Shown: positions 1 through 61,860 of the stretch, one piece after another | How the letters are laid out: every line of letters starts with the position of its first letter | Numbering within the stretch: the stretch's first letter is position 1 | Assembly (NCBI GenBank): GCA_003157485.1 | Contig: PMJQ01000184.1 | Coordinates: forward strand, 41,347-103,206 | Direction of reading: 5' to 3' | From: Ignavibacteriota bacterium | GTDB lineage: Bacteria > Bacteroidota > Ignavibacteria > UBA10030 > UBA6906 | DNA length: 61,860 nucleotides | Made by a program: the position numbers and the translations under genes | Notes under the pieces: model-generated | The model's database searches: none | Seen by the model: only the letters and a program-made list of their open reading frames with translations | What the model was told of the DNA's origin: nothing

Positions 1-123
1 TTCCCGCAGGACTCGAGGCATACGACGGCCGCGTGCGCCAAGTGCCATCAGACCGCGACCAATTATACGCTGTACTGCTGCCAGAGCAGCGGATGCCATA
101 ATACATGCGCGGGGGGCGGCTGA
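1..123 (+). CDS. 3' end of a multiheme c-type cytochrome (truncated by window edge; not in ORF track)
   Basis: Frame 1 reads FPQDSRHTTAACAKCHQTATNYTLYCCQSSGCHNTCAGGG* (TGA 121-123), with one CxxCH and one CX4CH motif. Confidence 0.75.
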   Translation, partial: FPQDSRHTTAACAKCHQTATNYTLYCCQSSGCHNTCAGGG

Positions 124-163
124 CAGGGGTCAGAACGGTCTTCAGAGATGCGGCTGACAGGGG
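116..163 (+). repeat. 14-bp direct repeat GCGGCTGACAGGGG at 116-129 and 150-163
   Basis: Read directly. The first copy spans the cytochrome stop codon; the second runs into the RBS of the next gene. Confidence 0.6.
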
Positions 164-173
164 GGAGCGGTTC

Positions 174-1769
174 ATGAAAACACATCACTGGCTGTATGTC
201 TTGTCTGTACTCGTTGCGGTGGCGGGGGTTGCCGGTGGCGAGGGACAGACGAAGGAACGCCGCCGGATCTCGGCGAAGGTGACGTACGTCGCTACCGGGG
301 CGTTCTATTTTGACGTCGGCAGGACGAAGGGGGTGGCCGCCAATGACACCGTCACGGTCGTTCGCAGGCTCGTGCCGGTCGGGACCGGCATCGTGACCGC
401 GGTGTCCAGCGGGTCCTCCGTTGCGAAAATCATCTCGGAATCCGGCGCCATTGCACCGGGAGATTCCGTGCTGGAGGTGAAGGACGTCTTGATCGAGGCG
501 CCGGAGGCGGCCTTCGGCGCGGCAGGAGTGGCGGCGAAAAATGCCGCGCTCCTGCAGGATAACAGGGTGAGCGGCCGTGTCGGAATCCAGTATGCCGCAT
601 CGGGAGTGTTCGGCACGGCGCTCGATTTCTCGCAGCCGGCCCTCATCACGCAGCTGAGCGTCACAAGGCTGTTCGGCACGACCTCGACGCTGACGATGTA
701 TGCCCGCTCGTACCGCGATATGTCCGCGGGATACGACCGGTACGGGACAGGATCGAGGAACAAAGTACGGATGTTCGAGCTCTCGCTCACGAACGACGAT
801 CCCCGGTCCTCCTTTGGGTACGGATTGGGAAGGATAACCTCCCGGTACGTCGGGGGGCTCGGCGTGTTTGACGGAGGGCAGATCTATCTCCGAGCGGGGA
901 ATTTCACCGCTGGCCTTCTCGGGGGGACGCAGCCCGATTACACGACGTCGGCGGTGTCAACGGACGAGGCGAAATTCGCGGGCTTCCTCAATTACGGGTG
1001 GGGAGGGGACGTCTTCAAGACATCCGACATCACGTTCGCCTACGGCCAGCAACGGTATCAGGGGAAAATCGACAGGAAGTTCGGCTACTTCCAGGGGACG
1101 CTCAGGTTCGGTTCGGACCTCTACTTCTTTACGAGCACCGAGATGGATTTTGCGCACAGGGACAACGGCGCCGAAGTCGACAAGCCGACTGTCACAAACT
1201 CATTCGTGAACCTCTCCTGGTCCCCCGATTCATGGGTCTCGCTGAATGTGGGCTACGACGCTGTCAGGGCGCTCTATCTTCTTGAAAGCATGAAGATGTT
1301 TCCCGACACGCTCCTGGACAAGACCCTGAAAGAGGGGTACAGAACATACGTGTCGTTCCGCCTGCCTTTCCGGTTCACCCTATCCGGAAATGCGAATTTC
1401 CGGCTCGCCTCGGCAACGACACCGTCCGCGCGCACTCTCGGCTCGACTGTGCGCGTGAGCGACATACTCGACTCGCAGGTCAATTTCGGCGCCCAGTATC
1501 AGGATATACGGGGCCTGTACACGACGGGGAACGACTTGACGCTTGATATGGACCGGTGGATCGCTCAGTCGTTCTCCGTCTCGTTCCGCCTCGACAGGTA
1601 TAGGTATATTATCACGGGGCAGGACCAGCAGCTCCTGACGACGACGGGGACCGTGAGCCTGAACTTCTCGGTATTCCGGTCGTTCTATTCGACGCTGAAT
1701 TTCGATCAGGTATGGGACACGGTCAGGAACAATCAGCGGCTCTACGTCGAGGTGGGGATGCATTTTTAG
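174..1769 (+). CDS. Secreted outer-membrane beta-barrel protein (putative porin of a porin-cytochrome module)
   Basis: ATG 174 follows a GGGGGAG SD. Signal-peptide-like N-terminus (MKTHHWLYVLSVLVAVAGVAGG), many amphipathic Tyr/Phe/Gly beta strands and a C-terminal Phe (LYVEVGMHF) fitting the BAM beta-signal. Confidence 0.7.
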   Translation: MKTHHWLYVLSVLVAVAGVAGGEGQTKERRRISAKVTYVATGAFYFDVGRTKGVAANDTVTVVRRLVPVGTGIVTAVSSGSSVAKIISESGAIAPGDSVLEVKDVLIEAPEAAFGAAGVAAKNAALLQDNRVSGRVGIQYAASGVFGTALDFSQPALITQLSVTRLFGTTSTLTMYARSYRDMSAGYDRYGTGSRNKVRMFELSLTNDDPRSSFGYGLGRITSRYVGGLGVFDGGQIYLRAGNFTAGLLGGTQPDYTTSAVSTDEAKFAGFLNYGWGGDVFKTSDITFAYGQQRYQGKIDRKFGYFQGTLRFGSDLYFFTSTEMDFAHRDNGAEVDKPTVTNSFVNLSWSPDSWVSLNVGYDAVRALYLLESMKMFPDTLLDKTLKEGYRTYVSFRLPFRFTLSGNANFRLASATTPSARTLGSTVRVSDILDSQVNFGAQYQDIRGLYTTGNDLTLDMDRWIAQSFSVSFRLDRYRYIITGQDQQLLTTTGTVSLNFSVFRSFYSTLNFDQVWDTVRNNQRLYVEVGMHF

Positions 1770-1843
1770 GCGGGAACGGAGGCGGGAGTGTGCATGTTCT
1801 GTACCGGGGGGATAGTGCGGCATGATGCAGCACTCAAGGGCGG

Positions 1844-2029
1844 ATGGACTTCACGAGCCTGACGTTCAAGTTCAAGAAGTCTTCGTCGCGCTGCGCGGAC
1901 TGCCACGAGGACGTGCACCGCGGCGGGCTCGGCCCGGCGTGCGCCGGGTGCCATCAGACGGCGACAAACTATACCCAGCACTGCTGTACAAGCAGCGGAT
2001 GTCATAACAGTTGCGCCGGTGGCAATTGA
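1844..2029 (+). CDS. Small cytochrome-c-like ORF, 61 aa (2x CxxCH plus CX4CH), no signal peptide
   Basis: CADCH, CAGCH and CCTSSGCH motifs; paralogous to the 1-123 tail; its stop overlaps the next start (TGATG). Confidence 0.6.
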   Translation: MDFTSLTFKFKKSSSRCADCHEDVHRGGLGPACAGCHQTATNYTQHCCTSSGCHNSCAGGN

Positions 2030-3333
2030 TGAATACGGAGACGCTCATAACGTTCGCCGTTGCGCTCGTGCTGATTCCCGCGGCGGTGATCCCCTATGTC
2101 CGGCACATCCGGGCGCAGGAGAGGAAGGCGAGGAAGAGGTTCGAAGAAGCGAAGATCGCGGGGCTCCAGGCGGCCGTGTCGATGCATCCCCACATCAATG
2201 CGACGGCATGCATCGGGTGCGGAGGATGCACGGATGTGTGTCCCGAGGGGGACGTTCTCGGGGTCATCGACGGAAAAGCAGTACTTCTCCACGGCTCAAA
2301 GTGCGTCGGGCACGGCCTCTGTGCGGAAGCATGCCCCGTGGGCGCCATCGTCATGATGATGGCTGCGCCCGGCAGGAGCGCTGATCTCCCGATCCTCGAC
2401 GAAAACTTCGAAACGACAGTCAAGAACCTGTTTGTCGTGGGTGAGCTGGGGGGAATGGGGCTCATCAAGAACGCGATAACGCAGGGAAAAAAAGTCGTTG
2501 AGCACATCGCCACGCGGCCGCGTGCGGCAAACGGGCTTTACGATGTCATCGTCGTGGGGGCGGGGCCCGCGGGGCTCTCGGCGGGGCTGGCCGCGAAAGC
2601 AGGCAGGCTGAAATACGCTGTTCTGGAGCAGGGGGATGCGGGAGGGACGATTCTGCAGTATCCCCGCCGGAAGATCGTGATGACGTCACCCGTGGAGCTC
2701 CCGCTCTGGGGGAAGGTGAAGTTGACGGAAGCATCAAAGGAGACCCTCCTGGATCTCTGGAAGCAGGTGCTTGTCAGGACCCAGCTGAAGGTGAATACGA
2801 ACGAGAAGGTCCTCGACATCATCGATGCGGGGGGGCATTTCATTGTGAAAACGGCGGCCGGCGAGTACCCGGCGCGCCATGTCGTGCTCGCGCTCGGCCG
2901 GCGTGGTACGCCGCGAAAGCTCGGCGTTCCGGGGGAAGATCTGGGGAAGGTGACGTACCGGCTCATCGATGCCGAGACGTACAAGGATTGCGACGTCCTC
3001 GTTGTGGGAGGAGGAGATTCCGCCGTCGAAGCCGCCGTTGGTCTTGCGCTCCACGGCACAAACCGCGTAACGCTCTCGTACCGCAAGTCGGAGTTCACGC
3101 GCTTGAAGGAACGCAACGCGAGGCGGCTCGATGAATTCAGGAAAAGGAACGCGGTGAATGTCCTTCTCGGATCGAACGTGAAGGAGATAGGCGAGAAGGA
3201 AGTCCGGATCGAGACCTCTGATGGTATGGGCACGCTGCCGAATGACTACGTGTTCATATTCGCCGGGGGGGAGATGCCCTTTGAATTCCTGAAGAAGGCC
3301 GGGATCCGGTTCCAGGAGCAGGTCGTGGCCTGA
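2029..3333 (+). CDS. Membrane-anchored ferredoxin-domain FAD/NAD(P)H oxidoreductase (thioredoxin-reductase/YpdA-like fold)
   Basis: N-terminal TM helix; CIGCGGC..VCP and [10 protein letters not shown] FeS motifs; GAGPAG (FAD) and GGGDSA (NAD(P)H) motifs; no redox CxxC. Confidence 0.8.
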
Positions 3334-3431
3334 GGCGCCCTCCTCCTTGCCGGTCGCCGTGCATTCCTCTGTTCCGTTCCGTATATTTCTTTCCGCATCA
3401 TGTCCCCTCATTTCAGGAAAGACAAAGACAG

Positions 3432-5498
3432 GTGAGCCTGTTCTCGCTGACATCCGAGTTCCAGCCCAACGGCGACCAGCCGGAGGCCATCCGCCAGCTT
3501 TCCGAAGGGGTCGCACGCGGCGACCGGTTCCAGACCCTCCTCGGAGTGACGGGGAGCGGCAAGACGTTCACAATATCGAACGTCATTGCTGGGGCCGGCA
3601 AGCCCGTCCTCGTGATGTCGCACAACAAGACGCTCGCCGCGCAGCTGTACGGCGAGTTCAAAAGGTTTTTCCCGCGCGACAGGGTCGAGTTCTTCATAAG
3701 CTACTACGATTACTACCAGCCTGAAGCGTACGTCCCTTCCACCGATACGTATATCGCCAAGGACGCCTCGATCAACGACGAGATCGACAGGCTGCGCCTC
3801 CGGGCGACGAGTGCGCTCCTGAGCGGTGACAGGAACGTGATCGTCGTCGCATCCGTGAGCTGCATTTACGGCATCGGCGCTCCCGAGGAATGGGCGAGCC
3901 AGGTCGTCGTTGTGCGGAGGGGGGAGAAGCTCGAACGGAACGATCTCCTCAGGAAGCTTCTGAATATCTATTATGCCCGCAACGATTTTGAATTCGTCCG
4001 GGGGACGATGCGGGTGCGCGGCGACGTCGTCGAGGTCATCCCGGCGTATGAGAACGAGGAAGCCCTCAGGATCGAGTTCTTCGGGGACACCGTCGAACGG
4101 ATCTCCTACATCAACAGGATGGACGGAAGGGTCCTGGGCGAGACGGAGTATGAAGTTGTCTATCCCGCAAAGCAGTTTGTGACCTCGAAAGATACGCTGG
4201 ACCGTGCAATGAAGGGGATCGAAAAGGAGCTTGAGGAGCGTCTGGGAGATCTTCGCACCGCCGGAAAACTTGTCGAGGCGCAGCGGCTGGAGCAGCGCAC
4301 CCGTTTCGACCTGGAGATGATGCGCGAGGTTGGTTACTGTTCGGGGATCGAGAACTATTCCCGCCATATCGCGGGACGCCCGCCGGGCTCCCGCCCGGCG
4401 TGTCTCCTCGACTATTTCCCGAAGGACTTTCTCCTTGTCGTGGATGAATCCCACGTTACCGTCCCCCAGGTGGGCGGGATGTATCACGGCGACAGGTCGC
4501 GCAAGCTGACGCTTGTGGAGCACGGATTCCGTCTCCCTTCAGCCCTCGACAACCGTCCCCTCACATTCGACGAGTGGGAGAAGATGGTCCCTCAGGTGAT
4601 ATTCGTCAGCGCCACGCCGGCGGAGTACGAACTTCAGAAGAGCAAGGGGGTGATCGTGGAGCAGGTCATCCGTCCCACGGGCCTTGTGGACCCGGAGGTC
4701 GAGATCCGGCCGGTGAAGAACCAGATCGACGACCTGATCGCTCAGATCCGGGACCGTGCGTCCAGGAAAGAACGCGTTCTCGTGACGACGCTGACGAAAC
4801 GGATGGCGGAAGATCTGACTGACTACCTCAACGACATCGGCGTCAGGGTGCGGTACATCCATTCGGAGGTCGATGCGCTCGAGCGGGTGGAGATCCTCCG
4901 GGACCTGCGTCTCGGTGAGTTCGACGTCCTCATCGGCGTCAACCTCCTCCGCGAAGGGCTCGACCTTCCCGAGGTATCGCTCGTGGCGATACTCGACGCC
5001 GACAAGGAGGGCTTTCTCCGGTCGGAACGCTCACTGATCCAGACGGCGGGACGGACCGCCCGGAACCTCAACGGGCTCGTCATCCTGTACGCCGACACGG
5101 TGACAGGTTCGATGCAGAGGATGCTCGATGAGACCCGGAGGCGGAGATCGAAGCAACTTCAGTACAACATCGACAACAACATAACGGCCGCCACGGTTTT
5201 CAAGACGATCGACGAGGTCCTGGCGGCCACCGCCGTCGCGGACGTTAAGGCAGCCCGCGACGCAAGGCGGGAGCGGGCGAAGATGCCCCTTGTTGCGGAG
5301 AGCGTCGTTCGCTATCTGACGGCGGAACAGAAACGGGACCTGATAGGCGAACTGCAGAGCGAAATGGAGCGGGCGGCGAAGGACCTGGAGTTCGAGCGCG
5401 CCGCCGGACTGCGCGACGAGATCGCGAAACTCGAGGAAATGACGACGCGCTCAAAAGGCGCCCGCCCGTCCCCGCCTCAGGAGGACGGTCCGCCGTAG
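3432..5498 (+). CDS. uvrB: Excinuclease ABC subunit B
   Basis: [10 protein letters not shown] Walker [31 protein letters not shown] and the C-terminal UVR motif ([11 protein letters not shown]). Confidence 0.98.
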
Positions 5499-5609
5499 CT
5501 TCTCCCCCCCCCTCTGCCCGCCTGTGCGGTGCCGGAATTTTCCCTCCTGGGGTGTAGGAAAGGAAAAAGCGGATATTCCTTCCCTTCATCCCCGGGTTCT
5601 GCATACCCC

Positions 5610-6320
5610 ATGGTCGCCGGAGTTCTCTCTGTCCCCCGTTTCCTCCTCGGCATCTGCGCCGACGCGGTGTTCCCTCCGCTCTGCAATGCATGCAACGCGC
5701 CTCTTCTTCCGGGAGAGTCAATCGCCTGCCAGGCGTGCCGCGGCGCAATCGTCTCCGTGGATGAATGGGACGACGCGTACCGGGATGCGCTTGTGCGGCT
5801 CGGCCTGGAGGGGACGGTCGCGGACTTTGTCGCCGCGTGGTACTTTGAACGGGACAGCCCGCTCCGCGAGCTCATGCACCGGTTGAAATACGGGGGGATG
5901 ACCCCGATCGGCGTGGAATTCGGACGCGTGCTGGGTGAACGAATCAGAGAGGCGGGGCGCGGAGAATCCGGGGTGATCGTCCCCCTCCCGCTGCACCCGT
6001 CAAGGATGCGGGAACGCGGGTTCGACCAGTGTGCGTGCATCGCAAGGGGGGTTTCCACCGTCACCGGGCGTCCCGTGGACGCCCGTCTCATCCGGCGTGT
6101 CCGGTTCACGGCTTCCCAGACGACGCTCGGCCACGGCGAGAGGCGCGAGAACGTGCGCGGCGCGTTCGCGCTGCGGCCGCACGCCTCCGTCGCGGGCATG
6201 ACGATCCTCCTCGTCGACGACGTCGTCACGACGGGCTCGACAATGCGTGCGTGCGCGAGCGTTCTCCTCGGCGCCGGCGCGCGTTCCGTGATCGCCTGCG
6301 CGGTGGCGATCGCGCGCTGA
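5610..6320 (+). CDS. comF: ComF family protein (Zn-ribbon plus phosphoribosyltransferase domain)
   Basis: CNAC/CQAC pairs, PLPLH..R.RERGFDQ and LLVDDVVTTGST. Start uncertain; ATG 5610 chosen. Confidence 0.88.
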   Translation: MVAGVLSVPRFLLGICADAVFPPLCNACNAPLLPGESIACQACRGAIVSVDEWDDAYRDALVRLGLEGTVADFVAAWYFERDSPLRELMHRLKYGGMTPIGVEFGRVLGERIREAGRGESGVIVPLPLHPSRMRERGFDQCACIARGVSTVTGRPVDARLIRRVRFTASQTTLGHGERRENVRGAFALRPHASVAGMTILLVDDVVTTGSTMRACASVLLGAGARSVIACAVAIAR

Positions 6321-6334
6321 AAAAGCCGATTTCC

Positions 6335-6363
6335 TTGACATTCGTGCACGAGAGTGATACATT
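6335..6363 (+). promoter_or_regulatory. sigma70-type promoter of the gap operon
   Basis: TTGACA (6335-40), N17, TACATT (6358-63), with extended -10 TG at 6355-56. Confidence 0.8.
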
Positions 6364-6438
6364 ACAAGGATTTTGGGTGAATCATTCCACTTCCAGACCG
6401 ACTATCCATTCACGTTTCTGATCCAAGGGAGGTAGTGT

Positions 6439-7431
6439 ATGGCTGTCAATATCGGCATCAATGGGTTCGGACGCATAGGCCGCCTTGTTTTCCGGAGAGC
6501 TTTGCAGCAGGGCGGGTTCAACATCGTTGGCATCAATGACATCACCGATGCGAAAACGCTCGCGTATCTACTGAAATATGATTCCGTGCACGGCATATTC
6601 GAAGGGGACGTGAAAGCGGAAGAGGGCGCCATCAGCGTCAACGGGAAGAAATACCGCGTCATGGCGGAAAAAGACCCCTCAAAGCTCCCCTGGAAGGAGC
6701 TCGGTGCGGACATCATCGTCGAGGGAACAGGGATTTTCACGAGCCGTGAGAAGCTCCAGGCGCATATCACCGCAGGGGCGAAGAAGGTGCTCCTGACGGC
6801 TCCCGCAAAAGACGAAATCGACGCCACCGTCGTCCTGGGAGTGAATGACAGTGTGCTGACCGGGAAAGAACAGTTTGTGTCGAACGCTTCGTGCACGACG
6901 AACTGCCTTGCCCCCATGGTCAGGGTTCTCCACACGTCGTTCGGCCTCGAACAGGGCTTCATGACGACGATCCATTCCTACACGAACGACCAGCGCCTCC
7001 TCGATCTCCCGCACAAGGACCTCCGGAGGGCGCGCGCTGCTGCCATGTCAATCATCCCGACGACAACGGGCGCTGCACGGACCGTCGGCAAAGTCATCCC
7101 CGATCTCAAGGGGAAGCTTGACGGGTTCTCGCTCCGGGTTCCCACCCCCGACGCCTCCATCACCGACTTTGTCGCGATCCTCAAGAAACCGGCGACGCGC
7201 GAGCAGGTGAACGATGCGATGAAGCAGGCGGCCGCGGGACCGATGAAGGGGATCCTCCAGTACTCGGAGGAGGAGCTTGTGTCGGTGGATATTATCGGCA
7301 ACGAGCATTCCTGCATCTTCGACTCGAAGCTGACGATGGCAATGGGCAACACGGTCAAGGTCTTCGGCTGGTATGACAACGAATGGGGATTCTCCTGTCG
7401 CGTCATCGACCTCCTCAAGAAGATCGCCTGA
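6439..7431 (+). CDS. gap: Type I glyceraldehyde-3-phosphate dehydrogenase
   Basis: INGFGRIGR, SNASCTTNCLAP and WYDNEWG motifs; GGAGGT SD. Confidence 0.98.
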   Translation: MAVNIGINGFGRIGRLVFRRALQQGGFNIVGINDITDAKTLAYLLKYDSVHGIFEGDVKAEEGAISVNGKKYRVMAEKDPSKLPWKELGADIIVEGTGIFTSREKLQAHITAGAKKVLLTAPAKDEIDATVVLGVNDSVLTGKEQFVSNASCTTNCLAPMVRVLHTSFGLEQGFMTTIHSYTNDQRLLDLPHKDLRRARAAAMSIIPTTTGAARTVGKVIPDLKGKLDGFSLRVPTPDASITDFVAILKKPATREQVNDAMKQAAAGPMKGILQYSEEELVSVDIIGNEHSCIFDSKLTMAMGNTVKVFGWYDNEWGFSCRVIDLLKKIA

Positions 7432-7443
7432 TCAGGGCACTAC

Positions 7444-7469
7444 CGGCGGCCGCCTCGGGGCGGCCGCCG
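7444..7469 (+). other. All-GC hairpin between gap and pgk
   Basis: cGGCGGCCGCC-tcgg-GGCGGCCGCCg, 11-bp stem with no U tract. Confidence 0.7.
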
Positions 7470-7498
7470 CATTCTCGGCACCCATCCATGAGACCACA

Positions 7499-8695
7499 AT
7501 GCACACACTGACTATTGACGATGTCCTCCTCAAGGGGAAGAAAGTCCTCGTCCGCGTGGACTTCAACGTTCCCATGACGCCGGACATGAAAGTTGCGGAC
7601 GACAAAAGGATCATTGAATCCCTTCCGACGATCCGCAAAATCCTCTCCCAGGGTGCCTCGGTGATCCTGATGAGCCACCTGGGAAGGCCGAAGGGGCATC
7701 CGAATCCGGAGTTCTCACTCAAACCGGTCGCCGACTATCTCTCGACGCTCATCAACCGCCCGGTCCAGTTCGCGAAAGACTGCATCGGCCCGGAGGTGCA
7801 CCAGATGGTCGATGCGCTGAAGCCGGGTGACATCCTGATGCTTGAGAATCTCCGCTATCACCCGGAGGAAGAGGCGAATGACGAGGCATTTTCAAAGGAG
7901 CTGGCGAGCCTCGGGGACGTGTACGTCAATGACGCCTTCGGCACCGCCCACCGGGCGCACGCCTCCACGGAGGGGATCACACACTTCCTCCGTCCCGCCG
8001 TGGCGGGGTACCTGATGAAGAAGGAGATCGACTACCTGACGAGCGCGGTGACAAACCCGGCGCGTCCGTATCTTGCGATACTCGGCGGGGCGAAGATCTC
8101 CGGAAAGATCGACGTCATTCAGAATCTGCTTCCGAAGATCGACGCGCTCGTGATCGGCGGCGGCATGGCGTTCACGTTCCTGCGCGCGCAGGGGCTTGAG
8201 ATCGGCGACTCCATGGTGGAGGAGGAGAAGCTCGACCTGGCGAAGGACCTCCTCGGCCAGATGGCGGCGCAGCACAAGCGGTTCATACTCCCCGTGGACT
8301 GCGTCATCGCCGACAGGATGGAGAACAACGCCCAGCGGAGGGTCGTCCCTGTCACGAAGATCCCTCCGGGATGGCGGGGGCTTGACATCGGGCCGGAAAC
8401 GGTCAAGGTCATCAACATGGAGGTCCGGCGCGCCAAGACGATTGTTTGGAACGGGCCGATGGGAGTGTTCGAGATGCCCAACTTCGCGAACGGTACCCTG
8501 GAGGTTGCCCGGCTGCTTGCAGAGGCGACGAAGGCGGGCGCAAAAACAATCGTCGGCGGCGGGGACTCCGCTGCGGCGGTCGCGAAGGCCGGCTTTGAAA
8601 CCCAGATCTCCCACGTCTCGACGGGGGGAGGAGCCTCGCTGGAATTCCTTGAAGGGCGGACGCTCCCGGGACTTGCGGCCCTGGCGGTCGGATGA
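7499..8695 (+). CDS. pgk: Phosphoglycerate kinase
   Basis: VRVDFNVP, SHLGRPKG, YVNDAFGTAHRAHAS, WNGPMGVFE and STGGGASLEFLEG. Confidence 0.98.
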   Translation: MHTLTIDDVLLKGKKVLVRVDFNVPMTPDMKVADDKRIIESLPTIRKILSQGASVILMSHLGRPKGHPNPEFSLKPVADYLSTLINRPVQFAKDCIGPEVHQMVDALKPGDILMLENLRYHPEEEANDEAFSKELASLGDVYVNDAFGTAHRAHASTEGITHFLRPAVAGYLMKKEIDYLTSAVTNPARPYLAILGGAKISGKIDVIQNLLPKIDALVIGGGMAFTFLRAQGLEIGDSMVEEEKLDLAKDLLGQMAAQHKRFILPVDCVIADRMENNAQRRVVPVTKIPPGWRGLDIGPETVKVINMEVRRAKTIVWNGPMGVFEMPNFANGTLEVARLLAEATKAGAKTIVGGGDSAAAVAKAGFETQISHVSTGGGASLEFLEGRTLPGLAALAVG

Positions 8696-8731
8696 ACCAA
8701 TCCGGTTGTCTCCGTGTTCTCTTTTTGAAGG

Positions 8732-9685
8732 ATGTATGACGTCAATAACGTGCGGTTCATGATGCAGCCCATCAGCGGAGGAGGGGAGGGGAGATACTAC
8801 CGGCCGGGACTGTTCGGCGGGTTTTCGTTCTTCCCTCCGGTGATCAAGGGTCTTCTCATTACAAACGGCCTGATGTGGCTGTTCTTCGGAGTGTTTCTTC
8901 CCGCCTTCACGTTCCAGAACGTCCCTATATTTGTGATCTTCAGGGAGTACCTGGAACTCTGGCCTCTGGGGACCAATTTCTGGCCCTGGCAGCTCGTGAC
9001 ATACATGTTTCTCCACGGCGGGTTCTGGCACATCTTTTTCAACATGCTGATGCTCTGGATGTTCGGCACGGAGCTGGAACACACGTGGGGATCGGCGAAA
9101 TTCCTTCTGTATTACCTGCTTTGCGGCATCGGGGCGGGGGTGGCCAATCTCCTCGTGGCGCCGATGCTGGGACAGGTCGCGCCTACGGTGGGGGCGTCGG
9201 GGGCGGTGTTCGGGATACTCATCGCCTTCGGTATGCTCTGGCCAGACAGGCCGATCTATGTCTACTTCCTTCTGCCGATCAAGGCGAAGTATTTCATCGC
9301 GGCCTCGATCGGGCTCGAGCTCATCACCGGCATCACCGGTTCCCCTGACGGCGTGGCACACGTCGCCCATCTCGGCGGCGCAGCGGTGGGATTCATATTC
9401 ATATTCACCGAGCGCCACTCGGAGGCGTTCAGGAACCTGATGGGAAATCTCGGGAGCGGCGTGTTCCGCCGCGCCTCCCGACCCGGGCCGCGTGCATGGA
9501 CGGGAAGTGAGGTGCGCGACGCGCGGTTTTATGACATCGGCGAGACCCGGCACAAGGAAGATGAAGGAGAGGTCACGCAGGAGGTCGTTGATGCGATACT
9601 GGACAAGATAAGCAAGGGAGGCTACCAGAGCCTCAGCGACGAGGAGAAGAGGATACTGAACGAGGCAAGCAGGAAAATCCACTGA
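8732..9685 (+). CDS. Rhomboid family intramembrane serine protease with C-terminal DUF6576-like tail
   Basis: HIFFNM, GASG (Ser) and AHLGG (His) motifs; C-terminal VDAILDKISKGGYQSLSDEEKRIL. Confidence 0.9.
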   Translation: MYDVNNVRFMMQPISGGGEGRYYRPGLFGGFSFFPPVIKGLLITNGLMWLFFGVFLPAFTFQNVPIFVIFREYLELWPLGTNFWPWQLVTYMFLHGGFWHIFFNMLMLWMFGTELEHTWGSAKFLLYYLLCGIGAGVANLLVAPMLGQVAPTVGASGAVFGILIAFGMLWPDRPIYVYFLLPIKAKYFIAASIGLELITGITGSPDGVAHVAHLGGAAVGFIFIFTERHSEAFRNLMGNLGSGVFRRASRPGPRAWTGSEVRDARFYDIGETRHKEDEGEVTQEVVDAILDKISKGGYQSLSDEEKRILNEASRKIH

Positions 9686-9693
9686 CGGGTGCG

Positions 9694-10833
9694 GTGAGTA
9701 TGGAAATTCAGGCGCTGAATGAGACCGACAGGCCGCCGGTGCAGGGCCCGCCGGCGCACATTGCCGGCGTAAGGCGCGCAACGAGGCCGGTCATGATCGG
9801 CGGAGTCCGCGTGGGGGGGGGTGCGCCGATTTCAGTCCAGACGATGACAAAGTCGAGGACCGGCGACGTCGAGGCGACGGTCGCCCAGATCCTCGCCGCC
9901 GCCGAGGCGGGCTGCGACATCGTGCGCGTGACGGTGAACGACAGGGAAGCGGCCGATGCGATGAAGGAGATCGTCCGCCGTTCGTCGATCCCTGTCGTTG
10001 CTGACATCCACTTCAATCACGTGTTCGCGTTGAAAGCGATAGAGGCGGGCGTGGCGAAGGTCCGTCTTAACCCGGGAAACATCGGAAGCCGGGACAGGAT
10101 CCACGAGGTCCTGGGGGCCGCGAAAGCCCGCCGGATACCGATACGGATCGGCGTGAATTCCGGTTCGCTGGAGGAGGATATACTGGCGAAGCACGGCTAT
10201 CCGACGGCCGAGGCCCTCTACGAGAGTGCGATGCGCCACGTGGGGATTTGCGAAGAGTTCGGTTTTCATGACGTCATCATATCGGTGAAGTCGACGGACG
10301 TCCGGCTCATGATTGACGCCTACCGGCTTGTCGCCGAGCGGACGGACATCCCCCTCCATCTGGGCGTCACGGAAGCCGGACCGACGAGGACCGGAACGAT
10401 AAAGTCCGCCGTCGGCATCGGGACGCTCCTTGCCGAAGGGATCGGCGATACGATAAGGGTTTCCCTCACCGACGATCCCGTGAAAGAAGTGGAGGTGGGA
10501 AAGGAAATCCTCCGTTCCCTGAATCTTGCGACAAGGAACGTGGAACTCATCGCCTGCCCGACGTGCGGCAGGCTTGAAGTGGACCTCTTCGGCATCATGG
10601 CGGAGCTGGAGAAGCGTCTGGAGGGGATCAAGAAGCCCGTCAAGATCGCGGTCCTTGGGTGCGTCGTGAACGGTCCCGGAGAAGCGAGCGAAGCGGATAT
10701 CGGGATTGCCGCGGGGAAAGGGGTCGGCATACTCTACCGTAAGGGCGAGGTAATCCGCCGGGTCAAAGAATCGGAGATCGTCGACGTCATCGTTGAAGAG
10801 GTACGCAATTTCGTCCCCGAAGGGGAAGGCTGA
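9694..10833 (+). CDS. ispG: (E)-4-hydroxy-3-methylbut-2-enyl-diphosphate synthase (short form)
   Basis: PISVQTMT, VADIHF, RLNPGNIG, PLHLGVTEAG, CPTCGR and GCVVNGPGE. Alternative ATG at 9700. Confidence 0.96.
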   Translation: MSMEIQALNETDRPPVQGPPAHIAGVRRATRPVMIGGVRVGGGAPISVQTMTKSRTGDVEATVAQILAAAEAGCDIVRVTVNDREAADAMKEIVRRSSIPVVADIHFNHVFALKAIEAGVAKVRLNPGNIGSRDRIHEVLGAAKARRIPIRIGVNSGSLEEDILAKHGYPTAEALYESAMRHVGICEEFGFHDVIISVKSTDVRLMIDAYRLVAERTDIPLHLGVTEAGPTRTGTIKSAVGIGTLLAEGIGDTIRVSLTDDPVKEVEVGKEILRSLNLATRNVELIACPTCGRLEVDLFGIMAELEKRLEGIKKPVKIAVLGCVVNGPGEASEADIGIAAGKGVGILYRKGEVIRRVKESEIVDVIVEEVRNFVPEGEG

Positions 10834-10864
10834 GAGGCCCTTCCTCCCCTGACACTCTTTGCGT

Positions 10865-10890
10865 GCCCGCCGGTTCCCGGCGGGCTTTTT
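10865..10890 (+). terminator. Rho-independent terminator after ispG
   Basis: GCCCGCCGG-ttc-CCGGCGGGC followed by TTTTT. Confidence 0.85.
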
Positions 10891-10981
10891 ACTGTTTTTT
10901 TGGAGCGGATTTCATTAGATTCACCCGAAGTCCGGGGGGCCCCCCCCTCGAGAACCAGACACCATTCGATGCCGGGGATCT

Positions 10982-11773
10982 GTGACACTGAACATATTCT
11001 TCATCGGCGACATCGTCGGCACGCCCGGTCTCGATCTGGCTGCCACGCTGATCCCGAACTACGTCAAAAAGTACGGCGTGGACCTTCTGATCGTCAACGG
11101 GGAAAATACGACCGAGGGGAAGGGGATCGCCGAAGAACATGCGAAGAGGCTCTTCGAGCTCGGAGCGCACGTGATCACGACCGGGAACCATGTGTGGGAC
11201 AGGTGGGACAGCCGGAAGGTCCTCGGAAGCGACAGGCGCATACTCCGTCCGCTGAACTACCCCCGGGAAAACGGCGGAAACGGCTATTATGTGGCCGACA
11301 TCCCGGGAAAAGGGAAAGCGGGAATCCTGAATCTGCAGGGGAGGGTTTTCATGCAGCCGATCGACGACCCTTTCAGGACCGCCGACTGGGCTGTTGCGAA
11401 GATCCATGAGGAGACCCCCGTGGTGTTCGTGGATTTTCATGCAGACGCGACCGCCGAGAAGATGGCGATGGGCTGGCATCTCGACGGCAAAGTCACGGCG
11501 GTCATCGGGACGCACACACACACACCGACCGCCGACGGGAGGATACTCCCGCGGGGGACCGCATTCCAGACCGACGTCGGCATGACGGGGCCGTATGATT
11601 CCGTTCTCGGGATGAAGAAGGATCTCGCCATCAAGCGGCTCATAACGGCGACGCCGCACAAATACGAAGTCGCCTCCCACGATGTGCGTCTGTGCGCGGT
11701 GTACGTCCAGGCGGATGCCGCGACCGGACGGGCGCTCGCAATGGAAAGCGTTATTTTTCCCGCATTCGGTTGA
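10982..11773 (+). CDS. TIGR00282/YmdB family metallophosphoesterase
   Basis: IGDIVG, NGEN, TTGNHVWD, VDFHADATAEK, GTHTH and TDVGMTGP. Confidence 0.92.
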   Translation: MTLNIFFIGDIVGTPGLDLAATLIPNYVKKYGVDLLIVNGENTTEGKGIAEEHAKRLFELGAHVITTGNHVWDRWDSRKVLGSDRRILRPLNYPRENGGNGYYVADIPGKGKAGILNLQGRVFMQPIDDPFRTADWAVAKIHEETPVVFVDFHADATAEKMAMGWHLDGKVTAVIGTHTHTPTADGRILPRGTAFQTDVGMTGPYDSVLGMKKDLAIKRLITATPHKYEVASHDVRLCAVYVQADAATGRALAMESVIFPAFG

Positions 11774-11776
11774 ACA

Positions 11777-12664
11777 ATGGCCGCATCACTGATCGACGGA
11801 AAGCTCATTGCCGCGGAGATCAGGGCGGAAGTCCGCCGCGGCGCCGATGAACTCCGGCGCACCAGGGGAATCACCCCGGGACTGGCGTTCATTCTCGTCG
11901 GCAACGACCCGGGCTCGGAAGTTTACGTCCGCTCCAAGGGGAAAGCGTGCGAGGAGCTGGGTTTCCGCTCCGTCACCGAGCGGCGGGCGGCCTCTTGCAG
12001 TGAACATGAGCTCCTGGCCCTCATCGCCGGATTCAATGCGGATCCCGCCGTACACGGGATACTCGTCCAGCTTCCGCTCCCGCGGCACATCGACGAGCAG
12101 CGCGTGATCGAAGCGATCGATTCCCGGAAGGACGTCGACGGATTCCATCCCGTGAACGTCGGAAAACTCGTGCTGGGGATTCCCTGCCTCCGTCCATGCA
12201 CTCCGGCGGGGATACTCGAACTCCTCGCCAGAAGCGGGAATGACCCGGGGGGGAAGCACGCGGTGGTCGTCGGCAGGAGCAATATTGTGGGGAAGCCGGT
12301 GTTCAACATGCTGATGCAAAAACAGCCGGGGGCGAACGCCGCAGTGACGGTCGTGCACACCGGCGTGAAGGACATCACTCCCTTTGTGAAACAGGCCGAC
12401 ATCGTGATTGCCGCGATGGGGAGGCCCCGCTCGATCACCGGCGCAATGCTCAAACCCGGGTGCGTTGTCATCGATGTGGGGATGAACCGGATCCCGGACC
12501 CTTCCGCAAAAACCGGAACGCGCCTTGTCGGCGACGTGGATTTCGCCTCCGCGCAGGGTGTCGCTTCCGCGATCACCCCCGTTCCCGGAGGGGTCGGACT
12601 CATGACGATCGCCATGCTGATGAAGAATACACTTCAGGCCGCCTCGTCCTCTTCCGGGATCTGA
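11777..12664 (+). CDS. folD: Bifunctional methylenetetrahydrofolate dehydrogenase/cyclohydrolase
   Basis: GILVQLPLP, KDVDGFHP, VVVGRSNIVGKP and TPVPGGVG.MTIAML. Confidence 0.97.
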   Translation: MAASLIDGKLIAAEIRAEVRRGADELRRTRGITPGLAFILVGNDPGSEVYVRSKGKACEELGFRSVTERRAASCSEHELLALIAGFNADPAVHGILVQLPLPRHIDEQRVIEAIDSRKDVDGFHPVNVGKLVLGIPCLRPCTPAGILELLARSGNDPGGKHAVVVGRSNIVGKPVFNMLMQKQPGANAAVTVVHTGVKDITPFVKQADIVIAAMGRPRSITGAMLKPGCVVIDVGMNRIPDPSAKTGTRLVGDVDFASAQGVASAITPVPGGVGLMTIAMLMKNTLQAASSSSGI

Positions 12665-12706
12665 TCGCCTCCCATCGCCGCTCTCCTCCCCGTCGCCGTT
12701 CACAGG

Positions 12707-12738
12707 GGCGCCGCTTCGCGTGGCGCTGGAAGCGCCAC
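12707..12738. repeat. GGCGCC-family intergenic repeat (copy 1)
   Basis: GGCGCC at 12707-12, then the hairpin GTGGCGCT-gga-AGCGCCAC. 12721-37 matches 36049-65 at 16/17 nt. Confidence 0.6.
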
Positions 12739-12741
12739 TCA

Positions 12742-12770
12742 TTGAATATGTCTCCCCGATTGGGTACATT
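12742..12770 (+). promoter_or_regulatory. Putative promoter of pruA-sucC-gatB-tpiA
   Basis: TTGAAT-N17-TACATT. Confidence 0.6.
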
Positions 12771-12825
12771 GAAACGATTTTCGATGTTCTGACGCGTATT
12801 CCGTCTCCTGAAACAAGAGGCTTGC

Positions 12826-14385
12826 ATGTCCATCCCCAAATTCAAGAACGAACCGCTCGTAGATTTTTCGAAACCGGCCGCCAGGAAAAAGCAGGAGGCG
12901 GCGATTGCGTCGCTCAGGGCGTCTCTTGGCCGCGAGTATCCGATCGTCGCCGGAGGCGAACGGATCACCGCCCCGGGGAAATTCAGCTCGTTCAACCCCG
13001 CCCGGTCGACCGAAGTGGTGGGGGTGTTCCAGAAAGCAGACGCCGCCATCGCAGAGAAGGCGATGAGCGCCGCGCTCTCGGCGTTCGAAGTGTGGAAGCA
13101 CGTCCCTCCGCTCGTCCGTGCCGCGTGCCTCTTTAAGGCCGCACGCCTGATGCGGCGGCAGAGGTGGGCGCTGAACGCGGTCATGATACTCGAGGTTGGG
13201 AAGCCCTGGCCCGAAGCCGACGCAGACACGGCGGAGGCCATTGATTTCCTCGAGTTCTACGGGAGGGAGATGCTCCGCTACGGCGAAGATCAGCCTGTCG
13301 TGAAGAATCCGGGGGAGAAAGGGAAGCTCGTCTATGTCCCGCTCGGCGTCGGCGTCGTGATCCCGCCGTGGAATTTTCCCCTTGCGATACTCACCGGAAT
13401 GACATCGGCGGCGGTCGTGTCGGGGAACACCGTCATCCTCAAGCCGTCGAGCGATTCGCCGCTCATCGGCTGGAAATTCTTCGAGATCATGGAGCAGTCC
13501 GGGGTTCCCCCGGGGGTCATCAACTACGTGACGGGACCCGGCGGGGCGGTCGGGGATACGCTCGTTATGCACCCGAAAACGAGGTTCGTGTCGTTTACCG
13601 GCTCGAAAGAGGTGGGGATACACATCAACGAGACGGCCGCGAAAGTGCAGCCGGGACAGATCTGGCTGAAACGCGTGGTGGCGGAAATGGGGGGGAAGGA
13701 CTCGATCATTATCGATGCGGGGGTTGATCTCGAAGACGCGGCGAAAGGCGTTATTGCCTCCGCATTCGGATTCTCCGGCCAGAAGTGCTCGGCCTGCTCC
13801 CGCGTCATCGTTCACGCGGCGGTGTACGACAGGTTCGTCGGCATACTGGCGGAGAAGGCCGCAGCGCTGTCGCTCGGCGATCCCGCGTTGTCAACGACAG
13901 GAGTTGGCCCCGTCGTCAACAGGGGATCGCACGCGAGCATACTGAAGTATATCGGGACGGGAGTGCAGGAAGGGGGGCGCGTGGTCGCCGGAGGCGGTGC
14001 CGGCAGCCCTGAAGGGTACTTCATACAGCCGACGGTCATTGCCGATGTCGCGCCGGGCGCCACGATTGCGCAGGAGGAAATATTCGGTCCCGTCCTCGCC
14101 GTGATCCGGGCGAAGGACTTCGACGAGGCGATGGCGATCGCGAACAACACGGAATTCGGCCTGACGGGCGCCGTCTACACGAGGAACAGCAGGAACCGGA
14201 AGAGGGCGGAGCGGGACTTCTTCGTCGGGAATCTGTACTTCAACCGCAAATGCACCGGCGCGCTCGTCGGCGTCCATCCCTTCGGGGGCTTCAACATGAG
14301 CGGAACCGATTCGAAGGCAGGAGGGCGGGACTATCTCCTCCTGTTCCTCCAGGCGAAGTCCATCGCGGAGAAGGTCGCACGGTGA
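12826..14385 (+). CDS. pruA: L-glutamate gamma-semialdehyde (P5C) dehydrogenase, monofunctional
   Basis: PPWNFPLAI, FTGSKEVG, EMGGKD, GQKCSACSR, EEIFGPVL and PFGGFNMSGT; RocA/PruA-like N-terminus FKNEP..DF. Confidence 0.92.
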   Translation: MSIPKFKNEPLVDFSKPAARKKQEAAIASLRASLGREYPIVAGGERITAPGKFSSFNPARSTEVVGVFQKADAAIAEKAMSAALSAFEVWKHVPPLVRAACLFKAARLMRRQRWALNAVMILEVGKPWPEADADTAEAIDFLEFYGREMLRYGEDQPVVKNPGEKGKLVYVPLGVGVVIPPWNFPLAILTGMTSAAVVSGNTVILKPSSDSPLIGWKFFEIMEQSGVPPGVINYVTGPGGAVGDTLVMHPKTRFVSFTGSKEVGIHINETAAKVQPGQIWLKRVVAEMGGKDSIIIDAGVDLEDAAKGVIASAFGFSGQKCSACSRVIVHAAVYDRFVGILAEKAAALSLGDPALSTTGVGPVVNRGSHASILKYIGTGVQEGGRVVAGGGAGSPEGYFIQPTVIADVAPGATIAQEEIFGPVLAVIRAKDFDEAMAIANNTEFGLTGAVYTRNSRNRKRAERDFFVGNLYFNRKCTGALVGVHPFGGFNMSGTDSKAGGRDYLLLFLQAKSIAEKVAR

Positions 14386-14421
14386 CGATGTTCACATTCA
14401 ACTCCATGGAGACGGACGGCG

Positions 14422-15597
14422 ATGAAAGTCCATGAATACCAGGCGAAAGAGATCCTCCGGAAATTCGGTGTGGCGGTGCCCGCGGGGAAGGTCGCATTTT
14501 CCGTCGACGAAGCCGTGAGCGCTGCGTATGGCATCGGGGGGAGCATCTGGGTTGTCAAAGCCCAGATACACGCCGGCGGACGCGGCAAGGGGGGCGGAGT
14601 GCGGGTGGCGAAGACGCTCGAGGAAGTCCGCCAGGTCGCATCGCAGATACTGGGGATGAAGCTCGTCACACACCAGACCGGACCGGCCGGGAAGATCGTG
14701 AAACGGCTCCTGATCGAACAGGGGGTTGCCATCGCCCGCGAGATTTACGTGGGGGTGACGCTCGACCGTGCCACGTCGCGGAACGTCGTGATGGCGTCGA
14801 CAGAGGGGGGAGTGGAGATTGAAAAGGTGGCCGCCGAGTCGCCGGAAAAGATACTCCGCGAGCCGGTGGAACGGACTGCAGGATTCTATCCGTTTCAGGC
14901 GCGAAGGCTCGCATTCGGACTTGGACTCACGGGAGAGGCGTTCAGGAACGGCGTGAAGTTCCTCGCCGCGCTGTATAACGCGTATGACGCGATGGATTGC
15001 TCGCTCGCGGAAATCAACCCGCTCGTCGTGACGAAAGACGGGGGCGTCCTTGCGCTTGACGCGAAAATCAACTTCGACGACAACGCCCTCGACCGGCACC
15101 CCGAGCTGGCCGGGCTCCGCGACCTCGACGAAGAGGATTCCCTGGAGGTCGAGGCTTCGAAATCGAACCTGAACTATATCAAGCTCGAAGGGAACGTCGG
15201 CTGCATGGTCAACGGTGCGGGACTCGCGATGGGGACGATGGACATCATCAAGCTGGCGGGGGGAGAACCGGCGAACTTCCTCGACGTGGGCGGGGGAGCG
15301 AGCGCGGAGACCGTCGAGTCGGGATTCAAGATCATACTCGCCGATCCCCACGTCCGGGCGGTGCTTATAAATATATTCGGCGGGATCGTCCGGTGCGACC
15401 GGGTGGCGACGGGCGTTGTCGAAGCCGCGCGCAAAGTGAAAGTGGAGGTCCCGATCGTTGTCCGCCTTGCCGGAACGAATGCGGAGATCGCCCAGGACAT
15501 CCTCAAGAATTCCGGGATGAATTTCCTCGTCGCAGGGAGCCTGAAGGAGGCGGCGGAGAAGGTGACGCAGGCCATTCGGGAGCCGGTCGGCGCGTGA
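14422..15597 (+). CDS. sucC: Succinyl-CoA ligase (ADP-forming) beta subunit
   Basis: [33 protein letters not shown] and [12 protein letters not shown]. Confidence 0.97.
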
Positions 15598-17075
15598 AAG
15601 CGGACGAAGAGTTCGAACCGGTCATCGGCCTTGAGGTTCACGCCCAGCTCCTGACACAGACAAAAGCGTTCTGCGGGTGTTCCGCGCGGTTCGGGGACGA
15701 GCCCAATACGAATGTCTGTCCCGTCTGCCTGGGGATGCCGGGAACGCTCCCCGTGCTGAACGTGCGGCTCGTGGAGTTCATCCTCCGGATGGGGCTGGCC
15801 GCCGGATCACGGATCGCCGCGCGCTCGGTCTTCGCCCGCAAGAACTACTTCTATCCCGATCTTCCGAAAGGATATCAGATATCCCAGCACGATGCGCCGA
15901 TCTGCGCGGGGGGGGGCATCGACATCGATCTCCCGGGCGGGGGAACGAAACGGATCGCGCTGGCCCGGATACACATGGAAGAGGACGCCGGCAAATCCGT
16001 CCACGATCAGGACGCCGACACGCTCGTGGACCTGAACAGGTGTGGCGTTCCCCTCATCGAAATCGTAAGTGAACCGGAAATCAGTTCACCCCGCGAAGCC
16101 TCCCTGTATCTCTCCCGTGTCCGGCAGCTCGTCACGTATCTCGGCATCTGCGACGGGAATATGGAGGAGGGGAGCCTCCGCTGTGACGCCAACGTCTCCG
16201 TCCGCCCGCGGGGAACAACGCCGCTCGGGACGAAGACGGAAGTGAAGAACATGAATTCCTTCCGGAACGTCGAGCGCGCTCTGGAGTTCGAGATAGGACG
16301 CCAGGTCCGGCTCATCAGGGACGGGGGGACGGTGGTGCAGGAGACGCTCCTCTGGGACGCGGACAGAAACGTCGCGCTCCCCATGCGGAGCAAGGAGGAA
16401 GCGCACGACTACCGGTATTTCCCCGATCCGGACCTCGCTGCAGTGCGCGTGGACGACGCCTGGATCGACGAAGTGAAGCGGAAGCTTCCCGAGCTTCCCG
16501 ACGCCCGGAGGCGGAGATTTGTCGCGGTTCTGGGGCTTCCCCCGTATGACGCGGACGTCCTCACCGCGGAGAAAGGGGTGGCCGACTACTTCGAGGAGAC
16601 TTTGGACGCGCTCGGCGGCGAAGGACCGGTCCGCGCGCAGAACGCGAAGGCCGCGAGCAACTGGGTCATGACGGATATCCTTCGTGTCGCCGGCGCCGGG
16701 AGGGCCTCGATGAAGGGGTTCCCCGTTTCCCCGGCGCATCTTGCCGCGATGATCCGGATGATCGCCGACGGTACCATAAGCGGCAAGATCGCAAAAGAGG
16801 TCTTCGAGGACATGGCCGCCACAGGCGGGGACCCGCGCGTTATCGTGGAACGGAAGGGGCTGGTGCAGGTCTCCGATCAGGGCGCGATCGAAAGGGCGGT
16901 GGATGCCGTCATCGGCTCAAACCTCCCGCAGGTGCAGAAATTTCTCGACGGCAACCAAAAAGTGTTCGGCTTCTTCGTCGGAGAGACGATGAAGATCATG
17001 AAAGGGAAGGGGAACCCGAAGATCGTCAATGAGGTGCTCCGCAGGAAACTCGGGGCGATCCCTTCCCGCCGCTGA
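15594..17075 (+). CDS. gatB: Asp-tRNA(Asn)/Glu-tRNA(Gln) amidotransferase subunit B
   Basis: GTGA overlap with sucC; [34 protein letters not shown] and [10 protein letters not shown]. Confidence 0.97.
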
Positions 17076-17100
17076 TTCACACATCACACAGGAACTCCAT

Positions 17101-17859
17101 ATGCGAAACGTGATAATAGCAGGCAACTGGAAAATGTACAAGGACCTTTCTGCAACATCGGAACTTGTCGAAGGGCTCAAGACCCGGCTGGCGTCCGTCC
17201 CCCCCCGCGTCACAGTCGTCGTCTGTCCACCGTTCACGTCGCTGGCGGCGGCGGGGAGCATGCTGAAGGGCTCGACAATGAAGCTCGGGGCCCAAAACAT
17301 GTCCCAGCATGATGAGGGGGCGTACACCGGGGAGATCTCATGGAATATGATCCGTTCCGCGGGATGCGAGTACGTGATCCTCGGTCACTCGGAGCGGCGC
17401 CAGTATTTCGGCGAGAAGGACGAATTGATAAACGCAAAAGCAAAGAAGGCCCTCGCCTCGTCACTGAAGCCGATCATCTGCGTCGGCGAAACGCTCGCTG
17501 AGCGCGAAGGGGGGATCACCGACAGGGTGATCACGGCTCAGGTGAAGGGAGTTCTCGCCGGACTCACGCGGAGCGACATGTCTTCTGTCGTTATCGCCTA
17601 TGAACCAGTATGGGCGATAGGGACGGGGAAGACCGCAACCCCCGCGCAGGCACAGGAGGTACATCAGCTCATCCGGAAGCTGATATCCCAGATGCATGAC
17701 TGGCCCCTGGCTGAACAAACGGTCATACAATACGGCGGGAGCGTGAAGCCTGACAATGCGGCAGAACTTCTCTCACAAAATGACATTGATGGTGCATTGG
17801 TCGGCGGCGCATGCCTCAAGGCTGATTCGTTTGCTGCAATTGTGAACGCTGTAAAATAG
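17101..17859 (+). CDS. tpiA: Triosephosphate isomerase
   Basis: AGNWKM, GHSERR, AYEPVWAIGTG, YGGSVKP and DGALVGGA. Confidence 0.98.
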   Translation: MRNVIIAGNWKMYKDLSATSELVEGLKTRLASVPPRVTVVVCPPFTSLAAAGSMLKGSTMKLGAQNMSQHDEGAYTGEISWNMIRSAGCEYVILGHSERRQYFGEKDELINAKAKKALASSLKPIICVGETLAEREGGITDRVITAQVKGVLAGLTRSDMSSVVIAYEPVWAIGTGKTATPAQAQEVHQLIRKLISQMHDWPLAEQTVIQYGGSVKPDNAAELLSQNDIDGALVGGACLKADSFAAIVNAVK

Positions 17860-17879
17860 GGCAATTTAACGTTTTTTCA

Positions 17880-17908
17880 TTGCTTTCAGGGGAGTTTATG
17901 CGTATATT
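17880..17908 (+). promoter_or_regulatory. Putative promoter of the GH2-smc-lpx operon
   Basis: TTGCTT-N17-TATATT. Confidence 0.65.
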
Positions 17909-17909
17909 G

Positions 17910-17930
17910 AGGTGATATCTCTTATCACCT
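17910..17930. promoter_or_regulatory. Perfect 8-bp inverted repeat over the predicted +1 (operator-like)
   Basis: AGGTGATA-tctct-TATCACCT. Confidence 0.5.
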
Positions 17931-17954
17931 ACCTTTCAGGCGGTTACAACATAC

Positions 17955-20603
17955 TTGCCGACCGTATCTCAACAAAACAGAACAGCAATATGCGGGAGGT
18001 CGGCCCTCCGGATCGCACTCATCGTTGTTACACTCCTCAGCCCGGCATACTCCTCCCGGAGCGGACAGTACCCTTTTCTGGAGAACGGCTCTCCGCTCAA
18101 CCGGGGTTCTGACAGCGGATTTCTCCTTGACACACCGACAAGAATCAAGATTGACCTTTCCGGTACCTGGGACTACGCGGTGGAGGGAGGCCCGTCCGGG
18201 ACTGTCAGGGTTCCCTCCGCGTACGACTTCAGGGGGAAGGTGGTGTTCCAGCGGGGCGTTGAGCTGACGAAAGAACAGCTCGACCAGTACAAGTTTCACA
18301 TCGTGATGCTCGGCGTGGATCATGCCGCGGAGGTGACCGTCAACGGCGAGTTCGTGACGTCGCACAGCGGCGGGTTCACGAGCTTCGTCGAGACCCTTCC
18401 CAGGGACGCCCTCCAGATCGGACACGACAATACCGTCCGTGTCACAGTCAACAACGTACTTGATCCGCGGACGACGCTTCCCGTCCGCCCCCCGGCCTGG
18501 GGGATGCGGAATTACGGCGGGATCACGCGCGACGTCTATATCCTCGGGACTCCCCCGCTCTACATTCGTGACGCGGTTATCAGGACGGAGCCGTCGGACA
18601 ACGGCGAAACCGCGAGGATCACGGTCCGTGTGAGCGCGGACGGCACGGACAGCCTCAGTGCCGTCCCCCCCGCCGACGGAGCGAAAGGGACGGCGACCGG
18701 GTGCTTTTTTGAAGTCCTTGACAAGATGTCCGGGTCGTTCGTTGCACGGAGCCCGATTGTTCCGCTTGTCAGGCGCGGCAATGAGTGGGACGAGGCGCTC
18801 ACCGCCGTTGTCCTGCAGAACCCCCGGCTCTGGAGTCCGGAGACCCCCGACCTCTACCTCATAAAATGCTACATCGAGCACAGCGCGGGGAACGAACCGC
18901 GCATTGTCGATGAATTCGACGTGGCGGCCGGGATACGGCGCATTGCCGTGGCGGGCGACCGTCTCCAGCTCAACGGGAAACGGCTTCTCGTCAAAGGGGT
19001 ATGCTGGTACGAGGACTCGCCCGCGAGGGGGAGCGCCATGACATACGAAGAACGGGAAAAGGACATCGCGCTCATCAAGACAATGGGGGCGAACCTCGTC
19101 CGGTTCATCGGGCATCCCCCGCACCCCTACATGCTCAATCTGTGCGACAGGTACGGACTCCTGGCGATGGAGGAGATCCCGCTCGTGCAGACTCCCGGGG
19201 CCGTCCTCGGGAGCGATGCGTACGCCGATCTTGCCGCAGCGAGCCTCCGGGAGATGGTCCTCCGTGACAGGAACCACCCCTCGGTTCTGGCATGGGGACT
19301 CGGCGACGAGATCGAGGCCGGCCATCCGGCCGCGCGCCCGTTCATGCAGGGCCTGGTCCGTCTCGCGCGGACGCTTGACAGCCGGCTCCTGTACTGCGCC
19401 GCGCTTCCGGGGGAAGATTCGTGCACGTCGCTGATGGACATCGGGGCGCTCAGCGTGAACACGCAGGACATGAAGACCTTTCGGACGGAAGTCGAGCTCT
19501 GGCGCGAAGCGCACAGGCATCAGCCCCTTGTCGTCGTCAGGTTCGGAACGGAAGTGGACGCCGGCAACAGGAACGGATACAGCGATCCGCTGTCGCAGGA
19601 GGCCCAGGCCAGGTTCTACCTGCAGAGGTTTGACATGCTGCGGTCGATCGATTGTGACGGGGGGATCGTCTGGTCGTTCAACGACTGGAAGGGGGACAGG
19701 CCGTCGCTCAGCGTCCGTTCGGGGGACCCCTGGATGCACACGACCGGGCTGGTCAGCGCGGGTCGCGACAAGCGGCTTGCGTTCGACGCGGTACGCTCCG
19801 TCTTTCACGGGGAGAAATTCGTGGCGCTTCCCGCCGGAGCGCACACGACGGAGTCACCCATTATCTACGTCCTGGCGGGATTTGTCCTTCTCGTCGGCAT
19901 GGCGTACGTCTACAACACGAGCCGCCGCTTCCGTGAATCCCTGAACCGTTCGGTGCTGAACTCTTACAACTTCTTCGCGGATGTCCGCGATCAGCGCATC
20001 GTCTCTTCCGGGCACAGCACGCTCCTTGGCGCGGTTGTCGCGCTCGCGGTCGCCGTCTCGATGTCGAGCATCCTGTACAGGTTCCGCGGCAGCATGCTTC
20101 TGGACGCGGCGCTCTCCTGCCTCCTCGTCAGCGATGGTGCGAAGGCGGCCGCGGTGAGCCTCATCTGGCACCCGCTCCGGTTCATCGGCGCGTTCGCGGT
20201 CCTCGTCTTCGTCCTGCTCCTCCTCGTCGCGCTCATCGTGAGGCTCCTCCGCGCGTTTGTCCGCGCGCGCATCTACGCTTATCACGCGTATACGGTGACG
20301 ATGTGGTCGACCGCACCGCTTCTTGTTCTCGTGCCGCTGGGGATGATCCTGTACAGGGTTCTCGACAGCACGGTGTACGTTATTCCGGCCTTCGCTCTCA
20401 TTGCAGTCCTGTGCGCCTGGGTGCTTCTCCGGCTTCTCAAAGGGATGTCAATCATCATGGACGTCCTGCCGGTGAAAGTCTATGTTGCGGGGATCCTTTC
20501 GGTCGCGGCGCTCTGCGCCCTCGCGTATGGCTATTACGATTACACCCAGTCGGCGCCGATGTACCTGTCGTTCGTCTATTCCACGATGGAAACTATGCAG
20601 TAG
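17955..20603 (+). CDS. GH2 (beta-glucuronidase/galactosidase-like) TIM-barrel protein with C-terminal multi-TM domain; probable pseudoenzyme
   Basis: IDLSGTWDY, LNGKRLLVKG, GANLVR, RDRNHPSVLAWGLGDE and WSFNDW; at least 5 hydrophobic helices in the last ~250 aa. Start (TTG) uncertain. Confidence 0.8.
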   Translation: MPTVSQQNRTAICGRSALRIALIVVTLLSPAYSSRSGQYPFLENGSPLNRGSDSGFLLDTPTRIKIDLSGTWDYAVEGGPSGTVRVPSAYDFRGKVVFQRGVELTKEQLDQYKFHIVMLGVDHAAEVTVNGEFVTSHSGGFTSFVETLPRDALQIGHDNTVRVTVNNVLDPRTTLPVRPPAWGMRNYGGITRDVYILGTPPLYIRDAVIRTEPSDNGETARITVRVSADGTDSLSAVPPADGAKGTATGCFFEVLDKMSGSFVARSPIVPLVRRGNEWDEALTAVVLQNPRLWSPETPDLYLIKCYIEHSAGNEPRIVDEFDVAAGIRRIAVAGDRLQLNGKRLLVKGVCWYEDSPARGSAMTYEEREKDIALIKTMGANLVRFIGHPPHPYMLNLCDRYGLLAMEEIPLVQTPGAVLGSDAYADLAAASLREMVLRDRNHPSVLAWGLGDEIEAGHPAARPFMQGLVRLARTLDSRLLYCAALPGEDSCTSLMDIGALSVNTQDMKTFRTEVELWREAHRHQPLVVVRFGTEVDAGNRNGYSDPLSQEAQARFYLQRFDMLRSIDCDGGIVWSFNDWKGDRPSLSVRSGDPWMHTTGLVSAGRDKRLAFDAVRSVFHGEKFVALPAGAHTTESPIIYVLAGFVLLVGMAYVYNTSRRFRESLNRSVLNSYNFFADVRDQRIVSSGHSTLLGAVVALAVAVSMSSILYRFRGSMLLDAALSCLLVSDGAKAAAVSLIWHPLRFIGAFAVLVFVLLLLVALIVRLLRAFVRARIYAYHAYTVTMWSTAPLLVLVPLGMILYRVLDSTVYVIPAFALIAVLCAWVLLRLLKGMSIIMDVLPVKVYVAGILSVAALCALAYGYYDYTQSAPMYLSFVYSTMETMQ

Positions 20604-20624
20604 CCGGGGAGTCCGCGGGGACGC

Positions 20625-23600
20625 ATGTATCTTTCAAAACTCGAGATTATCGGATTCAAGTCCTTTGCCAACAGGGTGAACCTTACCTTCGACAGCGGCA
20701 TTTCCGCAATCGTGGGCCCGAACGGGTGCGGGAAGACAAACATCGTCGACTCGATCCGGTGGGTTCTCGGCGAACAGCGGTACAGCGCGCTGCGCAGCGA
20801 CAAGATGGAAGACGTGATCTTCAACGGGACCAAGACGCGCAAGGCGCTCGGGATGGCCGAAGCCTCCCTTGTCATCGAGAACACAAAGGGGATACTCCCG
20901 TCCGAATACACGCAGGTGACGGTCGGGCGGCGCGTGTACCGGTCCGGCGAGAGCGAATACCTCCTGAACAAGGTCCCGTGCCGGTTGAAGGACATCCTCG
21001 ATCTTTTCATGGACACAGGGATGGGGGCCGACGCCTACTCGGTGATCGAGCTGAAGATGATCGAGACGATCCTCTCCGACAAGACCGACGAACGGCGCCG
21101 GCTCTTCGAAGAGGCGGCCGGGGTCACGAAGTACAAGCACCGGAGAAAAGCGGCGTACAGGAAACTGGAGAGCGTCCAGGACGACCTCGTTCGCGTCAAC
21201 GATATCGTTGCGGAAGTGCAGAAAGCGGTCTCCACGCTGGAGCGGCAGGCAAGGCGCGCCGAACAGTTCAACGAGGTGAAGACGAGGCTCCGTACGCTGG
21301 AGGTCGACCTGATGGAACGCGAATACGCCCAGCTCCTTGGGCGCGCCGCGCCGGTCGAGGAGAGGCTCCGGTCGTTGAACGACGACCGTTCGCGGATCGA
21401 CGTCGATCTTACGGGTGAGGAATCCCGGCTGGAGTCGCTGAGGAACCGGATGCTGGAATCGGAAAAACGCCTGGCGGAGGCCCAACGGGATGTCAGCCTT
21501 CAGCGGGAATCGATGCACCGCGTGGAGGAGAGCAACGCGGTTGCGGCGGAGAGGATGAAGGCGCTGAAGGGGAATGCCTCCCGGCTCGAGAAGGAACAGG
21601 AAGACCTGCGCCGCACGGTGGCGCGGCTGGAGGAGGAGAATCTCGCGCTCGAAGAAACGCTCGCGGAGCTTCGCGAGCGCGAATCCGCCGCCGCAGGAGT
21701 GCTGGCAGACCGGAAGGCGGCGCTCGCCGAATGCGAGGCGCGGCTCGATTCCGCGAGGACGGGGCTCCGGGCGCTCAACGACAGGACGCTCAGCCTCGTG
21801 CAGAGCGTGGCGGAGCGGCAGTCTGAGCAGGACGGGAGGAACGGCCGGGTGGAAAGCCTGAATGGGCGCTCCGCGCGGGCGGAGGAAGAGATCGCTGCAT
21901 ACGAGCAGGACATCGCGCGTCTTGACGGCGTCATCGCGGAGCTCACCGCGCAGGATCGCGCCTTGCGGAGGAAGTTCACGGAAGCGGAGATGGAGTACTA
22001 TCAGGCCGAGACGCGCAGGAAGGATCTCGCCGGCAGGATAGAGAAGATCCGCAGCCGCGAAGCGGAGCTGCAGAATGATCTGGGGAGGAAGACCGCCCGG
22101 GTGGACTTCCTGAAAGGGCTCGTCGAATCGCGGGAGGGACTCCCGGAGGGGGTCAGGTATCTTTCTTCGACCCCATCGTGGAAGCCTTCGCGCAACATCA
22201 CGGTGGCCGACGCCGTGCACGCCGCGGAGCGTTACCGGGCGGCGGTCGAAGCCGCGCTCGGAGAATACGCGGGGCTCCTCGTCGTCGAAAACAGCGCCGA
22301 GGCTGAGCGCGGGATCGCGCTCCTGAAAGAGGAGGAACGCGGAAAGGCGACGTTCGTCTGTCTTGACAGGATGCCGGACATCCGGTCCTCCGTCAGGCTT
22401 CCGGCGATACCCGGCATCGTCGGCTTCGCCTCTGACATAGCGAAATGCGATGCACAGTACGCCCCGCTCTTCCGGCTGATACTCGACAGGGTCATCATCG
22501 TGGAAGACGCCGCCGCCGCCGCCGCAGTGACGCGCAGAATCCCCGGCGTCCGCTGTGTGACGCTCGACGGTGAGATCCGCACCGGTGTGGGGATACGGCG
22601 GGGGGGGAGCAGGAGGCAGGACGAGGGCGGGTTTATCGGTAAGCGCGAGCAGATTGACGAGCTCCAGGGGGACGTTGCGTCGCTCCGCGAACAGGTCCGC
22701 GCGCAGGAGGAGGAGCGGAACACCGTCGCCGCCGCACATGACACGATCGACCTGAAATCGCTGAACGAGGCGGTCAAGGCGGTCGAGAAGGAGATGAACG
22801 GTATCGAGATGAAAATCGCGCAGGTTGCGTTCGAAAAGAGCCGCGCCGCCGACATCATTGCCAGGAACAGGGAGGAAATGCAGAGCCTTGCCGCCGGCGC
22901 GGCCGAGCTCCTCGGGCAGATCGCCGCCGACGCTCCGGAGTTCACCCGGCTCGGTGAGGAGAAGGCCGCGGCCGAGCGTGCGATCGGCGCGGCGACCCGG
23001 GAGCTCGAGGTCCTTGAGGCGGAACGGAACGAACGTGCCCGGGAGATGAGCGAGGGGGAGATAGCGCTCGTGACGCTCCGGGGCGAGATGCAGAACGCGG
23101 CCGACGGCATCGCGCGGATCGGCGCCGCGACCCGGGATGCAGGCGCGCTCATCGCGCAGAAGGAGGAGGAGAAGGAGCTCGGACGGATCGCCATCGCCGC
23201 GGACGAGGCGGCCGTCGTGGAGAGCACGCGCACGCTCGAAGGCCTGCGGGAGGTTCTTGCCGTCGTTGGAGCGCGCAGGGAGGCTGTGGAACAGGAGACC
23301 GCGGGGATCCGGGACGAGATCCATGCGATCGAGCTTGCGATAAAAGACCGGCGCCGGACCCACGACGATGCGCTCCGGACGGTGCACGAGCACGAGCTCC
23401 GCCTGGCCGACCTGAAGGCGAAGGCGGAGCATATCCGGGCGCGCGCCGCGGAGGAATTCGAACTCGACCTTCAGCTCAGGACGTACCCGGAGGACGAGTT
23501 TGTGGATTTCGCCGCGCTGCGGGACGAGATTCAGGGTCTGCGCGACAAAATCAAGACACTGGGGAACATCAATTTTGCGGCGTTCGAGGAATTCACGACG

Positions 23601-24194
23601 GAGCGCGAGCGTTTGGAATTCCTCTCCACGCAGCGCCAGGATCTTCTCGAGGCCGAAAAGACGCTCCTTGCCACCATAGAAGAAATCAACGCGACCGCGC
23701 AGAAGAAGTTCCTTGACACGTTCGCCCTCATCCGGAACAACTTCATCGAGACGTTCAAGAGCCTGTTCGACCCGGGCGACGAATGCGATCTCAAACTCGA
23801 GGAAGGGGTCGATCCCCTGGAGGCGAGGATCGAGATCGTCGCCAAACCCCGGGGGAAACGCCCCACGTCGATCGACCTGCTTTCGGGAGGGGAGAAGACG
23901 CTGACCGCGACCGCGCTCCTCTTCGCGATTTATCTTGTCAAGCCGAGCCCGTTCTGCATACTGGACGAGGTGGATGCCCCGCTCGACGACGCGAACGTCG
24001 ACAGGTTCACGCGGATCCTGCGGAAGTTCTCGAACAATACACAGTTCATCGTCGTGACACACAACAAGAGGACGATGGAGGCCGCGAGCGCCCTGTACGG
24101 GGTGACGATGGAGGAAGAGGGGATTTCCAAGCTCGTCACGGTCCGGTTCACCAAGGGGTCACGGGTGGAATCGGCGGCACTGGCGTCGGCGTGA
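20625..24194 (+). CDS. smc: Chromosome segregation protein SMC
   Basis: GFKSFA, GPNGCGKTNI, coiled coils with hinge (G.RRGG), LSGGEK and CILDEVDAPLDDAN. Confidence 0.97.
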   Translation: MYLSKLEIIGFKSFANRVNLTFDSGISAIVGPNGCGKTNIVDSIRWVLGEQRYSALRSDKMEDVIFNGTKTRKALGMAEASLVIENTKGILPSEYTQVTVGRRVYRSGESEYLLNKVPCRLKDILDLFMDTGMGADAYSVIELKMIETILSDKTDERRRLFEEAAGVTKYKHRRKAAYRKLESVQDDLVRVNDIVAEVQKAVSTLERQARRAEQFNEVKTRLRTLEVDLMEREYAQLLGRAAPVEERLRSLNDDRSRIDVDLTGEESRLESLRNRMLESEKRLAEAQRDVSLQRESMHRVEESNAVAAERMKALKGNASRLEKEQEDLRRTVARLEEENLALEETLAELRERESAAAGVLADRKAALAECEARLDSARTGLRALNDRTLSLVQSVAERQSEQDGRNGRVESLNGRSARAEEEIAAYEQDIARLDGVIAELTAQDRALRRKFTEAEMEYYQAETRRKDLAGRIEKIRSREAELQNDLGRKTARVDFLKGLVESREGLPEGVRYLSSTPSWKPSRNITVADAVHAAERYRAAVEAALGEYAGLLVVENSAEAERGIALLKEEERGKATFVCLDRMPDIRSSVRLPAIPGIVGFASDIAKCDAQYAPLFRLILDRVIIVEDAAAAAAVTRRIPGVRCVTLDGEIRTGVGIRRGGSRRQDEGGFIGKREQIDELQGDVASLREQVRAQEEERNTVAAAHDTIDLKSLNEAVKAVEKEMNGIEMKIAQVAFEKSRAADIIARNREEMQSLAAGAAELLGQIAADAPEFTRLGEEKAAAERAIGAATRELEVLEAERNERAREMSEGEIALVTLRGEMQNAADGIARIGAATRDAGALIAQKEEEKELGRIAIAADEAAVVESTRTLEGLREVLAVVGARREAVEQETAGIRDEIHAIELAIKDRRRTHDDALRTVHEHELRLADLKAKAEHIRARAAEEFELDLQLRTYPEDEFVDFAALRDEIQGLRDKIKTLGNINFAAFEEFTTERERLEFLSTQRQDLLEAEKTLLATIEEINATAQKKFLDTFALIRNNFIETFKSLFDPGDECDLKLEEGVDPLEARIEIVAKPRGKRPTSIDLLSGGEKTLTATALLFAIYLVKPSPFCILDEVDAPLDDANVDRFTRILRKFSNNTQFIVVTHNKRTMEAASALYGVTMEEEGISKLVTVRFTKGSRVESAALASA

Positions 24195-24925
24195 CGGCGT
24201 CTCTGAAGCTCTTCGTCGACTTCGACGGGACGATCACGCGCGGAGACGTGGGGAACATGTTCTTCCGCGCGTTCGGAGGGGACGCCTGCGACAGCCTCGT
24301 GCGGCGTTTCCGCGCCGGGGAGATCAGCGCAAGGGAGTGCTTCCTCGGCGAAGCGGAGTCGATGGGACGGGTGGCGCCGGATGCGCTGGAACAGTTTGTC
24401 GCGGGTCAGGAAATCGACCCCTCGTTTCCCTCCCTCGTCGCGTTCTGCCGGGAGCGGGGGGTGGACATCCTCATCGTGAGCGACGGGCTCGACTTCTACA
24501 TCCGGCGGATACTTGCCGCGAACGGCTGTGCCGGCGTGCCGTTCGTCGCCAACCGCGCCTCGCTTGTCCGTCCCGGAGCTGACGGCTGTGCGGGGATTGA
24601 ACTGGCGTTTCCGCACCCCGACGCGGTGTGCGAGCGGTGCGCCTGCTGCAAACGGAACATCATGCTGAACGGTTCGGTCGACGGGGACATACTCGCATAC
24701 GTCGGGGAAGGGTTCTCCGACAGGTGCCCCGTGCGATACGCCGACATCGTATTTGCGAAAGACGTCCTTCAGACATACTGCCAGAATGAGAACATCACGT
24801 ATTATCCATACATCTCCTTTGATGATGTCGTTTCGCGGCTCCGGCTGCTCCTGGATCGCGGCAGGCTCCGCCCCCGGGCGAGGGCCGCGGCTGAGCGCCG
24901 CGCGGCTTTCCGGCATGAGTCCTGA
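24191..24925 (+). CDS. MtnX-like HAD-IB phosphatase
   Basis: GTGA overlap with smc; DFDGTIT, IVSDGLDFYI, Cys cluster CERCACCK and GEGFSDRC. Confidence 0.8.
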   Translation: MTASLKLFVDFDGTITRGDVGNMFFRAFGGDACDSLVRRFRAGEISARECFLGEAESMGRVAPDALEQFVAGQEIDPSFPSLVAFCRERGVDILIVSDGLDFYIRRILAANGCAGVPFVANRASLVRPGADGCAGIELAFPHPDAVCERCACCKRNIMLNGSVDGDILAYVGEGFSDRCPVRYADIVFAKDVLQTYCQNENITYYPYISFDDVVSRLRLLLDRGRLRPRARAAAERRAAFRHES

Positions 24926-24946
24926 TCCCGTGCGGGGACTCTGACA

Positions 24947-25552
24947 GTGGCCGGAACCGACAGTGATATCCGCAGGACGATATTCAAGTACAGGAGCTAC
25001 ACGCCGATCCCGTTCCTCCTTGTCATGATCTGGTTCGCGGAACCCTCGGTGCTGAGCCTCATCATCGGCTTTGTCGTGGTCTTTATCGGCGAGCTGATAC
25101 GTTTCTGGGGAGTCTCCATCGTCGGTGCCGAGACGCGGACGACGGGGGGAGTCGGGGGGACGTTTCTGATTACGAACGGGCCGTTTTCCTACGTGCGCAA
25201 CCCTCTGTACGTCGGCAATATGCTTCTGTATGCAGGGGTCGGGATCATGTCCATGGCCCTTTTCCCCTGGATGCTCATTGTGGCCCTCGTGTGGTTTTAC
25301 ACGCAGTATTACCTGATCGTCACGTGGGAGGAAGAATACCTGGCGGCCACCTTCGGCGGGGAGTTCGATGTCTACAGAAAAAACGTTCGAAGGTTTGTGC
25401 CCCGTCTGACTCCGTACAGGTCCTCCGTGCCGGCGGCAAAAACGGTCGACCCGTCGGAAGGACTGGCGAGCGAACGAAGGACGCTGCAGGCGATCGGTCT
25501 CGTCACGGCGCTCGTGATAGCAAAATACGTCTACTTCCACCTGAACGGGTGA
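24947..25552 (+). CDS. Isoprenylcysteine carboxylmethyltransferase (ICMT/PEMT) family membrane methyltransferase
   Basis: GPFSYVRNPLYVG and EE..L...FG.EF..Y...V.RF.P motifs; several TM helices. Confidence 0.85.
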   Translation: MAGTDSDIRRTIFKYRSYTPIPFLLVMIWFAEPSVLSLIIGFVVVFIGELIRFWGVSIVGAETRTTGGVGGTFLITNGPFSYVRNPLYVGNMLLYAGVGIMSMALFPWMLIVALVWFYTQYYLIVTWEEEYLAATFGGEFDVYRKNVRRFVPRLTPYRSSVPAAKTVDPSEGLASERRTLQAIGLVTALVIAKYVYFHLNG

Positions 25553-25556
25553 CAGG

Positions 25557-26690
25557 ATGCCCCCCCGGGTTCTCATGGTTGCGGGGGAAGCCTCCGGTGA
25601 CCTTCACGGCTCCTCCGTGGTGCGGGCGCTGAAGGCCCTCTCTCCGGGCGTAGAGGTGTCCGGGGTGGGGGGTGAGAGGATGCGTCGGGAGGGGATGGAG
25701 ATCGTCCACGACATCGCAGATCTTTCGTTCATGGGGTTTGCCGAAGTTCTCCGGAACCTGGGGACGATAAGGAGCCTGAGGCGGGAGTTGATCGGCGAGA
25801 TGGAGAGCCGGCGTCCGGATGTCGTCGTACTCATTGACTATCCCGGGTTCAATCTCCGGTTCGCCCGGGAAGTGAAGAAGAGGGGGATCCCCGTCCTGTA
25901 CTACATCAGCCCTCAGGTGTGGGCGTGGCACAGGGGACGCGTCAGGAAGATGAAGGGGATTGTCGATAGGATGAAGGTCGTATTTCCGTTTGAAGTTGAG
26001 ATCTATGCATCCGAAGGGATCGACGTCGAATTTGTCGGCCACCCTCTTGCGGAGCAGATCGGCACGACATGTACGAGGGAGGAGTTTTTCCGGCGGAACG
26101 GCCTCGACCAGGGGAAGAAGCTCATCGGACTCTTCCCCGGGTCGAGGCGCCAGGAGGTCGAGAGGATACTCCCGGTGATGGCGGAGGCGGCGCGGGACCT
26201 CTCCACGGGACGGGGTGTGCAGCCGGTGATCGGCGTCGCGCCGAATCTCGGAAGAGAATTCGTCGGGAAGTTCATCGGACCGGGAACGGGGATCGCCATG
26301 GTGGAGAACGGGACATACGACCTGATGGCGTACGCGGACGCCGCGGTCGTGACGTCCGGGACGGCAACGCTCGAGTCCGGGTGGTTCGGCACGCCGATGG
26401 CGGTCGTCTACCGAACCTCTCCTCTCACGTACGCGATCGGCCGGCTCCTTGTCAGCGTGAAATCGATCGGGCTCGTCAATATCGTGGCGGGAAGGCCCGT
26501 GGTGCCTGAATTTGTGCAGGGCGCAATGACGGCCGGTAATATCGCGGGGGCGGTCGGACGGATGCTTGACGACGCGTCAGCCGCCGCCGCGATCAGGCGG
26601 GAGCTTTCCGTCATCCGGGAGAAGCTCGGCGGGCCGGGAGCCTCCGGGCGCGTTGCCCGCGGGATACTGTCGCTTGCGGGGGGAGCATGA
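25557..26690 (+). CDS. lpxB: Lipid-A-disaccharide synthase
   Basis: VAGEASGDLHG, IDYPGFN, YYISPQVWAW, FVGHPL, PGSR..E and SGTATLE. Confidence 0.96.
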   Translation: MPPRVLMVAGEASGDLHGSSVVRALKALSPGVEVSGVGGERMRREGMEIVHDIADLSFMGFAEVLRNLGTIRSLRRELIGEMESRRPDVVVLIDYPGFNLRFAREVKKRGIPVLYYISPQVWAWHRGRVRKMKGIVDRMKVVFPFEVEIYASEGIDVEFVGHPLAEQIGTTCTREEFFRRNGLDQGKKLIGLFPGSRRQEVERILPVMAEAARDLSTGRGVQPVIGVAPNLGREFVGKFIGPGTGIAMVENGTYDLMAYADAAVVTSGTATLESGWFGTPMAVVYRTSPLTYAIGRLLVSVKSIGLVNIVAGRPVVPEFVQGAMTAGNIAGAVGRMLDDASAAAAIRRELSVIREKLGGPGASGRVARGILSLAGGA

Positions 26691-27505
26691 AAGGCGTCTT
26701 GCGCACTGCGCCGTTTGCTCTCGGGGTTCTCTTTCTTGCCTCGTGCGGGCCGTCGGGTGAATCGGGGAGAGGGACTCCGGAGACGAAGGAATCGGTGTAT
26801 CAACGCGGGCATGAGCTCTACCTGACGATGCACATGGAGGACGCGGAACGGGAACTCGCGCGCGCCGCGGCGATGGACTCCAACTATGCCGACCCGCTCG
26901 TCGATCTCGGGTCACTCTGGTTTGACAGGGGGATGAAGGCGGAGGGTGCGGTGCGTACGGAGGGATTCAGGAGGGCCAGGACATTCCTCGCGAGAGCGGA
27001 GGCGCTCGGATACCGGGAGTCGGAGGCGTATGACAGGCTCTGCGAAATCTGCACCTCTCTGGAGGATGCGCGCGGATTCCTGAAGTATGCAAAGAAGAAC
27101 GCCGAGCGGTATCCGTTCGACAGGCAGATGTATAACCTCGGGGTTGCGTATTTCGGCGTGGAAGAGTGGGCGGCGGTCTTGAAAACGGAACGGGAAGCGT
27201 CGGAGAAGTTCAGGGAGTCGCCGTACGTGGGGGCCTTCTACAGGGAGATGGGGCTCGCGTACATGAAGATGGACCGCGATCAGACCGCGGAGCGGACGCT
27301 CACCGCGGGTGTTCAGGCGGTGGACGCACGACTGGCGGCCGTCAGGAAGAGCGAAGAAGGGGGAACGTCGGATGGCAGCAGGCGCCTCCAGGACGACAAG
27401 ATCGGCATGCTCCTCCTTCTCCGGCGCCTGCATACGACGTACAGGGAGTCGGAGAAGCTCGCTCAGGTGGAACGCCAGCTCAGAGAGGCCGGCTACACAA
27501 AATAA
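26687..27505 (+). CDS. Hypothetical lipoprotein with TPR-like helical repeats
   Basis: Lipobox LFLAS-C; all-helical Ala/Leu/Tyr pattern; overlaps lpxB (ATGA) and lpxK (TAATG). Confidence 0.65.
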   Translation: MKGVLRTAPFALGVLFLASCGPSGESGRGTPETKESVYQRGHELYLTMHMEDAERELARAAAMDSNYADPLVDLGSLWFDRGMKAEGAVRTEGFRRARTFLARAEALGYRESEAYDRLCEICTSLEDARGFLKYAKKNAERYPFDRQMYNLGVAYFGVEEWAAVLKTEREASEKFRESPYVGAFYREMGLAYMKMDRDQTAERTLTAGVQAVDARLAAVRKSEEGGTSDGSRRLQDDKIGMLLLLRRLHTTYRESEKLAQVERQLREAGYTK

Positions 27506-28566
27506 TGCCCGGTATCATGTCGACGATCCTCCTCCCGTTTTCATGGCTGTACGGGCTGGCAGCGGCCGCAAGGAACGGCGTGTTTGACCTGGGGCTGATC
27601 CCGCAGCGCAGGGCGGCGGTCCCCGTGATTGCGGTGGGGAATATGACGGCCGGCGGAACAGGAAAGACTCCGCTCGTAGAGTTCATCACCGGATGGCTTG
27701 CACGCAGGGGACTGAACGTCGCGGTTGTGAGCCGGGGATACGGACGGTTGTCGCGCGGCGTCGTCGTCGTCTCACGAAGGGGGGAGATCCGGGCGGACGC
27801 ATTCACAGGAGGGGATGAGCCGGTTCAGATTGCGCGGAAATTCCCTGCGGCGTCCGTTGTGGTCGGAGAGCGGAGGGCGCAGGCGGCTGACAGGGCTGTC
27901 GGAGAATGCGGGGCGGAGGTGATTGTCCTCGACGATGCGTTCCAGCACCGGTATATTGGGCGGGACCTCGACATACTCGTGATCGATGCGGGATCGGATT
28001 TTCTCCGGGAGAAACTCCTCCCGGCGGGGATGAGGAGAGAGTGGTTTTCCGGATTGGGCAGGGCGGGGCTTATAGGATTCTCGCGCGCTTCCGCTCAAGG
28101 GGACCCTTCCTGGGCGGGATCGCTCGCCCGGTGGTCGGATGCGCGGTCGTTCGCCTACGACATACGAATTACGGGATTCGCCGCAATCCCCGGGGGCGAA
28201 CCGTGTGAATGCGCATCCCTCAGGGGGAAGCGGGTTCTCGCATTCAGCGGGATAGGAAGCCACAGGGGATTTGCGGCCTCGCTCCGGGCCGAAGGACTCG
28301 ATGTTGTTGCGGAAAAGCAATTCCGTGACCACCACAGGTACAGCGCGAACGACCTTGACGCTGTACTGGATGCAGCGGCAGGGACGGATGCATGTGTGAC
28401 GACGGAGAAGGATATGGTCCGCCTCATCGCGGATCCGCGGCTCCTGGGGCGTGTGGGAGGGAAGATCCCCTTTCTGTACGCGACAGCGGCGATCGTAATG
28501 CTCAGGGGGGGATCTCTGCTGGAGGGGGCCCTCGAAGGCGTTCTGGAGGGGACGAAAAGACGATGA
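27505..28566 (+). CDS. lpxK: Tetraacyldisaccharide 4'-kinase
   Basis: VGNMTAGGTGKTP, SRGYG, GDEP, LDDAFQH, LLPAG.RE, GIG and FRDHH.Y. Confidence 0.95.
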   Translation: MPGIMSTILLPFSWLYGLAAAARNGVFDLGLIPQRRAAVPVIAVGNMTAGGTGKTPLVEFITGWLARRGLNVAVVSRGYGRLSRGVVVVSRRGEIRADAFTGGDEPVQIARKFPAASVVVGERRAQAADRAVGECGAEVIVLDDAFQHRYIGRDLDILVIDAGSDFLREKLLPAGMRREWFSGLGRAGLIGFSRASAQGDPSWAGSLARWSDARSFAYDIRITGFAAIPGGEPCECASLRGKRVLAFSGIGSHRGFAASLRAEGLDVVAEKQFRDHHRYSANDLDAVLDAAAGTDACVTTEKDMVRLIADPRLLGRVGGKIPFLYATAAIVMLRGGSLLEGALEGVLEGTKRR

Positions 28567-29264
28567 TCATCGGCATCACCGATCCGATGCATGACGCCGC
28601 GACGTACGGAAGGTACGCGGAGCTTGTCAGGAAATGGATCCCGGGCGCGGAGGATCAGATCCTGTCGTGCATCACGGGGACGTTTTCCGAGATCGAGAGG
28701 TGCGATGCGCTCATCCTGAGCGGCGGCGGAGACGTTCATCCGAAGTTTTACAGCCGGGATGAGGATGCGGATCTGGCGAGGGACGTGAAGATCCCGCGGG
28801 ACCTGTTTGAATTCGACCTCATCCGGGAGGCGATGGAGCGCGGCATCCCGGTGCTGGGGATCTGCCGCGGGGCGCAGGTATTCAATGTCGCCATGGGGGG
28901 GTCGCTCGTGCCCGACATCGAGGCCGCGGGTTATGCGGCCCACCGCCGTGGAGATGAGCCCGAACGGCTGCACGGCGTGATGGTGACGAAAGGATCGCTC
29001 CTCGGCGGGATCACCGGCGTTGCGGAAGGAACTGTCAATTCGTCGCACCACCAGGCCGTTGACGCGGTCGGCCGGGGCCTGTGCGTGGCCGCCCGTTCCG
29101 ATGACGGGATCATCGAAGCCCTCGAGTGGGAGAAACCCGGGGGGAAGCCGTTTGTGATGCTGGTCCAGTGGCATCCGGAGAAAATGAACGAGGGCTCCGC
29201 CCCGTTCGCCAGGAACCTTGTCGAAAGACTTGCGCTGGAAGCGCGCGCTGTACGAACGTTGTAA
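28563..29264 (+). CDS. Gamma-glutamyl-gamma-aminobutyrate hydrolase family (peptidase C26, PuuD-like)
   Basis: LSGGGDV, LGICRG (Cys), NSSHHQAV and VQWHPE (His-Glu). Confidence 0.88.
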
Positions 29265-29314
29265 CGCTGCAGAAGGTCACGAACCAACGACATAACATAA
29301 CGAAGGAAAGAACA

Positions 29315-32077
29315 ATGGCAAAATACGTGTATTTCTTTGGAAGGGGAAAGGCCGAAGGGAAGGCCGAAATGAAGGGACTGCTCGGAGGGAAGGGCGCCAA
29401 CCTTGCAGAGATGACAAACATCGGGCTGCCGGTCCCTGCGGGATTCTCCATGTCAACGGAGGTCTGCACCTACTTCTACGCAAACAAGAGGACCTATCCG
29501 CGGTCGCTCACTGCCGACGTCGCCGCCGCACTGAAGAAGGTGGAATCGGCGATGGGCGCGAAATTCGGGGATCCGAAGAACCCGCTCCTCGTGTCGGTCC
29601 GTTCGGGCGCACGGGCGTCCATGCCGGGGATGATGGATACGATCCTCAACCTGGGGATGAACGACACCGTGGCCGGGGGGCTCATCAAGAAGACGGGGAA
29701 CGACAGGTTCGTGTACGATTCGTACCGCCGGTTCGTCCAGATGTACGGCGACGTCGTGCTCGGACTGAAGCCCGTCCACAAGGACGAAATCGATCCGTTT
29801 GAAGTCATCATCGAAGCGAAGAAGAAGGAGCGCGGTGTCCATCTCGATACCGAGCTCAGCGCTGCGGACATGAAGGACCTCGTCGCCAAATTCAAGGCGG
29901 CGATCAAAGAGAAGACCGGGCACGTTTTTCCCGAGGAGCCCCTGAAGCAGCTCTGGGGCGCCATCGGCGCCGTGTTCGGGTCATGGAACAACGACCGTGC
30001 AATCGCCTACCGGAAGATGTACGATATCCCCGAGTCGTGGGGAACGGCCGTCAACGTCCAGTCGATGGTGTTCGGCAACATGGGCGATTCGTCGGGTACC
30101 GGCGTCGCGTTTACGCGGAACGCCGCGACGGGAGAGAACCTGTTTTACGGCGAGTATCTCATGAACGCGCAGGGTGAAGACGTTGTCGCAGGGACCCGCA
30201 CGCCGCTCCCGATTTCGGACCTCGCGGAAAGGAACCCGGTGATCTACAAGCAGCTCGACAGAATCCGCCACACGCTGGAGAAGCACTACCGTGACATGAT
30301 GGACGTGGAGTTCACGATCCAGGAGGGGAAGCTGTACATGCTCCAGTGCCGCGTGGGCAAGCGGACCGCGTTCGCCGCGATAAAAATCGCCGTGGACATG
30401 GTGGGGGAGAAGCTCATCAGCGACAAAGAAGCGCTAGGACGCATCGAACCCGATCAGCTCAACCAGCTCCTGCGGCCGGTCTTCGACCTGAAGGAGAAGG
30501 AGGCCGCGGTGAAATCGGGACGCCTCCTGGCGAAGGGATTGAACGCCGGACCGGGCGCCGCGACGGGGCGTGTCGTGTTCAACGCGCCGGACGCCGAAGC
30601 GTGGAAAAAACGGGGTGAGCTCGTGATCCTCACCCGCATCGAGACCTCGCCGGAAGACATCAAAGGGATGGACGCTGCCGAAGGGATCCTCACCGCGCGG
30701 GGCGGCATGACGTCGCACGCGGCGCTCGTTGCCCGTCAGATGGGAAAAGTGTGCGTTGCGGGATGCTCGTCGCTCGAAATCGACTACGGCACGCACACGA
30801 TGACGGTGAAGGGGAAGAAAATCAAGGAAGGGGACTGGATCTCGCTCGATGGCACCACGGGCGAGGTTCTCGAGGGGAAGGTGGCGACGAGGCCTTCGGA
30901 GGTCCTGCGCGTGCTCGTGGACAAGTCGCTCGAAGCGAAGGACGCGCCCGTCTACCAGCAGTATGCGCGGATCATGGGGTGGGCGGACAAGTACCGCCGG
31001 CTGAGAATCCGCACGAACGCGGACCAGCCCGACCAGGCGTTAAACGCGGTCGCCTTCGGCGCCGAGGGGATCGGCCTCTGCCGTACGGAGCACATGTTCT
31101 TCGGCGAAGGGAAGATCGGACCGATGCGTGAGATGATCCTCGCCGACACCGTCGAGGAGCGCAAGAAAGCGCTTGCGAAGCTTCTCCCGCTCCAGCGGCA
31201 GGACTTCGAGGGGATCTTTGCGGCAATGAACGGCCGCCCCGTCACGATCCGCACGATCGATCCTCCGCTTCACGAGTTCGTCCCCCACGAGGAGCCGGCG
31301 CAGCGCGAGCTGGCTCGGCAGATGGGGATCTCGTACGAAAAGGTCCACCAGCGTGTCGAAGGACTCCACGAGTTCAACCCGATGCTCGGGTTCCGCGGAT
31401 GCCGCCTGGGGATCATCTTCCCCGAGATCACCGAGATGCAGTCGCGGGCGATCTTCGAAGCGGCGGCCAATGTCCAGGCGCGCGGCATCCCCGTCGAGCC
31501 CGAGATCATGATCCCGCTCGTCGGGAACGTCAAGGAGCTCGCGAACCAGGAGAAAATCGTCCGCAAGGTGGCGGGAGAGGTCATGAAGGAGAAAGGGACG
31601 AAATTCAAATATCTCGTCGGCACGATGATCGAGATTCCGCGGGGCGCGCTCACGGCGGATGAAATCGCCGGCGTCGCCGAATTCTTCAGCTTCGGGACGA
31701 ACGATCTGACGCAGACGACGCTGGGGGTGAGCCGCGACGACGCGGCGAGGTTCCTGATCCCGTACGTCGAGATGGAGATCTATGCGAAGGACCCGTTTGA
31801 ATCGCTTGACAGAGTGGGCGTGGGCCAACTGATGAAGATCGCGATTGCAAAGGGCCGGTCCGTCAGGCCGGGCCTGAAGGTCGGCATCTGCGGAGAGCAC
31901 GGAGGGGATCCTTCGAGCATCGAGTTCTGCCATCAGATCGACCAGAATTACGTCAGCTGTTCCCCGTTCCGCGTGCCGATTGCGCGTCTTGCGGCGGCCC
32001 GCGCGGCGCTGGCGGACGCACCCGCAGGCGGCGGAACGAAGAAGGCCGCTGCGAAGAAGAGCGCGCGCCGTAAGTAG
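29315..32077 (+). CDS. ppdK: Pyruvate, phosphate dikinase
   Basis: [36 protein letters not shown] (phospho-His), [18 protein letters not shown] and GICGEHGG. Confidence 0.98.
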
Positions 32078-32101
32078 GCGCTCGCTGAAGGTGAATGCGG
32101 A

Positions 32102-32130
32102 ACCGGCCCGCCGCAGGGCGGGCCGGTGTT
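32102..32130 (+). terminator. Probable terminator hairpin after ppdK
   Basis: ACCGGCCCGCC-gcag-GGCGGGCCGGT followed by a short GTT tail. Confidence 0.6.
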
Positions 32131-32190
32131 CGCGTGGCGCCATCTGCGACTGACAATGTTTTTCATTATGATGAGAGGAGTACGGAGCCA

Positions 32191-33228
32191 ATGAAACTTT
32201 CCGACTTCCGCTATCCGCTGCCAAGGAACCTGATCGCGAAGTTTCCCGCGAACCCGCGGGACAATGCGCGCCTCATGGTTGTGAATCGTGCGGACGAGTC
32301 GATTGCGGGGATGAGGTTTTCCGAGATCGGGAAATTCTTCAAGAAGGGGGACTGCCTTGTCGTCAACGAGACGAAGGTCTTCCCCGCGCGCCTCTTCGGC
32401 CGCAAGGAGAAGACAAATGCCAGGATCGAGGTGTTCCTCCTGCGCGAACTGAACAAGGAGGAGAATATCTGGGATGTCATCGTCGACCCGGCCCGGAAGG
32501 TCCGCATCGGCAACAAGATATTCTTCGACGAGGGGAAACTCTGGTGCGAGGTGATCGACAACACGACCTCGCGCGGACGCACGGTCCGCTTCAACGTGCA
32601 GGGGGATTTCTTCAAGATCATCGACCGGATCGGGAAGATGCCTCTCCCGTATTACATCAAGCGGGAGCCGACGGACAGGGACAAGGAGTCGTACCAGACG
32701 GTGTTCGCGCGCGCGGTTGGCGCCGTCGCCGCTCCGACCGCCGGCCTCCATTTCACGAAGAGGCTCCTGGCGTCACTGAAGAGGAAAGGGGTGAAGATCG
32801 TCCCCGTCGTTCTTCACGTCGGACTCGGTTCGTTCCGCGCCGTCGAGGTGGAAGACCTCACGAAGCACAAGATGGATTCGGAGTACTACGAGATCCCGGA
32901 GGCGACGGAGCTTGTCGTGAACAAGACGATCGATACCCGTGGGAGTGTGTTTGTGTGCGGCACGAGCACGTGCCGCGCGCTGGAGTCGAGCGTAACGACG
33001 GACGGGCACCTGAAGAGCAACAGGGGGTGGACGGACAAGTTCATTTTCCCGCCGTACGACTTCAAGATCACGGACCGGCTTATCACGAACTTCCACATGC
33101 CGGAATCGACGCTTCTCATGCTCGCGGCGGCGTATGCGGGCCGCGATCTTCTCATGAAATCCTACAAGAAAGCGATAAAGGAAGGGTACCGGTTTTACAG
33201 CTACGGCGACGCGATGCTCCTCCAGTGA
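32191..33228 (+). CDS. queA: S-adenosylmethionine:tRNA ribosyltransferase-isomerase
   Basis: VVNETKVFPAR, PLPYYIKR, AVAAPTAGLHFT, LHVGLG, TNFHMPES and YRFYSYGDAML; Bacteroidota-like DNTTSRGRT. Confidence 0.96.
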   Translation: MKLSDFRYPLPRNLIAKFPANPRDNARLMVVNRADESIAGMRFSEIGKFFKKGDCLVVNETKVFPARLFGRKEKTNARIEVFLLRELNKEENIWDVIVDPARKVRIGNKIFFDEGKLWCEVIDNTTSRGRTVRFNVQGDFFKIIDRIGKMPLPYYIKREPTDRDKESYQTVFARAVGAVAAPTAGLHFTKRLLASLKRKGVKIVPVVLHVGLGSFRAVEVEDLTKHKMDSEYYEIPEATELVVNKTIDTRGSVFVCGTSTCRALESSVTTDGHLKSNRGWTDKFIFPPYDFKITDRLITNFHMPESTLLMLAAAYAGRDLLMKSYKKAIKEGYRFYSYGDAMLLQ

Positions 33229-33248
33229 GCCGTCCCGGATCGAGGACA

Positions 33249-33986
33249 ATGCACGACGTTTCGGTTGTCATCGCTGCAGGGGGGAGCGGGAGGAGGATGG
33301 GAGGAAGGACCCCGAAGCAGTTTCTTTTGCTCGGCGGAGCTCCCATCCTTGAGAGGACGATCGCCGCGTTCCACTCCCTCCGGGCAGTCAGGGAGATCGT
33401 GCTCGTCGTTCCAGCGGACTGCGTCTCCCGCGCAGCGGCGATCGTCAGGCGGGCGGGATTCCGGAAGGTGGCGCATATCGTTCCCGGAGGGAAGGATCGG
33501 CAGGCCTCGGTGTTCAACGGGCTTGAGAAATGCTCCTTCCGCTCGGGGATCGTCCTCGTGCACGATGCAGTCCGGCCGTTCGTCCGCCGGGACACCATAC
33601 TCTCCGTTATCCATGCCGCCGGGAGATACGGCGCGGCACTTGCCGGCGTCCCGGTCAAGGACACGATAACGATCGAATCGCCGGGAGGCAGCGGGTTCTC
33701 TTCCCGCACGCTCCGCCGTGAGGAACTCTGGGCTGTACAGACCCCCCAGGGATTCCACTTTGCGCTCCTGCAGGAAGCCCACATGAAAGCCCGCGCAGAC
33801 AGATTTCATGGCACGGATGACGCTTCACTCGTGGAGCGGAAGGGGACGCGTGTGAAGATCGTCCACGGGAGCGAAACGAACATAAAGATCACGAATCCTG
33901 ACGACCGAAAACTGGCCGAATTCCTGCTGGGTGAGGGACGGACCCTTCAATGGCGCCCCAAAGCGGCGCCACCTCGGGCCCGCTGA
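33249..33986 (+). CDS. ispD: 2-C-methyl-D-erythritol 4-phosphate cytidylyltransferase
   Basis: AAGGSGRRMG...KQF, GGKDRQASV, VHDAVRP, QTPQGF, TDDASL and NIKITNPDD. The last 12 codons come from a repeat element. Confidence 0.94.
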   Translation: MHDVSVVIAAGGSGRRMGGRTPKQFLLLGGAPILERTIAAFHSLRAVREIVLVVPADCVSRAAAIVRRAGFRKVAHIVPGGKDRQASVFNGLEKCSFRSGIVLVHDAVRPFVRRDTILSVIHAAGRYGAALAGVPVKDTITIESPGGSGFSSRTLRREELWAVQTPQGFHFALLQEAHMKARADRFHGTDDASLVERKGTRVKIVHGSETNIKITNPDDRKLAEFLLGEGRTLQWRPKAAPPRAR

Positions 33987-34054
33987 AAGGCAGCAGACCC
34001 CTGCCCCCGCCTCAGAGCGGCGCCACAGGCGCCGCCTGCGGCGCCACAGGCGCC
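33950..34054. repeat. GGCGCC-family repeat cluster (copy 2)
   Basis: Six GGCGCC in ~105 bp; 17-bp direct repeat GCGGCGCCACAGGCGCC at 34017-33 and 34038-54; 33950-83 is a near-identical inverse of 49223-56. Confidence 0.85.
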
Positions 34055-34069
34055 GGGATTTCTGAAATG

Positions 34070-34098
34070 TTGCTATTCTCGACGGCTTTGAGTAAATT
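34070..34098 (+). promoter_or_regulatory. Putative promoter of plsY-gpsA
   Basis: TTGCTA-N17-TAAATT. Confidence 0.6.
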
Positions 34099-34157
34099 GA
34101 AATATACGGCTGCCGTGGGTCACGGCGACGCATTTTCTCTGCCACTGAACGGATACC

Positions 34158-34853
34158 ATGCTCCCCATAGGCATAATAACCGTCCTGAGCTACCTGATAG
34201 GCTCGATCCCGACCGCCATTATCGTGGCAAAACGGGTCCGCGGAATCGATATCCGCCAGCACGGAAGCGGCAACGCCGGCGGGACCAACGTGATCCGGGT
34301 TCTGGGCTGGAAAGTCGGCGTTTTTGTCATACTTATCGACATGGCAAAGGGGCTCTTTGCCACGATGGTACTCGCCCGGCTCATGTACGGACCTATCCCG
34401 TTCGCCAACAGCACTCCGTTTGACGATTTCACCGTCGTGCAGATCATCGCGGGATGCGCCGCAATCCTGGGGCACGTCTGGACGCTGTTCGCAGGGTTCA
34501 AGGGGGGGAAGGGGATCGCCACTGCCGGCGGTATGCTGATCGGCATCGCGCCCGTTGAGGTCGCAGTCGCGTTCGGGGTATTCGCGCTCGTCTTCCTTGT
34601 TTCGCACTATGTCTCGCTCGGATCGCTCAGTGCCGCGATATCCTTCCCGCTGACGATGTTCTTCCGCGAGAACCTCTTCAGGGTGGACATTGAGGGGTAT
34701 CACACGCTGATATTCTTCAGCATCGGCATTGCTACCCTCATCATCTACACGCACCGCACGAACATCGGCCGCCTTATTGCGGGGACGGAAAACAGGATCA
34801 CGTCGCTCCGGCTCGGCGGAAGAAAGACCGCCGCCCCGCCGGGGAAAGCCTGA
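34158..34853 (+). CDS. plsY: Glycerol-3-phosphate 1-O-acyltransferase
   Basis: YLIGSIP, DIRQHGSGNAGGTN, GH...FAGFKGGKGIAT and HRTNI.RL..G.E. Confidence 0.96.
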   Translation: MLPIGIITVLSYLIGSIPTAIIVAKRVRGIDIRQHGSGNAGGTNVIRVLGWKVGVFVILIDMAKGLFATMVLARLMYGPIPFANSTPFDDFTVVQIIAGCAAILGHVWTLFAGFKGGKGIATAGGMLIGIAPVEVAVAFGVFALVFLVSHYVSLGSLSAAISFPLTMFFRENLFRVDIEGYHTLIFFSIGIATLIIYTHRTNIGRLIAGTENRITSLRLGGRKTAAPPGKA

Positions 34854-34865
34854 CGCACCTCACCT

Positions 34866-35870
34866 ATGCGCATCGCTGTACTCGGCGCGGGGAGCTGGGG
34901 GACAACCCTCTCGATCCTCCTGGCCGAAAACTCCCATCAGGTTTCCCTCTGGTCCTACAGTAAGGAAGATGCCGCCCGCATACGATCGACGCGGACGAAT
35001 CCCGACTTTCTCCCCGGCATAACGATTCCGGAGTCTGTCCGGATCGAGGAAGATCTGGACTCCTCCGTCGACGGTGCTGAGATGATTGTGGGCGCCGTTC
35101 CCTCCCAGTTTCTCCGCTCCGTCGTCAGCCGGCTGAAGGTTTCCCGCGGTGCCGGGGGAGGCCTTACTGTCGTCAACGTTGCTAAGGGGGTTGAGAACAA
35201 TACCCTGATGACGATGTCGGAGATGCTCCACGACACGCTCCCGGACCTTCCCCTCTCGCGCATCGCAACGCTGTCGGGACCGAGCCACGCCGAGGAAGTG
35301 AGCCGCAGGATCCCCACAACCGTCGTCGCTGCCTCGACGGATCTCGATACCGCCCGGCTCGTGCAGAAAGTCTTCATGCTCCCCTATTTTCGCGTTTATG
35401 CAAGCAATGATATCCGGGGGGTGGAGATCGGGGGCTCGCTCAAGAATGTCATCGCCATCGCGGCCGGGATCATCGACGGCGCGGACCTCGGAGACAATAC
35501 GAAAGCGGCGGTCATGACCCGCGGGATCGCCGAAATCGCACGCGTCGGCGTGGCAATGGGGGCGCACATAAGGACGTTTTCCGGGCTCTCCGGGATCGGC
35601 GATCTTATGGTGACGTGCATGAGCCGGCACAGCAGGAACCGCTATGTGGGGGTTGAAATCGGCAAGGGGCGGCGGCTGGCGGACATCGTCGGGGGGATGG
35701 TGATGGTGGCCGAGGGGATTGCGACGACGGAATCGGCAGACGCGCTCGCGCGCCGGGTGGGCGTTGAGGTTCCGATCATCACGGAGGTGTACAGGATACT
35801 CTTCGAGGACAAGGACCCCCTCATCGCGTGCCATGACCTCATGACACGCGATCCGAAGGGTGAGCTTTAG
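34866..35870 (+). CDS. gpsA: NAD(P)H-dependent glycerol-3-phosphate dehydrogenase
   Basis: LGAGSWGT, LSGPSHAEEV, GGSLKNVIAIA, SGIGDLMVTC..SRN and VAEG. Confidence 0.97.
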   Translation: MRIAVLGAGSWGTTLSILLAENSHQVSLWSYSKEDAARIRSTRTNPDFLPGITIPESVRIEEDLDSSVDGAEMIVGAVPSQFLRSVVSRLKVSRGAGGGLTVVNVAKGVENNTLMTMSEMLHDTLPDLPLSRIATLSGPSHAEEVSRRIPTTVVAASTDLDTARLVQKVFMLPYFRVYASNDIRGVEIGGSLKNVIAIAAGIIDGADLGDNTKAAVMTRGIAEIARVGVAMGAHIRTFSGLSGIGDLMVTCMSRHSRNRYVGVEIGKGRRLADIVGGMVMVAEGIATTESADALARRVGVEVPIITEVYRILFEDKDPLIACHDLMTRDPKGEL

Positions 35871-35880
35871 GAGATAAGCG

Positions 35881-36065
35881 CGCCGGCGCCCGCGGCATCG
35901 AAGTCGAAGTGGAACATGGCGCCTTCTTTGGCGCCTGTGGCGCCGGCATAGGCTCAAAAGGAAGGGGCGCCCGTGGGCGCCCCTTGTGCTGTATAAACAA
36001 CGGCGCCACCTGTGTCGAAGTGGAACATGGCGCGTTCTCTGGCGCCAATGGCGCTGAAAGCGCCA
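35881..36065. repeat. GGCGCC-family mosaic repeat (copy 3) between convergent gpsA and hppA
   Basis: Eight intergenic GGCGCC; 33-bp direct repeat at 35903-35 and 36014-46 (31/33 identical); central 10-bp hairpin at 35962-85 that could act as a bidirectional terminator. Confidence 0.85.
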
Positions 36066-36078
36066 GCGCCGCCCGCTA

Positions 36079-38259
36079 CTATATGAATAAGGGCGCCAGG
36101 ACCAGCGTGATCGTGCTCAGGAGCTTGATGAGCACGTGGAGAGACGGTCCCGCGGTGTCCTTGCACGGATCGCCGACTGTGTCGCCCACAACGGACGCTT
36201 TGTGCGTGGGGGACCCTTTCCCGCCGAACTGGCCGGTCTCGATGAACTTCTTGGCGTTGTCCCAGGCTCCCCCTCCGTTGTTCAGGAAGAGTGCCATCAG
36301 TATGCCGACGATCGTTCCGACCATCAGCAGTCCTCCCACGACCTCCGCACCGCTCGCGCCGTAGACAGGCGAGCCGTTTGCGATGTAGAGCCACTTGAAT
36401 GCGAGACCGACTGCCACGGGCATGAGCACGACAAGAAGTCCCGGGAGAACCATTTCCCGGAGAGCGGACTTCGTCGCGATGTCCACGCACTGGCCGTAGT
36501 CCGGTTTCGACGTTCCCGCCATGATGCCGGGATTGTTCCGGAACTGGTCCCTGACATTGTTGATGATCGCGTACGCCGCGCGCCCCACCGCCTTGATGGC
36601 GAGTGAGGAGAAAAGAAACACGAGAACCGCGCCGAACATCGACCCGACGAATACCTCGGGTTTGTTCAGGTTTATCGTTCCCGGAAACGACGGGAGATAT
36701 GCCTTTACCTCGTCGATGTACGCGCTGAAGAGGAGGAACGCCGCAAGAGCGGCGGACCCGACCGCGTACCCCTTCGTGAGCGCCTTCGTCGTGTTGCCGA
36801 CGGAATCGAGGCGGTCGGTTCTGTCCCTGATCTCCTTCGGCTGCTGGCTCATTTCGACAATCCCGCCGGCGTTATCGGTGATCGGGCCGAACGTGTCCAT
36901 CGCGAGAATGTACGCCGCGGTCGAGAGCATCCCCATCGTGGCGACGGCGGTGCCGAACAACCCCGCGTGTTCCAGTCCCGAACTGGCCCCAAGATAGTAC
37001 GCGCCCACGATTGCCGCGGCGATCACGACAACCGGGAATCCCGTGGATTCCATCCCGACGGCGAGCCCTGCGATGATGTTTGTCGCGGGCCCCGTCTGCG
37101 AGGCCTCGGCAATCGACCGCACGGGGCGATATTTGTATTCGGTGTAGTACTGCGTGATCATGACGAATGCGATCGACGTCAGCACACCGACGATGCCGCA
37201 GAGGAAGAAATTGAAGTAATAGTCGGGTCCGAGAAGCCAGCGGGAGGCGGCGAAAAATCCCCCCATCGCGAGGACGGCGGTGACGCCGTATCCGCGGTTG
37301 AGGGCCTTCATCGGATCCTCTTTGTCGGTGACTTTGACCGAGAGGATGCCCACGACCGACGCCAGGATGCCGAATGCACGGGCGACGAGAGGGAATAGGA
37401 GCACGCCGATGAGCGGGAGGGCGTGCGACGCGAAGAGGCCGATGTTGGCCTTGTACAGCCCGGCGGCGAGTATCATGGCGCCGATGTTCTCGGCTGCGGT
37501 GGATTCGAAGAGGTCCGCGCCGCGTCCCGCGCAGTCGCCGACGTTGTCACCGACGAGGTCGGCGATCACCGCGGGGTTCCTGGGATCGTCTTCCGGTATC
37601 CCCGCCTCGACCTTGCCGACGAGATCGGCCCCGACGTCGGCCGCTTTCGTGTAGATCCCTCCGCCGAGCTGCGCGAAGAGCGCCACGAAGCTTGCGCCGA
37701 ATCCGTATCCGACGATGAGAAGGGGGATCTTGGTGATGTCGTCCGTGACGCCGCTTGCCTGGACGAGCGCGAAGAGGCCGCCGACGCCGAGAAGGCTCAT
37801 TGCAACGACGAAGAATCCGGACACGGCGCCCCCCCGCAGGGCGGGCTGAAGCGCGCTGTTCAGGTCTTTCGTCGCTCCCGCCGCGGTCCTGATATTGGCC
37901 CGAATGGCGACCCACATCCCCATGTATCCGGCAGCGACCGAGCAGAGCGCGCCGAGACCGAACGAGAGCGTGGTCCAGAGAGCGAGCTGTGCGGAGCTTG
38001 CGGGATCATGGATGTTCCCCGTGCGGACGAACGCGTACAGGATATAGATGAGCGCTGCAAGCGCGATTGCCAGATAGAGGATCGTGCGATACTGTCTCCG
38101 CAGGAACGCTTCCGCCCCCGCTTTGATCGCATCGGAAATCTCCCGCATCTTGGCAGTCCCCGTGTCCCGCCTCATAACGTCCCGTATGAGATAGACCGCG
38201 AAGAGCAGCCCCAGGATGCTGATGCCCAGTATGAGATTCATTTCCATGTGTGCTGTCAT
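36079..38259 (-). CDS. hppA: Membrane-bound pyrophosphatase, K+-independent H+-pumping type
   Basis: GGGIYTKAADVGADLVGKVE, EDDPRNP..IAD.VGDNVGD, DTFGPITDNAGG, GNTTKA and GDTVGDP.KDTAGP. Alternative ATG at 38247. Confidence 0.95.
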   Translation of the reverse strand: MTAHMEMNLILGISILGLLFAVYLIRDVMRRDTGTAKMREISDAIKAGAEAFLRRQYRTILYLAIALAALIYILYAFVRTGNIHDPASSAQLALWTTLSFGLGALCSVAAGYMGMWVAIRANIRTAAGATKDLNSALQPALRGGAVSGFFVVAMSLLGVGGLFALVQASGVTDDITKIPLLIVGYGFGASFVALFAQLGGGIYTKAADVGADLVGKVEAGIPEDDPRNPAVIADLVGDNVGDCAGRGADLFESTAAENIGAMILAAGLYKANIGLFASHALPLIGVLLFPLVARAFGILASVVGILSVKVTDKEDPMKALNRGYGVTAVLAMGGFFAASRWLLGPDYYFNFFLCGIVGVLTSIAFVMITQYYTEYKYRPVRSIAEASQTGPATNIIAGLAVGMESTGFPVVVIAAAIVGAYYLGASSGLEHAGLFGTAVATMGMLSTAAYILAMDTFGPITDNAGGIVEMSQQPKEIRDRTDRLDSVGNTTKALTKGYAVGSAALAAFLLFSAYIDEVKAYLPSFPGTINLNKPEVFVGSMFGAVLVFLFSSLAIKAVGRAAYAIINNVRDQFRNNPGIMAGTSKPDYGQCVDIATKSALREMVLPGLLVVLMPVAVGLAFKWLYIANGSPVYGASGAEVVGGLLMVGTIVGILMALFLNNGGGAWDNAKKFIETGQFGGKGSPTHKASVVGDTVGDPCKDTAGPSLHVLIKLLSTITLVLAPLFI

Positions 38260-38291
38260 GCTCCTTTCTGAGTGAGTACAATTGGTCTCCT

Positions 38292-39761
38292 TCACGCCCC
38301 CTGCTGCGGGCGTGCCGGTCGGGAGACCTTCCAGGCGTAGAACACCGGAATCCCAACAAGAACTATGCCCAGCCCCGGCCACGTATATGCCGGTTTGAAG
38401 ATCAAAAGGTCTGCGGAAATGGCCGTTGCGGCGAGAATATACAGTGCCGGCAGGACGGGATATCCGAAAGCCCTGTACGGCCGTTCCGCATCTGGCTGTT
38501 TTCTCCGAAGTAGGAATAAGCCGGCGACCGTGAGGACATAAAAGAGAAGGACGGCAAATATCACATAATCCAGCAGGTCGCCGTACGTCCCCGAGAGACA
38601 GAGTAGCGAGGCCCATACCCCCTGGACGATGAGGGCGGCCCCGGGGACAGACCTCGCGTTGAGCTTCCCCGCGCTCCGGAAAAACACGCCGTCTTTCGCC
38701 ATTGCGTAGTACACGCGGGCGCCGGAGAGTATCAGCCCGTTGTTGCACCCAAACGTCGATATCATGATGAGGACGGCCATCACGACCGCGGCCGCCGGGC
38801 CCATGATCACCGACATCGCGGCGGTGGCGACCCTATCGGCCGCGGCGAACTGGATCCCGCGCCCCGCGGCGTCCGCCGCGCCGGGGTTTCCCGTCACGGG
38901 AAGGACGGCGATGTATGCGACGTTCGCAAGGATATACAGGAGCGTGACCGCACCGGTGCCGATCGCAAGGCTGAGCGGAATATTCCTGCGGGGGTTGACG
39001 GTCTCACCCGCCGTGAATGTCACGTTGTTCCAGGCGTCGCTCGAGAAGAGCGACCCTACCATCGCCACGCCGAGCGCTCCCAGGAGTGCAAATCCCGAAA
39101 TCGGCGAGGTTGACACTGTCCCTGCGGCGGCGCGGCTTGTCGCGGCGCTCCAGAACGAGCCCAGGTTTTCCCGGAAGACGCCGAGCGAGAAACCGGCGGC
39201 GAGCCCCAGGGCGATGAGCGCGAAGAGGGCGACCGTCTTGGCCGAGGTAAACGTGTTCTGGATCCATTTGCCTCCCACGATTCCGCGCGTGTTGATGAAC
39301 GTCAGAAGCGCGACGTTCAGTATCGCGACGAGTCTCTGGGCCGTGAGCCGGACGGGGCCTGCCTGGAACAGGACGTTCGTGTCTCCCAGTCCCGGAAAGA
39401 GGACCGCGGCGAATTTTGCAAATGCGACGCCGACCGCCGCGATGGTTCCCGTCTGTATGACGAGGAAAAACGTCCATCCATACAGAAAACCGACGAGAGG
39501 GTTATACGCTTCACGGAGGTAGACGTACTGTCCCCCCGCGTGGGGCATCATCCCCGCGAGCTCGCCGTAGGCGAGCGCTCCCGTCACGGTCATGAGCCCG
39601 GTGATAAGCCAAATGAGGAGGAGCCACCCGCCACCGCCGACCGTCCTTGCGATATCGGCGCTGACGATGAAGATTCCCGATCCGATCATCGACCCGACAA
39701 CGAGCATGGTCCCGTCAAACAGGCCGAGGGCCCGCCTGAACTCGCGCGGTGTCTCAGCCAC
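38292..39761 (-). CDS. APC family amino acid permease (LAT-like)
   Basis: GSMIGSGIF, ELAGMMP.AGG.Y.YLREAY and SGARVYYAMA.DG; ~12 TM. Confidence 0.9.
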   Translation of the reverse strand: MAETPREFRRALGLFDGTMLVVGSMIGSGIFIVSADIARTVGGGGWLLLIWLITGLMTVTGALAYGELAGMMPHAGGQYVYLREAYNPLVGFLYGWTFFLVIQTGTIAAVGVAFAKFAAVLFPGLGDTNVLFQAGPVRLTAQRLVAILNVALLTFINTRGIVGGKWIQNTFTSAKTVALFALIALGLAAGFSLGVFRENLGSFWSAATSRAAAGTVSTSPISGFALLGALGVAMVGSLFSSDAWNNVTFTAGETVNPRRNIPLSLAIGTGAVTLLYILANVAYIAVLPVTGNPGAADAAGRGIQFAAADRVATAAMSVIMGPAAAVVMAVLIMISTFGCNNGLILSGARVYYAMAKDGVFFRSAGKLNARSVPGAALIVQGVWASLLCLSGTYGDLLDYVIFAVLLFYVLTVAGLFLLRRKQPDAERPYRAFGYPVLPALYILAATAISADLLIFKPAYTWPGLGIVLVGIPVFYAWKVSRPARPQQGA

Positions 39762-39803
39762 GGGAACCTCCCGCGGGCCCGGTTCTGACGCCGCCGCGGC
39801 GGG

Positions 39804-41315
39804 TCATGCCTGCTTTGCCGCCTCCGCCCGGCGGAGTTTGGCGAGCACGCTGTGCCGGCGGCCGTAGCTGAAGTAGATGATGAATCCGAGGAGCAGCCAG
39901 ATGATCAGCCGCCACCAGTTTTCCTCCGGCAGGGAGAACATGAGTATGAGGCACGACACGATCCCCGCAATCGGGACGAACGGCACGAAGGGGGCGCGGA
40001 AGGGGCGCACAGCCTCGGGATGCTTCTTGCGCATGATCAGGACTGCGGTACATACGATCGTGAATGCCAGAAGCGTGCCGATGTTCGTCAGTTCCGCGAG
40101 TATGCGCAGGGGGAGGAACGCCGCCATAAGCGAAACGAACGCCCCGGTGAGCATCGTGGACTTGTAGGGGGTGCGGAATTTCTCGTGGACGGCGCCGAAG
40201 AAGGACGTGGGGACCAGCCCGTCCCGCGCCATCGCCAGGAGGACGCGCGGCTGGCTCAGCATCATGACAAGGAGGACCGACGTGATCCCGGTGATCGCCC
40301 CGACGTCGATGAGCCGCTGAGCCCACGGGAGCCCCACTTGCCTGAACGCGTCCGATACCGGCGCGTTGATGTTGATCTGAGCGGCGGGGATCATCCCGGT
40401 CAGCACTCCCGAAACGAGTATGTAAAGGACGGTACAGATAATGAGCGACGCGATGATCCCGATCGGGACGTCTTTCTGGGGGTTTCGCGCCTCTTCGGCG
40501 TGCGTGGAGACCGAATCGAACCCGATGTAGGCGAAGAAGATCACCGCGGCCCCGGCGAGGACGCCAAGGGGCGCGCCGTTGGCGCCTGTCTGACCGAAAA
40601 GCGACCTGCCGAAAAAGCTGATCCCGGTGAACCCGTACGGCGCAAAGGGATGCCAGTTCTTCGTGTCAATGTAAAAAGCGCCGACGATGATCACGAAAAG
40701 CACGATGGCGAGCTTCACCATCACCATCCCGGCGTTGAACCCGGCGCTTTCCCGTATCCCCTTGATGAGTATCGCGGTGATGATGAACGTGATGACGATC
40801 GCCGCGACATCGAAATAGGCTCCCGTGGGGAAGAAGCGACCGGTGCCAATGTCGAAGTCGAATGGAGCGTTCCCGAACGCGTAGGGAATATGGATGCCGA
40901 AACTCCCCAGGAGATCCTGGAAGTGGGCCGACCACCCGTGCGCGACCGTCGATGAACCGACCGCGTATTCGAGCACGAGGTCCCATCCGATGATCCATGC
41001 GAAGAGTTCGCCGAGCGTCGCGTAGGCGTACGTGTACGCCGATCCGGCCACGGGGACCATCGAAGCGAACTCCGCGTAGCAGAGGGCGGCGAATATGCAG
41101 GCGATCCCTGCAGCGGCGAACGAGAGAATGACTCCCGGGCCCGCCTTGTCGTGGGCGGCGACCCCCGTGAGGACGAATATCCCCGTCCCGATAACCGCGC
41201 CAACCCCCAGGCTCGTCAGCGTCACCGGGCCGAGAACCCGCCGCAGCCTGTTTTCACCTTTCATCTCCTCGAGCAGCAGACTCAGGGGCTTCCTCTCGAA
41301 AAGCGGGTTTCCCAT
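39804..41315 (-). CDS. APC family amino acid permease (CAT-like)
   Basis: GVGAVIGTGIF, YAEFASMVPVAGSAYTY, FFAYIGFD and ELTNIGTL.AF. Confidence 0.92.
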   Translation of the reverse strand: MGNPLFERKPLSLLLEEMKGENRLRRVLGPVTLTSLGVGAVIGTGIFVLTGVAAHDKAGPGVILSFAAAGIACIFAALCYAEFASMVPVAGSAYTYAYATLGELFAWIIGWDLVLEYAVGSSTVAHGWSAHFQDLLGSFGIHIPYAFGNAPFDFDIGTGRFFPTGAYFDVAAIVITFIITAILIKGIRESAGFNAGMVMVKLAIVLFVIIVGAFYIDTKNWHPFAPYGFTGISFFGRSLFGQTGANGAPLGVLAGAAVIFFAYIGFDSVSTHAEEARNPQKDVPIGIIASLIICTVLYILVSGVLTGMIPAAQININAPVSDAFRQVGLPWAQRLIDVGAITGITSVLLVMMLSQPRVLLAMARDGLVPTSFFGAVHEKFRTPYKSTMLTGAFVSLMAAFLPLRILAELTNIGTLLAFTIVCTAVLIMRKKHPEAVRPFRAPFVPFVPIAGIVSCLILMFSLPEENWWRLIIWLLLGFIIYFSYGRRHSVLAKLRRAEAAKQA

Positions 41316-41346
41316 TGGACTCCTGTGGCGTGATGTGTGAATGAGG

Positions 41347-42015
41347 TCAGGACCCGGAGTGCGGACCGCCGGGGGCCGGGGACTCCCCCTTCTGGTGCAT
41401 TTTATGCTTGAGGTATTTGAGAAGCATCGGGAGGACCGAGAGGAACACGACGACAGCGATGACGTACTCGATCTTGTTTTCGATTCCCGGGATGCTTTTC
41501 CCGAGGAAGTAGCCGAGCAGGATCATGCTTGTGATCCACCCCGCGGCGCCTATGACGTTGAAGAGAGCGAACCGCCGGTACTTCATCTCCGCCACTCCGG
41601 CTACGACGGGGGCAAACGTCCGGACGAAGGGCATGAACTGAGCCATAACGATCGTGAAGCCCCCGTACTTTTCGTAGAATTCCTTTGTCTTCAGAAGGTG
41701 GTCGCGCCGGAACCAGCGTGACTGGGGACGGTTGTAGAGCGCGTGGCCCGCCCTGAGGCCGATAAGGTATCCCGTCCCATTGCCGCAGACGGCGGCCACG
41801 AACAGGAGCGGGATCAGGATGGCGGGATCAAGCTCGCCCGAGGCAAAGGCGTACAGACCGGCGGTCACGAGGAGCGAATCCCCCGGCAGAAAAAAACCGA
41901 TGAGCAAACCGGTTTCTGAAAAAACGATGACGAAGAGGCCTGCGTATCCCCCCCAAGTGACGATTTCCCGGAGGGTCGGCAATTGAGGAAGTATCGCCGT
42001 GAAGAGGTGTTCCAA
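41347..42015 (-). CDS. DedA/VTT family membrane protein
   Basis: VFSETGLLIGFFLPGDSLL..AG, QFMPFVRTFAPVVAG and M.YRRF..FN..GA. TTG start at 42015 is inferred. Confidence 0.9.
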   Translation of the reverse strand: MEHLFTAILPQLPTLREIVTWGGYAGLFVIVFSETGLLIGFFLPGDSLLVTAGLYAFASGELDPAILIPLLFVAAVCGNGTGYLIGLRAGHALYNRPQSRWFRRDHLLKTKEFYEKYGGFTIVMAQFMPFVRTFAPVVAGVAEMKYRRFALFNVIGAAGWITSMILLGYFLGKSIPGIENKIEYVIAVVVFLSVLPMLLKYLKHKMHQKGESPAPGGPHSGS

Positions 42016-42086
42016 ACGGTGGCCCTGATATGCGTGATTGTTGGCAAAGATACGATGTTTGGCAGTAAGACACAACGGGAATCTGG

Positions 42087-42187
42087 GAATCGGCGGTGCA
42101 GAATCGGCGGTGCGTGATCACGGTGGCGCGTGTATGGCGGTGCATGCTGTGCGGCGGTGTGCGCAAGATTTTTACTAGATTTTTACT
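42087..42187. repeat. Two tandem duplications in the divergent dedA/recG intergenic region
   Basis: GAATCGGCGGTGC at 42087-99 and 42101-13; AGATTTTTACT at 42166-76 and 42177-87. Confidence 0.7.
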
Positions 42188-42203
42188 GAGGCAAATCGAT
42201 GCC

Positions 42204-42232
42204 TTGACACTCCCCGGGCGGTGCAGTATCTT
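42204..42232 (+). promoter_or_regulatory. Putative recG promoter
   Basis: TTGACA-N17-TATCTT. Confidence 0.75.
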
Positions 42233-42241
42233 GCACGCGAC

Positions 42242-44503
42242 ATGCACTCCCCCGCTCATCCTTCCGACCTTTACTCCATCCCGGTGCAATTTGTCAAGGG
42301 GATCGGTCCCAGGAAATCCGCCCTGCTGGACAGGGCGGGCATAAGGACCGTCGAGGATCTGCTTCTTCACATCCCCCGCCGGTACATCGACAGGACGACC
42401 GTTCTCACGATTGCGCAGCTCCGCAGGGCGGCGGAGACGGGGACCGGGGAGCCGTCTCCTGCCGGGGAGAATTCCGCCGCCGCAGACACCCGCCGTGAGT
42501 TCACCGTCGTCGGAGAGGTGCGTTCCTTCCGCCTGCTCGGGTTCGGAGCGAAGTCCAGGTTCCTCCTCGTCCTCGGAGACCGGACGGGCTCACTGCAGTG
42601 CGTCTGGTTCGGCGGGGTGCAGTACTGGAAGAAGATGTTCAATATCGGTGAAACGCTGGCGGTGTCGGGGGAGCCCGGAATGTACGGGGGCGCCCTGCAG
42701 TTCGTCCATCCCGACATCGACCGGATGACGGCGCCCGAAGGGGGGGAAGAGGGGAGAGGGTCGACGCAGTGGGTAGACGCCCTGAACACCGGAGGGCTCG
42801 TCCCGGTGTATCCGTCGGGGCAGGAGCTTGCGCGCGCTGGGCTCGACAGCGGCGGATTCCGCAGGGTGATCGCCGGAGCCCTGAAAACGTACGGTGCCCT
42901 CTTCCCGGAGATGCTTCCCCTCGCCGTCACGGAGGCGCGGCGGCTTGTGCCGGCGCGCGTGGCGCTCCAGTCCGTCCACAGGCCCGCATCGCGGGGGGAT
43001 CTCGGCGAGGCGCTGCGGCGTCTGAAATACGAAGAGCTCTTCCGTTTTCAGCTCAAGCTCGCAATGAAGCGGCGCATGACGCGCGAAGAATCGGGAGGGA
43101 TCGCGTTCACCGTGAAGTCCCGCCTGGCGCGTTCGCTCGTGGATTCGCTTCCCTTCGTGCTCACACGCGCGCAGGTCCGCGTCGTGCAGGAAATCACCGC
43201 GGACATGGCGTCGCCGCACGTCATGAACCGGCTCCTCCAGGGCGACGTCGGAAGCGGGAAGACCGTCGTCGCGCTTATCGCCATGCTGATCGCGGCCGAT
43301 AACGGGTACCAGTCGGTCTTCATGGCGCCCACGGAGCTCCTTGCCGAGCAGCATTTCAGAACCCTCCGGCGGCTCCTGGCCGGCAGCCCGGTTGCAATCC
43401 GCCTTCTCGTCGGCGCGCAGCGGAGCGCGCTCCGGCGGGATGTTCTCGAAGATGTCCGCGCGGGCACTGCGCAGATCATCGTCGGGACCCATGCCCTCTT
43501 CGAGAAGGATGTCGCGTTCGCGCGGCTCGGGTTCGTCGTGATCGACGAGCAGCACCGTTTCGGGGTCATGCAGCGCGCGACGCTGCGCGGGAAGGGGGCG
43601 AATCCCGACGTGCTCGTGATGACGGCGACGCCGATTCCGCGAACGCTCTCACTGACGCTGTACGGCGACCTCGACGTGTCGGTGCTTGACGAACTCCCCC
43701 GCGGAAGGAAGCCGGTGACGACGGTGCTGAAGAGCGATGCGGACATGGCGTCGGTCGCGGCGTTCGTCCGCGAACAGGTCGCCGCCGGGCGCCAGGCGTA
43801 TTATGTCTACCCGCTCATCGAGGAATCGGAGACGCTCGACCTCAAAGCAGCGACCGTGCATTACGAGCGGCTCCAGAAGGAGATGTTTCCCGGCCTCAGG
43901 CTCGGCCTGATCCACGGCCGACTTCCGGGAGAGGAGCGCGACGCGGTGATGGGGCGCTTCGCGCGCGGCGACATCGACGTCCTTGTGGCGACGACGGTCA
44001 TCGAGGTGGGGATCGACGTGGGCAACGCCACCGTCATGGTGATCGAGAACGCGGAGCGGTTCGGACTTTCGCAGCTTCATCAGCTCCGCGGCCGCGTCGG
44101 ACGCGGGAGCGACAGCGCGTTCTGCATTCTCGTCGCAAAAAAGTGGATCGCAGGGAGGGCGGGACGCGCCGCCGCGCGCGCACAGACGCCTGCGGCGGAT
44201 CAAGGCGCGCTTGCGGAACGCCGGCTTGCCGCCATGGTGACGACGTCGGACGGATTCAGGATCGCCGAGATCGATCTTCAGCTCCGCGGTCCCGGAGATT
44301 TCTTCGGCACGCGGCAAAGCGGCGTGCCGGAATTCAGAATCGCGGACATCATCGCGGACGCTCCGCTTCTCGACGAAGCGCGCGTCGACGCGTTCGCGAT
44401 CATCGAGAGCGATCCGATCCTCGCGCGCGCGGAACACCGGCCGCTCCTCGCATACCTCCGCTCGCGGTACCACGACGAGATGAAGTTGCTTGATGTCGGA
44501 TGA
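42242..44503 (+). CDS. recG: ATP-dependent DNA helicase RecG
   Basis: KGIGP, RLLQGDVGSGKT, IDEQHRFGV.QR, MTATPIPRTL, ERFGLSQLHQLRGRVGR and DLQLRGPGDFFGTRQSG. Confidence 0.97.
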   Translation: MHSPAHPSDLYSIPVQFVKGIGPRKSALLDRAGIRTVEDLLLHIPRRYIDRTTVLTIAQLRRAAETGTGEPSPAGENSAAADTRREFTVVGEVRSFRLLGFGAKSRFLLVLGDRTGSLQCVWFGGVQYWKKMFNIGETLAVSGEPGMYGGALQFVHPDIDRMTAPEGGEEGRGSTQWVDALNTGGLVPVYPSGQELARAGLDSGGFRRVIAGALKTYGALFPEMLPLAVTEARRLVPARVALQSVHRPASRGDLGEALRRLKYEELFRFQLKLAMKRRMTREESGGIAFTVKSRLARSLVDSLPFVLTRAQVRVVQEITADMASPHVMNRLLQGDVGSGKTVVALIAMLIAADNGYQSVFMAPTELLAEQHFRTLRRLLAGSPVAIRLLVGAQRSALRRDVLEDVRAGTAQIIVGTHALFEKDVAFARLGFVVIDEQHRFGVMQRATLRGKGANPDVLVMTATPIPRTLSLTLYGDLDVSVLDELPRGRKPVTTVLKSDADMASVAAFVREQVAAGRQAYYVYPLIEESETLDLKAATVHYERLQKEMFPGLRLGLIHGRLPGEERDAVMGRFARGDIDVLVATTVIEVGIDVGNATVMVIENAERFGLSQLHQLRGRVGRGSDSAFCILVAKKWIAGRAGRAAARAQTPAADQGALAERRLAAMVTTSDGFRIAEIDLQLRGPGDFFGTRQSGVPEFRIADIIADAPLLDEARVDAFAIIESDPILARAEHRPLLAYLRSRYHDEMKLLDVG

Positions 44504-44544
44504 GACCGGCGTCACCCTCCGGAGGTCAAAAACGCACTTTCTTC

Positions 44545-44572
44545 TTGACAACAAAGCGAAAATGCTTATATT
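44545..44572 (+). promoter_or_regulatory. Putative promoter of the ATP-grasp/GNAT/KamA operon
   Basis: TTGACA-N16-TATATT. Confidence 0.7.
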
Positions 44573-44581
44573 AACACACAG

Positions 44582-44659
44582 ATGATCAGTGAGTCGAACA
44601 GTTTGGAGCTTTTCTGGATCCTTCGTCACCACAGGTTCCTTCTTTCTCGGAGACGTTAG
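44582..44659 (+). CDS. Candidate leader peptide (uORF), 25 aa: MISESNSLELFWILRHHRFLLSRRR
   Basis: ATG lies ~3 nt after the predicted +1. Five Arg codons in the last 11 (CGT, AGG, CGG, AGA, CGT). The TAG overlaps the ligase's N-terminal beta strand in another frame. Confidence 0.4.
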   Translation: MISESNSLELFWILRHHRFLLSRRR

Positions 44660-45837
44660 CTCTCCTCTACAACGTAAAGTCGGAAGCTCCACCTCACTCA
44701 GATGCCGGCATCGCCCGCGCGAAGTCACCTTCCTCCACCGCATCTCGTTCCGCTTCAGCCGTTGATCATCCCGTTGATCATCCCGTTGATCATCCCGTTG
44801 ATCATCAAGGAGCAGCACCGTCGCTGGAGACGGTTGATGCGTCCGCACGCGTGAACGATCTGTTCGCCGAATGGGATACCGCGGACACCGTCACGGCCGT
44901 CAGGGATGCTCTCGCCGGGCGGTACGACGTTACTATGATAGAAGCGGACGAAGACGCATACGAAAAACTGCGTAAAATAAGGCCGTTTTTCGCTTTCAAC
45001 ATCGCGGAAGGACTTTACGGTCCCTCGCGTGAAGGGCAGGTCCCCTCCATGCTCGAGATGCTCCGCATCCCGTATCTCGGCTCTGATCCGCTGACGCTTG
45101 GGATTTGTCTCGTCAAGTCGCGCACAAAAGAGGTTCTCTCGTATTACGGCGTACCGACCGCGCCGCACGCCGTCATCGCGTCGATGGACGAGTGCCGCGA
45201 TTTGCAGATCGGGTTTCCGTCGATCGTTAAGCCGCTTCATGAAGGATCGAGCAAGGGGATCTACGACTCCTGCGTCGTGCGCACCGCCGCGGAGCGCGAA
45301 CGGGAAGTGGAGACCGTTCTCGGGACGTACGGCGAGCCCGCGCTTGTGGAGGAATTCCTCCCGGGCCGGGAATTCACCGTGGCCATGATGGGGAACGGCG
45401 ATGGGCTCCGTGTCCTCCCGGTCGTCGAGATCAATTTCGACGCCCTTCCCCCCGGCGCCAACCCGATTTATTCCTACGAGGCGAAGTGGATCTGGGATAC
45501 GGTCGAACGGCCTCTTGACATCTATGCGTGTCCTGCTCCCCTGGACGACCGGCTCCTCGGCGGTATCGAGAGGCTCTGCCGGAAGACCTATACAGTTCTC
45601 CGCTGCCGCGACTGGACGCGCATCGACCTCCGCTGCGACGCGGCGGGGAAACCCCGTATCATTGAAGTCAACCCCCTCCCGGGCATCCTCCCCAGGCCCG
45701 AGGACAATTCCTGTTTTCCCAAAGCGGCCCGCGCCGCGGGGATGACCTATAACGGGCTCATCAACTCAGTCCTTGATATCGCCATGACGCGATGCGGGAT
45801 CCCTGTCCGGGACGGTCGGCACGCGGTGCCCGCGTGA
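44614..45837 (+). CDS. Ddl-like ATP-grasp ligase 1 (non-canonical); start unresolved (CTG 44614 proposed; ORF track starts at 44851)
   Basis: Frame open from 44593, containing LALLYNVK (compare IAILYNE in the paralog), FNIAEG, VKPLHEGSSKG, EEFLPGREF, YEAKW, RID and EVNPLPG. Confidence 0.8.
   Translation: MDPSSPQVPSFSETLALLYNVKSEAPPHSDAGIARAKSPSSTASRSASAVDHPVDHPVDHPVDHQGAAPSLETVDASARVNDLFAEWDTADTVTAVRDALAGRYDVTMIEADEDAYEKLRKIRPFFAFNIAEGLYGPSREGQVPSMLEMLRIPYLGSDPLTLGICLVKSRTKEVLSYYGVPTAPHAVIASMDECRDLQIGFPSIVKPLHEGSSKGIYDSCVVRTAAEREREVETVLGTYGEPALVEEFLPGREFTVAMMGNGDGLRVLPVVEINFDALPPGANPIYSYEAKWIWDTVERPLDIYACPAPLDDRLLGGIERLCRKTYTVLRCRDWTRIDLRCDAAGKPRIIEVNPLPGILPRPEDNSCFPKAARAAGMTYNGLINSVLDIAMTRCGIPVRDGRHAVPA
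44759..44806 (+). repeat. Four perfect tandem copies of CCGTTGATCATC
   Basis: Read directly; in the ligase frame it encodes VDHP-VDHP-VDHP-VDH(Q). Confidence 0.97.
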
Positions 45838-45889
45838 AGAACTGCGTGGCAGAATGAGGCGAACGAAACAGGCGAAGCGAGATCACCCT

Positions 45890-46999
45890 ATGGCCAGAAA
45901 AACCCGCATTGCGATTCTCTATAATGAACCCGTCGTCGGCACCGAGGCGGGACGGAAGTACATCGGGGAGAACGGAAAGCTGCAGGAAGGTCCGCTCCCG
46001 GTCCGTGCGCCGAGAACCGCCCGCGGCAAGACGCTGGCGACGCAGGCCCTCATTGATCTCTCCGAGATCGGGGTTGTGGAGGAAATGGAGGACATCAAGT
46101 CCGCCCTCAATTCCCTCGGCTACCGGACGACGATATTCAACGTGGACAGCAACTTCTTCAGGCTCATCGACTACCTTCGCGACGACCGCCCCGACCTCGT
46201 CTTCAATCTCGTCGAGAGCGTCGAGAACGAATCCGCGCAGGAAATGAATGTGGCGGGGGTCTACGAGCTGATGAACATCCCGTTCACGGGTGCAGGTCCG
46301 CTCGCCCTGGGGACCGCGCTGAACAAGCCCAGGGTCAAGGAGATCCTCGCCGCGCACGGGATACGGACCCCCCGGTTTATGGTCTTCGGCATCAAGGATA
46401 GGGTGGCAATGCAGGACGGCATGACGTTTCCTCTCATCGTCAAACCGGCGCATGAAGACGCGAGCGTCGGCATCGACGACTGCTCCGTCGTGTACAATCT
46501 CGCCGATCTCCGGAAACGCGCGCGGTTCATCCAGACGGAATACGACCAGCCCGCGTTGGCGGAGGAATACATCGACGGGAGGGAGCTGAACGTCGCGATA
46601 CTGGGGAACAAGCCCCCGGTCGCACTGCCGATATCGGAGATCGATTTCTCCGGACTGACGGACGACATGCACAAGATCGTGAGCTACGAGGCGAAATGGA
46701 TACACGGCACCGTGGCCTATGAAGGGACGAAGGGGGTCTGCCCCGCGGTGCTCCCCGCACAGCTCGAAGCACGGATCAAAGAAACGGCGATCCGCGCGTA
46801 TTCCCTCATCGGCTGCCGCGACTATGCGCGCGTGGATTTCCGGCTGACAAAAGACGGGATCCCGTACGTTCTCGAAGTCAATCCGAACCCCGACATCTCC
46901 GATGACGCGGGATTCGCCCGCTCCGCGCGCTCGCAGGGCTACACGTTTTCGGAGATTGTGGGGAGGATCGTCGAGTCGGCGCTGGAGCGGAGACCGTGA
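45890..46999 (+). CDS. Ddl-like ATP-grasp ligase 2 (non-canonical)
   Basis: IAILYN, FNLVES, PFTG, VKPAHEDASVG, EEYIDGRE, YEAKW, RVD and EVNPNPD. Alternative start at 45854. Confidence 0.85.
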   Translation: MARKTRIAILYNEPVVGTEAGRKYIGENGKLQEGPLPVRAPRTARGKTLATQALIDLSEIGVVEEMEDIKSALNSLGYRTTIFNVDSNFFRLIDYLRDDRPDLVFNLVESVENESAQEMNVAGVYELMNIPFTGAGPLALGTALNKPRVKEILAAHGIRTPRFMVFGIKDRVAMQDGMTFPLIVKPAHEDASVGIDDCSVVYNLADLRKRARFIQTEYDQPALAEEYIDGRELNVAILGNKPPVALPISEIDFSGLTDDMHKIVSYEAKWIHGTVAYEGTKGVCPAVLPAQLEARIKETAIRAYSLIGCRDYARVDFRLTKDGIPYVLEVNPNPDISDDAGFARSARSQGYTFSEIVGRIVESALERRP

Positions 47000-47466
47000 T
47001 TCGCCCGCTCGGCCGCGAAGACCGCGGGCCGCTCAGGGATCTCGTTGTGGCGACGGGGGTGTTCACGGATGATGAGGTGGAGATCGCGCTGGAGCTTATC
47101 GATATAGTCCTCAATGATCCGGGGCAGAAGGACTACATCATCCGTGTGTACGAAGAGGGGGGAAAGGCGGCCGGCTACTATTGCGTGGGGCCGACGCCCG
47201 CGACGGAGGGGACGTTCGATCTGTACTGGGTGGCCGTCGACCCTGCACTGCACGGACGGGGGATTGGCCGGGCGCTGGACGATCACGCATGCGCGCTGAT
47301 TCGGGGGATGTCGGGGCGGCTTGTCATCGCTGAAACGTCGTCCCTTCCCCGCTACGGGCCGACGAGGGAGTTTTACCGGCGGAGGGGATACAGTGAGGTT
47401 GCGAAAATTGCGGATTATTATAGGCCGGGGGATGACCTCGTCGTCTACGGCAAATATCTGAAATAA
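46996..47466 (+). CDS. GNAT family N-acetyltransferase
   Basis: LYWVAVDP..HGRGIG acetyl-CoA motif and FYRRRGY; GTGA overlap with ligase 2. Confidence 0.9.
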   Translation: MIRPLGREDRGPLRDLVVATGVFTDDEVEIALELIDIVLNDPGQKDYIIRVYEEGGKAAGYYCVGPTPATEGTFDLYWVAVDPALHGRGIGRALDDHACALIRGMSGRLVIAETSSLPRYGPTREFYRRRGYSEVAKIADYYRPGDDLVVYGKYLK

Positions 47467-47492
47467 CCTGAAGGGGAGGATCAAAGGTACGA

Positions 47493-48629
47493 ATGGAACT
47501 CTGGCAGACCATGCTGCGGCAGAGTGTGGACAGCGGAAAAGACCTCGTGGAGAGGTTCGGGTTCGATAAAGACCTCTCGGAACGATTAAACAAGCTCTTC
47601 CACATACGAATCAACCCATACTATCTGAGCCTGATACGGTATCCCGGCGACCCGATCTGGCTCCAGTGCATTCCCGACGGGAAGGAGCTTGACGAAGACG
47701 ACTTCCCCGAGGATCCTCTCGCGGAAGACTCCCACAGCCCCGTTCCCAGCATCGTCCACCGTTATCCCGACCGGGTGCTCTTCCTCACCACGAGCCAGTG
47801 CTCGATGTACTGCCGGTTCTGCACGAGAAAGCGGAAGGTGGGCGACTCCACCAAGATCAACATGAAGTACATCCAGGGGGGGATCGACTACATCGCGGCG
47901 CACCCCGAGGTGCGCGACGTCATCCTCTCCGGCGGCGATCCGCTGATGCTCACCGACTACATGCTCGAGAGGATCATCGCCGGGCTCCGGGACCTCCCGC
48001 ACGTGGAGATCATCCGGCTGGGGACAAAAATGCCGTGCGTGCTCCCCCAGAGGATCACGCCGAAACTCTGCAAGATGCTCCGCAAGTATCACCCCATCTA
48101 CGTCAACACGCACTTTAATCATCCCTGGGAATGCACCGCCGAGGCGAAGCGGGCATGCGAGATGCTTGCGGACGCGGGAATCCCCGTGGGGAACCAGGCG
48201 GTGCTGATGAAGGGGGTGAACGACTCGGCGGAGGTGATGCTTGAGCTGATGCGCAAGCTCCTGACGATGCGCGTCAGGCCGTACTACCTGTATCAGGCGG
48301 ACATCACGAAGGGGGCGAACCATTTCCGCACGCCGGTGAGCGTCGGGCTCGAAATCATGGACAAGCTCCGCGGCCACACCTCGGGCCTTGCCATCCCCGC
48401 GTTTGTCATCGATGCCCCCGGGGGGGGCGGCAAGATTCCCCTCCTCCCGCAATACGTGCTCGGGAGGAACGGGAACCAGATCATCCTCCGGAACTACAAA
48501 TACGACATCTTCACGTATCCCGACGTCGACGACGGGGTGAAGTCACCCGCGCCGGGGGTGGAGAAACGGTTCTCGCGGAAAAAAGGACGTCCGGCGAAAG
48601 TGTACCAGCCCGACAAGGTGCAGGTCTAG
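47493..48629 (+). CDS. KamA family radical SAM/PLP aminomutase (lysine 2,3-aminomutase-like)
   Basis: HRYPDR, CSMYCRFCTR, LSGGDP, THFNHP, NQAVL.KGVND, PYYLYQAD, LRGHTSG and IDAPGGGGK (PLP Lys). Confidence 0.93.
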   Translation: MELWQTMLRQSVDSGKDLVERFGFDKDLSERLNKLFHIRINPYYLSLIRYPGDPIWLQCIPDGKELDEDDFPEDPLAEDSHSPVPSIVHRYPDRVLFLTTSQCSMYCRFCTRKRKVGDSTKINMKYIQGGIDYIAAHPEVRDVILSGGDPLMLTDYMLERIIAGLRDLPHVEIIRLGTKMPCVLPQRITPKLCKMLRKYHPIYVNTHFNHPWECTAEAKRACEMLADAGIPVGNQAVLMKGVNDSAEVMLELMRKLLTMRVRPYYLYQADITKGANHFRTPVSVGLEIMDKLRGHTSGLAIPAFVIDAPGGGGKIPLLPQYVLGRNGNQIILRNYKYDIFTYPDVDDGVKSPAPGVEKRFSRKKGRPAKVYQPDKVQV

Positions 48630-48674
48630 CCGGGCAGTGCTGCCGGAGGAGCGGCGTCCGCTTCACGAGACACA

Positions 48675-48705
48675 AAGAGCCCGCCGGGTTGTCCGGCGGG
48701 CTCTT
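48675..48705. terminator. Hairpin between convergent kamA-like gene and response regulator
   Basis: AAGAGCCCGCCGG-gttgt-CCGGCGGGCTCTT, 13-bp stem with A/T ends usable in both directions. Confidence 0.8.
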
Positions 48706-48768
48706 CCATGCCAATTGCAGCGCGGCATCGTGCGCTCGGGCGGCGCCCGGCGTAGGATGTTCTTCCCT

Positions 48769-49128
48769 CTACTTGACTTTCCCCGCGAACAGCTGGAGCA
48801 GCTTGTCGATGGGAAAAGGCTTCTGCAGGAGCAGATCGCAGTCCTGCTTGCACTCGGCCTTGACCTTCGTGATGTCGTCCACTCCGGTGAGAAAAATAAA
48901 CGGCGTGTTTCTGTGTTCCAGACGTTCCCGGAGTTTCCTGTGGAATTCGATCCCGTCCATCTCCGGCATCTTTACATCGGAAACCACGACGTCGATCTGC
49001 TGGCGGTCGAGAAGTGCAAGCGCTTCCTTTCCGTTCTGTGCGATGGTGATCGAGTGTCCGAGGCTTTTCATCACTTCCTGCAACATCTCAAGGTATTCCG
49101 GCTCATCTTCCACTGCGAGAATTCTCAT
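48769..49128 (-). CDS. Stand-alone CheY-like response regulator receiver
   Basis: ILAVEDE, VVSDVKMPEMDG (phospho-Asp), FLTG and KPF; GGAGGT SD. Confidence 0.92.
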   Translation of the reverse strand: MRILAVEDEPEYLEMLQEVMKSLGHSITIAQNGKEALALLDRQQIDVVVSDVKMPEMDGIEFHRKLRERLEHRNTPFIFLTGVDDITKVKAECKQDCDLLLQKPFPIDKLLQLFAGKVK

Positions 49129-49171
49129 GCCGACCTCCGTGATGAGGTGCGCTTCAACGTGTGCGTGACTC

Positions 49172-49200
49172 AAGATACGCTACCTTGCCCGTCTTGTCAA
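49172..49200 (-). promoter_or_regulatory. Putative promoter of the response regulator
   Basis: Minus strand reads TTGACA-N17-TATCTT. Confidence 0.75.
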
Positions 49201-49222
49201 GCCGAGGGGCCGCCGCACTTCG

Positions 49223-49286
49223 GCGGGCCCGAGGTGGCGCCGCTCTTAGGCGCCACTGTGCGCCGCTCTTTGGTGCCGCAGGCGCC
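49223..49286. repeat. GGCGCC-family repeat (copy 4) between divergent -35 boxes
   Basis: Three perfect and two one-mismatch GGCGCC; 23-bp-period tandem; inverse of 33950-83. Confidence 0.85.
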
Positions 49287-49290
49287 GCCG

Positions 49291-49319
49291 TTGCCTCTCG
49301 GACCCCTTTTATGTAGATT
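49291..49319 (+). promoter_or_regulatory. Putative dnaG promoter (leaderless transcript)
   Basis: TTGCCT-N17-TAGATT; the dnaG ATG is 7 nt downstream and has no SD. Confidence 0.65.
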
Positions 49320-49325
49320 CCGGTA

Positions 49326-51194
49326 ATGCGAATCGCCGATGACACGATAGAAGAGGTGCGCAGGGCGTCCGATATCGTGGACGTCATCTCGCAGTACCTC
49401 CAGATCAGGAAAAGGGGGAAAAACTACCTCGGCCTCTGTCCGTTCCACCAGGAGAAGACCCCTTCGTTCAACGTCAGCCCGGAAAAGCAGATGTACCACT
49501 GCTTCGGATGCGGCGTGGGGGGGAACGTTTTCACGTTCGTGATGGAACACGAGAAGGTCTCGTTTGTCGAAGCGGTGCGTACGCTCGCCCGCAGAGCAGG
49601 GATTACGCTCCCCGAGGAAGGCCCGGGAGGACGCGGGGAATCCACGGAGCATGAAGGGCTCTACGACGCGTGCAAAACCGCGGGACTCTATTATCACGAC
49701 ACGCTCCTCCATTCGGTGGAGGGAAAACTGGCGCTCGAGTATTTCCGGCACCGGGGGTTCAGCGACGCGACAATAACAAAATTCGGTCTGGGATACTCGA
49801 AGAACGTCTGGGACGGGCTTGTAAGCATGGCAGCCGGGCGCAAGCTTGACATCCTCCCGTTCGAAAAGGCGGGGCTTCTCCTCAGGCGTGAGGACGGATC
49901 GTGCTACGACCGGTTCCGCGGCCGCGCCATGTTTCCGATCTTCTCCCCCTCGGGGCGCACCATCGGGTTCGGCGCCCGGAAGATGCGGGAAGACGATCCA
50001 CTGGGCAAGTATATCAATTCCCCCGAAACGCCGATCTACCTGAAGAGCCGGAGCCTGTACGGGCTTGCCCAATCCAAGGAGGCAATCAGGGCTCAGGAGT
50101 TCGCCGTCCTTGTCGAGGGGTACGCCGACCTCATCACGCTCTATCAGGCGGGCGTGGAGAACGTCGTGGCGTCGAGCGGAACGGCGCTCACGGAGGAGCA
50201 GATACAGCTTATCGGCCGGTACGCGAAGTCTGTCACGCTCGTCTACGACGCGGATTCCGCGGGATCGAAAGCGACGATACGCGGGGTCGACCTCATCATC
50301 GAGAACGGTCTCGACGTCAGCGTGGCGGCGCTTCCGGAAGGAGAGGATCCTGACTCGTTCGTAAAGAAGAACGGGGGGGAGGAGTTCCGGAGGCGCCTTG
50401 CCGGTGCGGTCTCTTTTCTGGACTTCAAGGCCTCGACATTCCGTGATCAGGGGCTCCTCGCCACACCGGAGGGGAAAACGCGGGCGGTCCGTTCGATCGT
50501 TGAGACCATCGCGAAGATGAAGGACGAGATCAAGCGGAATTTCTACATCAAACACGTCGCCGAAACATACGGGGTGTACGAGACCCTGCTCTTCCGCGAG
50601 CTCGAAGCCATCGTCGGCCGCGACCGGTCCCGTGCGGCGTACCAGCACGGGGGTCCCGTCCCGCCGCCCCCCGCCTCCGGCGGCCTCTCTCTCTCCGCCG
50701 TGCGCGCTGGATTGCCTCCTCCGGAGCGTGATCTCCTCAAGGTGATGCTGGAGGAGGGACCCTCGATGGTCGCATTCGTCGCGACGCACATTCCCCCCGC
50801 AGCATTCACGGATCCCCTTGCCCGGCGGACTGCGGAACTCCTGGGGAAGCACGCCGCCGCCGGGGGGCGCTGGGACGTCCCGGCGTTTCTCGATACGCTG
50901 GACGACCCCTCGCTCCGGACATTCATCGCCGATATCATGTTCAACAAATACGAACTCAGCAGAGGCTGGACGGCTCTGGATGATCCTGATCCGTGGTTGA
51001 TCGCGGAAAGCTGCATACGCCGAGTCAAGGCGGTCGTTCTCGATGGGCTCATTGCGGAGAACCACAGGCAGATGAAGAGCGCCGAACAGGAGGGGGCGGA
51101 TCTTGGTCCTTACCGCGAGGCGCACATCCGGCTCCAGAGCGAGAAGAAAGAGCTCGGGAGACTGCGGCTCATCGACAGCCCCGCCCGGAAATGA
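49326..51194 (+). CDS. dnaG: DNA primase
   Basis: CPFHQEKTPSF..CFGC Zn finger, FRGRAMFPI, KYINSPETP, VEGYAD and YDADSAG (TOPRIM). Confidence 0.98.
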   Translation: MRIADDTIEEVRRASDIVDVISQYLQIRKRGKNYLGLCPFHQEKTPSFNVSPEKQMYHCFGCGVGGNVFTFVMEHEKVSFVEAVRTLARRAGITLPEEGPGGRGESTEHEGLYDACKTAGLYYHDTLLHSVEGKLALEYFRHRGFSDATITKFGLGYSKNVWDGLVSMAAGRKLDILPFEKAGLLLRREDGSCYDRFRGRAMFPIFSPSGRTIGFGARKMREDDPLGKYINSPETPIYLKSRSLYGLAQSKEAIRAQEFAVLVEGYADLITLYQAGVENVVASSGTALTEEQIQLIGRYAKSVTLVYDADSAGSKATIRGVDLIIENGLDVSVAALPEGEDPDSFVKKNGGEEFRRRLAGAVSFLDFKASTFRDQGLLATPEGKTRAVRSIVETIAKMKDEIKRNFYIKHVAETYGVYETLLFRELEAIVGRDRSRAAYQHGGPVPPPPASGGLSLSAVRAGLPPPERDLLKVMLEEGPSMVAFVATHIPPAAFTDPLARRTAELLGKHAAAGGRWDVPAFLDTLDDPSLRTFIADIMFNKYELSRGWTALDDPDPWLIAESCIRRVKAVVLDGLIAENHRQMKSAEQEGADLGPYREAHIRLQSEKKELGRLRLIDSPARK

Positions 51195-51208
51195 GCCCGG
51201 AAATGAGC
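51185..51208 (+). repeat. 12-bp tandem duplication CCGGAAATGAGC x2 across the dnaG stop
   Basis: Copies at 51185-96 and 51197-208. Confidence 0.85.
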
Positions 51209-51219
51209 GGACGCGTTCT

Positions 51220-51248
51220 TTGCAATTGAGGCTGCTCCGGGGTATATT
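51220..51248 (+). promoter_or_regulatory. Putative promoter of the GT9 operon (leaderless)
   Basis: TTGCAA-N17-TATATT; ATG at 51256. Confidence 0.65.
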
Positions 51249-51255
51249 GACGTAC

Positions 51256-52353
51256 ATGTCCATGGTTCCCCCGAGAGACCATCCGTTGAACGAGCCTTCC
51301 CGGATTCTCGTCGTCCGCACCGACAGGATGGGCGACGTCGTCCTCACCCTCCCCGTCTTCTCCTCCCTTCGCCGCCGTTTTCCCCGCGCCCGTCTGGTCA
51401 TGCTCGCAGGGCGCTACGGCGGGGCAATCGTCGAAGGGTTCCCTCTCGTTGACGAGATACTCTGGTACGACGACCCTCCCCGGCTCGTTCCCTTCCGCTT
51501 GATGCTGGCCCGCCTGAGGCGGGAGCGGTTCGACGCGGCGGTGATTGTCCACCCCACGCTCCGCCTGGCGATACTCGCGTTTCTCTCCCGCATTCCGCTG
51601 CGCGTGGGAACCGGCTACCGGTACTACTCGTTTCTGTTCAACCGCAGGGTGTACACGCACCGGAAGACCGCCGAGAGACATGAAGTGGAATACAACATGG
51701 AGCTTCTGGCGCCGCTCGATTGCGCCGGCGCCGCGGCGAAACCCCTTGACGTACCGATTGACATCCCCCCCGCAGCGCATCAGAGCGTGCGCGCGCTCCT
51801 TGCGAACGCGGGCTTGAAAGGAGGGTACGCGGTCATGCACCCGGGAAGCGGCGGATCAGCGCTCGAGTGGCCCCCCGGGAACTTCGGCATTCTCGCCCGC
51901 AGGATCGCGGACGGGATGAACCTCTCCATTGTGGTCACGGGGACGGTCCGGGAATCCGCGCTGGCCGACGGTATCGCGCGCGCGGTCCCGGGGCGGAGCG
52001 TTAGCCTCGCGGGGAAACTGAGCGTCAAGGAGCTCGCCGCGCTCCTCAAGGGGGCCGCGCTCCTTGTCGCGAACTCCACGGGTCCGCTCCATGTGGCCGT
52101 CGCAGTCGGGACCCCCGTCATAGGGTTGTATCCCCAGATTCCCGTGATGGGGCCGCGGCGGTGGGGCCCCTACACCGACTGCGCGCGCGTCCTTGTCCCC
52201 GCGAAGCCGCAGGACTGCGTTGAATGCGCGGGGAAAACGGGCGCCGCCTGTGCCTGCATGACGAGCATAACAGTGGACACGGCGTATGCGGCGGCCGCCG
52301 ATCTCCTTTCCACGGGTCCCCTCACTGAACGACAGCACGTGCATGAATCGTAA
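51256..52353 (+). CDS. Glycosyltransferase family 9 (LPS heptosyltransferase-like)
   Basis: ILVVRTDRMGDVVL, HPGSG...WP, ANSTGPLHVAVA.GTP..GLY and CM..I.VD. Confidence 0.9.
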   Translation: MSMVPPRDHPLNEPSRILVVRTDRMGDVVLTLPVFSSLRRRFPRARLVMLAGRYGGAIVEGFPLVDEILWYDDPPRLVPFRLMLARLRRERFDAAVIVHPTLRLAILAFLSRIPLRVGTGYRYYSFLFNRRVYTHRKTAERHEVEYNMELLAPLDCAGAAAKPLDVPIDIPPAAHQSVRALLANAGLKGGYAVMHPGSGGSALEWPPGNFGILARRIADGMNLSIVVTGTVRESALADGIARAVPGRSVSLAGKLSVKELAALLKGAALLVANSTGPLHVAVAVGTPVIGLYPQIPVMGPRRWGPYTDCARVLVPAKPQDCVECAGKTGAACACMTSITVDTAYAAAADLLSTGPLTERQHVHES

Positions 52354-53203
52354 CGGAATTGTCATCCTGCCGTTTCTCCTTGGCATCGCCGCGGCGTCGC
52401 TTGCAGGCCCTTTGCAGGACGCAGCCGCGGATTCGTCCCGGCGACGGGCCGACTCCCTTGGGACCGCGGCAAAAGGTGGACCGGACGCGCCCCTGCGCAC
52501 GATACGCAACGTTGCATTCGGGACCGGCGAGCACCTCCTCTTCGATATCAGCTACGGGTTCATCACCGCCGGGAGCGCAGTGCTTGAGATCTCCGCGATG
52601 GACACGATCGGGGGACGGGACTGCTACCGCGTGGAGTTCCGCGTGAATTCACTCCCGAGTTTTTCGTGGATTTACAGGGTGGAGGACCACTACCTGACGT
52701 ATATCGACGCCGGGACAATCGCGCCGTGGAAATTCGAACAGCACATCCGTGAAGGAAGTTACCGCCGGGATTTCGTGGCGGAATTCGACCAGAGGAAGCA
52801 CATCGCAAAGACGGACAAGGGGACGTACCCCATTCCCCCGTACGTTCATGACATCCTCTCCGCGTTCTACTTCGCGCGGACAATCGACTACGGACCGCTG
52901 AAGGCGGGCGACCAGGTGCAGCTCAGCAATTTCTACAAGGATACGACGTACGATCTTGTCGTCCGGGTCCTGGGGCGGCAGCAGCTCGAGGTCGCCGCCG
53001 GGACGTTCAACACCATCGTGATCGAGCCGCTGGTGAAGGAGGGGGGGCTCATCAAGACTGAGGGGCGCATCGTCGTATGGCTGACGGACGATGAGCGGAA
53101 AATCCCAATTCGCGTCAACACGAAGGTCGTGATCGGATCGATCGACACGGAGCTGAAGGAGTACAGCGGCGTCAGGGGGACGGTTGCCGCACGCGTGAAG
53201 TGA
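52343..53203 (+). CDS. Secreted DUF3108-like protein
   Basis: Signal peptide; GE.L.F.ISYG.I.AG, D.LSAFY..R and VWLTDDERKIP.R, as recalled for DUF3108. Confidence 0.7.
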   Translation: MNRNGIVILPFLLGIAAASLAGPLQDAAADSSRRRADSLGTAAKGGPDAPLRTIRNVAFGTGEHLLFDISYGFITAGSAVLEISAMDTIGGRDCYRVEFRVNSLPSFSWIYRVEDHYLTYIDAGTIAPWKFEQHIREGSYRRDFVAEFDQRKHIAKTDKGTYPIPPYVHDILSAFYFARTIDYGPLKAGDQVQLSNFYKDTTYDLVVRVLGRQQLEVAAGTFNTIVIEPLVKEGGLIKTEGRIVVWLTDDERKIPIRVNTKVVIGSIDTELKEYSGVRGTVAARVK

Positions 53204-54216
53204 TACCCATTGGCGACAGCGCACACATCGGGAAGGGCATCGGCATGACCGCGCACAGGCGGGCGGACCTGAAGAAGATCACGACAATCTCCATTTTGAA
53301 ACGGAAGAGCAAGGTGTCGCCGGGGGATTTCGCGACGCCGTTCGACGAGGCGGGGGATTCCTTCCGCGCGTTTGCTTCCGGGCTCCCGGGCATACTTGCC
53401 GTGAACGACCTCCGGGCGGTCACGGAGGCGATTGTCCGGTCGCGGCGGAAGAAGAAGCCGGTCATCCTGATGATGGGGGCGCATGTCGTGAAAGTGGGGC
53501 TTGCGCCGGTCATTATCGATCTCCTCCGGCGCGGGGTCATCACCGCCGTGGCGATGAACAGCGCGGCGGCGATTCACGACGTGGAGACCGCCATGTGGGG
53601 TCACACCTCGGAAGACGTCGCGCTGAATATGAAAAACGGCCGATTCGGCATGGCGCGGGAGACCGGTGAGTTCATCAACGGGACTCTTGCTGCGGCCGCC
53701 GGGGCCGGCGACGACGGATACGGAGAGGCACTGGGGAAGGAGCTCATTGCGAGGAGCGCGCCGAACCTCGCCGTCAGCATTCTCGCGGCCTGTTGCACCC
53801 TGGGAGTTCCGGCGACGGTGCATGCCGCGATCGGCACCGACATAGTCCACCAGCAGCCGACGATGAACGGCGCGGCGACCGGTGAGATGTCGTTCCGCGA
53901 TTTCCTTTCTCTCTGCGAGACGTGCAAAGGGCTCACCGGCGGGGGCGTCGTGCTCAACGTGGGATCCGCGGTGATCATGCCGGAGGTCTTTCTCAAGGCC
54001 CTCACGGTGGCAAGGAACCTGGGTGCCCGCGCGCAGGGGTTCACGACGGCGGTCTTCGACATGAATGCGCACTACCGTCCCACGATGAATGTCCAGGTCC
54101 GCCCGACCCGGGACGGAGGGGAGGGGTACTACATCATCGGCCATCACGAGATCATGATTCCCCTCCTCGCGGCGATGATAAAGCTGCGCTTGCGCTCTCC
54201 GGGAGGTGCCGGATGA
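53200..54216 (+). CDS. Conserved hypothetical protein, deoxyhypusine-synthase-like fold suspected
   Basis: MMGAHVVK.G, AMNSAAAIHD.E, H.AIGTDI.H, GSAVIMPEVFLKA and GHHEIM; coupled to both neighbours. Alternative ATG at 53245. Confidence 0.65.
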   Translation: MIPIGDSAHIGKGIGMTAHRRADLKKITTISILKRKSKVSPGDFATPFDEAGDSFRAFASGLPGILAVNDLRAVTEAIVRSRRKKKPVILMMGAHVVKVGLAPVIIDLLRRGVITAVAMNSAAAIHDVETAMWGHTSEDVALNMKNGRFGMARETGEFINGTLAAAAGAGDDGYGEALGKELIARSAPNLAVSILAACCTLGVPATVHAAIGTDIVHQQPTMNGAATGEMSFRDFLSLCETCKGLTGGGVVLNVGSAVIMPEVFLKALTVARNLGARAQGFTTAVFDMNAHYRPTMNVQVRPTRDGGEGYYIIGHHEIMIPLLAAMIKLRLRSPGGAG

Positions 54217-55148
54217 ACGAAACGCCTGAGCCGTCGTCGGGCGATCCTGCCCCGGGACCGTCCGGGCTTCCGCGAGTTCCCTTCCTCCGGCGGCTGAGCC
54301 CGGTCATGTTCTCCCTCTTCACCCTTGCCGTGATATTCGTTCTCTACCAGCTCGTGGGGGGGGTGATCACGGTCGTCGTGGCGCGCGGCCAGATAACCCT
54401 CGGCAACGTGACACTTGTCCGGTGGGCGACGCTCCTCGGACAGCTCCTGTTTATCCTCGTGCCGACTGTCTGGCTTGCCTCGCGCCGGCATGGGGACCTC
54501 CCCGTGTTCTTCCGCTTCAGGGTTCCTGAAATCAGGCATCTTGTGGCGACGATGGTGGCGGTATTTGCTCTGCAGCAGATGCTTCAGGCGTACATGGTGG
54601 TGCAGGACATGATCCCGCTCCCGCAGGAGCTCGAGCGGCTTCTTGACACGTTGCGGAAGGTCCTTGAAGAGACCGAGCGGATCCTCGTCCAGGCGAACAG
54701 CCCCGGAGAATTCCTTTTCGTCCTCGTTGTCGTTGCGCTCGTCCCCGCGGTCTCGGAGGAGCTGCTCTTCCGCGGGCTCGTCCAGCGGAATCTCGAGGCG
54801 GCGGCGGGGTGGAGGGGGGCGGTGATCACGGGAGTCATATTCGGCGTGTATCACTTCAATCCTTTTACGCTCGTTCCTCTCGTCGCTCTCGGCGTCTACT
54901 TCGGTTTCATCGTCTACCGGTCGGGGAACATCACGCTCTCGATGTCGACCCACTTCTTCAACAACTTCATCGCCTGCTCGGCCGCCTATCTCCGCCTTGA
55001 TGACAATTTCGTCGCGCTCTCCCCCGGTGCGGCGCCGACATTGACGCTTGCAGCGTCAAATTTCGCCCTTTTCTCTCTGGTTTTTGTTGCTGCCACTTTG
55101 TATTTTATCCACAGTACGCGCCACGACGAGACAGGCGAACCATCCTGA
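54213..55148 (+). CDS. CPBP (CAAX/Abi) family intramembrane metalloprotease
   Basis: EELLFRG, FGVYH and H.FNN motifs; multi-TM. Confidence 0.9.
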   Translation: MNETPEPSSGDPAPGPSGLPRVPFLRRLSPVMFSLFTLAVIFVLYQLVGGVITVVVARGQITLGNVTLVRWATLLGQLLFILVPTVWLASRRHGDLPVFFRFRVPEIRHLVATMVAVFALQQMLQAYMVVQDMIPLPQELERLLDTLRKVLEETERILVQANSPGEFLFVLVVVALVPAVSEELLFRGLVQRNLEAAAGWRGAVITGVIFGVYHFNPFTLVPLVALGVYFGFIVYRSGNITLSMSTHFFNNFIACSAAYLRLDDNFVALSPGAAPTLTLAASNFALFSLVFVAATLYFIHSTRHDETGEPS

Positions 55149-55158
55149 CGTACGACAC

Positions 55159-56103
55159 GTGAGCAATCTTGCCACCCGCGTCCTTGTAGCGGTCGTGGGC
55201 ATACCCGTCATCCTCCTGGTCACAATGGCCGGAGGTTTTTATTTCTATGGCTTCGTGCTTATCGTCGCGCTCCTTGCGATGCACGAGCTGTATGGTCTTG
55301 CGCGCGCAAAGGGGATGTCGCCCCAGACGGGGCCCGGGATGGTGCTCGGGGGGCTAATCGTCACCTCGTTCGCCTGGTTCAAAGTGCGTCTCCTTGTCGC
55401 CGGCGGGCTCCTGAATATGGGAATTCATGTTCCGTTTCCCACGATGGCGCAGGCGCTCCTGATACTCTCTCTGGTGGCCCTTCCGGCGGTGATGACGGCG
55501 GAACTCTTCCGTGGTCGGGCGGGCCCGATCATGAATATCGCCGTCACGCTTTTCGGCGCAGGGTACGTGGGGCTCTGTCTGGGTTCGCTCGTCGGACTCA
55601 GGGAGCTCTTCATTCCCGAAGACTTTCCGGTGTACGCGTTCTTTCCCGTTCACGGGACAGCCGTTCCCGATGACGTGGCTGCCGTGTTGTACCGGTGGGG
55701 GGGATACACGGTGATCGCGCTTTTTGCATCGATCTGGCTGTGTGATTCCGCCGCCTATTTCGCGGGGCGGAAATTCGGACGCCACAGGCTGTTTGAGAGG
55801 GTCAGTCCCAAAAAGTCATGGGAGGGGGCTCTGGCCGGATTCCTCGCGGCGCTGGGAGCGTTCCAGGTTGCGCGCCTCCTGGTTCTCCCTTATATGACCG
55901 TTCCCGATGCCCTCGTGTGCGGGGTCATCGTGGGGGTGTGCGGACAGGTGGGCGACCTCGCCGAATCGCTCCTGAAGCGGGATGCGGGGGTGAAAGACTC
56001 TTCGACGCTGATTCCCGGCCACGGCGGAGTTCTCGACCGTTTCGACAGTCTGCTCTTTGTCACCCCCCTTGTCTTTGTCTATCTTGATTTTATCGTGTTC
56101 TGA
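55159..56103 (+). CDS. cdsA: Phosphatidate cytidylyltransferase
   Basis: DSAAYFAG..FG.H.L..RVSPKKSWEG and GDLAESLLKRDAGVKDS...IPGHGGVLDRFDS. Confidence 0.95.
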   Translation: MSNLATRVLVAVVGIPVILLVTMAGGFYFYGFVLIVALLAMHELYGLARAKGMSPQTGPGMVLGGLIVTSFAWFKVRLLVAGGLLNMGIHVPFPTMAQALLILSLVALPAVMTAELFRGRAGPIMNIAVTLFGAGYVGLCLGSLVGLRELFIPEDFPVYAFFPVHGTAVPDDVAAVLYRWGGYTVIALFASIWLCDSAAYFAGRKFGRHRLFERVSPKKSWEGALAGFLAALGAFQVARLLVLPYMTVPDALVCGVIVGVCGQVGDLAESLLKRDAGVKDSSTLIPGHGGVLDRFDSLLFVTPLVFVYLDFIVF

Positions 56104-56117
56104 GCGGAGGGAAGTGC

Positions 56118-57428
56118 ATGAGCGCAGGGAGAAGGCAGAAAGTCCATGTCATTACCATGGGCTGCGTCAAGAACACGGTCGATTCCGAAAAACTGATGGC
56201 GCAGCTCCGGCGGAGCAACTTCGATGTCGTCCCCACGCCCGAGGGCGCGGATGCGGCGGTGATCAACACCTGCGGGTTCATCGATGCGGCGAAGGAAGAA
56301 TCGATCGACATGATCATCGCGCAGGTGAAGAAGAAGGGGAGGGGCTCGCCGGGCAGGGTGTACGCCATGGGGTGTCTCACGGAGAGGTACCGGACGGAGA
56401 TCGCGGGGGAAATCCCGGAACTTGACGGCATATTCGGGTCGAACCAGATACCGGAGGTCGTGCGGGCCCTGGGCGGGGAGTACAGGGCCGACCTTCTCGG
56501 CGAACGGATGCTGACGACCCCCTCCCACTTCGCCTACCTGAAGATCTCCGAAGGGTGCGACAACCCCTGCTCCTTCTGCGCGATCCCGCTCATGCGGGGG
56601 AAGCACGTCAGCAGGCCGGTCGAAGATATTCTCCGCGAGGCCGAAACCCTTGCCGCGGGCGGGGTGAAAGAACTCATCGTCATCGGACAGGACACCACGG
56701 CATACGGCATCGACAGGTACGGGGAGCGCCGGATCGCCTGGCTTCTCCCGATGATCGCAGACATTCCGGGGATCGAGTGGGTCAGGCTCATGTACGCCTA
56801 CCCTGCGCACTTTCCGGAAGGGCTCCTCGACGTCCTTGCAGGCCATCCCCGCGTGTGCAGATACCTCGACATCCCTGTGCAGCATGCTGCGGAGAGCGTC
56901 CTCAAATCGATGCGGCGGGGGATATCGAGGAGGTCGCTTCTCGAACTGCTTGCCAGGATACGGGAGGCCGGCGTCGCCCTGCGGACGACGCTCATCGTCG
57001 GATATCCCGGCGAATCCGAGGCCGACTTTTCCCTCCTTGAATCGTTTGTGCGTGAGACGCGGTTTGCCCGGCTCGGCGTCTTCACCTATTCTCGCGAGGA
57101 AGGGACGTCGGCGTATCCTCTGGGAGACCCGGTCCCGCAGGAGGAGAAAGAGCGCCGGAAAGGTGTGATTATGGAGATACAGAAGGAGATTTCCACCGGA
57201 CGGAACGAGGCGCTCATCGGCACGAAGATCCGGGTGTTGATCGACAGGGCCGAGGCGGATGTCTATGCAGGACGGACGGAGCGGGATGCTCCCGAAATTG
57301 ACAATGAGGTGTACGTGACGTCTCCCCGGCCGCTCGAGCCCGGATCATTCTCCGATGTGGAAATCCACGATGCCACTGAATACGACCTGTACGGGAGGGT
57401 GCAATCATGGAGCGGCGCGCCGGTGTAA
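56118..57428 (+). CDS. rimO: Ribosomal protein S12 methylthiotransferase
   Basis: MGCVKNTVDSE, NTCGFI, YLKISEGCDNPCSFCAIP, YLDIPVQH, RTTLIVG.PGE and TRAM domain (DAPEID). Confidence 0.95.
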   Translation: MSAGRRQKVHVITMGCVKNTVDSEKLMAQLRRSNFDVVPTPEGADAAVINTCGFIDAAKEESIDMIIAQVKKKGRGSPGRVYAMGCLTERYRTEIAGEIPELDGIFGSNQIPEVVRALGGEYRADLLGERMLTTPSHFAYLKISEGCDNPCSFCAIPLMRGKHVSRPVEDILREAETLAAGGVKELIVIGQDTTAYGIDRYGERRIAWLLPMIADIPGIEWVRLMYAYPAHFPEGLLDVLAGHPRVCRYLDIPVQHAAESVLKSMRRGISRRSLLELLARIREAGVALRTTLIVGYPGESEADFSLLESFVRETRFARLGVFTYSREEGTSAYPLGDPVPQEEKERRKGVIMEIQKEISTGRNEALIGTKIRVLIDRAEADVYAGRTERDAPEIDNEVYVTSPRPLEPGSFSDVEIHDATEYDLYGRVQSWSGAPV

Positions 57429-58717
57429 TCCTCGCAATAACCTCGCTTGTCGCGTGCGGAACGGTCGCGGCCCAGGTCGAGATTCCCGCGCAGGTGCCTC
57501 CGGAGTACTCGGCCACGCTCTTTCTCGACCCGATCGCATTTCTGGGATCCAGGCCCGGGGAGACCCGGCTCGATGTGTTCGTCAGGATCGGGTACGACAA
57601 TTTGAGCTTCGTGAAAACGGGGGACACGTATGCCGCGTCGTTCGAGCTGGAGATCAGAATCGAAGACTCCACGGGGACGCAGGTCATTGACACGATGACG
57701 GCGGAGAATATCGGGGGACTCACGTTCGACCAATCGGTCGCAACGTCGGGCTTTTCGCTCAAGCAGCGCTCCTTTCCCGTATCGCCCGGGCGGTATGCCG
57801 TGTTCGTGAGCATCCGGGATCTTGAATCCAAAAGCGAGAAGAAGGCGTCGTACAGGTGCATCGTTCCGGATTTTACGAATCCCGTTGTCGCGCTCAGCGA
57901 CCTGATGATCGTAGGCCGGTTGTCACTCCATGACGGCAGGAGATCGATACAGCCGAATGTCTCCCCCAACGTCGGCAACCTTGCGGGCAAATTCTTCGTT
58001 TTTTTCGAGGTCTATAACAGGACCGGCGGTGATTCGGTCCGGTTCGAGGCGCGCGTCGTCGACCTGAAACAGGAAATCGTTGTAAACGCGGACACGACGC
58101 AGCTGATCGCGCACGGGCGGAATGAGGTCTTCATGCAGATAGACAACTCCGCACTGCCGATCGGGGACTACATCCTTTCCATCCGGGCGATTCCCGCCTC
58201 CGTACCGCGCGGCGTTGAAGGGAAGGCCGTCGCGTCGCGGGTGCGGGAGATCATCGTCCGCTGGGACGGCCTTCCCCGCGCGGCGAAGGATCTCGACATC
58301 GCGATTGAACAGCTCCAGTATATTGCGAAGGACAACGAGATGGCCGATCTGAAGTCGGCCGCGACGCTCGCGGAGAAGCAGCAGAAGTTTCTCGATTTCT
58401 GGAAACGGCGGAGCACGAACCCGAATGCCCCCCGCAACGAAAAGATGGCGCTCTATTATGCCCGGATCGAATACGCCAACAGGCATTTCTCCCGCTACCG
58501 TGAGGGGTGGCGCACGGACATGGGACTCGTGTACATCCTTCTGGGTCCGCCGAGCAACGTGGAACGGTATCCGTTTCAGATCGACGAAAAGCCGGAGGAA
58601 GTGTGGCAGTACTACGAGCTGAATTTTCAGTTTGTCTTCAGGGATGAGAACGGCTTCGGGGACTACCGCCTCCTGACGCCGCTCTGGGAAGTGTACAACC
58701 GCCGCCGTGACTTCTGA
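57407..58717 (+). CDS. GWxTD domain-containing secreted protein
   Basis: Signal peptide; F...FW..R...P....NE....Y..R..YAN..F..GWRTDMG.VYILLGPP and W.Y. Confidence 0.88.
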   Translation: MERRAGVILAITSLVACGTVAAQVEIPAQVPPEYSATLFLDPIAFLGSRPGETRLDVFVRIGYDNLSFVKTGDTYAASFELEIRIEDSTGTQVIDTMTAENIGGLTFDQSVATSGFSLKQRSFPVSPGRYAVFVSIRDLESKSEKKASYRCIVPDFTNPVVALSDLMIVGRLSLHDGRRSIQPNVSPNVGNLAGKFFVFFEVYNRTGGDSVRFEARVVDLKQEIVVNADTTQLIAHGRNEVFMQIDNSALPIGDYILSIRAIPASVPRGVEGKAVASRVREIIVRWDGLPRAAKDLDIAIEQLQYIAKDNEMADLKSAATLAEKQQKFLDFWKRRSTNPNAPRNEKMALYYARIEYANRHFSRYREGWRTDMGLVYILLGPPSNVERYPFQIDEKPEEVWQYYELNFQFVFRDENGFGDYRLLTPLWEVYNRRRDF

Positions 58718-60521
58718 ACCGGCCACCGACGTCCGCTTGCCCGCGCGCACCGCCCCGGCCCGGGGTCCCGTCTGGTGCCCGCGGCTGGTTCTTCTGCTCG
58801 TCGCCGTGTCATCCCTCTGCGATGCCTCCACGATCCGTTCCCTTGCGGTCCGGGGGAACACCGTCTTTACCGCCCGCGAAATCACCGGCTGGCTTGCATC
58901 CCGCACCGGCGTTCCGTTTTCTCCGGCCGCGCTCCGGAGCGATTCCGGGCTCGTCCTCGACGCGTACCGCGGCCAGGGATACCTTGGCGCCCGGGTCCGT
59001 TTTGACCCGTTATTTTCCTCCCCCGATAGTGCATTCGTCGACATCGGGCTTGTAGTAGAAGAAGGGAGGCAGGCCGTCGTCGCCCGGATCAGCGTGGCGG
59101 GAGAGAGCAGGCTTTCGGAGGCGGAGATTCTGAGCCGGTTTGACCTGGCCCCCGGCGCCCCCCTGAATCAGGGCGTTCTGGAGAAGGACATCGACGCACT
59201 TCTTGTACGATATGAAAAGCTGGGGTACCCGCTTGTCCGCTGCTCTGTCGACAGCCTCGGATCGCGGGCTGGGATCGACGGGGACTCCGTCGACGTTCTC
59301 CTCCGGATCGAAGAAGGGTCTCTGATGACAATCGACGAGATCCGCGTGGAGGGGAACAAAGAGACTGACGCGTCCGTCATCATGCGCGAGACGCGGCTTC
59401 AGCGGGGTGAACCGTTCAACCCGGCCAAGATCGACGCCATCAGGGAGCGCCTGAAACGGCTGAACATATTCTCCTCCGTCTCGGATCCCGAGCTGTATGT
59501 CCGTGACGGGCACGGGGGACTCCTTATCAACGTCAAGGAGGGGAATACCAACACGTTCGACGGCATCCTGGGATACATCCCCCCCGCGGTCCCGGGAACA
59601 GGCGGATATCTGACCGGTCTTGCGTCGGTGTCGATGCGTAATCTTTTCGGCACCGGGCGCAAGCTGAGCCTGAGGTGGCAGCGGGAGGACCGCCTCTCGC
59701 AGGAGATCGGCGTCCGGTACGTTGAGCCGTGGATATTCTCCCTCCCTGTGAACGTCGGCGGAGGTTTCCTCCAGAGGCAGCAGGACAGCACGTACGTGCG
59801 GCGCACTGTCGACCTCCAGACTGAACTCATGCTTTCGGAAGAGCTTTCGGTCTCCCTCGTCTTCAGCTCCGAGAAGGTCATTCCCGCCTCAGATTCGACG
59901 ACCGCTCGGCCGGCCGTCGGAACCAGCGAGACGACCGGCGGCATCGAAATTCAGTACGACACACGGGACGACATCTACAGTGCGGAGTCGGGAGTCCGGT
60001 ATTTGACCGATTACCATTACGGGCGCAAATCGATCGGCTCGATCCCCCCGGGGGTCTCTGCCGGGGCGGTCACAGGGGGGACAATACAGCGGCTCGGGGT
60101 CGACTTTGAGTTTTACCTTTCCCTCTTCCGGCGGCAGGTGATGGCATTCGGCATCCACGGGAGGGAGATCCGGACGGGGGAAGTTCAGCCGGGCGAAATG
60201 TACCAGTTCGGCGGCGCGAACACGCTCCGGGGCTACCGGGAGAACCAGTTCATGGGTGCCGAGATCGCCTGGACGAACGCGGAGTACCGTTTCCTTATTG
60301 CGCGGAGGTCATTCCTGTTCGGATTTCTCGACACCGGGTACTACGACCTCCCGGCCGATGATCTTCTCGGCACTCCGTCGGCGCGCGCGTTCAAATACGG
60401 CTACGGGATCGGGATCCGGATCGACACTCCCCTGGGGAACATGGGTGTGAGTCTGGCATTCGGCCAGGGAGACACGTTCGGTACTGCGAAGATCCACATC
60501 GGGCTTATCAATGATTTCTGA
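58707..60521 (+). CDS. BamA/TamA (Omp85) family outer-membrane protein with POTRA domains
   Basis: POTRA-like repeats (I.V.GN, F.SV, V.EG), NLFGTG, GGANTLRGY (VRGY-like) and G.GIRIDTPLG; C-terminal Phe. Confidence 0.88.
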   Translation: MTSEPATDVRLPARTAPARGPVWCPRLVLLLVAVSSLCDASTIRSLAVRGNTVFTAREITGWLASRTGVPFSPAALRSDSGLVLDAYRGQGYLGARVRFDPLFSSPDSAFVDIGLVVEEGRQAVVARISVAGESRLSEAEILSRFDLAPGAPLNQGVLEKDIDALLVRYEKLGYPLVRCSVDSLGSRAGIDGDSVDVLLRIEEGSLMTIDEIRVEGNKETDASVIMRETRLQRGEPFNPAKIDAIRERLKRLNIFSSVSDPELYVRDGHGGLLINVKEGNTNTFDGILGYIPPAVPGTGGYLTGLASVSMRNLFGTGRKLSLRWQREDRLSQEIGVRYVEPWIFSLPVNVGGGFLQRQQDSTYVRRTVDLQTELMLSEELSVSLVFSSEKVIPASDSTTARPAVGTSETTGGIEIQYDTRDDIYSAESGVRYLTDYHYGRKSIGSIPPGVSAGAVTGGTIQRLGVDFEFYLSLFRRQVMAFGIHGREIRTGEVQPGEMYQFGGANTLRGYRENQFMGAEIAWTNAEYRFLIARRSFLFGFLDTGYYDLPADDLLGTPSARAFKYGYGIGIRIDTPLGNMGVSLAFGQGDTFGTAKIHIGLINDF

Positions 60522-61191
60522 CGGAATCACGGACCGGACTCCGGGCGCCGATCACGGACCCCTTCACGTGCTGGAAGATTCGCTCCGGGCGGAAGGCTTT
60601 TCTGTCGCGGGAATAGATGAGGCGGGGAGAGGCCCGCTCGCCGGGCCCGTTGTGGCGGCCGCCGTGATCTTCTCTTCCGGCACGCTCATCGCCGGCGTCA
60701 ACGACTCAAAGAAGCTTACCCCCGCGGCCCGCGGAGCGCTGTTCGACGGGATCATGAGCCGGGCGTACGCTGTCGGGGTCGGGTCCGTCGACAACACGGA
60801 GATCGACGAGATCAACATACTGAACGCGACATTCCTCGCAATGGATCGTGCCGTGGGAGCCCTGGGCCTTCGCCCCGGGCACATGATCATTGACGGGAAC
60901 CTGTTCAGGCCGGGTGCCGCCACGCTCGGAATCCCCTTCACGACGGTCATCGGGGGGGACGGCCTCTGCTTCTCGATTGCCGCCGCTTCCATTATCGCCA
61001 AGGTCACGCGGGACAGGACAATGGAGGAACTCGACAGGGCGTACCCTGGGTATGGATTTGCGAAACACAAGGGGTACGGCACCGCCGCTCACCGGGAGGC
61101 GATACTCAGGCTCGGCATGTGCCCCATCCACCGCCGCTCATTTCATTCCCGAGCCGGGAGCGGCCGGATCGTCGCCGGGGAGAACGCGTGA
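60511..61191 (+). CDS. rnhB: Ribonuclease HII
   Basis: AGIDEAGRGPLAGPV, NDSKKL, IDG, GD....SIAAASIIAKVTRD, HKGYGT and HRRSF. Confidence 0.96.
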   Translation: MISDGITDRTPGADHGPLHVLEDSLRAEGFSVAGIDEAGRGPLAGPVVAAAVIFSSGTLIAGVNDSKKLTPAARGALFDGIMSRAYAVGVGSVDNTEIDEINILNATFLAMDRAVGALGLRPGHMIIDGNLFRPGAATLGIPFTTVIGGDGLCFSIAAASIIAKVTRDRTMEELDRAYPGYGFAKHKGYGTAAHREAILRLGMCPIHRRSFHSRAGSGRIVAGENA

Positions 61192-61201
61192 AGGGGCCAC
61201 G

Positions 61202-61588
61202 TTGACCGGCCCTGCAGAGCGGCGGATCCCCCGCCGCAACCTCCGCAGGGAAGGAACGCGGGGGGAGGAGATCGCGTCCCGTTTTCTCGCTGCGCGCGGG
61301 TACCGGATCGTCGAACGGAATTTCCGTCACAGGCGAACCGGCGAGATCGACATCGTCGCCCGCGACGGAGAGGACCTCGTCTTCTGTGAAGTCAAGATGC
61401 GGACGAACGCCGCATTCGGACCCCCGGAATATGCGGTCACATCGTCGAAACAGCAGACGATCCGGAGAGTCGCCTCTGCCTATCTTGCCATTCACGGCAT
61501 CACCGGCCAGGCCTGCAGGTTCGATGTTGTGACGATTATCGACGGCGGAGGCTCGCCGGCGATCACGCTTCTGAGGAACGCGTTTTAA
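61202..61588 (+). CDS. YraN family (UPF0102) protein
   Basis: G..GE..A..FL...GY.I.ERNF, GEIDIVA, FCEVKMR and RFDV; TTG start inferred. Confidence 0.9.
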
Positions 61589-61623
61589 GCGATTCATCCT
61601 GCCACCACCAGGGGAGTGTCGAC

Positions 61624-61860
61624 ATGCATGCATTGCCGCTGATCATCGGGTCACTCTGTGTGATGGCGATCGCGTACAGGTACTATAGCGCGTTCATCGC
61701 CGCGAAGGTCGTTGCGCTCGATGACACGCGGGAGACCCCTGCCCATGTGCTCAAAGACGGCCAGAACTACATGCCGACGAACAAATGGGTGCTGTTCGGA
61801 CACCACTTTGCGGCGATCTCAGGGGCCGGCCCGCTCATCGGGCCGGTGCTGGCGGCGCAG
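61624..61860 (+). CDS. cstA: Carbon starvation protein A family transporter, 5' part (truncated; not in ORF track)
   Basis: MHALPLIIG...[10 protein letters not shown]...[39 protein letters not shown]; GGGGAG SD. Confidence 0.93.

Follow-up and report, generated by a model that had tools for sequence, protein, structure and literature searches.

P0001, a gene on the forward strand near the start of the window (the whole stretch of 61,860 nucleotides that was analysed), encodes a flavoprotein in which the module with the thioredoxin reductase (TrxR)/YpdA fold is circularly permuted. It probably serves a PCC3-type porin-cytochrome electron conduit as its NAD(P)H dehydrogenase on the cytoplasmic side. 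For the class as a whole, the chances are about even that PCC3-type conduits in at least about 11 phyla are fed straight from cytoplasmic NAD(P)H and are not quinone-linked. The feeding would then occur via a split NOX-like module, consisting of the permuted flavoprotein and a dihaem-b membrane protein.

Inner-membrane electron entry to multihaem conduits is known for a few model organisms, where the quinol dehydrogenases CymA, ImcH and CbcL are responsible. The PCC3 class is widespread. If electrons enter it at the flavoprotein, a direct, quinone-independent route for putting NAD(P)H electrons on extracellular acceptors would be open to many bacteria (Bacteroidota, Acidobacteriota, Gemmatimonadota, Planctomycetota, Myxococcota and Proteobacteria among others). 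The genome-based reading of the potential for extracellular electron transfer would change, and bioelectrochemistry would gain a compact, testable module.

Domain layout, circular permutation and ferredoxin domain

The features of the flavoprotein gene and of the region upstream of it are the following:

1..123 (+), 3' end of the gene for the 24-haem cytochrome c, the start of which lies upstream of the window; the CXXCH frame continues to 123
174..1769 (+), P0273, exported protein of 532 aa with a signal-peptide-like N-terminus and a C-terminal Phe, upstream of the flavoprotein gene
1840..2029 (+), gene relic, a copy of the cytochrome gene's 3' end, downstream of the barrel gene and ahead of the flavoprotein gene
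2029..3333 (+), flavoprotein gene P0001, 434 aa, from the ORF listing and its translation
2038..2106 (+), N-terminal transmembrane anchor, aa 4-26, hydropathy peak in the window from aa 6 (mean 2.45)
2185..2358 (+), two-cluster ferredoxin domain, aa 53-110, Pfam Fer4 dicluster at aa 54-110
2209-2244 (+), motif 1, CxxCxxCxxxCP, aa 61-72
2302-2337 (+), motif 2, CxxHxxCxxxCP, aa 92-103
2311-2313 (+), CAC codon of His95, the residue that takes the CysII place in motif 2
2365..2538 (+), permuted FAD-binding segment, aa 113-170: strand, GELGG, long helix
2539..3333 (+), body with the YpdA/TrxR fold, aa 171-434, Pyr_redox_3 at aa 174-430
2557-2574 (+), FAD Rossmann motif GAGPAG, aa 177-182
3007-3024 (+), GGGDSA of the NAD(P)H domain, aa 327-332
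3076-3087 (+), SYRK of the NAD(P)H domain, aa 350-353

The order along the chain is thus transmembrane helix, ferredoxin domain, GD-motif FAD segment, FAD Rossmann motif and NAD(P)H domain. The anchor is followed by a basic helix (aa 27-50, seven K/R against three D/E), and in the predicted model a single helix spans aa 3-44. The N-terminus carries neither a twin-arginine nor another export signal. It is predicted to lie outside, with the remainder of the protein in the cytoplasm.

The first-pass annotation had claimed that the segment normally found at the C-terminus precedes the first Rossmann motif. This permutation was borne out by profile search, by structural alignment and by the swapped order of the matches to a canonical YpdA HMM. 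When aa 113-170 alone were used as a profile (43 sequences), the GD-motif strand and the last helix of solved flavoproteins were matched, and these matches always fall downstream of the NAD(P)H domain of the target. Such targets are GltD (405-448 of 456, E 7e-5), SthA (293-334), dihydrolipoyl dehydrogenase (~305-350) and TrxR (299-341 of 343). The ~50 C-terminal residues of the canonical proteins are therefore the counterpart of aa 113-170. In this segment GELGG stands where a G-D motif is usual, and G138, E139 and G142 are invariant. The same was seen with hhalign against the TrxR of the same genome (329 residues), where columns 15-49 of the segment correspond to residues 269-303 and the body (aa 173-417) to residues 6-245. 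The chain also ends soon after the NADPH domain, as had been claimed: it stops at aa 434, where canonical proteins run on into the GD segment, which here has moved ahead of the Rossmann motif.

A canonical reference HMM, built from 18 YpdA-like proteins, was matched in swapped order by 50 of 53 family members, the body aligning to HMM positions 3-255 and aa ~120-160 to positions ~262-303. Re-ordering the chain in silico yielded a single collinear match that reaches HMM position 279, against 252 natively. The total HMM score of the de-permuted and native chains differs by a mean of -0.1 bits and only the collinear extent changes, which makes this test supportive but weak. For protein science, the family offers a clean natural circular permutation of the thioredoxin reductase fold, with fused, unfused and re-ordered relatives for comparison.

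Among known flavoproteins, YpdA/Bdr (TIGR04018; PDB 7A76, 7A7B and 7APR) shares with P0001 a TrxR-like fold of two Rossmann domains that lacks a CxxC redox centre. P0001 scores 169.6 bits against this family, half the cut-off of 339.9, and matches only profile positions 1-264 of 316. In YpdA/Bdr the ~50-residue GD-motif strand and helix are C-terminal, whereas in P0001 they stand ahead of the first Rossmann motif and read GELGG. The Cys of the GGGPCG motif (Cys14 of Bdr) is replaced by Ala in P0001 (GAGPAG). P0001 further adds a membrane anchor and a two-cluster ferredoxin domain, and its genomic context is one of cytochromes, not thiol metabolism.

Against TIGR01292 (thioredoxin reductase), P0001 reaches 86.7 bits, under the cut-off of 343, and a separate canonical TrxR (395.6 bits) is encoded elsewhere in the same genome. 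P0001 is not the housekeeping TrxR. No redox disulfide was found in P0001, in agreement with the first-pass annotation: seven of its eight Cys belong to the ferredoxin domain, the remaining one is C321, and the CATC of the TrxR of the same genome aligns to a Cys-free stretch. The choice of NADPH on the strength of SYRK is a reasonable guess, as the YR motif aligns with that of the NADPH-dependent YpdA and Arg352 is at least 90% conserved in the alignment of homologues.

The TrxR-type ferredoxin-NADP+ reductases (FNRs; Chlorobaculum tepidum 3AB1, Bacillus subtilis YumC 3LZW, B. cereus 6GAR) are soluble and collinear, act on a separate ferredoxin and carry a C-terminal extension over the flavin. 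In contrast, P0001 is permuted, with its ferredoxin fused and membrane-tethered. GltD, NfnB, DsrL and SudA resemble P0001 in having an Fe-S domain at the N-terminus, ahead of the FAD and NAD(P)H domains, and it is against GltD that the GD segment of the family scores best (E 7e-5). However, the GltD-type proteins are collinear and soluble and have another Fe-S domain, and the body of P0001 is much nearer to YpdA and TrxR.

More than 8000 homologues of P0001 were found in the homologue search. A literature search, mostly outside subscription journals, yielded no description of a permuted TrxR/ferredoxin protein of this type. Within the same scope, nothing on YpdA with 4Fe-4S or multihaem proteins describes P0001, nor was it met under permutation of two-dinucleotide-binding-domain flavoproteins or under NOX-like extracellular electron transfer.

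The ferredoxin domain exceeds the gathering thresholds of several families of the Pfam Fer4 clan (Fer4_10, 41.6 against 25.5; Fer4_2, 38.2 against 24.5; Fer4, 36.3 against 21.1). A bacterial 2x[4Fe-4S] ferredoxin domain contains eight Cys in two CxxCxxCxxxCP motifs, whereas P0001 has seven, with a His in motif 2. C61, C67, C71, C92, C98 and C102 are invariant. The His that had been noted in the second Fe-S motif does occupy the CysII position, as His95 faces the CysII of the MvhB and FwdF polyferredoxin repeats to which the domain aligns. It is present in all 120 close homologues and in 112 of 129 more distant sequences, each representing a 50%-identity cluster; D, V, Y, I, F, A or T takes its place in the remaining 17. 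In alignment A1 the residue is at least 90% conserved and not invariant. The CysII of motif 1 is likewise replaced, by Ser, Thr or Ala, in ~45% of the 129 representatives.

The motif 2 site would hold either a [3Fe-4S] or a His-ligated [4Fe-4S] cluster. Since V, I, F, A, T, Y and D are tolerated at the His95 position (17/129) and the CysII of motif 1 is so often replaced, the balance appears to lean towards three-Cys, [3Fe-4S]-like sites. In this family, a ferredoxin domain with a determinable cluster type shows a conserved exchange of Cys for His (and of Cys for Ser). If PCC3 conduits are indeed fed by NAD(P)H, the site with three Cys and a His would set the potential step from the flavin to the membrane haems.

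Gene cluster and probable membrane partner

In its own genome (locus L006), the flavoprotein gene is the last of five, after those for the membrane protein P0272, a 20-CXXCH cytochrome, a 24-CXXCH cytochrome (10128-12101 of the locus) and P0273. Pfam matches to Cytochrome_C7, c3 and MtrC/MtrF were obtained for the cytochromes. L001-L003 (65-86% identity) share all five genes and their order; L008-L011 (40-48% identity) have the five in another arrangement. No Pfam match was found for P0273, and a protein of 511-543 aa, likewise without a Pfam match, occupies its position in L001-L003 and L008-L011. P0273 is probably an outer-membrane barrel in the 'porin' position of PCC3.

PCC3 is a porin-cytochrome c gene cluster of four genes that has been modelled as linked to the quinone pool (He, Barco, Emerson and Roden 2017, PMC5566968; Hoover et al. 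2023, PMC10734462). The likeness of L006 lies in its two haem-rich cytochromes c (20 and 24 CXXCH), its barrel-like protein of ~530 aa and its five-helix protein of ~290 aa. Judged by these genes, the cluster around P0001 is of the published, putative PCC3 type. The flavoprotein is absent from both published descriptions of PCC3 (PMC5566968; PMC10734462), and neither Arbour et al. 2020 nor a 2026 peat preprint mentions it. Where the published cluster has four genes, the flavoprotein is here always present as a fifth, in some cases fused to another member.

P0272 counts 292 aa from its likely start. It has five predicted helices, visible in the predicted model, with SGVIG on helix 4, and two WX3HX13H motifs (H95/H109 and H265/H279, in the numbering of P0272 residues 27-318). 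Among 36 sequences, conservation of the motifs and of the four His is complete or at least 90%. These are exactly the features of the PCC3 inner-membrane protein of He et al. 2017 (PMC5566968), which has ~300 aa, five transmembrane helices, SGxxG on TM4 and WX3HX13H on TM3 and TM5. Because no Pfam family was matched at E 0.01 (FRD, PF01794, included) and the predicted model gave no informative structural match, haem binding is read from the motifs, which make P0272 a probable dihaem-b membrane protein. The complex prediction for the flavoprotein and P0272, made from alignments, scored 0.19 against a mark of 0.32 and is weighed neither way.

The coupling of the two proteins was followed across 33 full-length flavoprotein loci from ~11 phyla, with 30 canonical YpdA/TrxR-like loci as control. 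Within 10 kb, the membrane-protein gene is present at 28 of the 33 loci and at none of the controls; the same counts (28/33 and 0/30) hold for a cytochrome with at least nine haems. The five loci without a detectable membrane-protein gene nearby are partly explained by contig ends. Both proteins, at full length, are carried by the same 18 of 151 sampled genomes of the phylum (E <= 1e-147 for the flavoprotein, E <= 1e-76 for the membrane protein), a co-occurrence of 18/18 that overstates the number of independent events, as the genomes are related. In 17 of the 18 the two genes lie at most 9 kb apart on one contig.

Fusions point in the same direction. In P0124 the flavoprotein is followed by the membrane domain (BLASTP to P0272, E 4e-26), and in P0140 the membrane domain comes before the flavoprotein (E 2e-12). 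The predicted topology of P0001 is consistent with both orders. P0132, P0171, P0178 and P0268 are fusions of the flavoprotein with a multihaem cytochrome, and in P0171 one membrane helix lies between the two parts. The cytochromes tied to the family by neighbourhood have 20-60 haems. The earlier label of a ferredoxin:NADP(H) oxidoreductase is hence too narrow. Its NADPH part is reasonable, but the ferredoxin is built into a membrane-anchored protein, which neighbourhood, co-occurrence and fusions link to the probable dihaem-b protein and the cytochromes of the PCC3-type cluster.

Proposed electron path and its alternatives

For the path set out here, we infer cofactor content, electron donor, direction of flow and contact between the proteins. 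The N-terminal helix would hold the flavoprotein at the inner membrane, where the permuted YpdA/TrxR-fold module would bind FAD and oxidize NAD(P)H, probably NADPH. From FAD, the electrons would pass via the fused ferredoxin domain, with one four-Cys site and one site of three Cys and a His. The permutation would set the new N-terminus of the flavin module beside this domain and the membrane anchor. The Fe-S clusters would then reduce the cytoplasmic-side haem of P0272, which would carry the electrons across the membrane, probably on two b haems. From there they would reach the 20- and 24-haem cytochromes c, the outer-membrane barrel and finally an extracellular acceptor.

The whole would resemble, by analogy, a split NADPH oxidase/ferric reductase wired to a multihaem chain, with quinones bypassed. 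In the NOX/FRE and MsrQ-type systems, two bis-His b haems, stacked through the membrane by HX13H pairs on two helices, receive electrons from cytoplasmic NAD(P)H and a flavin and hand them to an acceptor on the far side; the analogy is functional only. NOX and ferric reductase combine an FRD domain with a dehydrogenase of the FNR fold, whereas P0272 lacks an FRD match and the dehydrogenase here has the TrxR fold and Fe-S clusters. In contrast to NOX/FRE, the flavoprotein is also a separate polypeptide in most lineages, and a chain of multihaem cytochromes serves as acceptor. That the haem motifs of the PCC3 membrane protein resemble those of NOX/ferric reductase was already noted by He et al. 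2017 (PMC5566968).

The same authors suggested that the membrane protein acts as a quinone-active cytochrome b (PMC5566968). Flavoprotein and membrane protein could work together as an NAD(P)H:menaquinone oxidoreductase; alternatively, the membrane protein could be a quinol dehydrogenase. In either case the quinone pool would feed the cytochromes. Quinone binding is generally known for many dihaem membrane cytochromes b, and the genomic coupling fits such a link equally well. However, a quinol dehydrogenase would have no need of a partner with NAD(P)H, FAD and Fe-S on the cytoplasmic side, the single-chain flavoprotein-cytochrome fusions (such as P0171 with its one membrane helix) suggest a dedicated chain, and no quinone-site motif was identified in the analysis. 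A link to quinones is unlikely on this evidence. Flow in the reverse direction, from extracellular donors (Fe(II), cathodes) through the cytochromes to NAD(P)+ for biosynthesis, is quite improbable. Fe(II) oxidizers were the first described carriers of PCC3, and the flavoprotein adjoins such clusters in loci of Burkholderiales and Hydrogenophilales (L032, L036, L044 and L053). Yet the transfer from Fe(II) or cytochromes to NAD(P)+ is uphill on known redox potentials and, being inward, opposes the membrane potential; the cluster has no energy-coupling subunit, and the host has a Bacteroidota-type genome, judging from the source names of close homologues.

The strict association of the pair with cytochromes of 20-60 haems could also be read as maintenance or maturation. 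The pair would then deliver periplasmic reductant for the assembly or repair of these very large cytochromes, with no respiratory flux, and cytochrome c maturation does generally need such a reductant. This is highly improbable, as the known reductant pathways are thiol-disulfide relays (DsbD/CcdA), whereas P0272 conserves pairs of His, not of Cys, and the flavoprotein is without redox-active Cys. The least credence is given to an enzyme unrelated to its neighbours, either a YpdA-like reductase of low-molecular-weight-thiol disulfides or a soluble-type ferredoxin-NADP+ reductase. YpdA/Bdr and the TrxR-type FNRs are the closest family and structure matches, and some database entries are called 'putative YpdA family bacillithiol system oxidoreductase'. 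Against this stand the score on TIGR04018 (169.6 against 339.9 bits), the Ala in place of the GGGPCG Cys of Bdr, the membrane anchor, the protein's own ferredoxin domain, and the co-occurrence and fusions with membrane protein and cytochromes.

Gene start and upstream spacer

A TTG start at 2011 was considered for P0001 and dropped, the ATG at 2029 fitting the 434-aa length of the homologues. P0002, a 520-aa protein 94% identical to P0001, is taken to be a gene-calling artefact: its extra 86 residues correspond to the relic spacer, in a frame that looks non-coding. In the window, the frame of this extension is closed by a TAA at 2005-2007.

The spacer that separates P0273 from the flavoprotein gene measures 259 bp here, compared to 13-50 bp in the relatives L001-L003. 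Given its length and the gene relic inside it, co-transcription of the two genes is in doubt at this locus. A scan of 1700-3500 for promoters and terminators gave none above chance. The relic contains an ORF of 61 aa (1844-2029) without a signal, the stop of which overlaps the start of the flavoprotein gene (TGATG). Positions 1852-1953 are 89% identical to C222:39713-39814, and the relic also aligns to the 3' end of the cytochrome gene.

A circularly permuted thioredoxin reductase fold

The flavoprotein (P0001) is encoded by an intact ORF, for which ATG 2029 is the likely start, since its homologues are almost all 432-436 aa long and the upstream frame is closed by TAA 2005-2007. Its features are the following:

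2029-3333 (+), ORF of 434 codons (ORF listing, translation)
aa 54-110, ferredoxin dicluster domain (Pfam)
aa 171-430, Pyr_redox_3/Pyr_redox_2 (Pfam)
Fe-S motif 1, 12 residues, CxxCxxCxxxCP
Fe-S motif 2, 12 residues, CxxHxxCxxxCP
2311-2313 (+), CAC codon of His95, read from the sequence

The top NCBIfam model is YpdA (TIGR04018); its score of 169.6 bits lies below the cut-off (339.9), and the match spans profile positions 1-264 of 316 only. The family counts >8000 close matches and 822 clusters of 50% identity at E <= 1e-30, automatically named 'NAD(P)-binding domain-containing protein', 'thioredoxin reductase' or 'putative YpdA family...'. No description of a permuted ferredoxin-flavoprotein family was found in a literature search.

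The first-pass annotation had noted that a segment normally C-terminal in the thioredoxin reductase (TrxR) family precedes the first Rossmann motif, and this order was borne out by several alignments. With phmmer against solved structures, aa 173-428 were aligned to residues 6-264 of Bdr/YpdA (Bdr, 328 aa), and a weak second match linked aa 125-141 to Bdr residues 278-294. A profile of the GD segment alone (aa 113-170, 43 family members) was searched against all PDB sequences. It matches the GD-motif strand and next helix of flavoproteins with two dinucleotide-binding domains, downstream of the NAD(P)H domain in every case.

Matches of the GD-segment profile in PDB proteins
GltD, residues 405-448 of 456, E 7e-5
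SthA, residues 293-334, E 6e-4
Dihydrolipoyl dehydrogenases, residues ~305-350
TrxR, residues 299-341 of 343
FNR, residues 270-290 of 342

An HMM of 18 canonical YpdA-like proteins from the retrieved loci was matched in swapped order by 50 of 53 family members, the body (aa 171-434) aligning to HMM 3-255 and aa ~120-160 to HMM ~262-303. When the GD segment was re-placed after the body in silico, a single collinear alignment reached HMM position 279 instead of 252, at an unchanged total score. In the canonical TrxR of the same genome (329 aa), the GD-segment profile is aligned to residues 269-303 and the flavoprotein body to residues 6-245. Judged from these alignments, the flavoprotein is circularly permuted relative to canonical TrxR/YpdA. 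The cut site is the loop by which, in canonical enzymes, the final strands that follow the NAD(P)H domain connect to the GD strand. The usual G-D is replaced by GELGG, of which G138, E139 and G142 are invariant in the family alignment.

Iron-sulfur sites, cysteines and nucleotide

The His noted earlier in the second Fe-S motif is also widespread in the family: it lies opposite CysII in alignments to polyferredoxins and is found in 120/120 close homologues and in 112 of 129 distant representatives (one per 50%-identity cluster, Fe-S motifs recognisable), the others carrying D (4), V (4), Y (3), I (2), F (2), A (1) or T (1). In motif 1, CysII gives way to another residue (S, T, A, I or V) in 59 of these 129 representatives, each of which has the motif 2 His. 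Each of the two sites can therefore be of the three-Cys kind. The other six Cys of the motifs are invariant in the family alignment. Three-Cys sites are the signature of a [3Fe-4S] or a non-Cys-ligated [4Fe-4S] cluster, and either is a candidate here. Precedents for a non-Cys ligand are the Asp of Pyrococcus ferredoxin and the His of the distal cluster of [NiFe] hydrogenase and of N5 in complex I.

A redox disulfide is missing, as first proposed: seven of the eight Cys are located in the ferredoxin domain, the CATC of the own-genome TrxR is aligned with a Cys-free stretch, and the Cys of Bdr GGGPCG is an Ala. NADPH is the probable nucleotide, since the SYRK motif is aligned with the YR of the NADPH-dependent Bdr and its Arg352 shows a conservation of 90% or more.

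The redox domains should be cytoplasmic, with the ferredoxin domain closest to the membrane. This predicted topology follows from the sole strongly hydrophobic stretch (aa 4-26), the basic helix after it (7 K/R vs 3 D/E in aa 27-50) and an export signal not being found in the flavoprotein.

Association with the PCC3 conduit

The flavoprotein gene (window in its genome: G000:C222:41347-103206) is followed by uvrB. Closely upstream of it, in its own-genome locus L006, four genes are found:

Membrane protein P0272, 292 aa from the likely start, no Pfam match
Cytochrome, 567 aa, 20 CXXCH
Cytochrome, 657 aa, 24 CXXCH
Window 174-1769, barrel-like exported protein P0273, 532 aa ending in Phe, no Pfam match

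The five-gene set recurs in identical order in the related loci L001-L003 (65-86% identity); in the more distant L008-L011 (40-48% identity) the order is membrane protein, flavoprotein, cytochrome, cytochrome, barrel-like protein.

The P0272 family, over 36 sequences, keeps five helices, an SGxxG in helix 4 and a pair of WX3HX13H motifs, whose four His comprise three invariant ones and one conserved to 90% or more. The same features are given for the conserved inner-membrane protein of PCC3 and PCC4 clusters in He et al. 2017 (PMC5566968), where it is proposed to carry two b haems and to be linked with the quinone pool. By this exact correspondence of helices and motifs, P0272 is identified as the PCC3 'IMP'. 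PCC3 is described as four genes in the corresponding passages of He et al. 2017, Hoover et al. 2023 (PMC10734462) and a 2025 Sideroxydans preprint, and no mention of the flavoprotein was found in these passages.

The two partners also occur as fusions in some proteins. In P0124 the flavoprotein is followed by a P0272-homologous domain (E 4e-26) and in P0140 such a domain precedes it (E 2e-12), both orders being compatible with the predicted anchor-helix topology. P0132 joins the flavoprotein to a multihaem cytochrome, and P0171, P0178 and P0268 carry multihaem (and FHA) domains plus one membrane helix ahead of it.

In a neighbourhood scan with one genome per species, 33 loci that encode the full-length flavoprotein (ferredoxin domain plus permuted module) were collected from ~11 phyla (Calditrichota, Gemmatimonadota, Acidobacteriota, Nitrospirota, Bacteroidota, Marinimicrobia, Omnitrophota, Proteobacteria, Planctomycetota, Myxococcota, Eisenbacteria). 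Within 10 kb, 28 of them have a P0272-type gene (three as fusions) and 28 a cytochrome with at least nine CXXCH; neither was present at any of 30 canonical YpdA/TrxR-like loci in the same scan. Among 151 genomes sampled across the phylum, the full-length flavoprotein and membrane protein occur in the same 18, a count of genomes that, being partly related, stand for fewer than 18 events. These carriers belong to at least nine families, and in 17 both genes lie <9 kb apart on one contig.

The flavoprotein is probably a TrxR-fold member of a PCC3 conduit. In the proposed route, NAD(P)H would reduce FAD, from which electrons would pass singly via both Fe-S sites to the membrane-protein haem on the cytoplasmic side; having crossed the membrane, they would reach the cytochromes and leave through the probable barrel. 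We infer the cofactors, electron donor, direction and protein contact. Outward electron flow is favoured by redox potential and membrane potential, and would therefore be the preferred direction here. The initial reading as a ferredoxin:NADP(H) oxidoreductase is retained as to permutation, His motif, lack of a disulfide and probable NADPH use, but the label is too narrow for a protein tied to PCC3 by fusions, neighbourhood and co-occurrence. The flavoprotein would make the inner-membrane entry of this widespread conduit directly testable.

Local rearrangements and related architectures

In the 259-bp spacer between the P0273 and flavoprotein genes, the 3' end of the gene for the 24-haem cytochrome is present as a second copy of ~80% identity (window 1840-2029), with the stop/start junction TGATG; in the close relatives L001-L003 this spacer is 13-50 bp only. 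The copy created an ORF (1844-2029) of 61 aa without signal, with two CXXCH and one CX4CH, and is probably what remains of a rearrangement by which the flavoprotein gene had come to lie directly after a cytochrome gene. The 24-haem gene itself has an apparent reading-frame change at the left window edge (window 1-123; L006 11990-12123): the listed ORF stops at 101 in an Arg-rich frame, and the CXXCH frame runs on to the stop at 121-123. Two N stand at this point in L006, and the change may be either a real frameshift or an assembly or masking artefact.

Immediately upstream of the cluster, on the same strand, lies a hybrid sensor kinase gene (L006:4065-7217 = G000:C222:33411-36563; 1050 aa; receiver, several PAS, HATPase), which may regulate it.

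A second architecture on the permuted core is found in proteins of 777-915 aa (L052:9917-12247, L056:1016-3760). These lack the N-terminal ferredoxin and start with GD segment and body, followed by a Fer4_5 region that resembles NapH/CcoG and, at the C-terminus, a dicluster; no cytochromes were seen near their genes. At L062:411-3873 and L063:3158-8502, a collinear TrxR-like flavoprotein with two cyclic-nucleotide-binding (cNMP) domains and a Fer4_11 dicluster is encoded directly upstream of a P0272 homologue, and in L063 also of a 10-haem cytochrome; it probably corresponds to the 'redox gene', otherwise unnamed, of PCC4 clusters. Judged from these architectures, the P0272 family is repeatedly combined with a pyridine-nucleotide flavoprotein plus Fe-S centres, and one large branch of this recurring theme is distinguished by the permutation. 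Among the family representatives, some of 1000-1400 aa (P0129, P0153, P0178, P0268) add long C-terminal low-complexity linkers with TPR repeats, or N-terminal FHA and multihaem cytochrome domains, a hint that the module also exists in regulated or scaffolded forms.

Follow-up and report, generated by a model that had tools for sequence, protein, structure and literature searches.

A conserved four-gene operon with two divergent Ddl-fold ligases as a candidate route to an N-acetylated beta-lysine amide

What metabolite would a bacterium make with two D-Ala-D-Ala ligase (Ddl)-like ATP-grasp enzymes, a small acetyltransferase and a homolog of lysine 2,3-aminomutase encoded side by side? The question is raised by a locus in a 61,860-nucleotide stretch of DNA (hereafter the window; contig PMJQ01000184.1, positions 41,347 to 103,206) from an Ignavibacteriota bacterium, for which an earlier note, made from the letters of the sequence, had suggested a pathway to a beta-lysyl peptide.

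Organization of the operon

Ligase A and ligase B, a GNAT of 156 aa and a radical-SAM aminomutase of the KamA family are the products of four tightly packed genes on the same strand, with a promoter on one side and a hairpin on the other. The features, in window coordinates, are the following.

44545-44572, plus strand: sigma-70-type promoter (TTGACA, 16-nt spacer, TATATT; 11 of 12 positions match)
44605-44616, plus strand: probable ligase A start signal (GGAG Shine-Dalgarno, 5-nt spacer, CTG at 44614)
44614-45837, plus strand: ligase A, a type A Ddl-family ATP-grasp ligase (407 aa if the CTG is the start; 44851-45837 in the ORF list)
44686-44838, plus strand: disordered, hypervariable linker, ligase A residues 25-75 (pLDDT <50)
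44759-44806, plus strand: perfect tandem repeat of four 12-nt units, CCGTTGATCATC (100% matches), encoding (VDHP)4 within the ligase A linker
45890-46999, plus strand: ligase B, a type B Ddl-family ATP-grasp ligase (369 aa; in-frame alternative ATG at 45854, giving 45854-46999 in the ORF list)
46996-47466, plus strand: small GNAT acetyltransferase of the PDB 2R7H family (156 aa; Pfam Acetyltransf_7/1)
47493-48629, plus strand: KamA-family radical-SAM/PLP 2,3-aminomutase (378 aa; lysine-type pocket, zinc-site cysteines absent)
48675-48705, no strand assigned: GC-rich hairpin with a 13-bp stem and a loop of 5 nt, between kamA and a response-regulator gene convergent with it

That the four genes are coupled and have a promoter and a terminator of their own, as first described, was confirmed at both ends. 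In 20 relatives the TTGACA and TATATT boxes keep the same spacing to the gene, and we infer that a strong promoter of the sigma-70 type drives the operon in this lineage. The GTG start of the GNAT gene overlaps the ligase B stop by 4 nt (GTGA) and is preceded by GGAGCGGAGA, and GGGGAGG is found 13 nt upstream of the KamA-like gene. The hairpin is strong (-31.5 kcal/mol, z = -3.5), with 0 of 200 shuffles folding equally well, though it has no U-run on the plus strand and is for that reason missing from the terminator-scan list; the minus strand continues with TTTGTGT. RNA contigs identical to ligA and kamA were present in four peat/wetland metatranscriptomes, as assembled contigs only, which may include DNA carry-over.

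When 20 leaders were analyzed by RNAalifold, no conserved base pairs were predicted, and a conserved stem sequestering the Shine-Dalgarno sequence is therefore not supported. As a candidate riboswitch or leader RNA, Rfam (E <= 1) returned just a sub-threshold ftsZ-DE match (27.6 versus 72.2 bits), which fell on the terminator hairpin and was rejected.

Conservation and distribution of the module

The order recG-ligA-ligB-GNAT-kamA is preserved in most of 80 Ignavibacteria-type genome loci, and recG and dnaG are conserved housekeeping neighbours of the module. In a different order, the four genes also occur together in Desulfovibrio, in Planctomycetota and on metagenome contigs, and the module was present in 8 of the 10 contexts of 2R7H-like GNATs. 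The earlier note had staked its proposal in part on synteny in relatives, and this synteny was found, both in most of the 80 related genomes and in other phyla. The module is one conserved, predicted biosynthetic operon that recurs across several bacterial phyla; a full-text literature search returned no description of the cassette.

Inside the module of Desulfovibrio mangrovi, of one Planctomycetota MAG and of a further metagenome contig there is a PF00850 gene (acetylpolyamine amidohydrolase/HDAC-like), sometimes fused to a GNAT domain. No deacetylase gene was found in or adjoining the operon in the window or in the 80 Ignavibacteria-type loci. Lone ligase B paralogues (loci L075, L077 and L078) were also considered, but nothing could be learned from the genes around them, which encode a TPR protein, an isochorismatase, a HAD protein and a TonB receptor.

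Two ancient, non-canonical ligases

Both ligases match the Pfam model Dala_Dala_lig_C (6e-32 for ligase A and 2e-36 for ligase B). Their AF2 models have pLDDT values of 85 (ligase A, in which β1, residues 14-19, is confident) and 87.7 (ligase B), and the best Foldseek matches are Ddl structures with TM scores of 0.83-0.85 (on target), in agreement with a three-domain ATP-grasp fold shared with DdlB (PDB 2DLN/1IOV) and Pseudomonas aeruginosa DdlB (8EVY). Equivalents of K215, R255, D257, E270 and N272, which serve Mg/ATP and the acyl-phosphate, show no variation among 41 sequences of type A and 38 of type B. Homologues of ligase B are mostly 365-370 aa long, the alignment begins at residue 13, and the start is placed at ATG 45890.

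Unlike Ddl, to which they are ~25-30% identical, both ligases fall below the family cut-offs (243 for NF002378 and 246 for TIGR01205), at 183 and 144 bits for ligase A and 171 and 145 bits for ligase B, which bears out their first description as non-canonical. Their substrate-site residues also depart from those of Ddl: the GGxSxE loop (Glu15) is replaced by an insert of 30-60 residues, Tyr216 is Trp in both, with YEAKW for YEAKY as previously read, and a 5-residue insert follows the omega-loop lysine. Ligase A retains the equivalents of Ser150, Gly276 and Ser281, and its acidic AE(W/F)D motif is invariant. In ligase B these three positions are A, D and A, and the Leu282 equivalent is changed as well (DAS, NPNPD or NPC, DAGF); the EDAS for EGSS and NPNPD for NxxPG of the earlier note were recovered. 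Substrate assignments for both enzymes were made by residue equivalence to DdlB in pairwise and multiple alignments rather than by structure superposition.

The two ligases are 35% identical to each other, and type A and type B sequences separate in a tree with 99/97 support, with several phyla on each side. They are ancient, distinct orthologous groups, in support of the earlier note's view of two distinct ligases. A double-length ligase (P0280) was examined as an A-B fusion and rejected, as its two halves are both type A-like; it therefore provides no evidence for an A/B complex. Two ATP-grasp ligases and a GNAT are also found in microviridin-type graspetide clusters, but the ligases here are Ddl-type (Dala_Dala_lig_C 1e-32 to 1e-36; RimK just 9e-4) and not of the RimK/MdnB/C type, whose substrate in those clusters is a ribosomal precursor peptide.

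The aminomutase and the acetyltransferase

The KamA homolog aligns to PDB 2A5H with 410 bits, its key residues in register, including CSMYCRFC with C125/C129/C132 and GGGGK with K337. It exceeds the cut-off of the KamA family model (TIGR00238; 304 bits, cut-off 199.2) and does not reach that of the AblA equivalog (TIGR03820; 469.5 bits, cut-off 525.4). In the 2A5H pocket, Arg134 binds the lysine carboxylate, and Asp293 and Asp330 bind the epsilon-ammonium. The residues named beforehand, Arg134 (CTR), Asp293 (YQAD), Asp330 (IDAP) and Lys337 (GGGGK), are all present and are retained in all 75 of the module KamAs and in two others aligned (Planctomycetota-type copies); the proposed lysine-type pocket is thus kept in every module-linked KamA checked. 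The zinc cysteines are absent, again as first reported: Cys268 is Ser (VNDS), the C-terminal Cys cluster is missing, and every relative has D, N, S or E at the Cys268 position.

The GNAT matches PDB 2R7H with 120 bits over 140 residues. This structural-genomics entry, a direct homologue, is titled "putative D-alanine N-acetyltransferase of GNAT family", and a protein nearly identical to it (P0121) lies in a Desulfovibrio-type KamA-ligase-ligase-GNAT module (L083); the title is no more than a guess made from the genes nearby. A literature search found no published function for 2R7H, the sole paper citing the code being unrelated. With 156 aa against about 270 aa, and with no match to the AblB model (TIGR03827) even at E <= 10, the protein is distinct from AblB, in line with the earlier note's remark that AblB is larger, and its single RimI match is weak (28 bits). 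In a ligase B-GNAT fusion (P0270), the GNAT part aligns end to end with the window GNAT (34% identity, 1e-28).

A proposed beta-lysine pathway

We consider it fairly probable, from the gene content and the conserved residues, that the operon serves to convert lysine to beta-lysine, along with N-acetylation and two different amide ligations, both dependent on ATP. The KamA-family enzyme, judged by its conserved pocket residues only, would convert free L-lysine to beta-lysine (3,6-diaminohexanoate). The small GNAT would use acetyl-CoA to acetylate a single amino group, either on beta-lysine itself or on an intermediate of the ligations, and the two Ddl-fold ligases, being non-redundant, would form one amide bond each by way of an acyl-phosphate. 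Ligase A retains the oxyanion glycine, AE(W/F)D and the equivalent of Ser281, which in Ddl contacts the carboxylate of the nucleophile; the two partners that it joins are probably amino-acid-like. Ligase B, in which the Ser150, Gly276 and Ser281/Leu282 equivalents are replaced, probably takes another nucleophile, which may lack a carboxylate. The putative product is an N-acetylated compound of the cytoplasm, either a beta-lysine amide or a short peptide, with a possible solute-like or polyamine-like role. Where the PF00850 deacetylase is linked to the module, in other phyla, the acetyl group may be transient and absent from the final product.

A pathway of related logic is that of Ngg and AsnO in Sinorhizobium and Pseudomonas, in which a GNAT domain and an ATP-grasp ligase are parts of one protein, Ngg, and lead to N-acetylglutaminylglutamine amide, an N-acetylated dipeptide solute. 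The two pathways share the pairing of GNAT and ATP-grasp enzymes, for which the ligase B-GNAT fusion is a counterpart, and differ in the ATP-grasp subfamily and substrates, in the aminomutase, which Ngg/AsnO lacks, and in the number of ligases (one versus two).

A bolder reading, to which we give only a small chance, is that the cassette represents a widespread unrecognised class of beta-lysine metabolites (a beta-peptide or beta-lysyl-amine polycation), the charge of which would be switched by reversible N-acetylation (by the GNAT, and by PF00850 where present), with a polyamine-like or protective role in Ignavibacteria, Desulfovibrio, Planctomycetota and others.

Alternative explanations

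The acetyl group might instead be a protecting group only, the GNAT blocking one amine and with it the cyclisation of the activated beta-lysyl phosphate, and a deacetylase later unmasking a free polycation (oligo-beta-lysine, or a polyamine carrying beta-lysine in amide linkage). The PF00850 gene within the module in Desulfovibrio mangrovi, the Planctomycetota MAG and the metagenome contig fits this scheme, and the acidic replacements at the nucleophile site of ligase B (NPNPDISDD, DAGF) would suit a cationic partner; however, the window operon and the 80 Ignavibacteria-type loci lack the deacetylase, and polyamine genes are not linked, which leaves the scheme doubtful. A simpler product is known from methanogens and some bacteria, in which KamA and an acetyltransferase (AblA/AblB; kamA-yodP in Bacillus) make the osmolyte N-epsilon-acetyl-beta-lysine. 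The locus shares with this established system a lysine-pocket KamA-type aminomutase and an acetyl-CoA-dependent GNAT in one operon, and the best score of its KamA is to the AblA model (469.5 bits). That the operon makes the same osmolyte, with the ligases unrelated or accessory, is nonetheless improbable: the KamA has no zinc-site cysteines and misses the AblA equivalog cut-off, the 2R7H-family GNAT is about half the size of AblB and does not match its model, and the two Ddl-fold ligases, one of them found fused to the GNAT, are conserved with KamA as tightly as the GNAT is, as obligatory partners.

We give still less weight to a role of one or both ligases in the cell wall, either as ordinary D-Ala-D-Ala ligases or as enzymes that attach beta-lysine or some other residue to the stem of peptidoglycan. 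Among solved structures and family models, the nearest ones without exception belong to Ddl or Van ligases, and the housekeeping neighbours recG and dnaG are conserved; but both ligases score well under the Ddl cut-offs, the substrate site is altered at the GGxSxE loop and Tyr216 in both and at Ser150, Gly276 and Ser281 in ligase B, and no mur, fts or racemase gene was linked in any module context seen. Least probable of all is a post-translational modification of protein, such as an EpmA-independent beta-lysylation of EF-P or of a ribosomal protein by ATP-grasp enzymes acting like RimK. Beta-lysine is a modifier of EF-P in gamma-proteobacteria, the GNAT has its weak RimI-like match, and the module is near-universal in the class and sits among housekeeping genes. 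Against this, the KamA is far nearer to KamA/AblA, at 469 bits, than to EpmB, at 240 bits, the ligases are Ddl-type and not RimK-type, no efp or ribosomal protein gene was linked in any module context seen, and two ligases and an acetyltransferase exceed what the task needs.

If the favoured pathway of acetylation and two amide ligations is correct, it would add a third widespread primary-metabolic fate of bacterial beta-lysine to the two known from lysine fermentation and the acetyl-beta-lysine osmolyte, and the D-Ala-D-Ala ligase fold would have two ancient subfamilies whose function lies outside the cell wall. The latter would be relevant to interpreting Ddl-targeted inhibitors, and it matters for genome annotation because such genes are routinely named D-alanine-D-alanine ligase. 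Desulfovibrio relatives are genetically tractable; since the pathway takes just four genes, comes with one solved structure of a GNAT (2R7H) and is present in these relatives, its product should be directly discoverable.

Initiation and linker of ligase A

The first β-strand of ligase A, LALLYN (44656-44673), lies in frame upstream of the GTG at 44851 with which the listed gene begins. The frame is open from 44593, and no ATG, GTG or TTG occurs between the upstream stop at 44590 and position 44851. In 19 relatives out of 20 the nucleotides of GGAG-N5-CTG are unchanged, the remaining one having GAGGA-N4-CTG, and the distance from the CTG to β1 is 42 nt in 18 relatives and 33 nt in one, with the frame always kept. 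This is the sole conserved initiation signal for ligase A; read from conservation alone, translation most likely begins at CTG 44614 behind the GGAG Shine-Dalgarno sequence. Such a conserved CTG start offers a clean natural case for the study of non-canonical initiation. The apparent leader region upstream is the N-terminus of ligase A.

The longer reading frame modifies the earlier claim that the ligases lack the GGxSxE N-terminal motif. The literal loop is indeed absent, but the N-terminal strand of ligase A is present, and part of its "missing" motif is a gene-model artefact, because the protein had been read from too late a start. We infer only that the acidic residue following β1 in type A sequences (YNxKxE/YDLRAD) may be register-equivalent to the Ddl loop acid.

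The linker that follows differs in length and sequence in all relatives, yet stays in frame. The fourfold 12-nt repeat is missing from the closest relative (L001), and k-mer contigs collapse across it. In a co-occurring strain variant, a stretch of 125 nt stands in place of 161 nt here, an in-frame difference.

Organization of the operon

Between recG and a convergent response regulator gene lie four plus-strand genes, which Pfam and NCBIfam assign to two Ddl-family ATP-grasp ligases (ligase A and ligase B), a 156-aa GNAT and a KamA-family radical-SAM protein.

Features of the operon and its borders
42221-44503, recG, bordering the four-gene operon upstream
44545-44572, promoter TTGACA-16-TATATT upstream of the operon, 11/12 positions matching
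44614-45837, plus, ligase A, read from a candidate CTG start
44759-44806, perfect 12-nt tandem repeat in four copies, encoding (VDHP)4 inside the disordered ligase A linker
45890 or 45854-46999, plus, ligase B
46996-47466, plus, GNAT
47493-48629, plus, kamA
48675-48705, 13-bp GC hairpin downstream of kamA, -31.5 kcal/mol, z = -3.5
48769-49173, minus, receiver-only response regulator of 134 aa, convergent with kamA

The ligase genes are separated by 16 or 52 nt, depending on the choice of ligase B ATG; the ligase B stop and the GNAT start overlap in GTGA, preceded by GGAGCGGAGA; and 26 nt separate the GNAT from kamA, which has a GGGGAGG site on its 5' side. This tight spacing, the overlap and the promoter match uphold the claim of an earlier note that the four genes are coupled and have their own promoter. 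As for the terminator that it also assigned to them, the hairpin is stable but, read on the plus strand, lacks a U-run, and is therefore better described as a hairpin common to the two converging genes than as an intrinsic terminator of the textbook kind. Assembled contigs from four peat/wetland metatranscriptomes, which carry no 5' end information, were identical to the ligase A and kamA sequences; this indicates that the operon is transcribed in situ, DNA carry-over being possible.

The four genes of the earlier note were confirmed, with a correction to the gene model of ligase A, whose ORF-listed start is GTG 44851. The frame is open already from 44593, and the stretch upstream of that GTG encodes LALLYN, which corresponds to the initial strand (IAILYN) of ligase B; the LALLYN strand is in frame in all relatives (consensus VALVYN). 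An ATG or TTG lies a few codons 5' of it in more distant relatives; in the window and related loci of its subclade (L072, L012, L001, L015 and L003), no ATG, GTG or TTG precedes it (in the window, none in 44593-44850). Across 20 subclade genomes GGAG-N5-CTG is invariant at the nucleotide level, and the CTG, at 44614 in the window, lies 42 nt (once 33 nt) from the strand, in frame every time. RNAalifold detected no conserved pairing in the ligase A leaders, and Rfam gave no match to the leader; a conserved stem that would sequester the Shine-Dalgarno sequence is not supported. The AF2 model of ligase A shows residues 14-19 as a confidently predicted strand belonging to the N-terminal domain and residues 25-75 as disordered; several Foldseek alignments of the model to Ddl run full length. 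Based on the in-frame strand, the invariant GGAG-N5-CTG and the modeled N-terminal strand, we read ligase A from CTG 44614, a start that we consider moderately probable. Together with the TTG or ATG starts of distant relatives, the subclade CTG makes weak or non-canonical initiation seem typical of this gene. In each of the relatives the linker has a different length and a different sequence, and k-mer contigs from peat metagenomes contain a co-occurring in-frame variant of 125 nt in place of 161 nt.

Two diverged Ddl-family ligases

Each ligase matched many Ddl structures at approximately 100 bits and fell well below the curated Ddl cut-offs. Equivalents of DdlB K215, R255, D257, E270 and N272 are present in both, and the Tyr216 equivalent is Trp in both, followed by a five-residue insert. 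Ligase A retains EGSS, the oxyanion Gly and the Ser281 equivalent, at which positions ligase B has EDAS, NPNPD and DAGF, respectively; the alignment thereby bears out the differences from DdlB noted earlier (YEAKW, EDAS, NPNPD). The AF2 models are confident (pLDDT of 85 for ligase A and 87.7 for ligase B), and the folds nearest to the ligase A model, the one searched with Foldseek, are Ddl structures. Both enzymes are catalytically equipped, yet not Ddl-grade.

That the two ligases differ from each other, as also proposed, is evident from their 35% identity and from a maximum-likelihood tree that splits type A from type B with support of 99/97. Ignavibacteria-type, Desulfovibrio and Planctomycetota-type members occur on each side of this split, which argues that A and B are old, non-redundant partners. 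Cross-phylum invariants include the E and D of AE(W/F)D, FNIAEG and RE in type A, and FNLVE, the DAS serine, AKW and NxNP in type B.

Aminomutase and acetyltransferase

The KamA homolog aligned with Clostridium subterminale lysine 2,3-aminomutase (PDB 2A5H) at 410 bits, with the cluster cysteines, Arg134, Asp293, Asp330 and Lys337 all matched, confirming the lysine-type pocket described from the sequence. The absence of zinc-binding cysteines was likewise correct: Ser occupies the Cys268 position and the C-terminal cysteines are missing. The protein passes the KamA-family cut-off and misses that of the AblA equivalog; glutamate, arginine and EpmB models score it lower. All four pocket residues are present in 75/75 module-linked KamAs located by pattern and, by separate alignment, in two Planctomycetota-type copies. 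In glutamate 2,3-aminomutase other residues take the place of Asp293 and Asp330, which bind the lysine epsilon-ammonium, so a lysine-like substrate is the best reading of the retained pocket. In one module, a small cysteine-rich protein of the CxxCxxCC/DUF3109 type is encoded between KamA and ligase A (L085:3671-4195), and in protein P0288 it is fused to the N-terminus of a ligase; for KamAs that have no zinc-site cysteines themselves, it may serve as an accessory partner carrying a metal cluster.

The GNAT is not AblB, in line with the earlier note's remark that AblB is larger: the AblB model TIGR03827 gave no match even at E <= 10, and family models gave only a weak RimI match. It is clearly homologous to PDB 2R7H (120 bits), a structural genomics entry titled "putative D-alanine N-acetyltransferase"; no functional paper on 2R7H was found.

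Distribution and variants of the module

Scanning species-representative genomes with ligase B yielded at least 582 confirmed relatives. The best 80 of these are all from Ignavibacteria-type MAGs, and nearly all of their sufficiently long contigs keep the order recG-ligA-ligB-GNAT-kamA. The exceptions are of three kinds. L075, L077 and L078 each have a ligase B paralogue standing alone. Two loci have no recognizable GNAT between ligase B and kamA (gaps of 57 nt in L045 and ~650 nt in L046), where it may have been lost, moved or diverged. An Ignavibacteriota genome has a three-ligase variant, in which ligase B is present as a tandem pair between ligase A and the GNAT (L058:4895-7062), the copies sharing 48% and 53% identity with that of the window.

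When the 2R7H sequence was used as query, the KamA-ligase-ligase-GNAT module was present in 8 of the 10 contexts inspected: in Desulfovibrio mangrovi and on a Desulfovibrio-type contig, each time downstream of a sigma-54 activator, in a Planctomycetota MAG, adjoining an amino-acid permease, and on other metagenome contigs. Three of the eight carry a PF00850 deacetylase inside the module. The synteny that the earlier note required therefore holds in relatives and extends to other phyla. In the Desulfovibrio-type loci L081 and L083, the gene for a sigma-54 enhancer-binding protein precedes the module, upstream of KamA; regulation there is thus unlike that of the Ignavibacteria version, which has a sigma-70-type promoter. 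An exhaustive representative search returned 1,879 clusters at E <= 1e-30, among them a fusion of ligase B and GNAT; its GNAT portion aligns with the GNAT of the window from end to end. A 675-aa double ligase was rejected as an A-B fusion, its halves both being type A-like.

A proposed acetylated beta-lysine product

The four-gene operon is real and conserved, its module spans phyla, and the linked GNAT is of the acetyl-CoA type. In the proposed pathway, lysine would be converted to beta-lysine, one amine would be acetylated, and the ligases would form two different amide bonds through acyl-phosphate chemistry, giving a putative acetylated beta-lysine amide or short peptide in the cytoplasm. 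The earlier proposal of beta-lysine synthesis, ligation and N-acetylation is thus partly supported, by its operon, lysine-type pocket and non-Ddl-grade ligases, with a corrected gene model for ligase A. The closest functional parallels are AblA/AblB of the acetyl-beta-lysine pathway and Ngg, the GNAT/ATP-grasp enzyme of the N-acetylglutaminylglutamine amide pathway.

Acetylation may instead be transient and the end product a polycation, a reading kept in play by the deacetylases linked to the module elsewhere; a role in the cell wall or in protein modification is less likely. The cassette brings together known enzyme families in a combination not described before, and it merits interest as widespread, small and experimentally accessible.

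Region downstream of the operon

The response regulator occupies the same place in ~15 of the 80 best loci. Between it and dnaG lies an imperfect 23-nt tandem repeat, GGCGCCGCTCTTAGGCGCCACA (49235-49288; 2.4 copies), with GGCGCC palindromes; a promoter-like TTGACA-17-TATCTT lies on the minus strand at 49200-49172.

Follow-up and report, generated by a model that had tools for sequence, protein, structure and literature searches.

The window analysed here, a stretch of 61,860 nucleotides from an uncultured Ignavibacteria-like bacterium, contains a four-gene operon of the beta-lysine type that encodes two ligases, a GNAT protein and a lysine-2,3-aminomutase, and of which ligase 1 is the first gene (Table 1). 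Nothing specific on an operon of this composition was found in the literature. Ligase 1 belongs to the ATP-grasp proteins with a D-Ala-D-Ala-ligase-like C-terminal domain, as indicated by its match to PF07478 (E = 1e-31; 110 bits for a cut-off of 24). It cannot be counted as a bona fide Ddl, however, since every NCBIfam Ddl and Van model scores under its own cut-off. Ligase 1 shares 35% identity with ligase 2, and the AlphaFold2 model of its product has a mean pLDDT of 82. Within the clade the protein is 84-95% identical and the operon is intact, and the gene is transcribed, as metatranscriptome contigs span it (one contig, from a close strain, corresponds to 44593-44734). Mechanical ORF calling starts the gene at a GTG that yields a product without the first beta strand, and about 40 of the best 120 database homologues, roughly one third, are annotated with the same kind of N-terminal truncation.

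Table 1. Features of the ligase 1 leader and 5' region (positions in the window).
Feature	Position	Strand	Description and basis
Operon promoter, sigma70-like	44545..44572	+	TTGACA-16-TATATT, 11/12 matches; predicted transcript start near 44579-80 (inferred)
Overlapping uORF, near-leaderless	44582..44659	+	+1 frame, 25 codons; ATG 44582 to TAG 44657-59
GTYSAAC box	44593..44599	+	Conserved, in the untranslated leader; leader alignments; partly palindromic in relatives (TGTTSAACA)
GGAG, Shine-Dalgarno-like	44605..44608	+	5 nt 5' of CTG; leader alignment, codon usage
CTG, proposed start codon of ligase 1	44614..44616	+	Leader alignment, codon usage
Proposed full CDS of ligase 1	44614..45837	+	407 aa + stop; PF07478, identity to ligase 2, AlphaFold2
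N-terminal extension	44617..44655	+	DPSSPQVPSFSET, codons 1-13; stop-free, fixed length
Helix H, 5' arm (candidate)	44634..44641	+	Consensus GCUUCCGC; window GGUUCCUU
'Position 12' codon	44650..44652	+	GAG in the window; ATG, TTG or GTG in many relatives
First beta strand, ATP-grasp N-domain (T-LALLYN)	44653..44673	+	AlphaFold2 strand at residues 14-19
Helix H, 3' arm (candidate)	44680..44687	+	Consensus GCGGAAGC; window UCGGAAGC
GTG of the mechanical ORF call	44851..44853	+	Truncated 328-aa product; not the real start; ORF track

The preliminary description of this DNA stated that the ligase frame is open from 44593, immediately 3' of the TGA at 44590-92, that no in-frame ATG, GTG or TTG precedes the LALLYN codons (44656-73), and that the near-cognate codons in this interval are the CTG, with GGAG five bases 5' of it, and the ACG at 44653. 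All of this is borne out by the sequence, the next canonical start being GTG 44851, and the window thus has no in-frame canonical start 5' of an indispensable part of the protein. A single-base assembly error that conceals an ordinary start, also considered in that description, is refuted and retains a negligible probability, because the interval 44480-44900 is reproduced with neither substitution nor indel in Logan contigs assembled from four DNA runs on different samples (independent metagenomes from peat and permafrost) and because the start-less arrangement is common to close relatives. In fact, 38 of the 95 unique orthologous leaders collected (40%), which derive from many assemblies, lack a canonical in-frame start ahead of the first beta strand.

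Upstream of the GGAG, the search for promoters found one site, a strong one, where 0.1 were expected, and every group-A orthologue carries the element CTTGACA-N16-TATATT at about the same distance; among the metatranscriptome contigs, none lies upstream of it. The GTYSAAC box is situated 12, 13 or 14 nt from the GGAG depending on the lineage and is thus not coding, and the distance between the -10 box and the GGA ranges from 27 to 34 nt across leaders. Moreover, five leaders (L026, L031, L123, L124 and L171) contain a TAA or TAG in frame directly or one codon before the GGA. Because these spacings differ by amounts that are not multiples of three and stops occur in frame, translation cannot generally begin upstream and, as judged from the alignments, the sequence 5' of the GGAG is non-coding. 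Codon -7 (GTC 44593) was considered as a start and discarded, since the family shows GTN at this position with no preference for G and the box is out of frame at the 13- and 14-nt spacings. Some database proteins do start at codon -7, but with a GTG there.

Downstream of the CTG the situation is the opposite, and the comparative data show that the frame is kept open from this codon on across the family. Among the 93 leaders tested for stops and invariance, no ligase-frame stop occurs in the 12 codons from the CTG, whereas shuffling gives a mean of about 28 stops and a minimum of 15 (1000 shuffles) and the other two frames of the same stretch contain 12 (+1) and 22 (+2). All 35 group-A leaders taken from genome contigs have the same distance between the CTG and the first beta strand. 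The substitution pattern of codons 1-11 is weakly coding-like, with 73, 66 and 91 differences at the three codon positions (p = 0.11) versus 114, 83 and 208 in the codons that follow, and pN/pS over all leader pairs gave saturated values. The leader thus shows coding sequence 3' and non-coding sequence 5' of the CTG, as in a gene with a near-cognate start, with weak period-3 downstream. In the AlphaFold2 model, residues 1-10 have a pLDDT of about 58 and the ten residues of block 11-20 a mean of 90, and A16 and N20 of this block are invariant across 89 proteins. Position 12 of the extension is start-capable in about half of the leader family (ATG in 22, GAG in 18, TTG in 10, CAG in 6, ACG in 5, CTG in 5 and GTG in 3 of the 95 leaders, with other codons in the rest), while codon 13 varies (ACG, ACA, ACC, AAG, CGT and others).

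The sole invariant features of the leader are GGA(G) and CTG, five bases apart. The GGA is present in 93 of 93 unique leaders, with the following G nearly so, and the CTG likewise in 93 of 93. These include 58 leaders from a metagenome scan whose search pattern specified neither the start codon nor the 5-nt spacer, and all 58 keep the CTG. A near-cognate codon is thus conserved at a spacing compatible with a Shine-Dalgarno (SD) function. Codon usage elsewhere in the same genes does not account for this, as CTG provides 30% of the Leu codons and GGA 21% of the Gly codons, and five different codons spell a conserved Leu that lies four codons inside the beta strand. The residue specified by the codon that supplies the last G of GGAG varies (E, D, A, V and, now and then, others), consistent with a constraint on nucleotides and not on amino acids. 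These comparisons show a nucleotide-level constraint that keeps GGA(G) and CTG fixed. Two leaders deviate in their frame: L088 has TTG at the CTG position, a 4-nt spacer and a one-base shift of the upstream frame, and L035 has its CTG frame displaced by one base and closed by a TGA that overlaps the ligase ATG. In distant orthologue groups GAGAGG and CTTCC are kept at the same 27-nt spacing and ACG and TTG replace the CTG. In the unbiased samples, ATG or GTG never takes the CTG position, which is odd for a start that is merely weak and makes a nucleotide motif with a different function conceivable. Gene starts of the window show no enrichment of SD-like motifs (12 of 42 genes versus 66 of 203 internal controls), and ribosomes of Bacteroidetes sequester the anti-SD (PMC7797042), which may not hold for Ignavibacteria; the GGAG may thus not be an ordinary SD. 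In this sample of 42 genes the window looks SD-poor. Other candidates for CTG starts in the window were also considered, and the only long one, at 32469, is an out-of-frame translation before an IspD domain.

Taken together, ligase 1 is probably translated from the near-cognate CTG, giving a Ddl-like ATP-grasp protein of 407 residues. In the proposed mechanism, the transcript would begin near 44580 and the GGAG, acting through pairing with 16S rRNA, would position the ribosome on the CUG five bases 3', where fMet-tRNA would initiate. The first 13 or so residues, (M)DPSSPQVPSFSE, would precede the first beta strand as a poorly ordered tail, and the N-terminal tryptic peptide expected from CUG initiation is (M)DPSSPQVPSFSETLALLYNVK. 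The weak codon may be kept on purpose, either for low expression of the first gene or to make it dependent on the checking of start codons (e.g., by IF3), and relatives with an additional ATG, TTG or GTG twelve codons 3' may produce a second, shorter form.

The overlapping uORF (peptide MISESNSLELFWILRHHRFLLSRRR, with five Arg codons) is present as the preliminary description reported it, and about 2-3 nt separate its ATG from the predicted start of the transcript. The uORF frame also contains a Trp codon (TGG). Its proposed role as a control element does not survive comparison with relatives, as an ATG uORF in the +1 frame that runs past codon 10 occurs in only 42 of 95 leaders, and even within the window's own clade it is lost in L002 (ATA) and has a stop in frame in L003. 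Conservation of the Arg-rich tail is not seen in the leader alignment. The uORF frame has 20 synonymous and 90 non-synonymous changed codons versus 32 and 82 in the ligase frame, and the similarity of the uORF peptides is no more than their shared nucleotides dictate. Since these peptides differ among orthologues and their stops are scattered, the uORF does not qualify as a leader peptide of the SpeFL/TnaC type, and on the comparative evidence it is probably incidental. A frameshift into the ligase fares no better: a conserved slippery site is missing, half of the family lacks a uORF in which a shift could occur, the codon before the CTG is TTT, GTT, TAC or TTC, and no conserved stimulator structure is present, so that the leader does not fit programmed -1 frameshifting. 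For the suggested response of the leader to basic amino acids or polyamines no evidence was found, and the leader has no Rfam match. Among the three routes to the ligase originally envisaged, the comparative data favour initiation at the CTG behind the GGAG and disfavour those that run through the uORF or a frameshift.

At the RNA level, the three inverted repeats described previously are present, but the three stems, including the one proposed to sequester the SD, pair in 50% of the alignment cells of 30 orthologues, and sliding them by two columns gives 56%. The predicted fold of 44579-44710 (-29.6 kcal/mol) is in the range of shuffled sequences (-33.3 +/- 3.9 kcal/mol; z = +0.96), 172 of 200 shuffles being at least as stable. 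With pairing at the level of the slid control and stability at that of shuffles, these repeats do not form a recognizable SD-sequestering hairpin. RNAalifold detects no consensus pairs on either 30 or 93 leaders, as expected for an open initiation region. No riboswitch or other cis-regulatory RNA was recognized by Rfam, with no meaningful match at E <= 10 over 44400-44950 and none at E <= 0.1 in leaders of other orthologue groups. Pairing of the GGAG with CUUCC was tried and rejected: it is possible in 92% of the cells, but it lacks covariation, a one-step slide is nearly equal and it occupies 3% of the ensemble in the partition function. No consistent predicted partner of the GGAG was found. 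In group-C leaders there is a small conserved hairpin that lacks covariation. A long-range helix of 8 bp in the early coding region, helix H, is weakly suggested as a candidate by the alignment. It pairs in 78.5% of the cells of 93 sequences versus 41-51% in slid registers, a share that none of 500 shuffles reached, and its arms show unusual codon choice, with CTT in 55 of 56 Leu cases at codon 7 (18% usage elsewhere) and GAA in 85 of 88 Glu cases at codon 23 (45% elsewhere). The third base of codon 8 and the second base of codon 22 exchange G-C for U-A (34 versus 15 sequences), but a tree-based covariation test was underpowered, with 6 changes and 2 supported independent pairs available, and in the window only 5 of the 8 pairs can form; the full helix is present in relatives such as L016 and L085.

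These observations bear on other explanations of the leader as well. GGAG-N5-CTG might be a nucleotide motif with another role, either as a site for a regulatory protein or RNA or as part of a switch with helix H (CUUCC/GGAAG), and the ligase would then start at another non-canonical codon (e.g., ACG 44653) or by a lineage-specific route. This is unlikely, although several findings agree with it: the strict invariance of the motif with never an ATG or GTG at the CTG position, the neighbouring nucleotide-level constraints at codons 7 and 23, the pairing of helix H beyond all shuffles, the SD-poor appearance of the lineage, and the distant groups in which the spacing between GAGAGG and CTTCC is kept while the CTG is replaced. 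However, the leaders show no second conserved codon that could serve as a start, as illustrated by the variable codon 13, neither a consensus structure nor an Rfam match was obtained, the GGAG has no consistent partner, and the frame that is open from the CTG onward is left to explain. A related and decidedly doubtful view holds that GGAG-N5-CUG and the CUUCC/GGAAG helix together constitute a dedicated device of translational control in an SD-poor lineage of Bacteroidota, by which the first gene would be initiated only where a near-cognate codon is tolerated and the SD is usable, for example on ribosomes with a free anti-SD or when IF3 proofreading is relaxed under stress. Were this so, the output of a beta-lysine-derived compound would be tied to the state of the translation machinery.

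It is improbable that the uORF is itself translated and feeds the ligase, be it through tRNA-Phe slipping into the -1 frame at U_UUC_UGG (44610-16), which predicts the fusion peptide MISESNSLELF-LDPSS (MISESNSLELFLDPSS), or by reinitiation past TAG 44657-59. The proximity of its ATG to the predicted transcript start, its occurrence in 42 leaders, the overlap of its terminal TGA with the NTG in relatives that have NTG at position 12, and the T TTC TGG of the window, which as read from the sequence permits re-pairing of a single tRNA in the -1 frame, would all suit such a delivery. Nevertheless, the uORF is missing in 53 of 95 leaders, including the two of the window's own clade, and its presence is independent of a canonical start (7 of 17 leaders with one versus 9 of 18 without). 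The slip site varies (GTT CTG, TAC CTG, TTC CTG), changes in the uORF frame are mostly non-synonymous, and for reinitiation the window offers no ligase-frame start codon near the TAG. Decay of the gene in this clade, or production of only the N-terminally truncated protein from GTG 44851, is very improbable; gene callers do give exactly this type of start in the window and its many truncated homologues, but the 258 bases upstream of the GTG keep the frame without a stop in all relatives, the beta strand that they encode is conserved and part of the predicted fold, and the protein identity within the clade, the intact operon and the transcription of ligase 1 all speak against it.

Initiation at the CUG, if real, would be a rare bacterial example of a near-cognate start codon that is invariant over a whole gene family, with more than 90 distinct sequences. 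CUG initiation in E. coli reaches 1-2% of that at AUG (bioRxiv 10.1101/063800), which counts against this reading; if it holds, the family would be a natural system to address why cells retain a start of about 1% efficiency in that bacterium, as well as a test case for start-site choice in Bacteroidota relatives, within a lineage that looks SD-poor. Gene callers limited to ATG, GTG and TTG drop the N-terminal strand or take arbitrary in-frame codons, so that 5'-end annotations and protein models of the two-ligase pathway would be systematically wrong.

Several known systems resemble this leader in part. In SpeFL, TnaC and antizyme-type regulation a short ORF likewise overlaps the start region of a gene of an amino-acid-related pathway, but in the ligase family fewer than half of the leaders have the uORF, neither its peptide nor its stop position is conserved, and there is no conserved slippery site or stimulator. 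A hairpin 3' of a non-AUG start, as described by Kozak, reportedly aids start recognition in eukaryotes, and candidate helix H is also located 3' of the start, about 20 nt after the CUG. Bacterial ribosomes, however, do not scan, and helix H is weakly supported and degenerate in the window. In Caulobacter dnaA, an SD-like sequence at the correct spacing from an in-frame CUG 5' of the gene body gives a 30S toeprint, although this CUG is unused in vivo (PMC8443254), which also counts against the CUG start of ligase 1. Caulobacter dnaA has a canonical AUG downstream, while 40% of the ligase family, the window among them, lack any canonical alternative. The rpsU and rpsR genes of SD-poor Bacteroidetes carry strong SDs (PMC7797042) and thus share with ligase 1 a strictly conserved SD-like element where gene starts show no enrichment of SD motifs. 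They differ in that they start with AUG and their products occlude the anti-SD, the SD-like element of ligase 1 preceding a CUG in a biosynthetic operon. Finally, the AUU start of infC, which encodes IF3, and other conserved non-canonical starts of bacteria are near-cognate codons kept by selection. infC has AUU and encodes a translation factor, whereas ligase 1 would use CUG and encodes a metabolic ATP-grasp ligase with no evident feedback loop; in both, a near-cognate codon is held across relatives with no drift to AUG, which suggests that weak or factor-sensitive initiation is itself useful.

The ligase 1 frame, first in an operon of four tightly packed genes, is open from 44593, just 3' of a TGA (44590-92), to the stop at 45835-37, and contains no ATG, GTG or TTG ahead of the codons (44656-73) for LALLYN, the first beta strand of the ATP-grasp N-domain. 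The next canonical start in this frame is GTG 44851, from which mechanical ORF calling yields a 328-aa product. A preliminary description of the start-less frame was correct in its account of the sequence, including the coordinates of three inverted repeats. The single-base assembly indel that it kept as an alternative is contradicted by Logan contigs from four DNA runs (different samples and studies), which match 44480-44900 with 0 substitutions and 0 indels. The absence of the start codon is genuine and characterises the family as a whole. Coverage of the ligase gene by metatranscriptome contigs includes one, from a close strain, that spans 44593-44734, and none was found upstream of the promoter, which would place the start of the ligase 1 transcript near 44580. 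Ligase 1 is transcribed, and this coverage together with the identical Logan contigs demonstrates that its leader sequence is real. In an AlphaFold2 model built on an 89-sequence alignment and numbered from the CTG, residues 14-19 form a strand within a block (11-20) of mean pLDDT 90, residues 1-10 average about 58, and residues 25-69 fall below 50; the model indicates that ligase 1 needs its first beta strand.

Features of the leader and operon of ligase 1
Feature	Position	Description
Sigma70-like promoter, strong	44545-72	TTGACA-16-TATATT; sole such site found, 0.1 expected
uORF (short overlapping upstream ORF)	ATG 44582 to TAG 44657-59	25 codons, +1 frame
GGAG, SD-like	44605-08	5 bases before CTG
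CTG, putative start of ligase 1	44614-16	5 bases 3' of GGAG
Helix H, candidate long-range helix	44634-44641 with 44680-44687	arms of 8 nt each; consensus GCUUCCGC (codons 6-9) / GCGGAAGC (codons 22-24)
Ligase 1		Ddl-like ATP-grasp protein (PF07478, 1e-31)
Ligase 2		paralogue of ligase 1, 35% identity
Third operon gene		small GNAT acetyltransferase
Fourth operon gene		KamA-family lysine-2,3-aminomutase

In many relatives the operon (44545-48629; two Ddl-like ligases, GNAT, KamA) directly follows recG, and against curated D-Ala-D-Ala-ligase models, including all NCBIfam Ddl and Van models, every score was under the cut-off. Among genome records, the nearest are MAGs of Ignavibacteriota or Bacteroidota (identity up to 92%), and DNA of the window occurs in many metagenomes from peat and permafrost. 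Four perfect tandem copies of a 12-nt unit (44759-44806) encode (VDHP)4 within the low-pLDDT segment of ligase 1, a poorly conserved region that is disordered in the model; metagenome unitigs break precisely at this repeat into 36-nt contigs, which suggests that its copy number varies within the population.

Leaders were drawn from 80 genome loci, 11 loci reached via database proteins and 100 metagenome loci, the metagenome scan pattern fixing TATATT, GGAG and a few bases of beta-strand codons and leaving start codon and spacer free. The 93-95 unique leaders of one type, group A, all share the same order: promoter, a variable stretch with a GTYSAAC box, GGA(G), five bases, CTG, exactly twelve codons, a variable 'position 12' codon and then T-[VI]-A-L-[VI]-Y-N, with 27-34 nt between the -10 box and GGA. 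The GTYSAAC box (44593-44599 in the window, and in the same place in the relatives' loci, L001-L191) is often a palindrome, TGTTSAACA or ATGTTGAACAT; it is kept 12-14 nt before GGAG, is also conserved in groups B and E (see below) and could be a repressor operator or an RNA element.

Among the routes to translation that had been proposed, initiation at CTG behind GGAG is the best supported, and we consider it somewhat more probable than its competitors combined; the readings based on the uORF, the stems, a frameshift or an indel are not supported. The ribosome would initiate ligase 1 at this CUG, which is invariant, as is the GGAG ahead of it. GGA and CTG both stand in 93/93 leaders, the background elsewhere in the same 89 genes being 21% of Gly codons for GGA and 30% of Leu codons for CTG, and the conserved beta-strand Leu is written as CTC, CTT, CTG, TTG and CTA. 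The codon holding the last G of GGAG codes for E, D, A, V and occasionally other residues, a set that points to a constraint for G at the first base and not to an amino-acid preference. Over the twelve codons from CTG, stops in the ligase frame occur in none of the 93 sequences (composition-preserving shuffles: mean 28 sequences with a stop, never fewer than 15), and the +1 and +2 frames have 12 and 22. The 35 group-A leaders that protein similarity retrieved all have the same length from CTG to the strand. Because the spacing from GTYSAAC to GGAG differs by lineage (12, 13 or 14 nt) and an in-frame TAA or TAG stands directly or one codon before GGA in five lineages (L026, L031, L123, L124, L171), the sequence upstream of GGAG is non-coding. 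An in-frame ATG, GTG or TTG before the beta strand is absent from 38 of the 95 leaders and is scattered at -9, -8, -7, 3, 4 and 12 in the remainder, and canonical starts are dispensable in group A. Two relatives are single-sequence exceptions, either of which could be a sequencing error in one assembly: L088 (about 360-420) has TTG for CTG and a 4-nt spacer, so that GGAG is out of frame, and in L035 (about 2950-3010) the CTG frame is 1 base off and ends at a TGA that shares bases with the ligase ATG.

Confidence in CUG initiation is no higher because several observations weigh on it. Codons 1-11 carry a weak period-3 signal (differences at the three codon positions: 73, 66 and 91, p = 0.11; 114, 83 and 208 in later codons) and the synonymous share of changed codons is 26% in the ligase frame, compared with 17% and 20% in the other two frames, so that the N-terminal tail would be constrained as protein at most weakly. 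CUG initiation reaches 1-2% of the AUG level in E. coli (10.1101/063800), and a Caulobacter SD with CUG gave a toeprint in vitro but no use in vivo (PMC8443254). The organism also appears SD-poor, as other Bacteroidota: in a crude test on one window, SD-like motifs (GGAG, GAGG, AGGA) precede 29% of 42 putative gene starts and 33% of control codons (internal in-frame NTG), hence no enrichment at starts, in agreement with the sequestration of the anti-SD by Bacteroidetes ribosomes (PMC7797042). Against this background the invariance of GGAG is more striking, and how the element acts is less certain. Finally, neither ATG nor GTG is ever seen at the CTG position among relatives in the unbiased samples, which also speaks for the rival reading that GGAG-N5-CTG serves another nucleotide-level role, a reading we consider unlikely.

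The other proposed routes fare worse across relatives. The uORF had been proposed to act in translational control; it is present in only 42/95 leaders, its occurrence does not track the lack of a canonical start, and its peptide is kept only where the overlapping nucleotides are kept. Two members of the clade to which the window belongs depart from it: L002 reads ATA in place of its ATG, and L003 has a stop in its frame. The +1-frame bias of leader ATGs comes largely from an ATG overlapping the GTYSAAC box. The Arg-rich end differs in every lineage as a basic tail, and nothing points to the supposed sensing of Arg, Lys or polyamines. For the suggested -1 slip, T_TTC_TGG is chemically able to slip in the window, but its context is not conserved. 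Each of the three stems, SD-sequestering and others, can pair in 40-55% of alignment cells, a rate that does not surpass that of a slid control; 44579-44710 folds with no greater stability than shuffled sequence does (z = +0.96), and an Rfam search of the window leader gave no match.

A different pairing, helix H, is a candidate long-range helix of 8 bp near the start of the coding sequence. Counted from CTG, codon 7 is CTT in 55/56 Leu cases (18% of Leu codons elsewhere) and codon 23 is GAA in 85/88 Glu cases (45% of Glu codons elsewhere); the consensus arms are complementary and contain these fixed synonymous codons. Pairing is possible in 78.5% of cells over 93 sequences (41-51% when slid), a share reached by 0/500 shuffles. 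A G-C to U-A exchange (34 versus 15 sequences) is independent of third-position GC content and corresponds to about six events only on the tree, leaving an independent-pairs test underpowered. RNAalifold did not call the helix, and in the window it is degenerate, with 5/8 pairs possible.

Beyond group A, leaders of other Ignavibacteriota in groups B and E (L033, L037, L039, L050, L055, L056, L065, L067, L069, L071-L074, L077, L080, L147, L157) carry GAGAGG and CTTCC at the same 27-nt spacing, with an invariant in-frame ACG five bases past GAGG (GAGAGG-N5-ACG), a conserved in-frame TTG three codons after it, and usually an ATG or TTG at the strand. L080, L147 and L157 have no canonical start at the strand either and, together with the ACG/TTG pattern, this hints that unusual initiation of the ligase gene reaches beyond group A. 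In group C an ordinary ATG directly follows a small conserved hairpin, and the leader of Kryptonia-type genes is short and A/T-rich; Rfam gave no match for any of these groups. A different, highly conserved leader, located about 90 nt 5' of the ligase ATG, GAAAGGTAnCCAAAA..TTTTGGTACTCyTCTGA and then ATG, was seen in 14 sequences (L043, L046, L048, L049, L051, L053, L057-L060, L062, L063, L076, L079). A CCAAAA/UUUUGG hairpin is part of it, and some sequences add an CATCATCA..GATGATG pair further upstream; the 14 showed neither an Rfam match nor covariation.

A start-less ligase family has immediate consequences for annotation. Because the canonical start is missing, the 5' ends of ligase 1 homologues are systematically misannotated: of the 120 best homologues (P0001-P0120), about 40 are annotated at 300-340 aa, without the first beta strand, and some others start at an arbitrary in-frame GTG or TTG in the leader. 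Conserved non-canonical start codons are a known phenomenon, to which the proposed CUG start of ligase 1 would belong.
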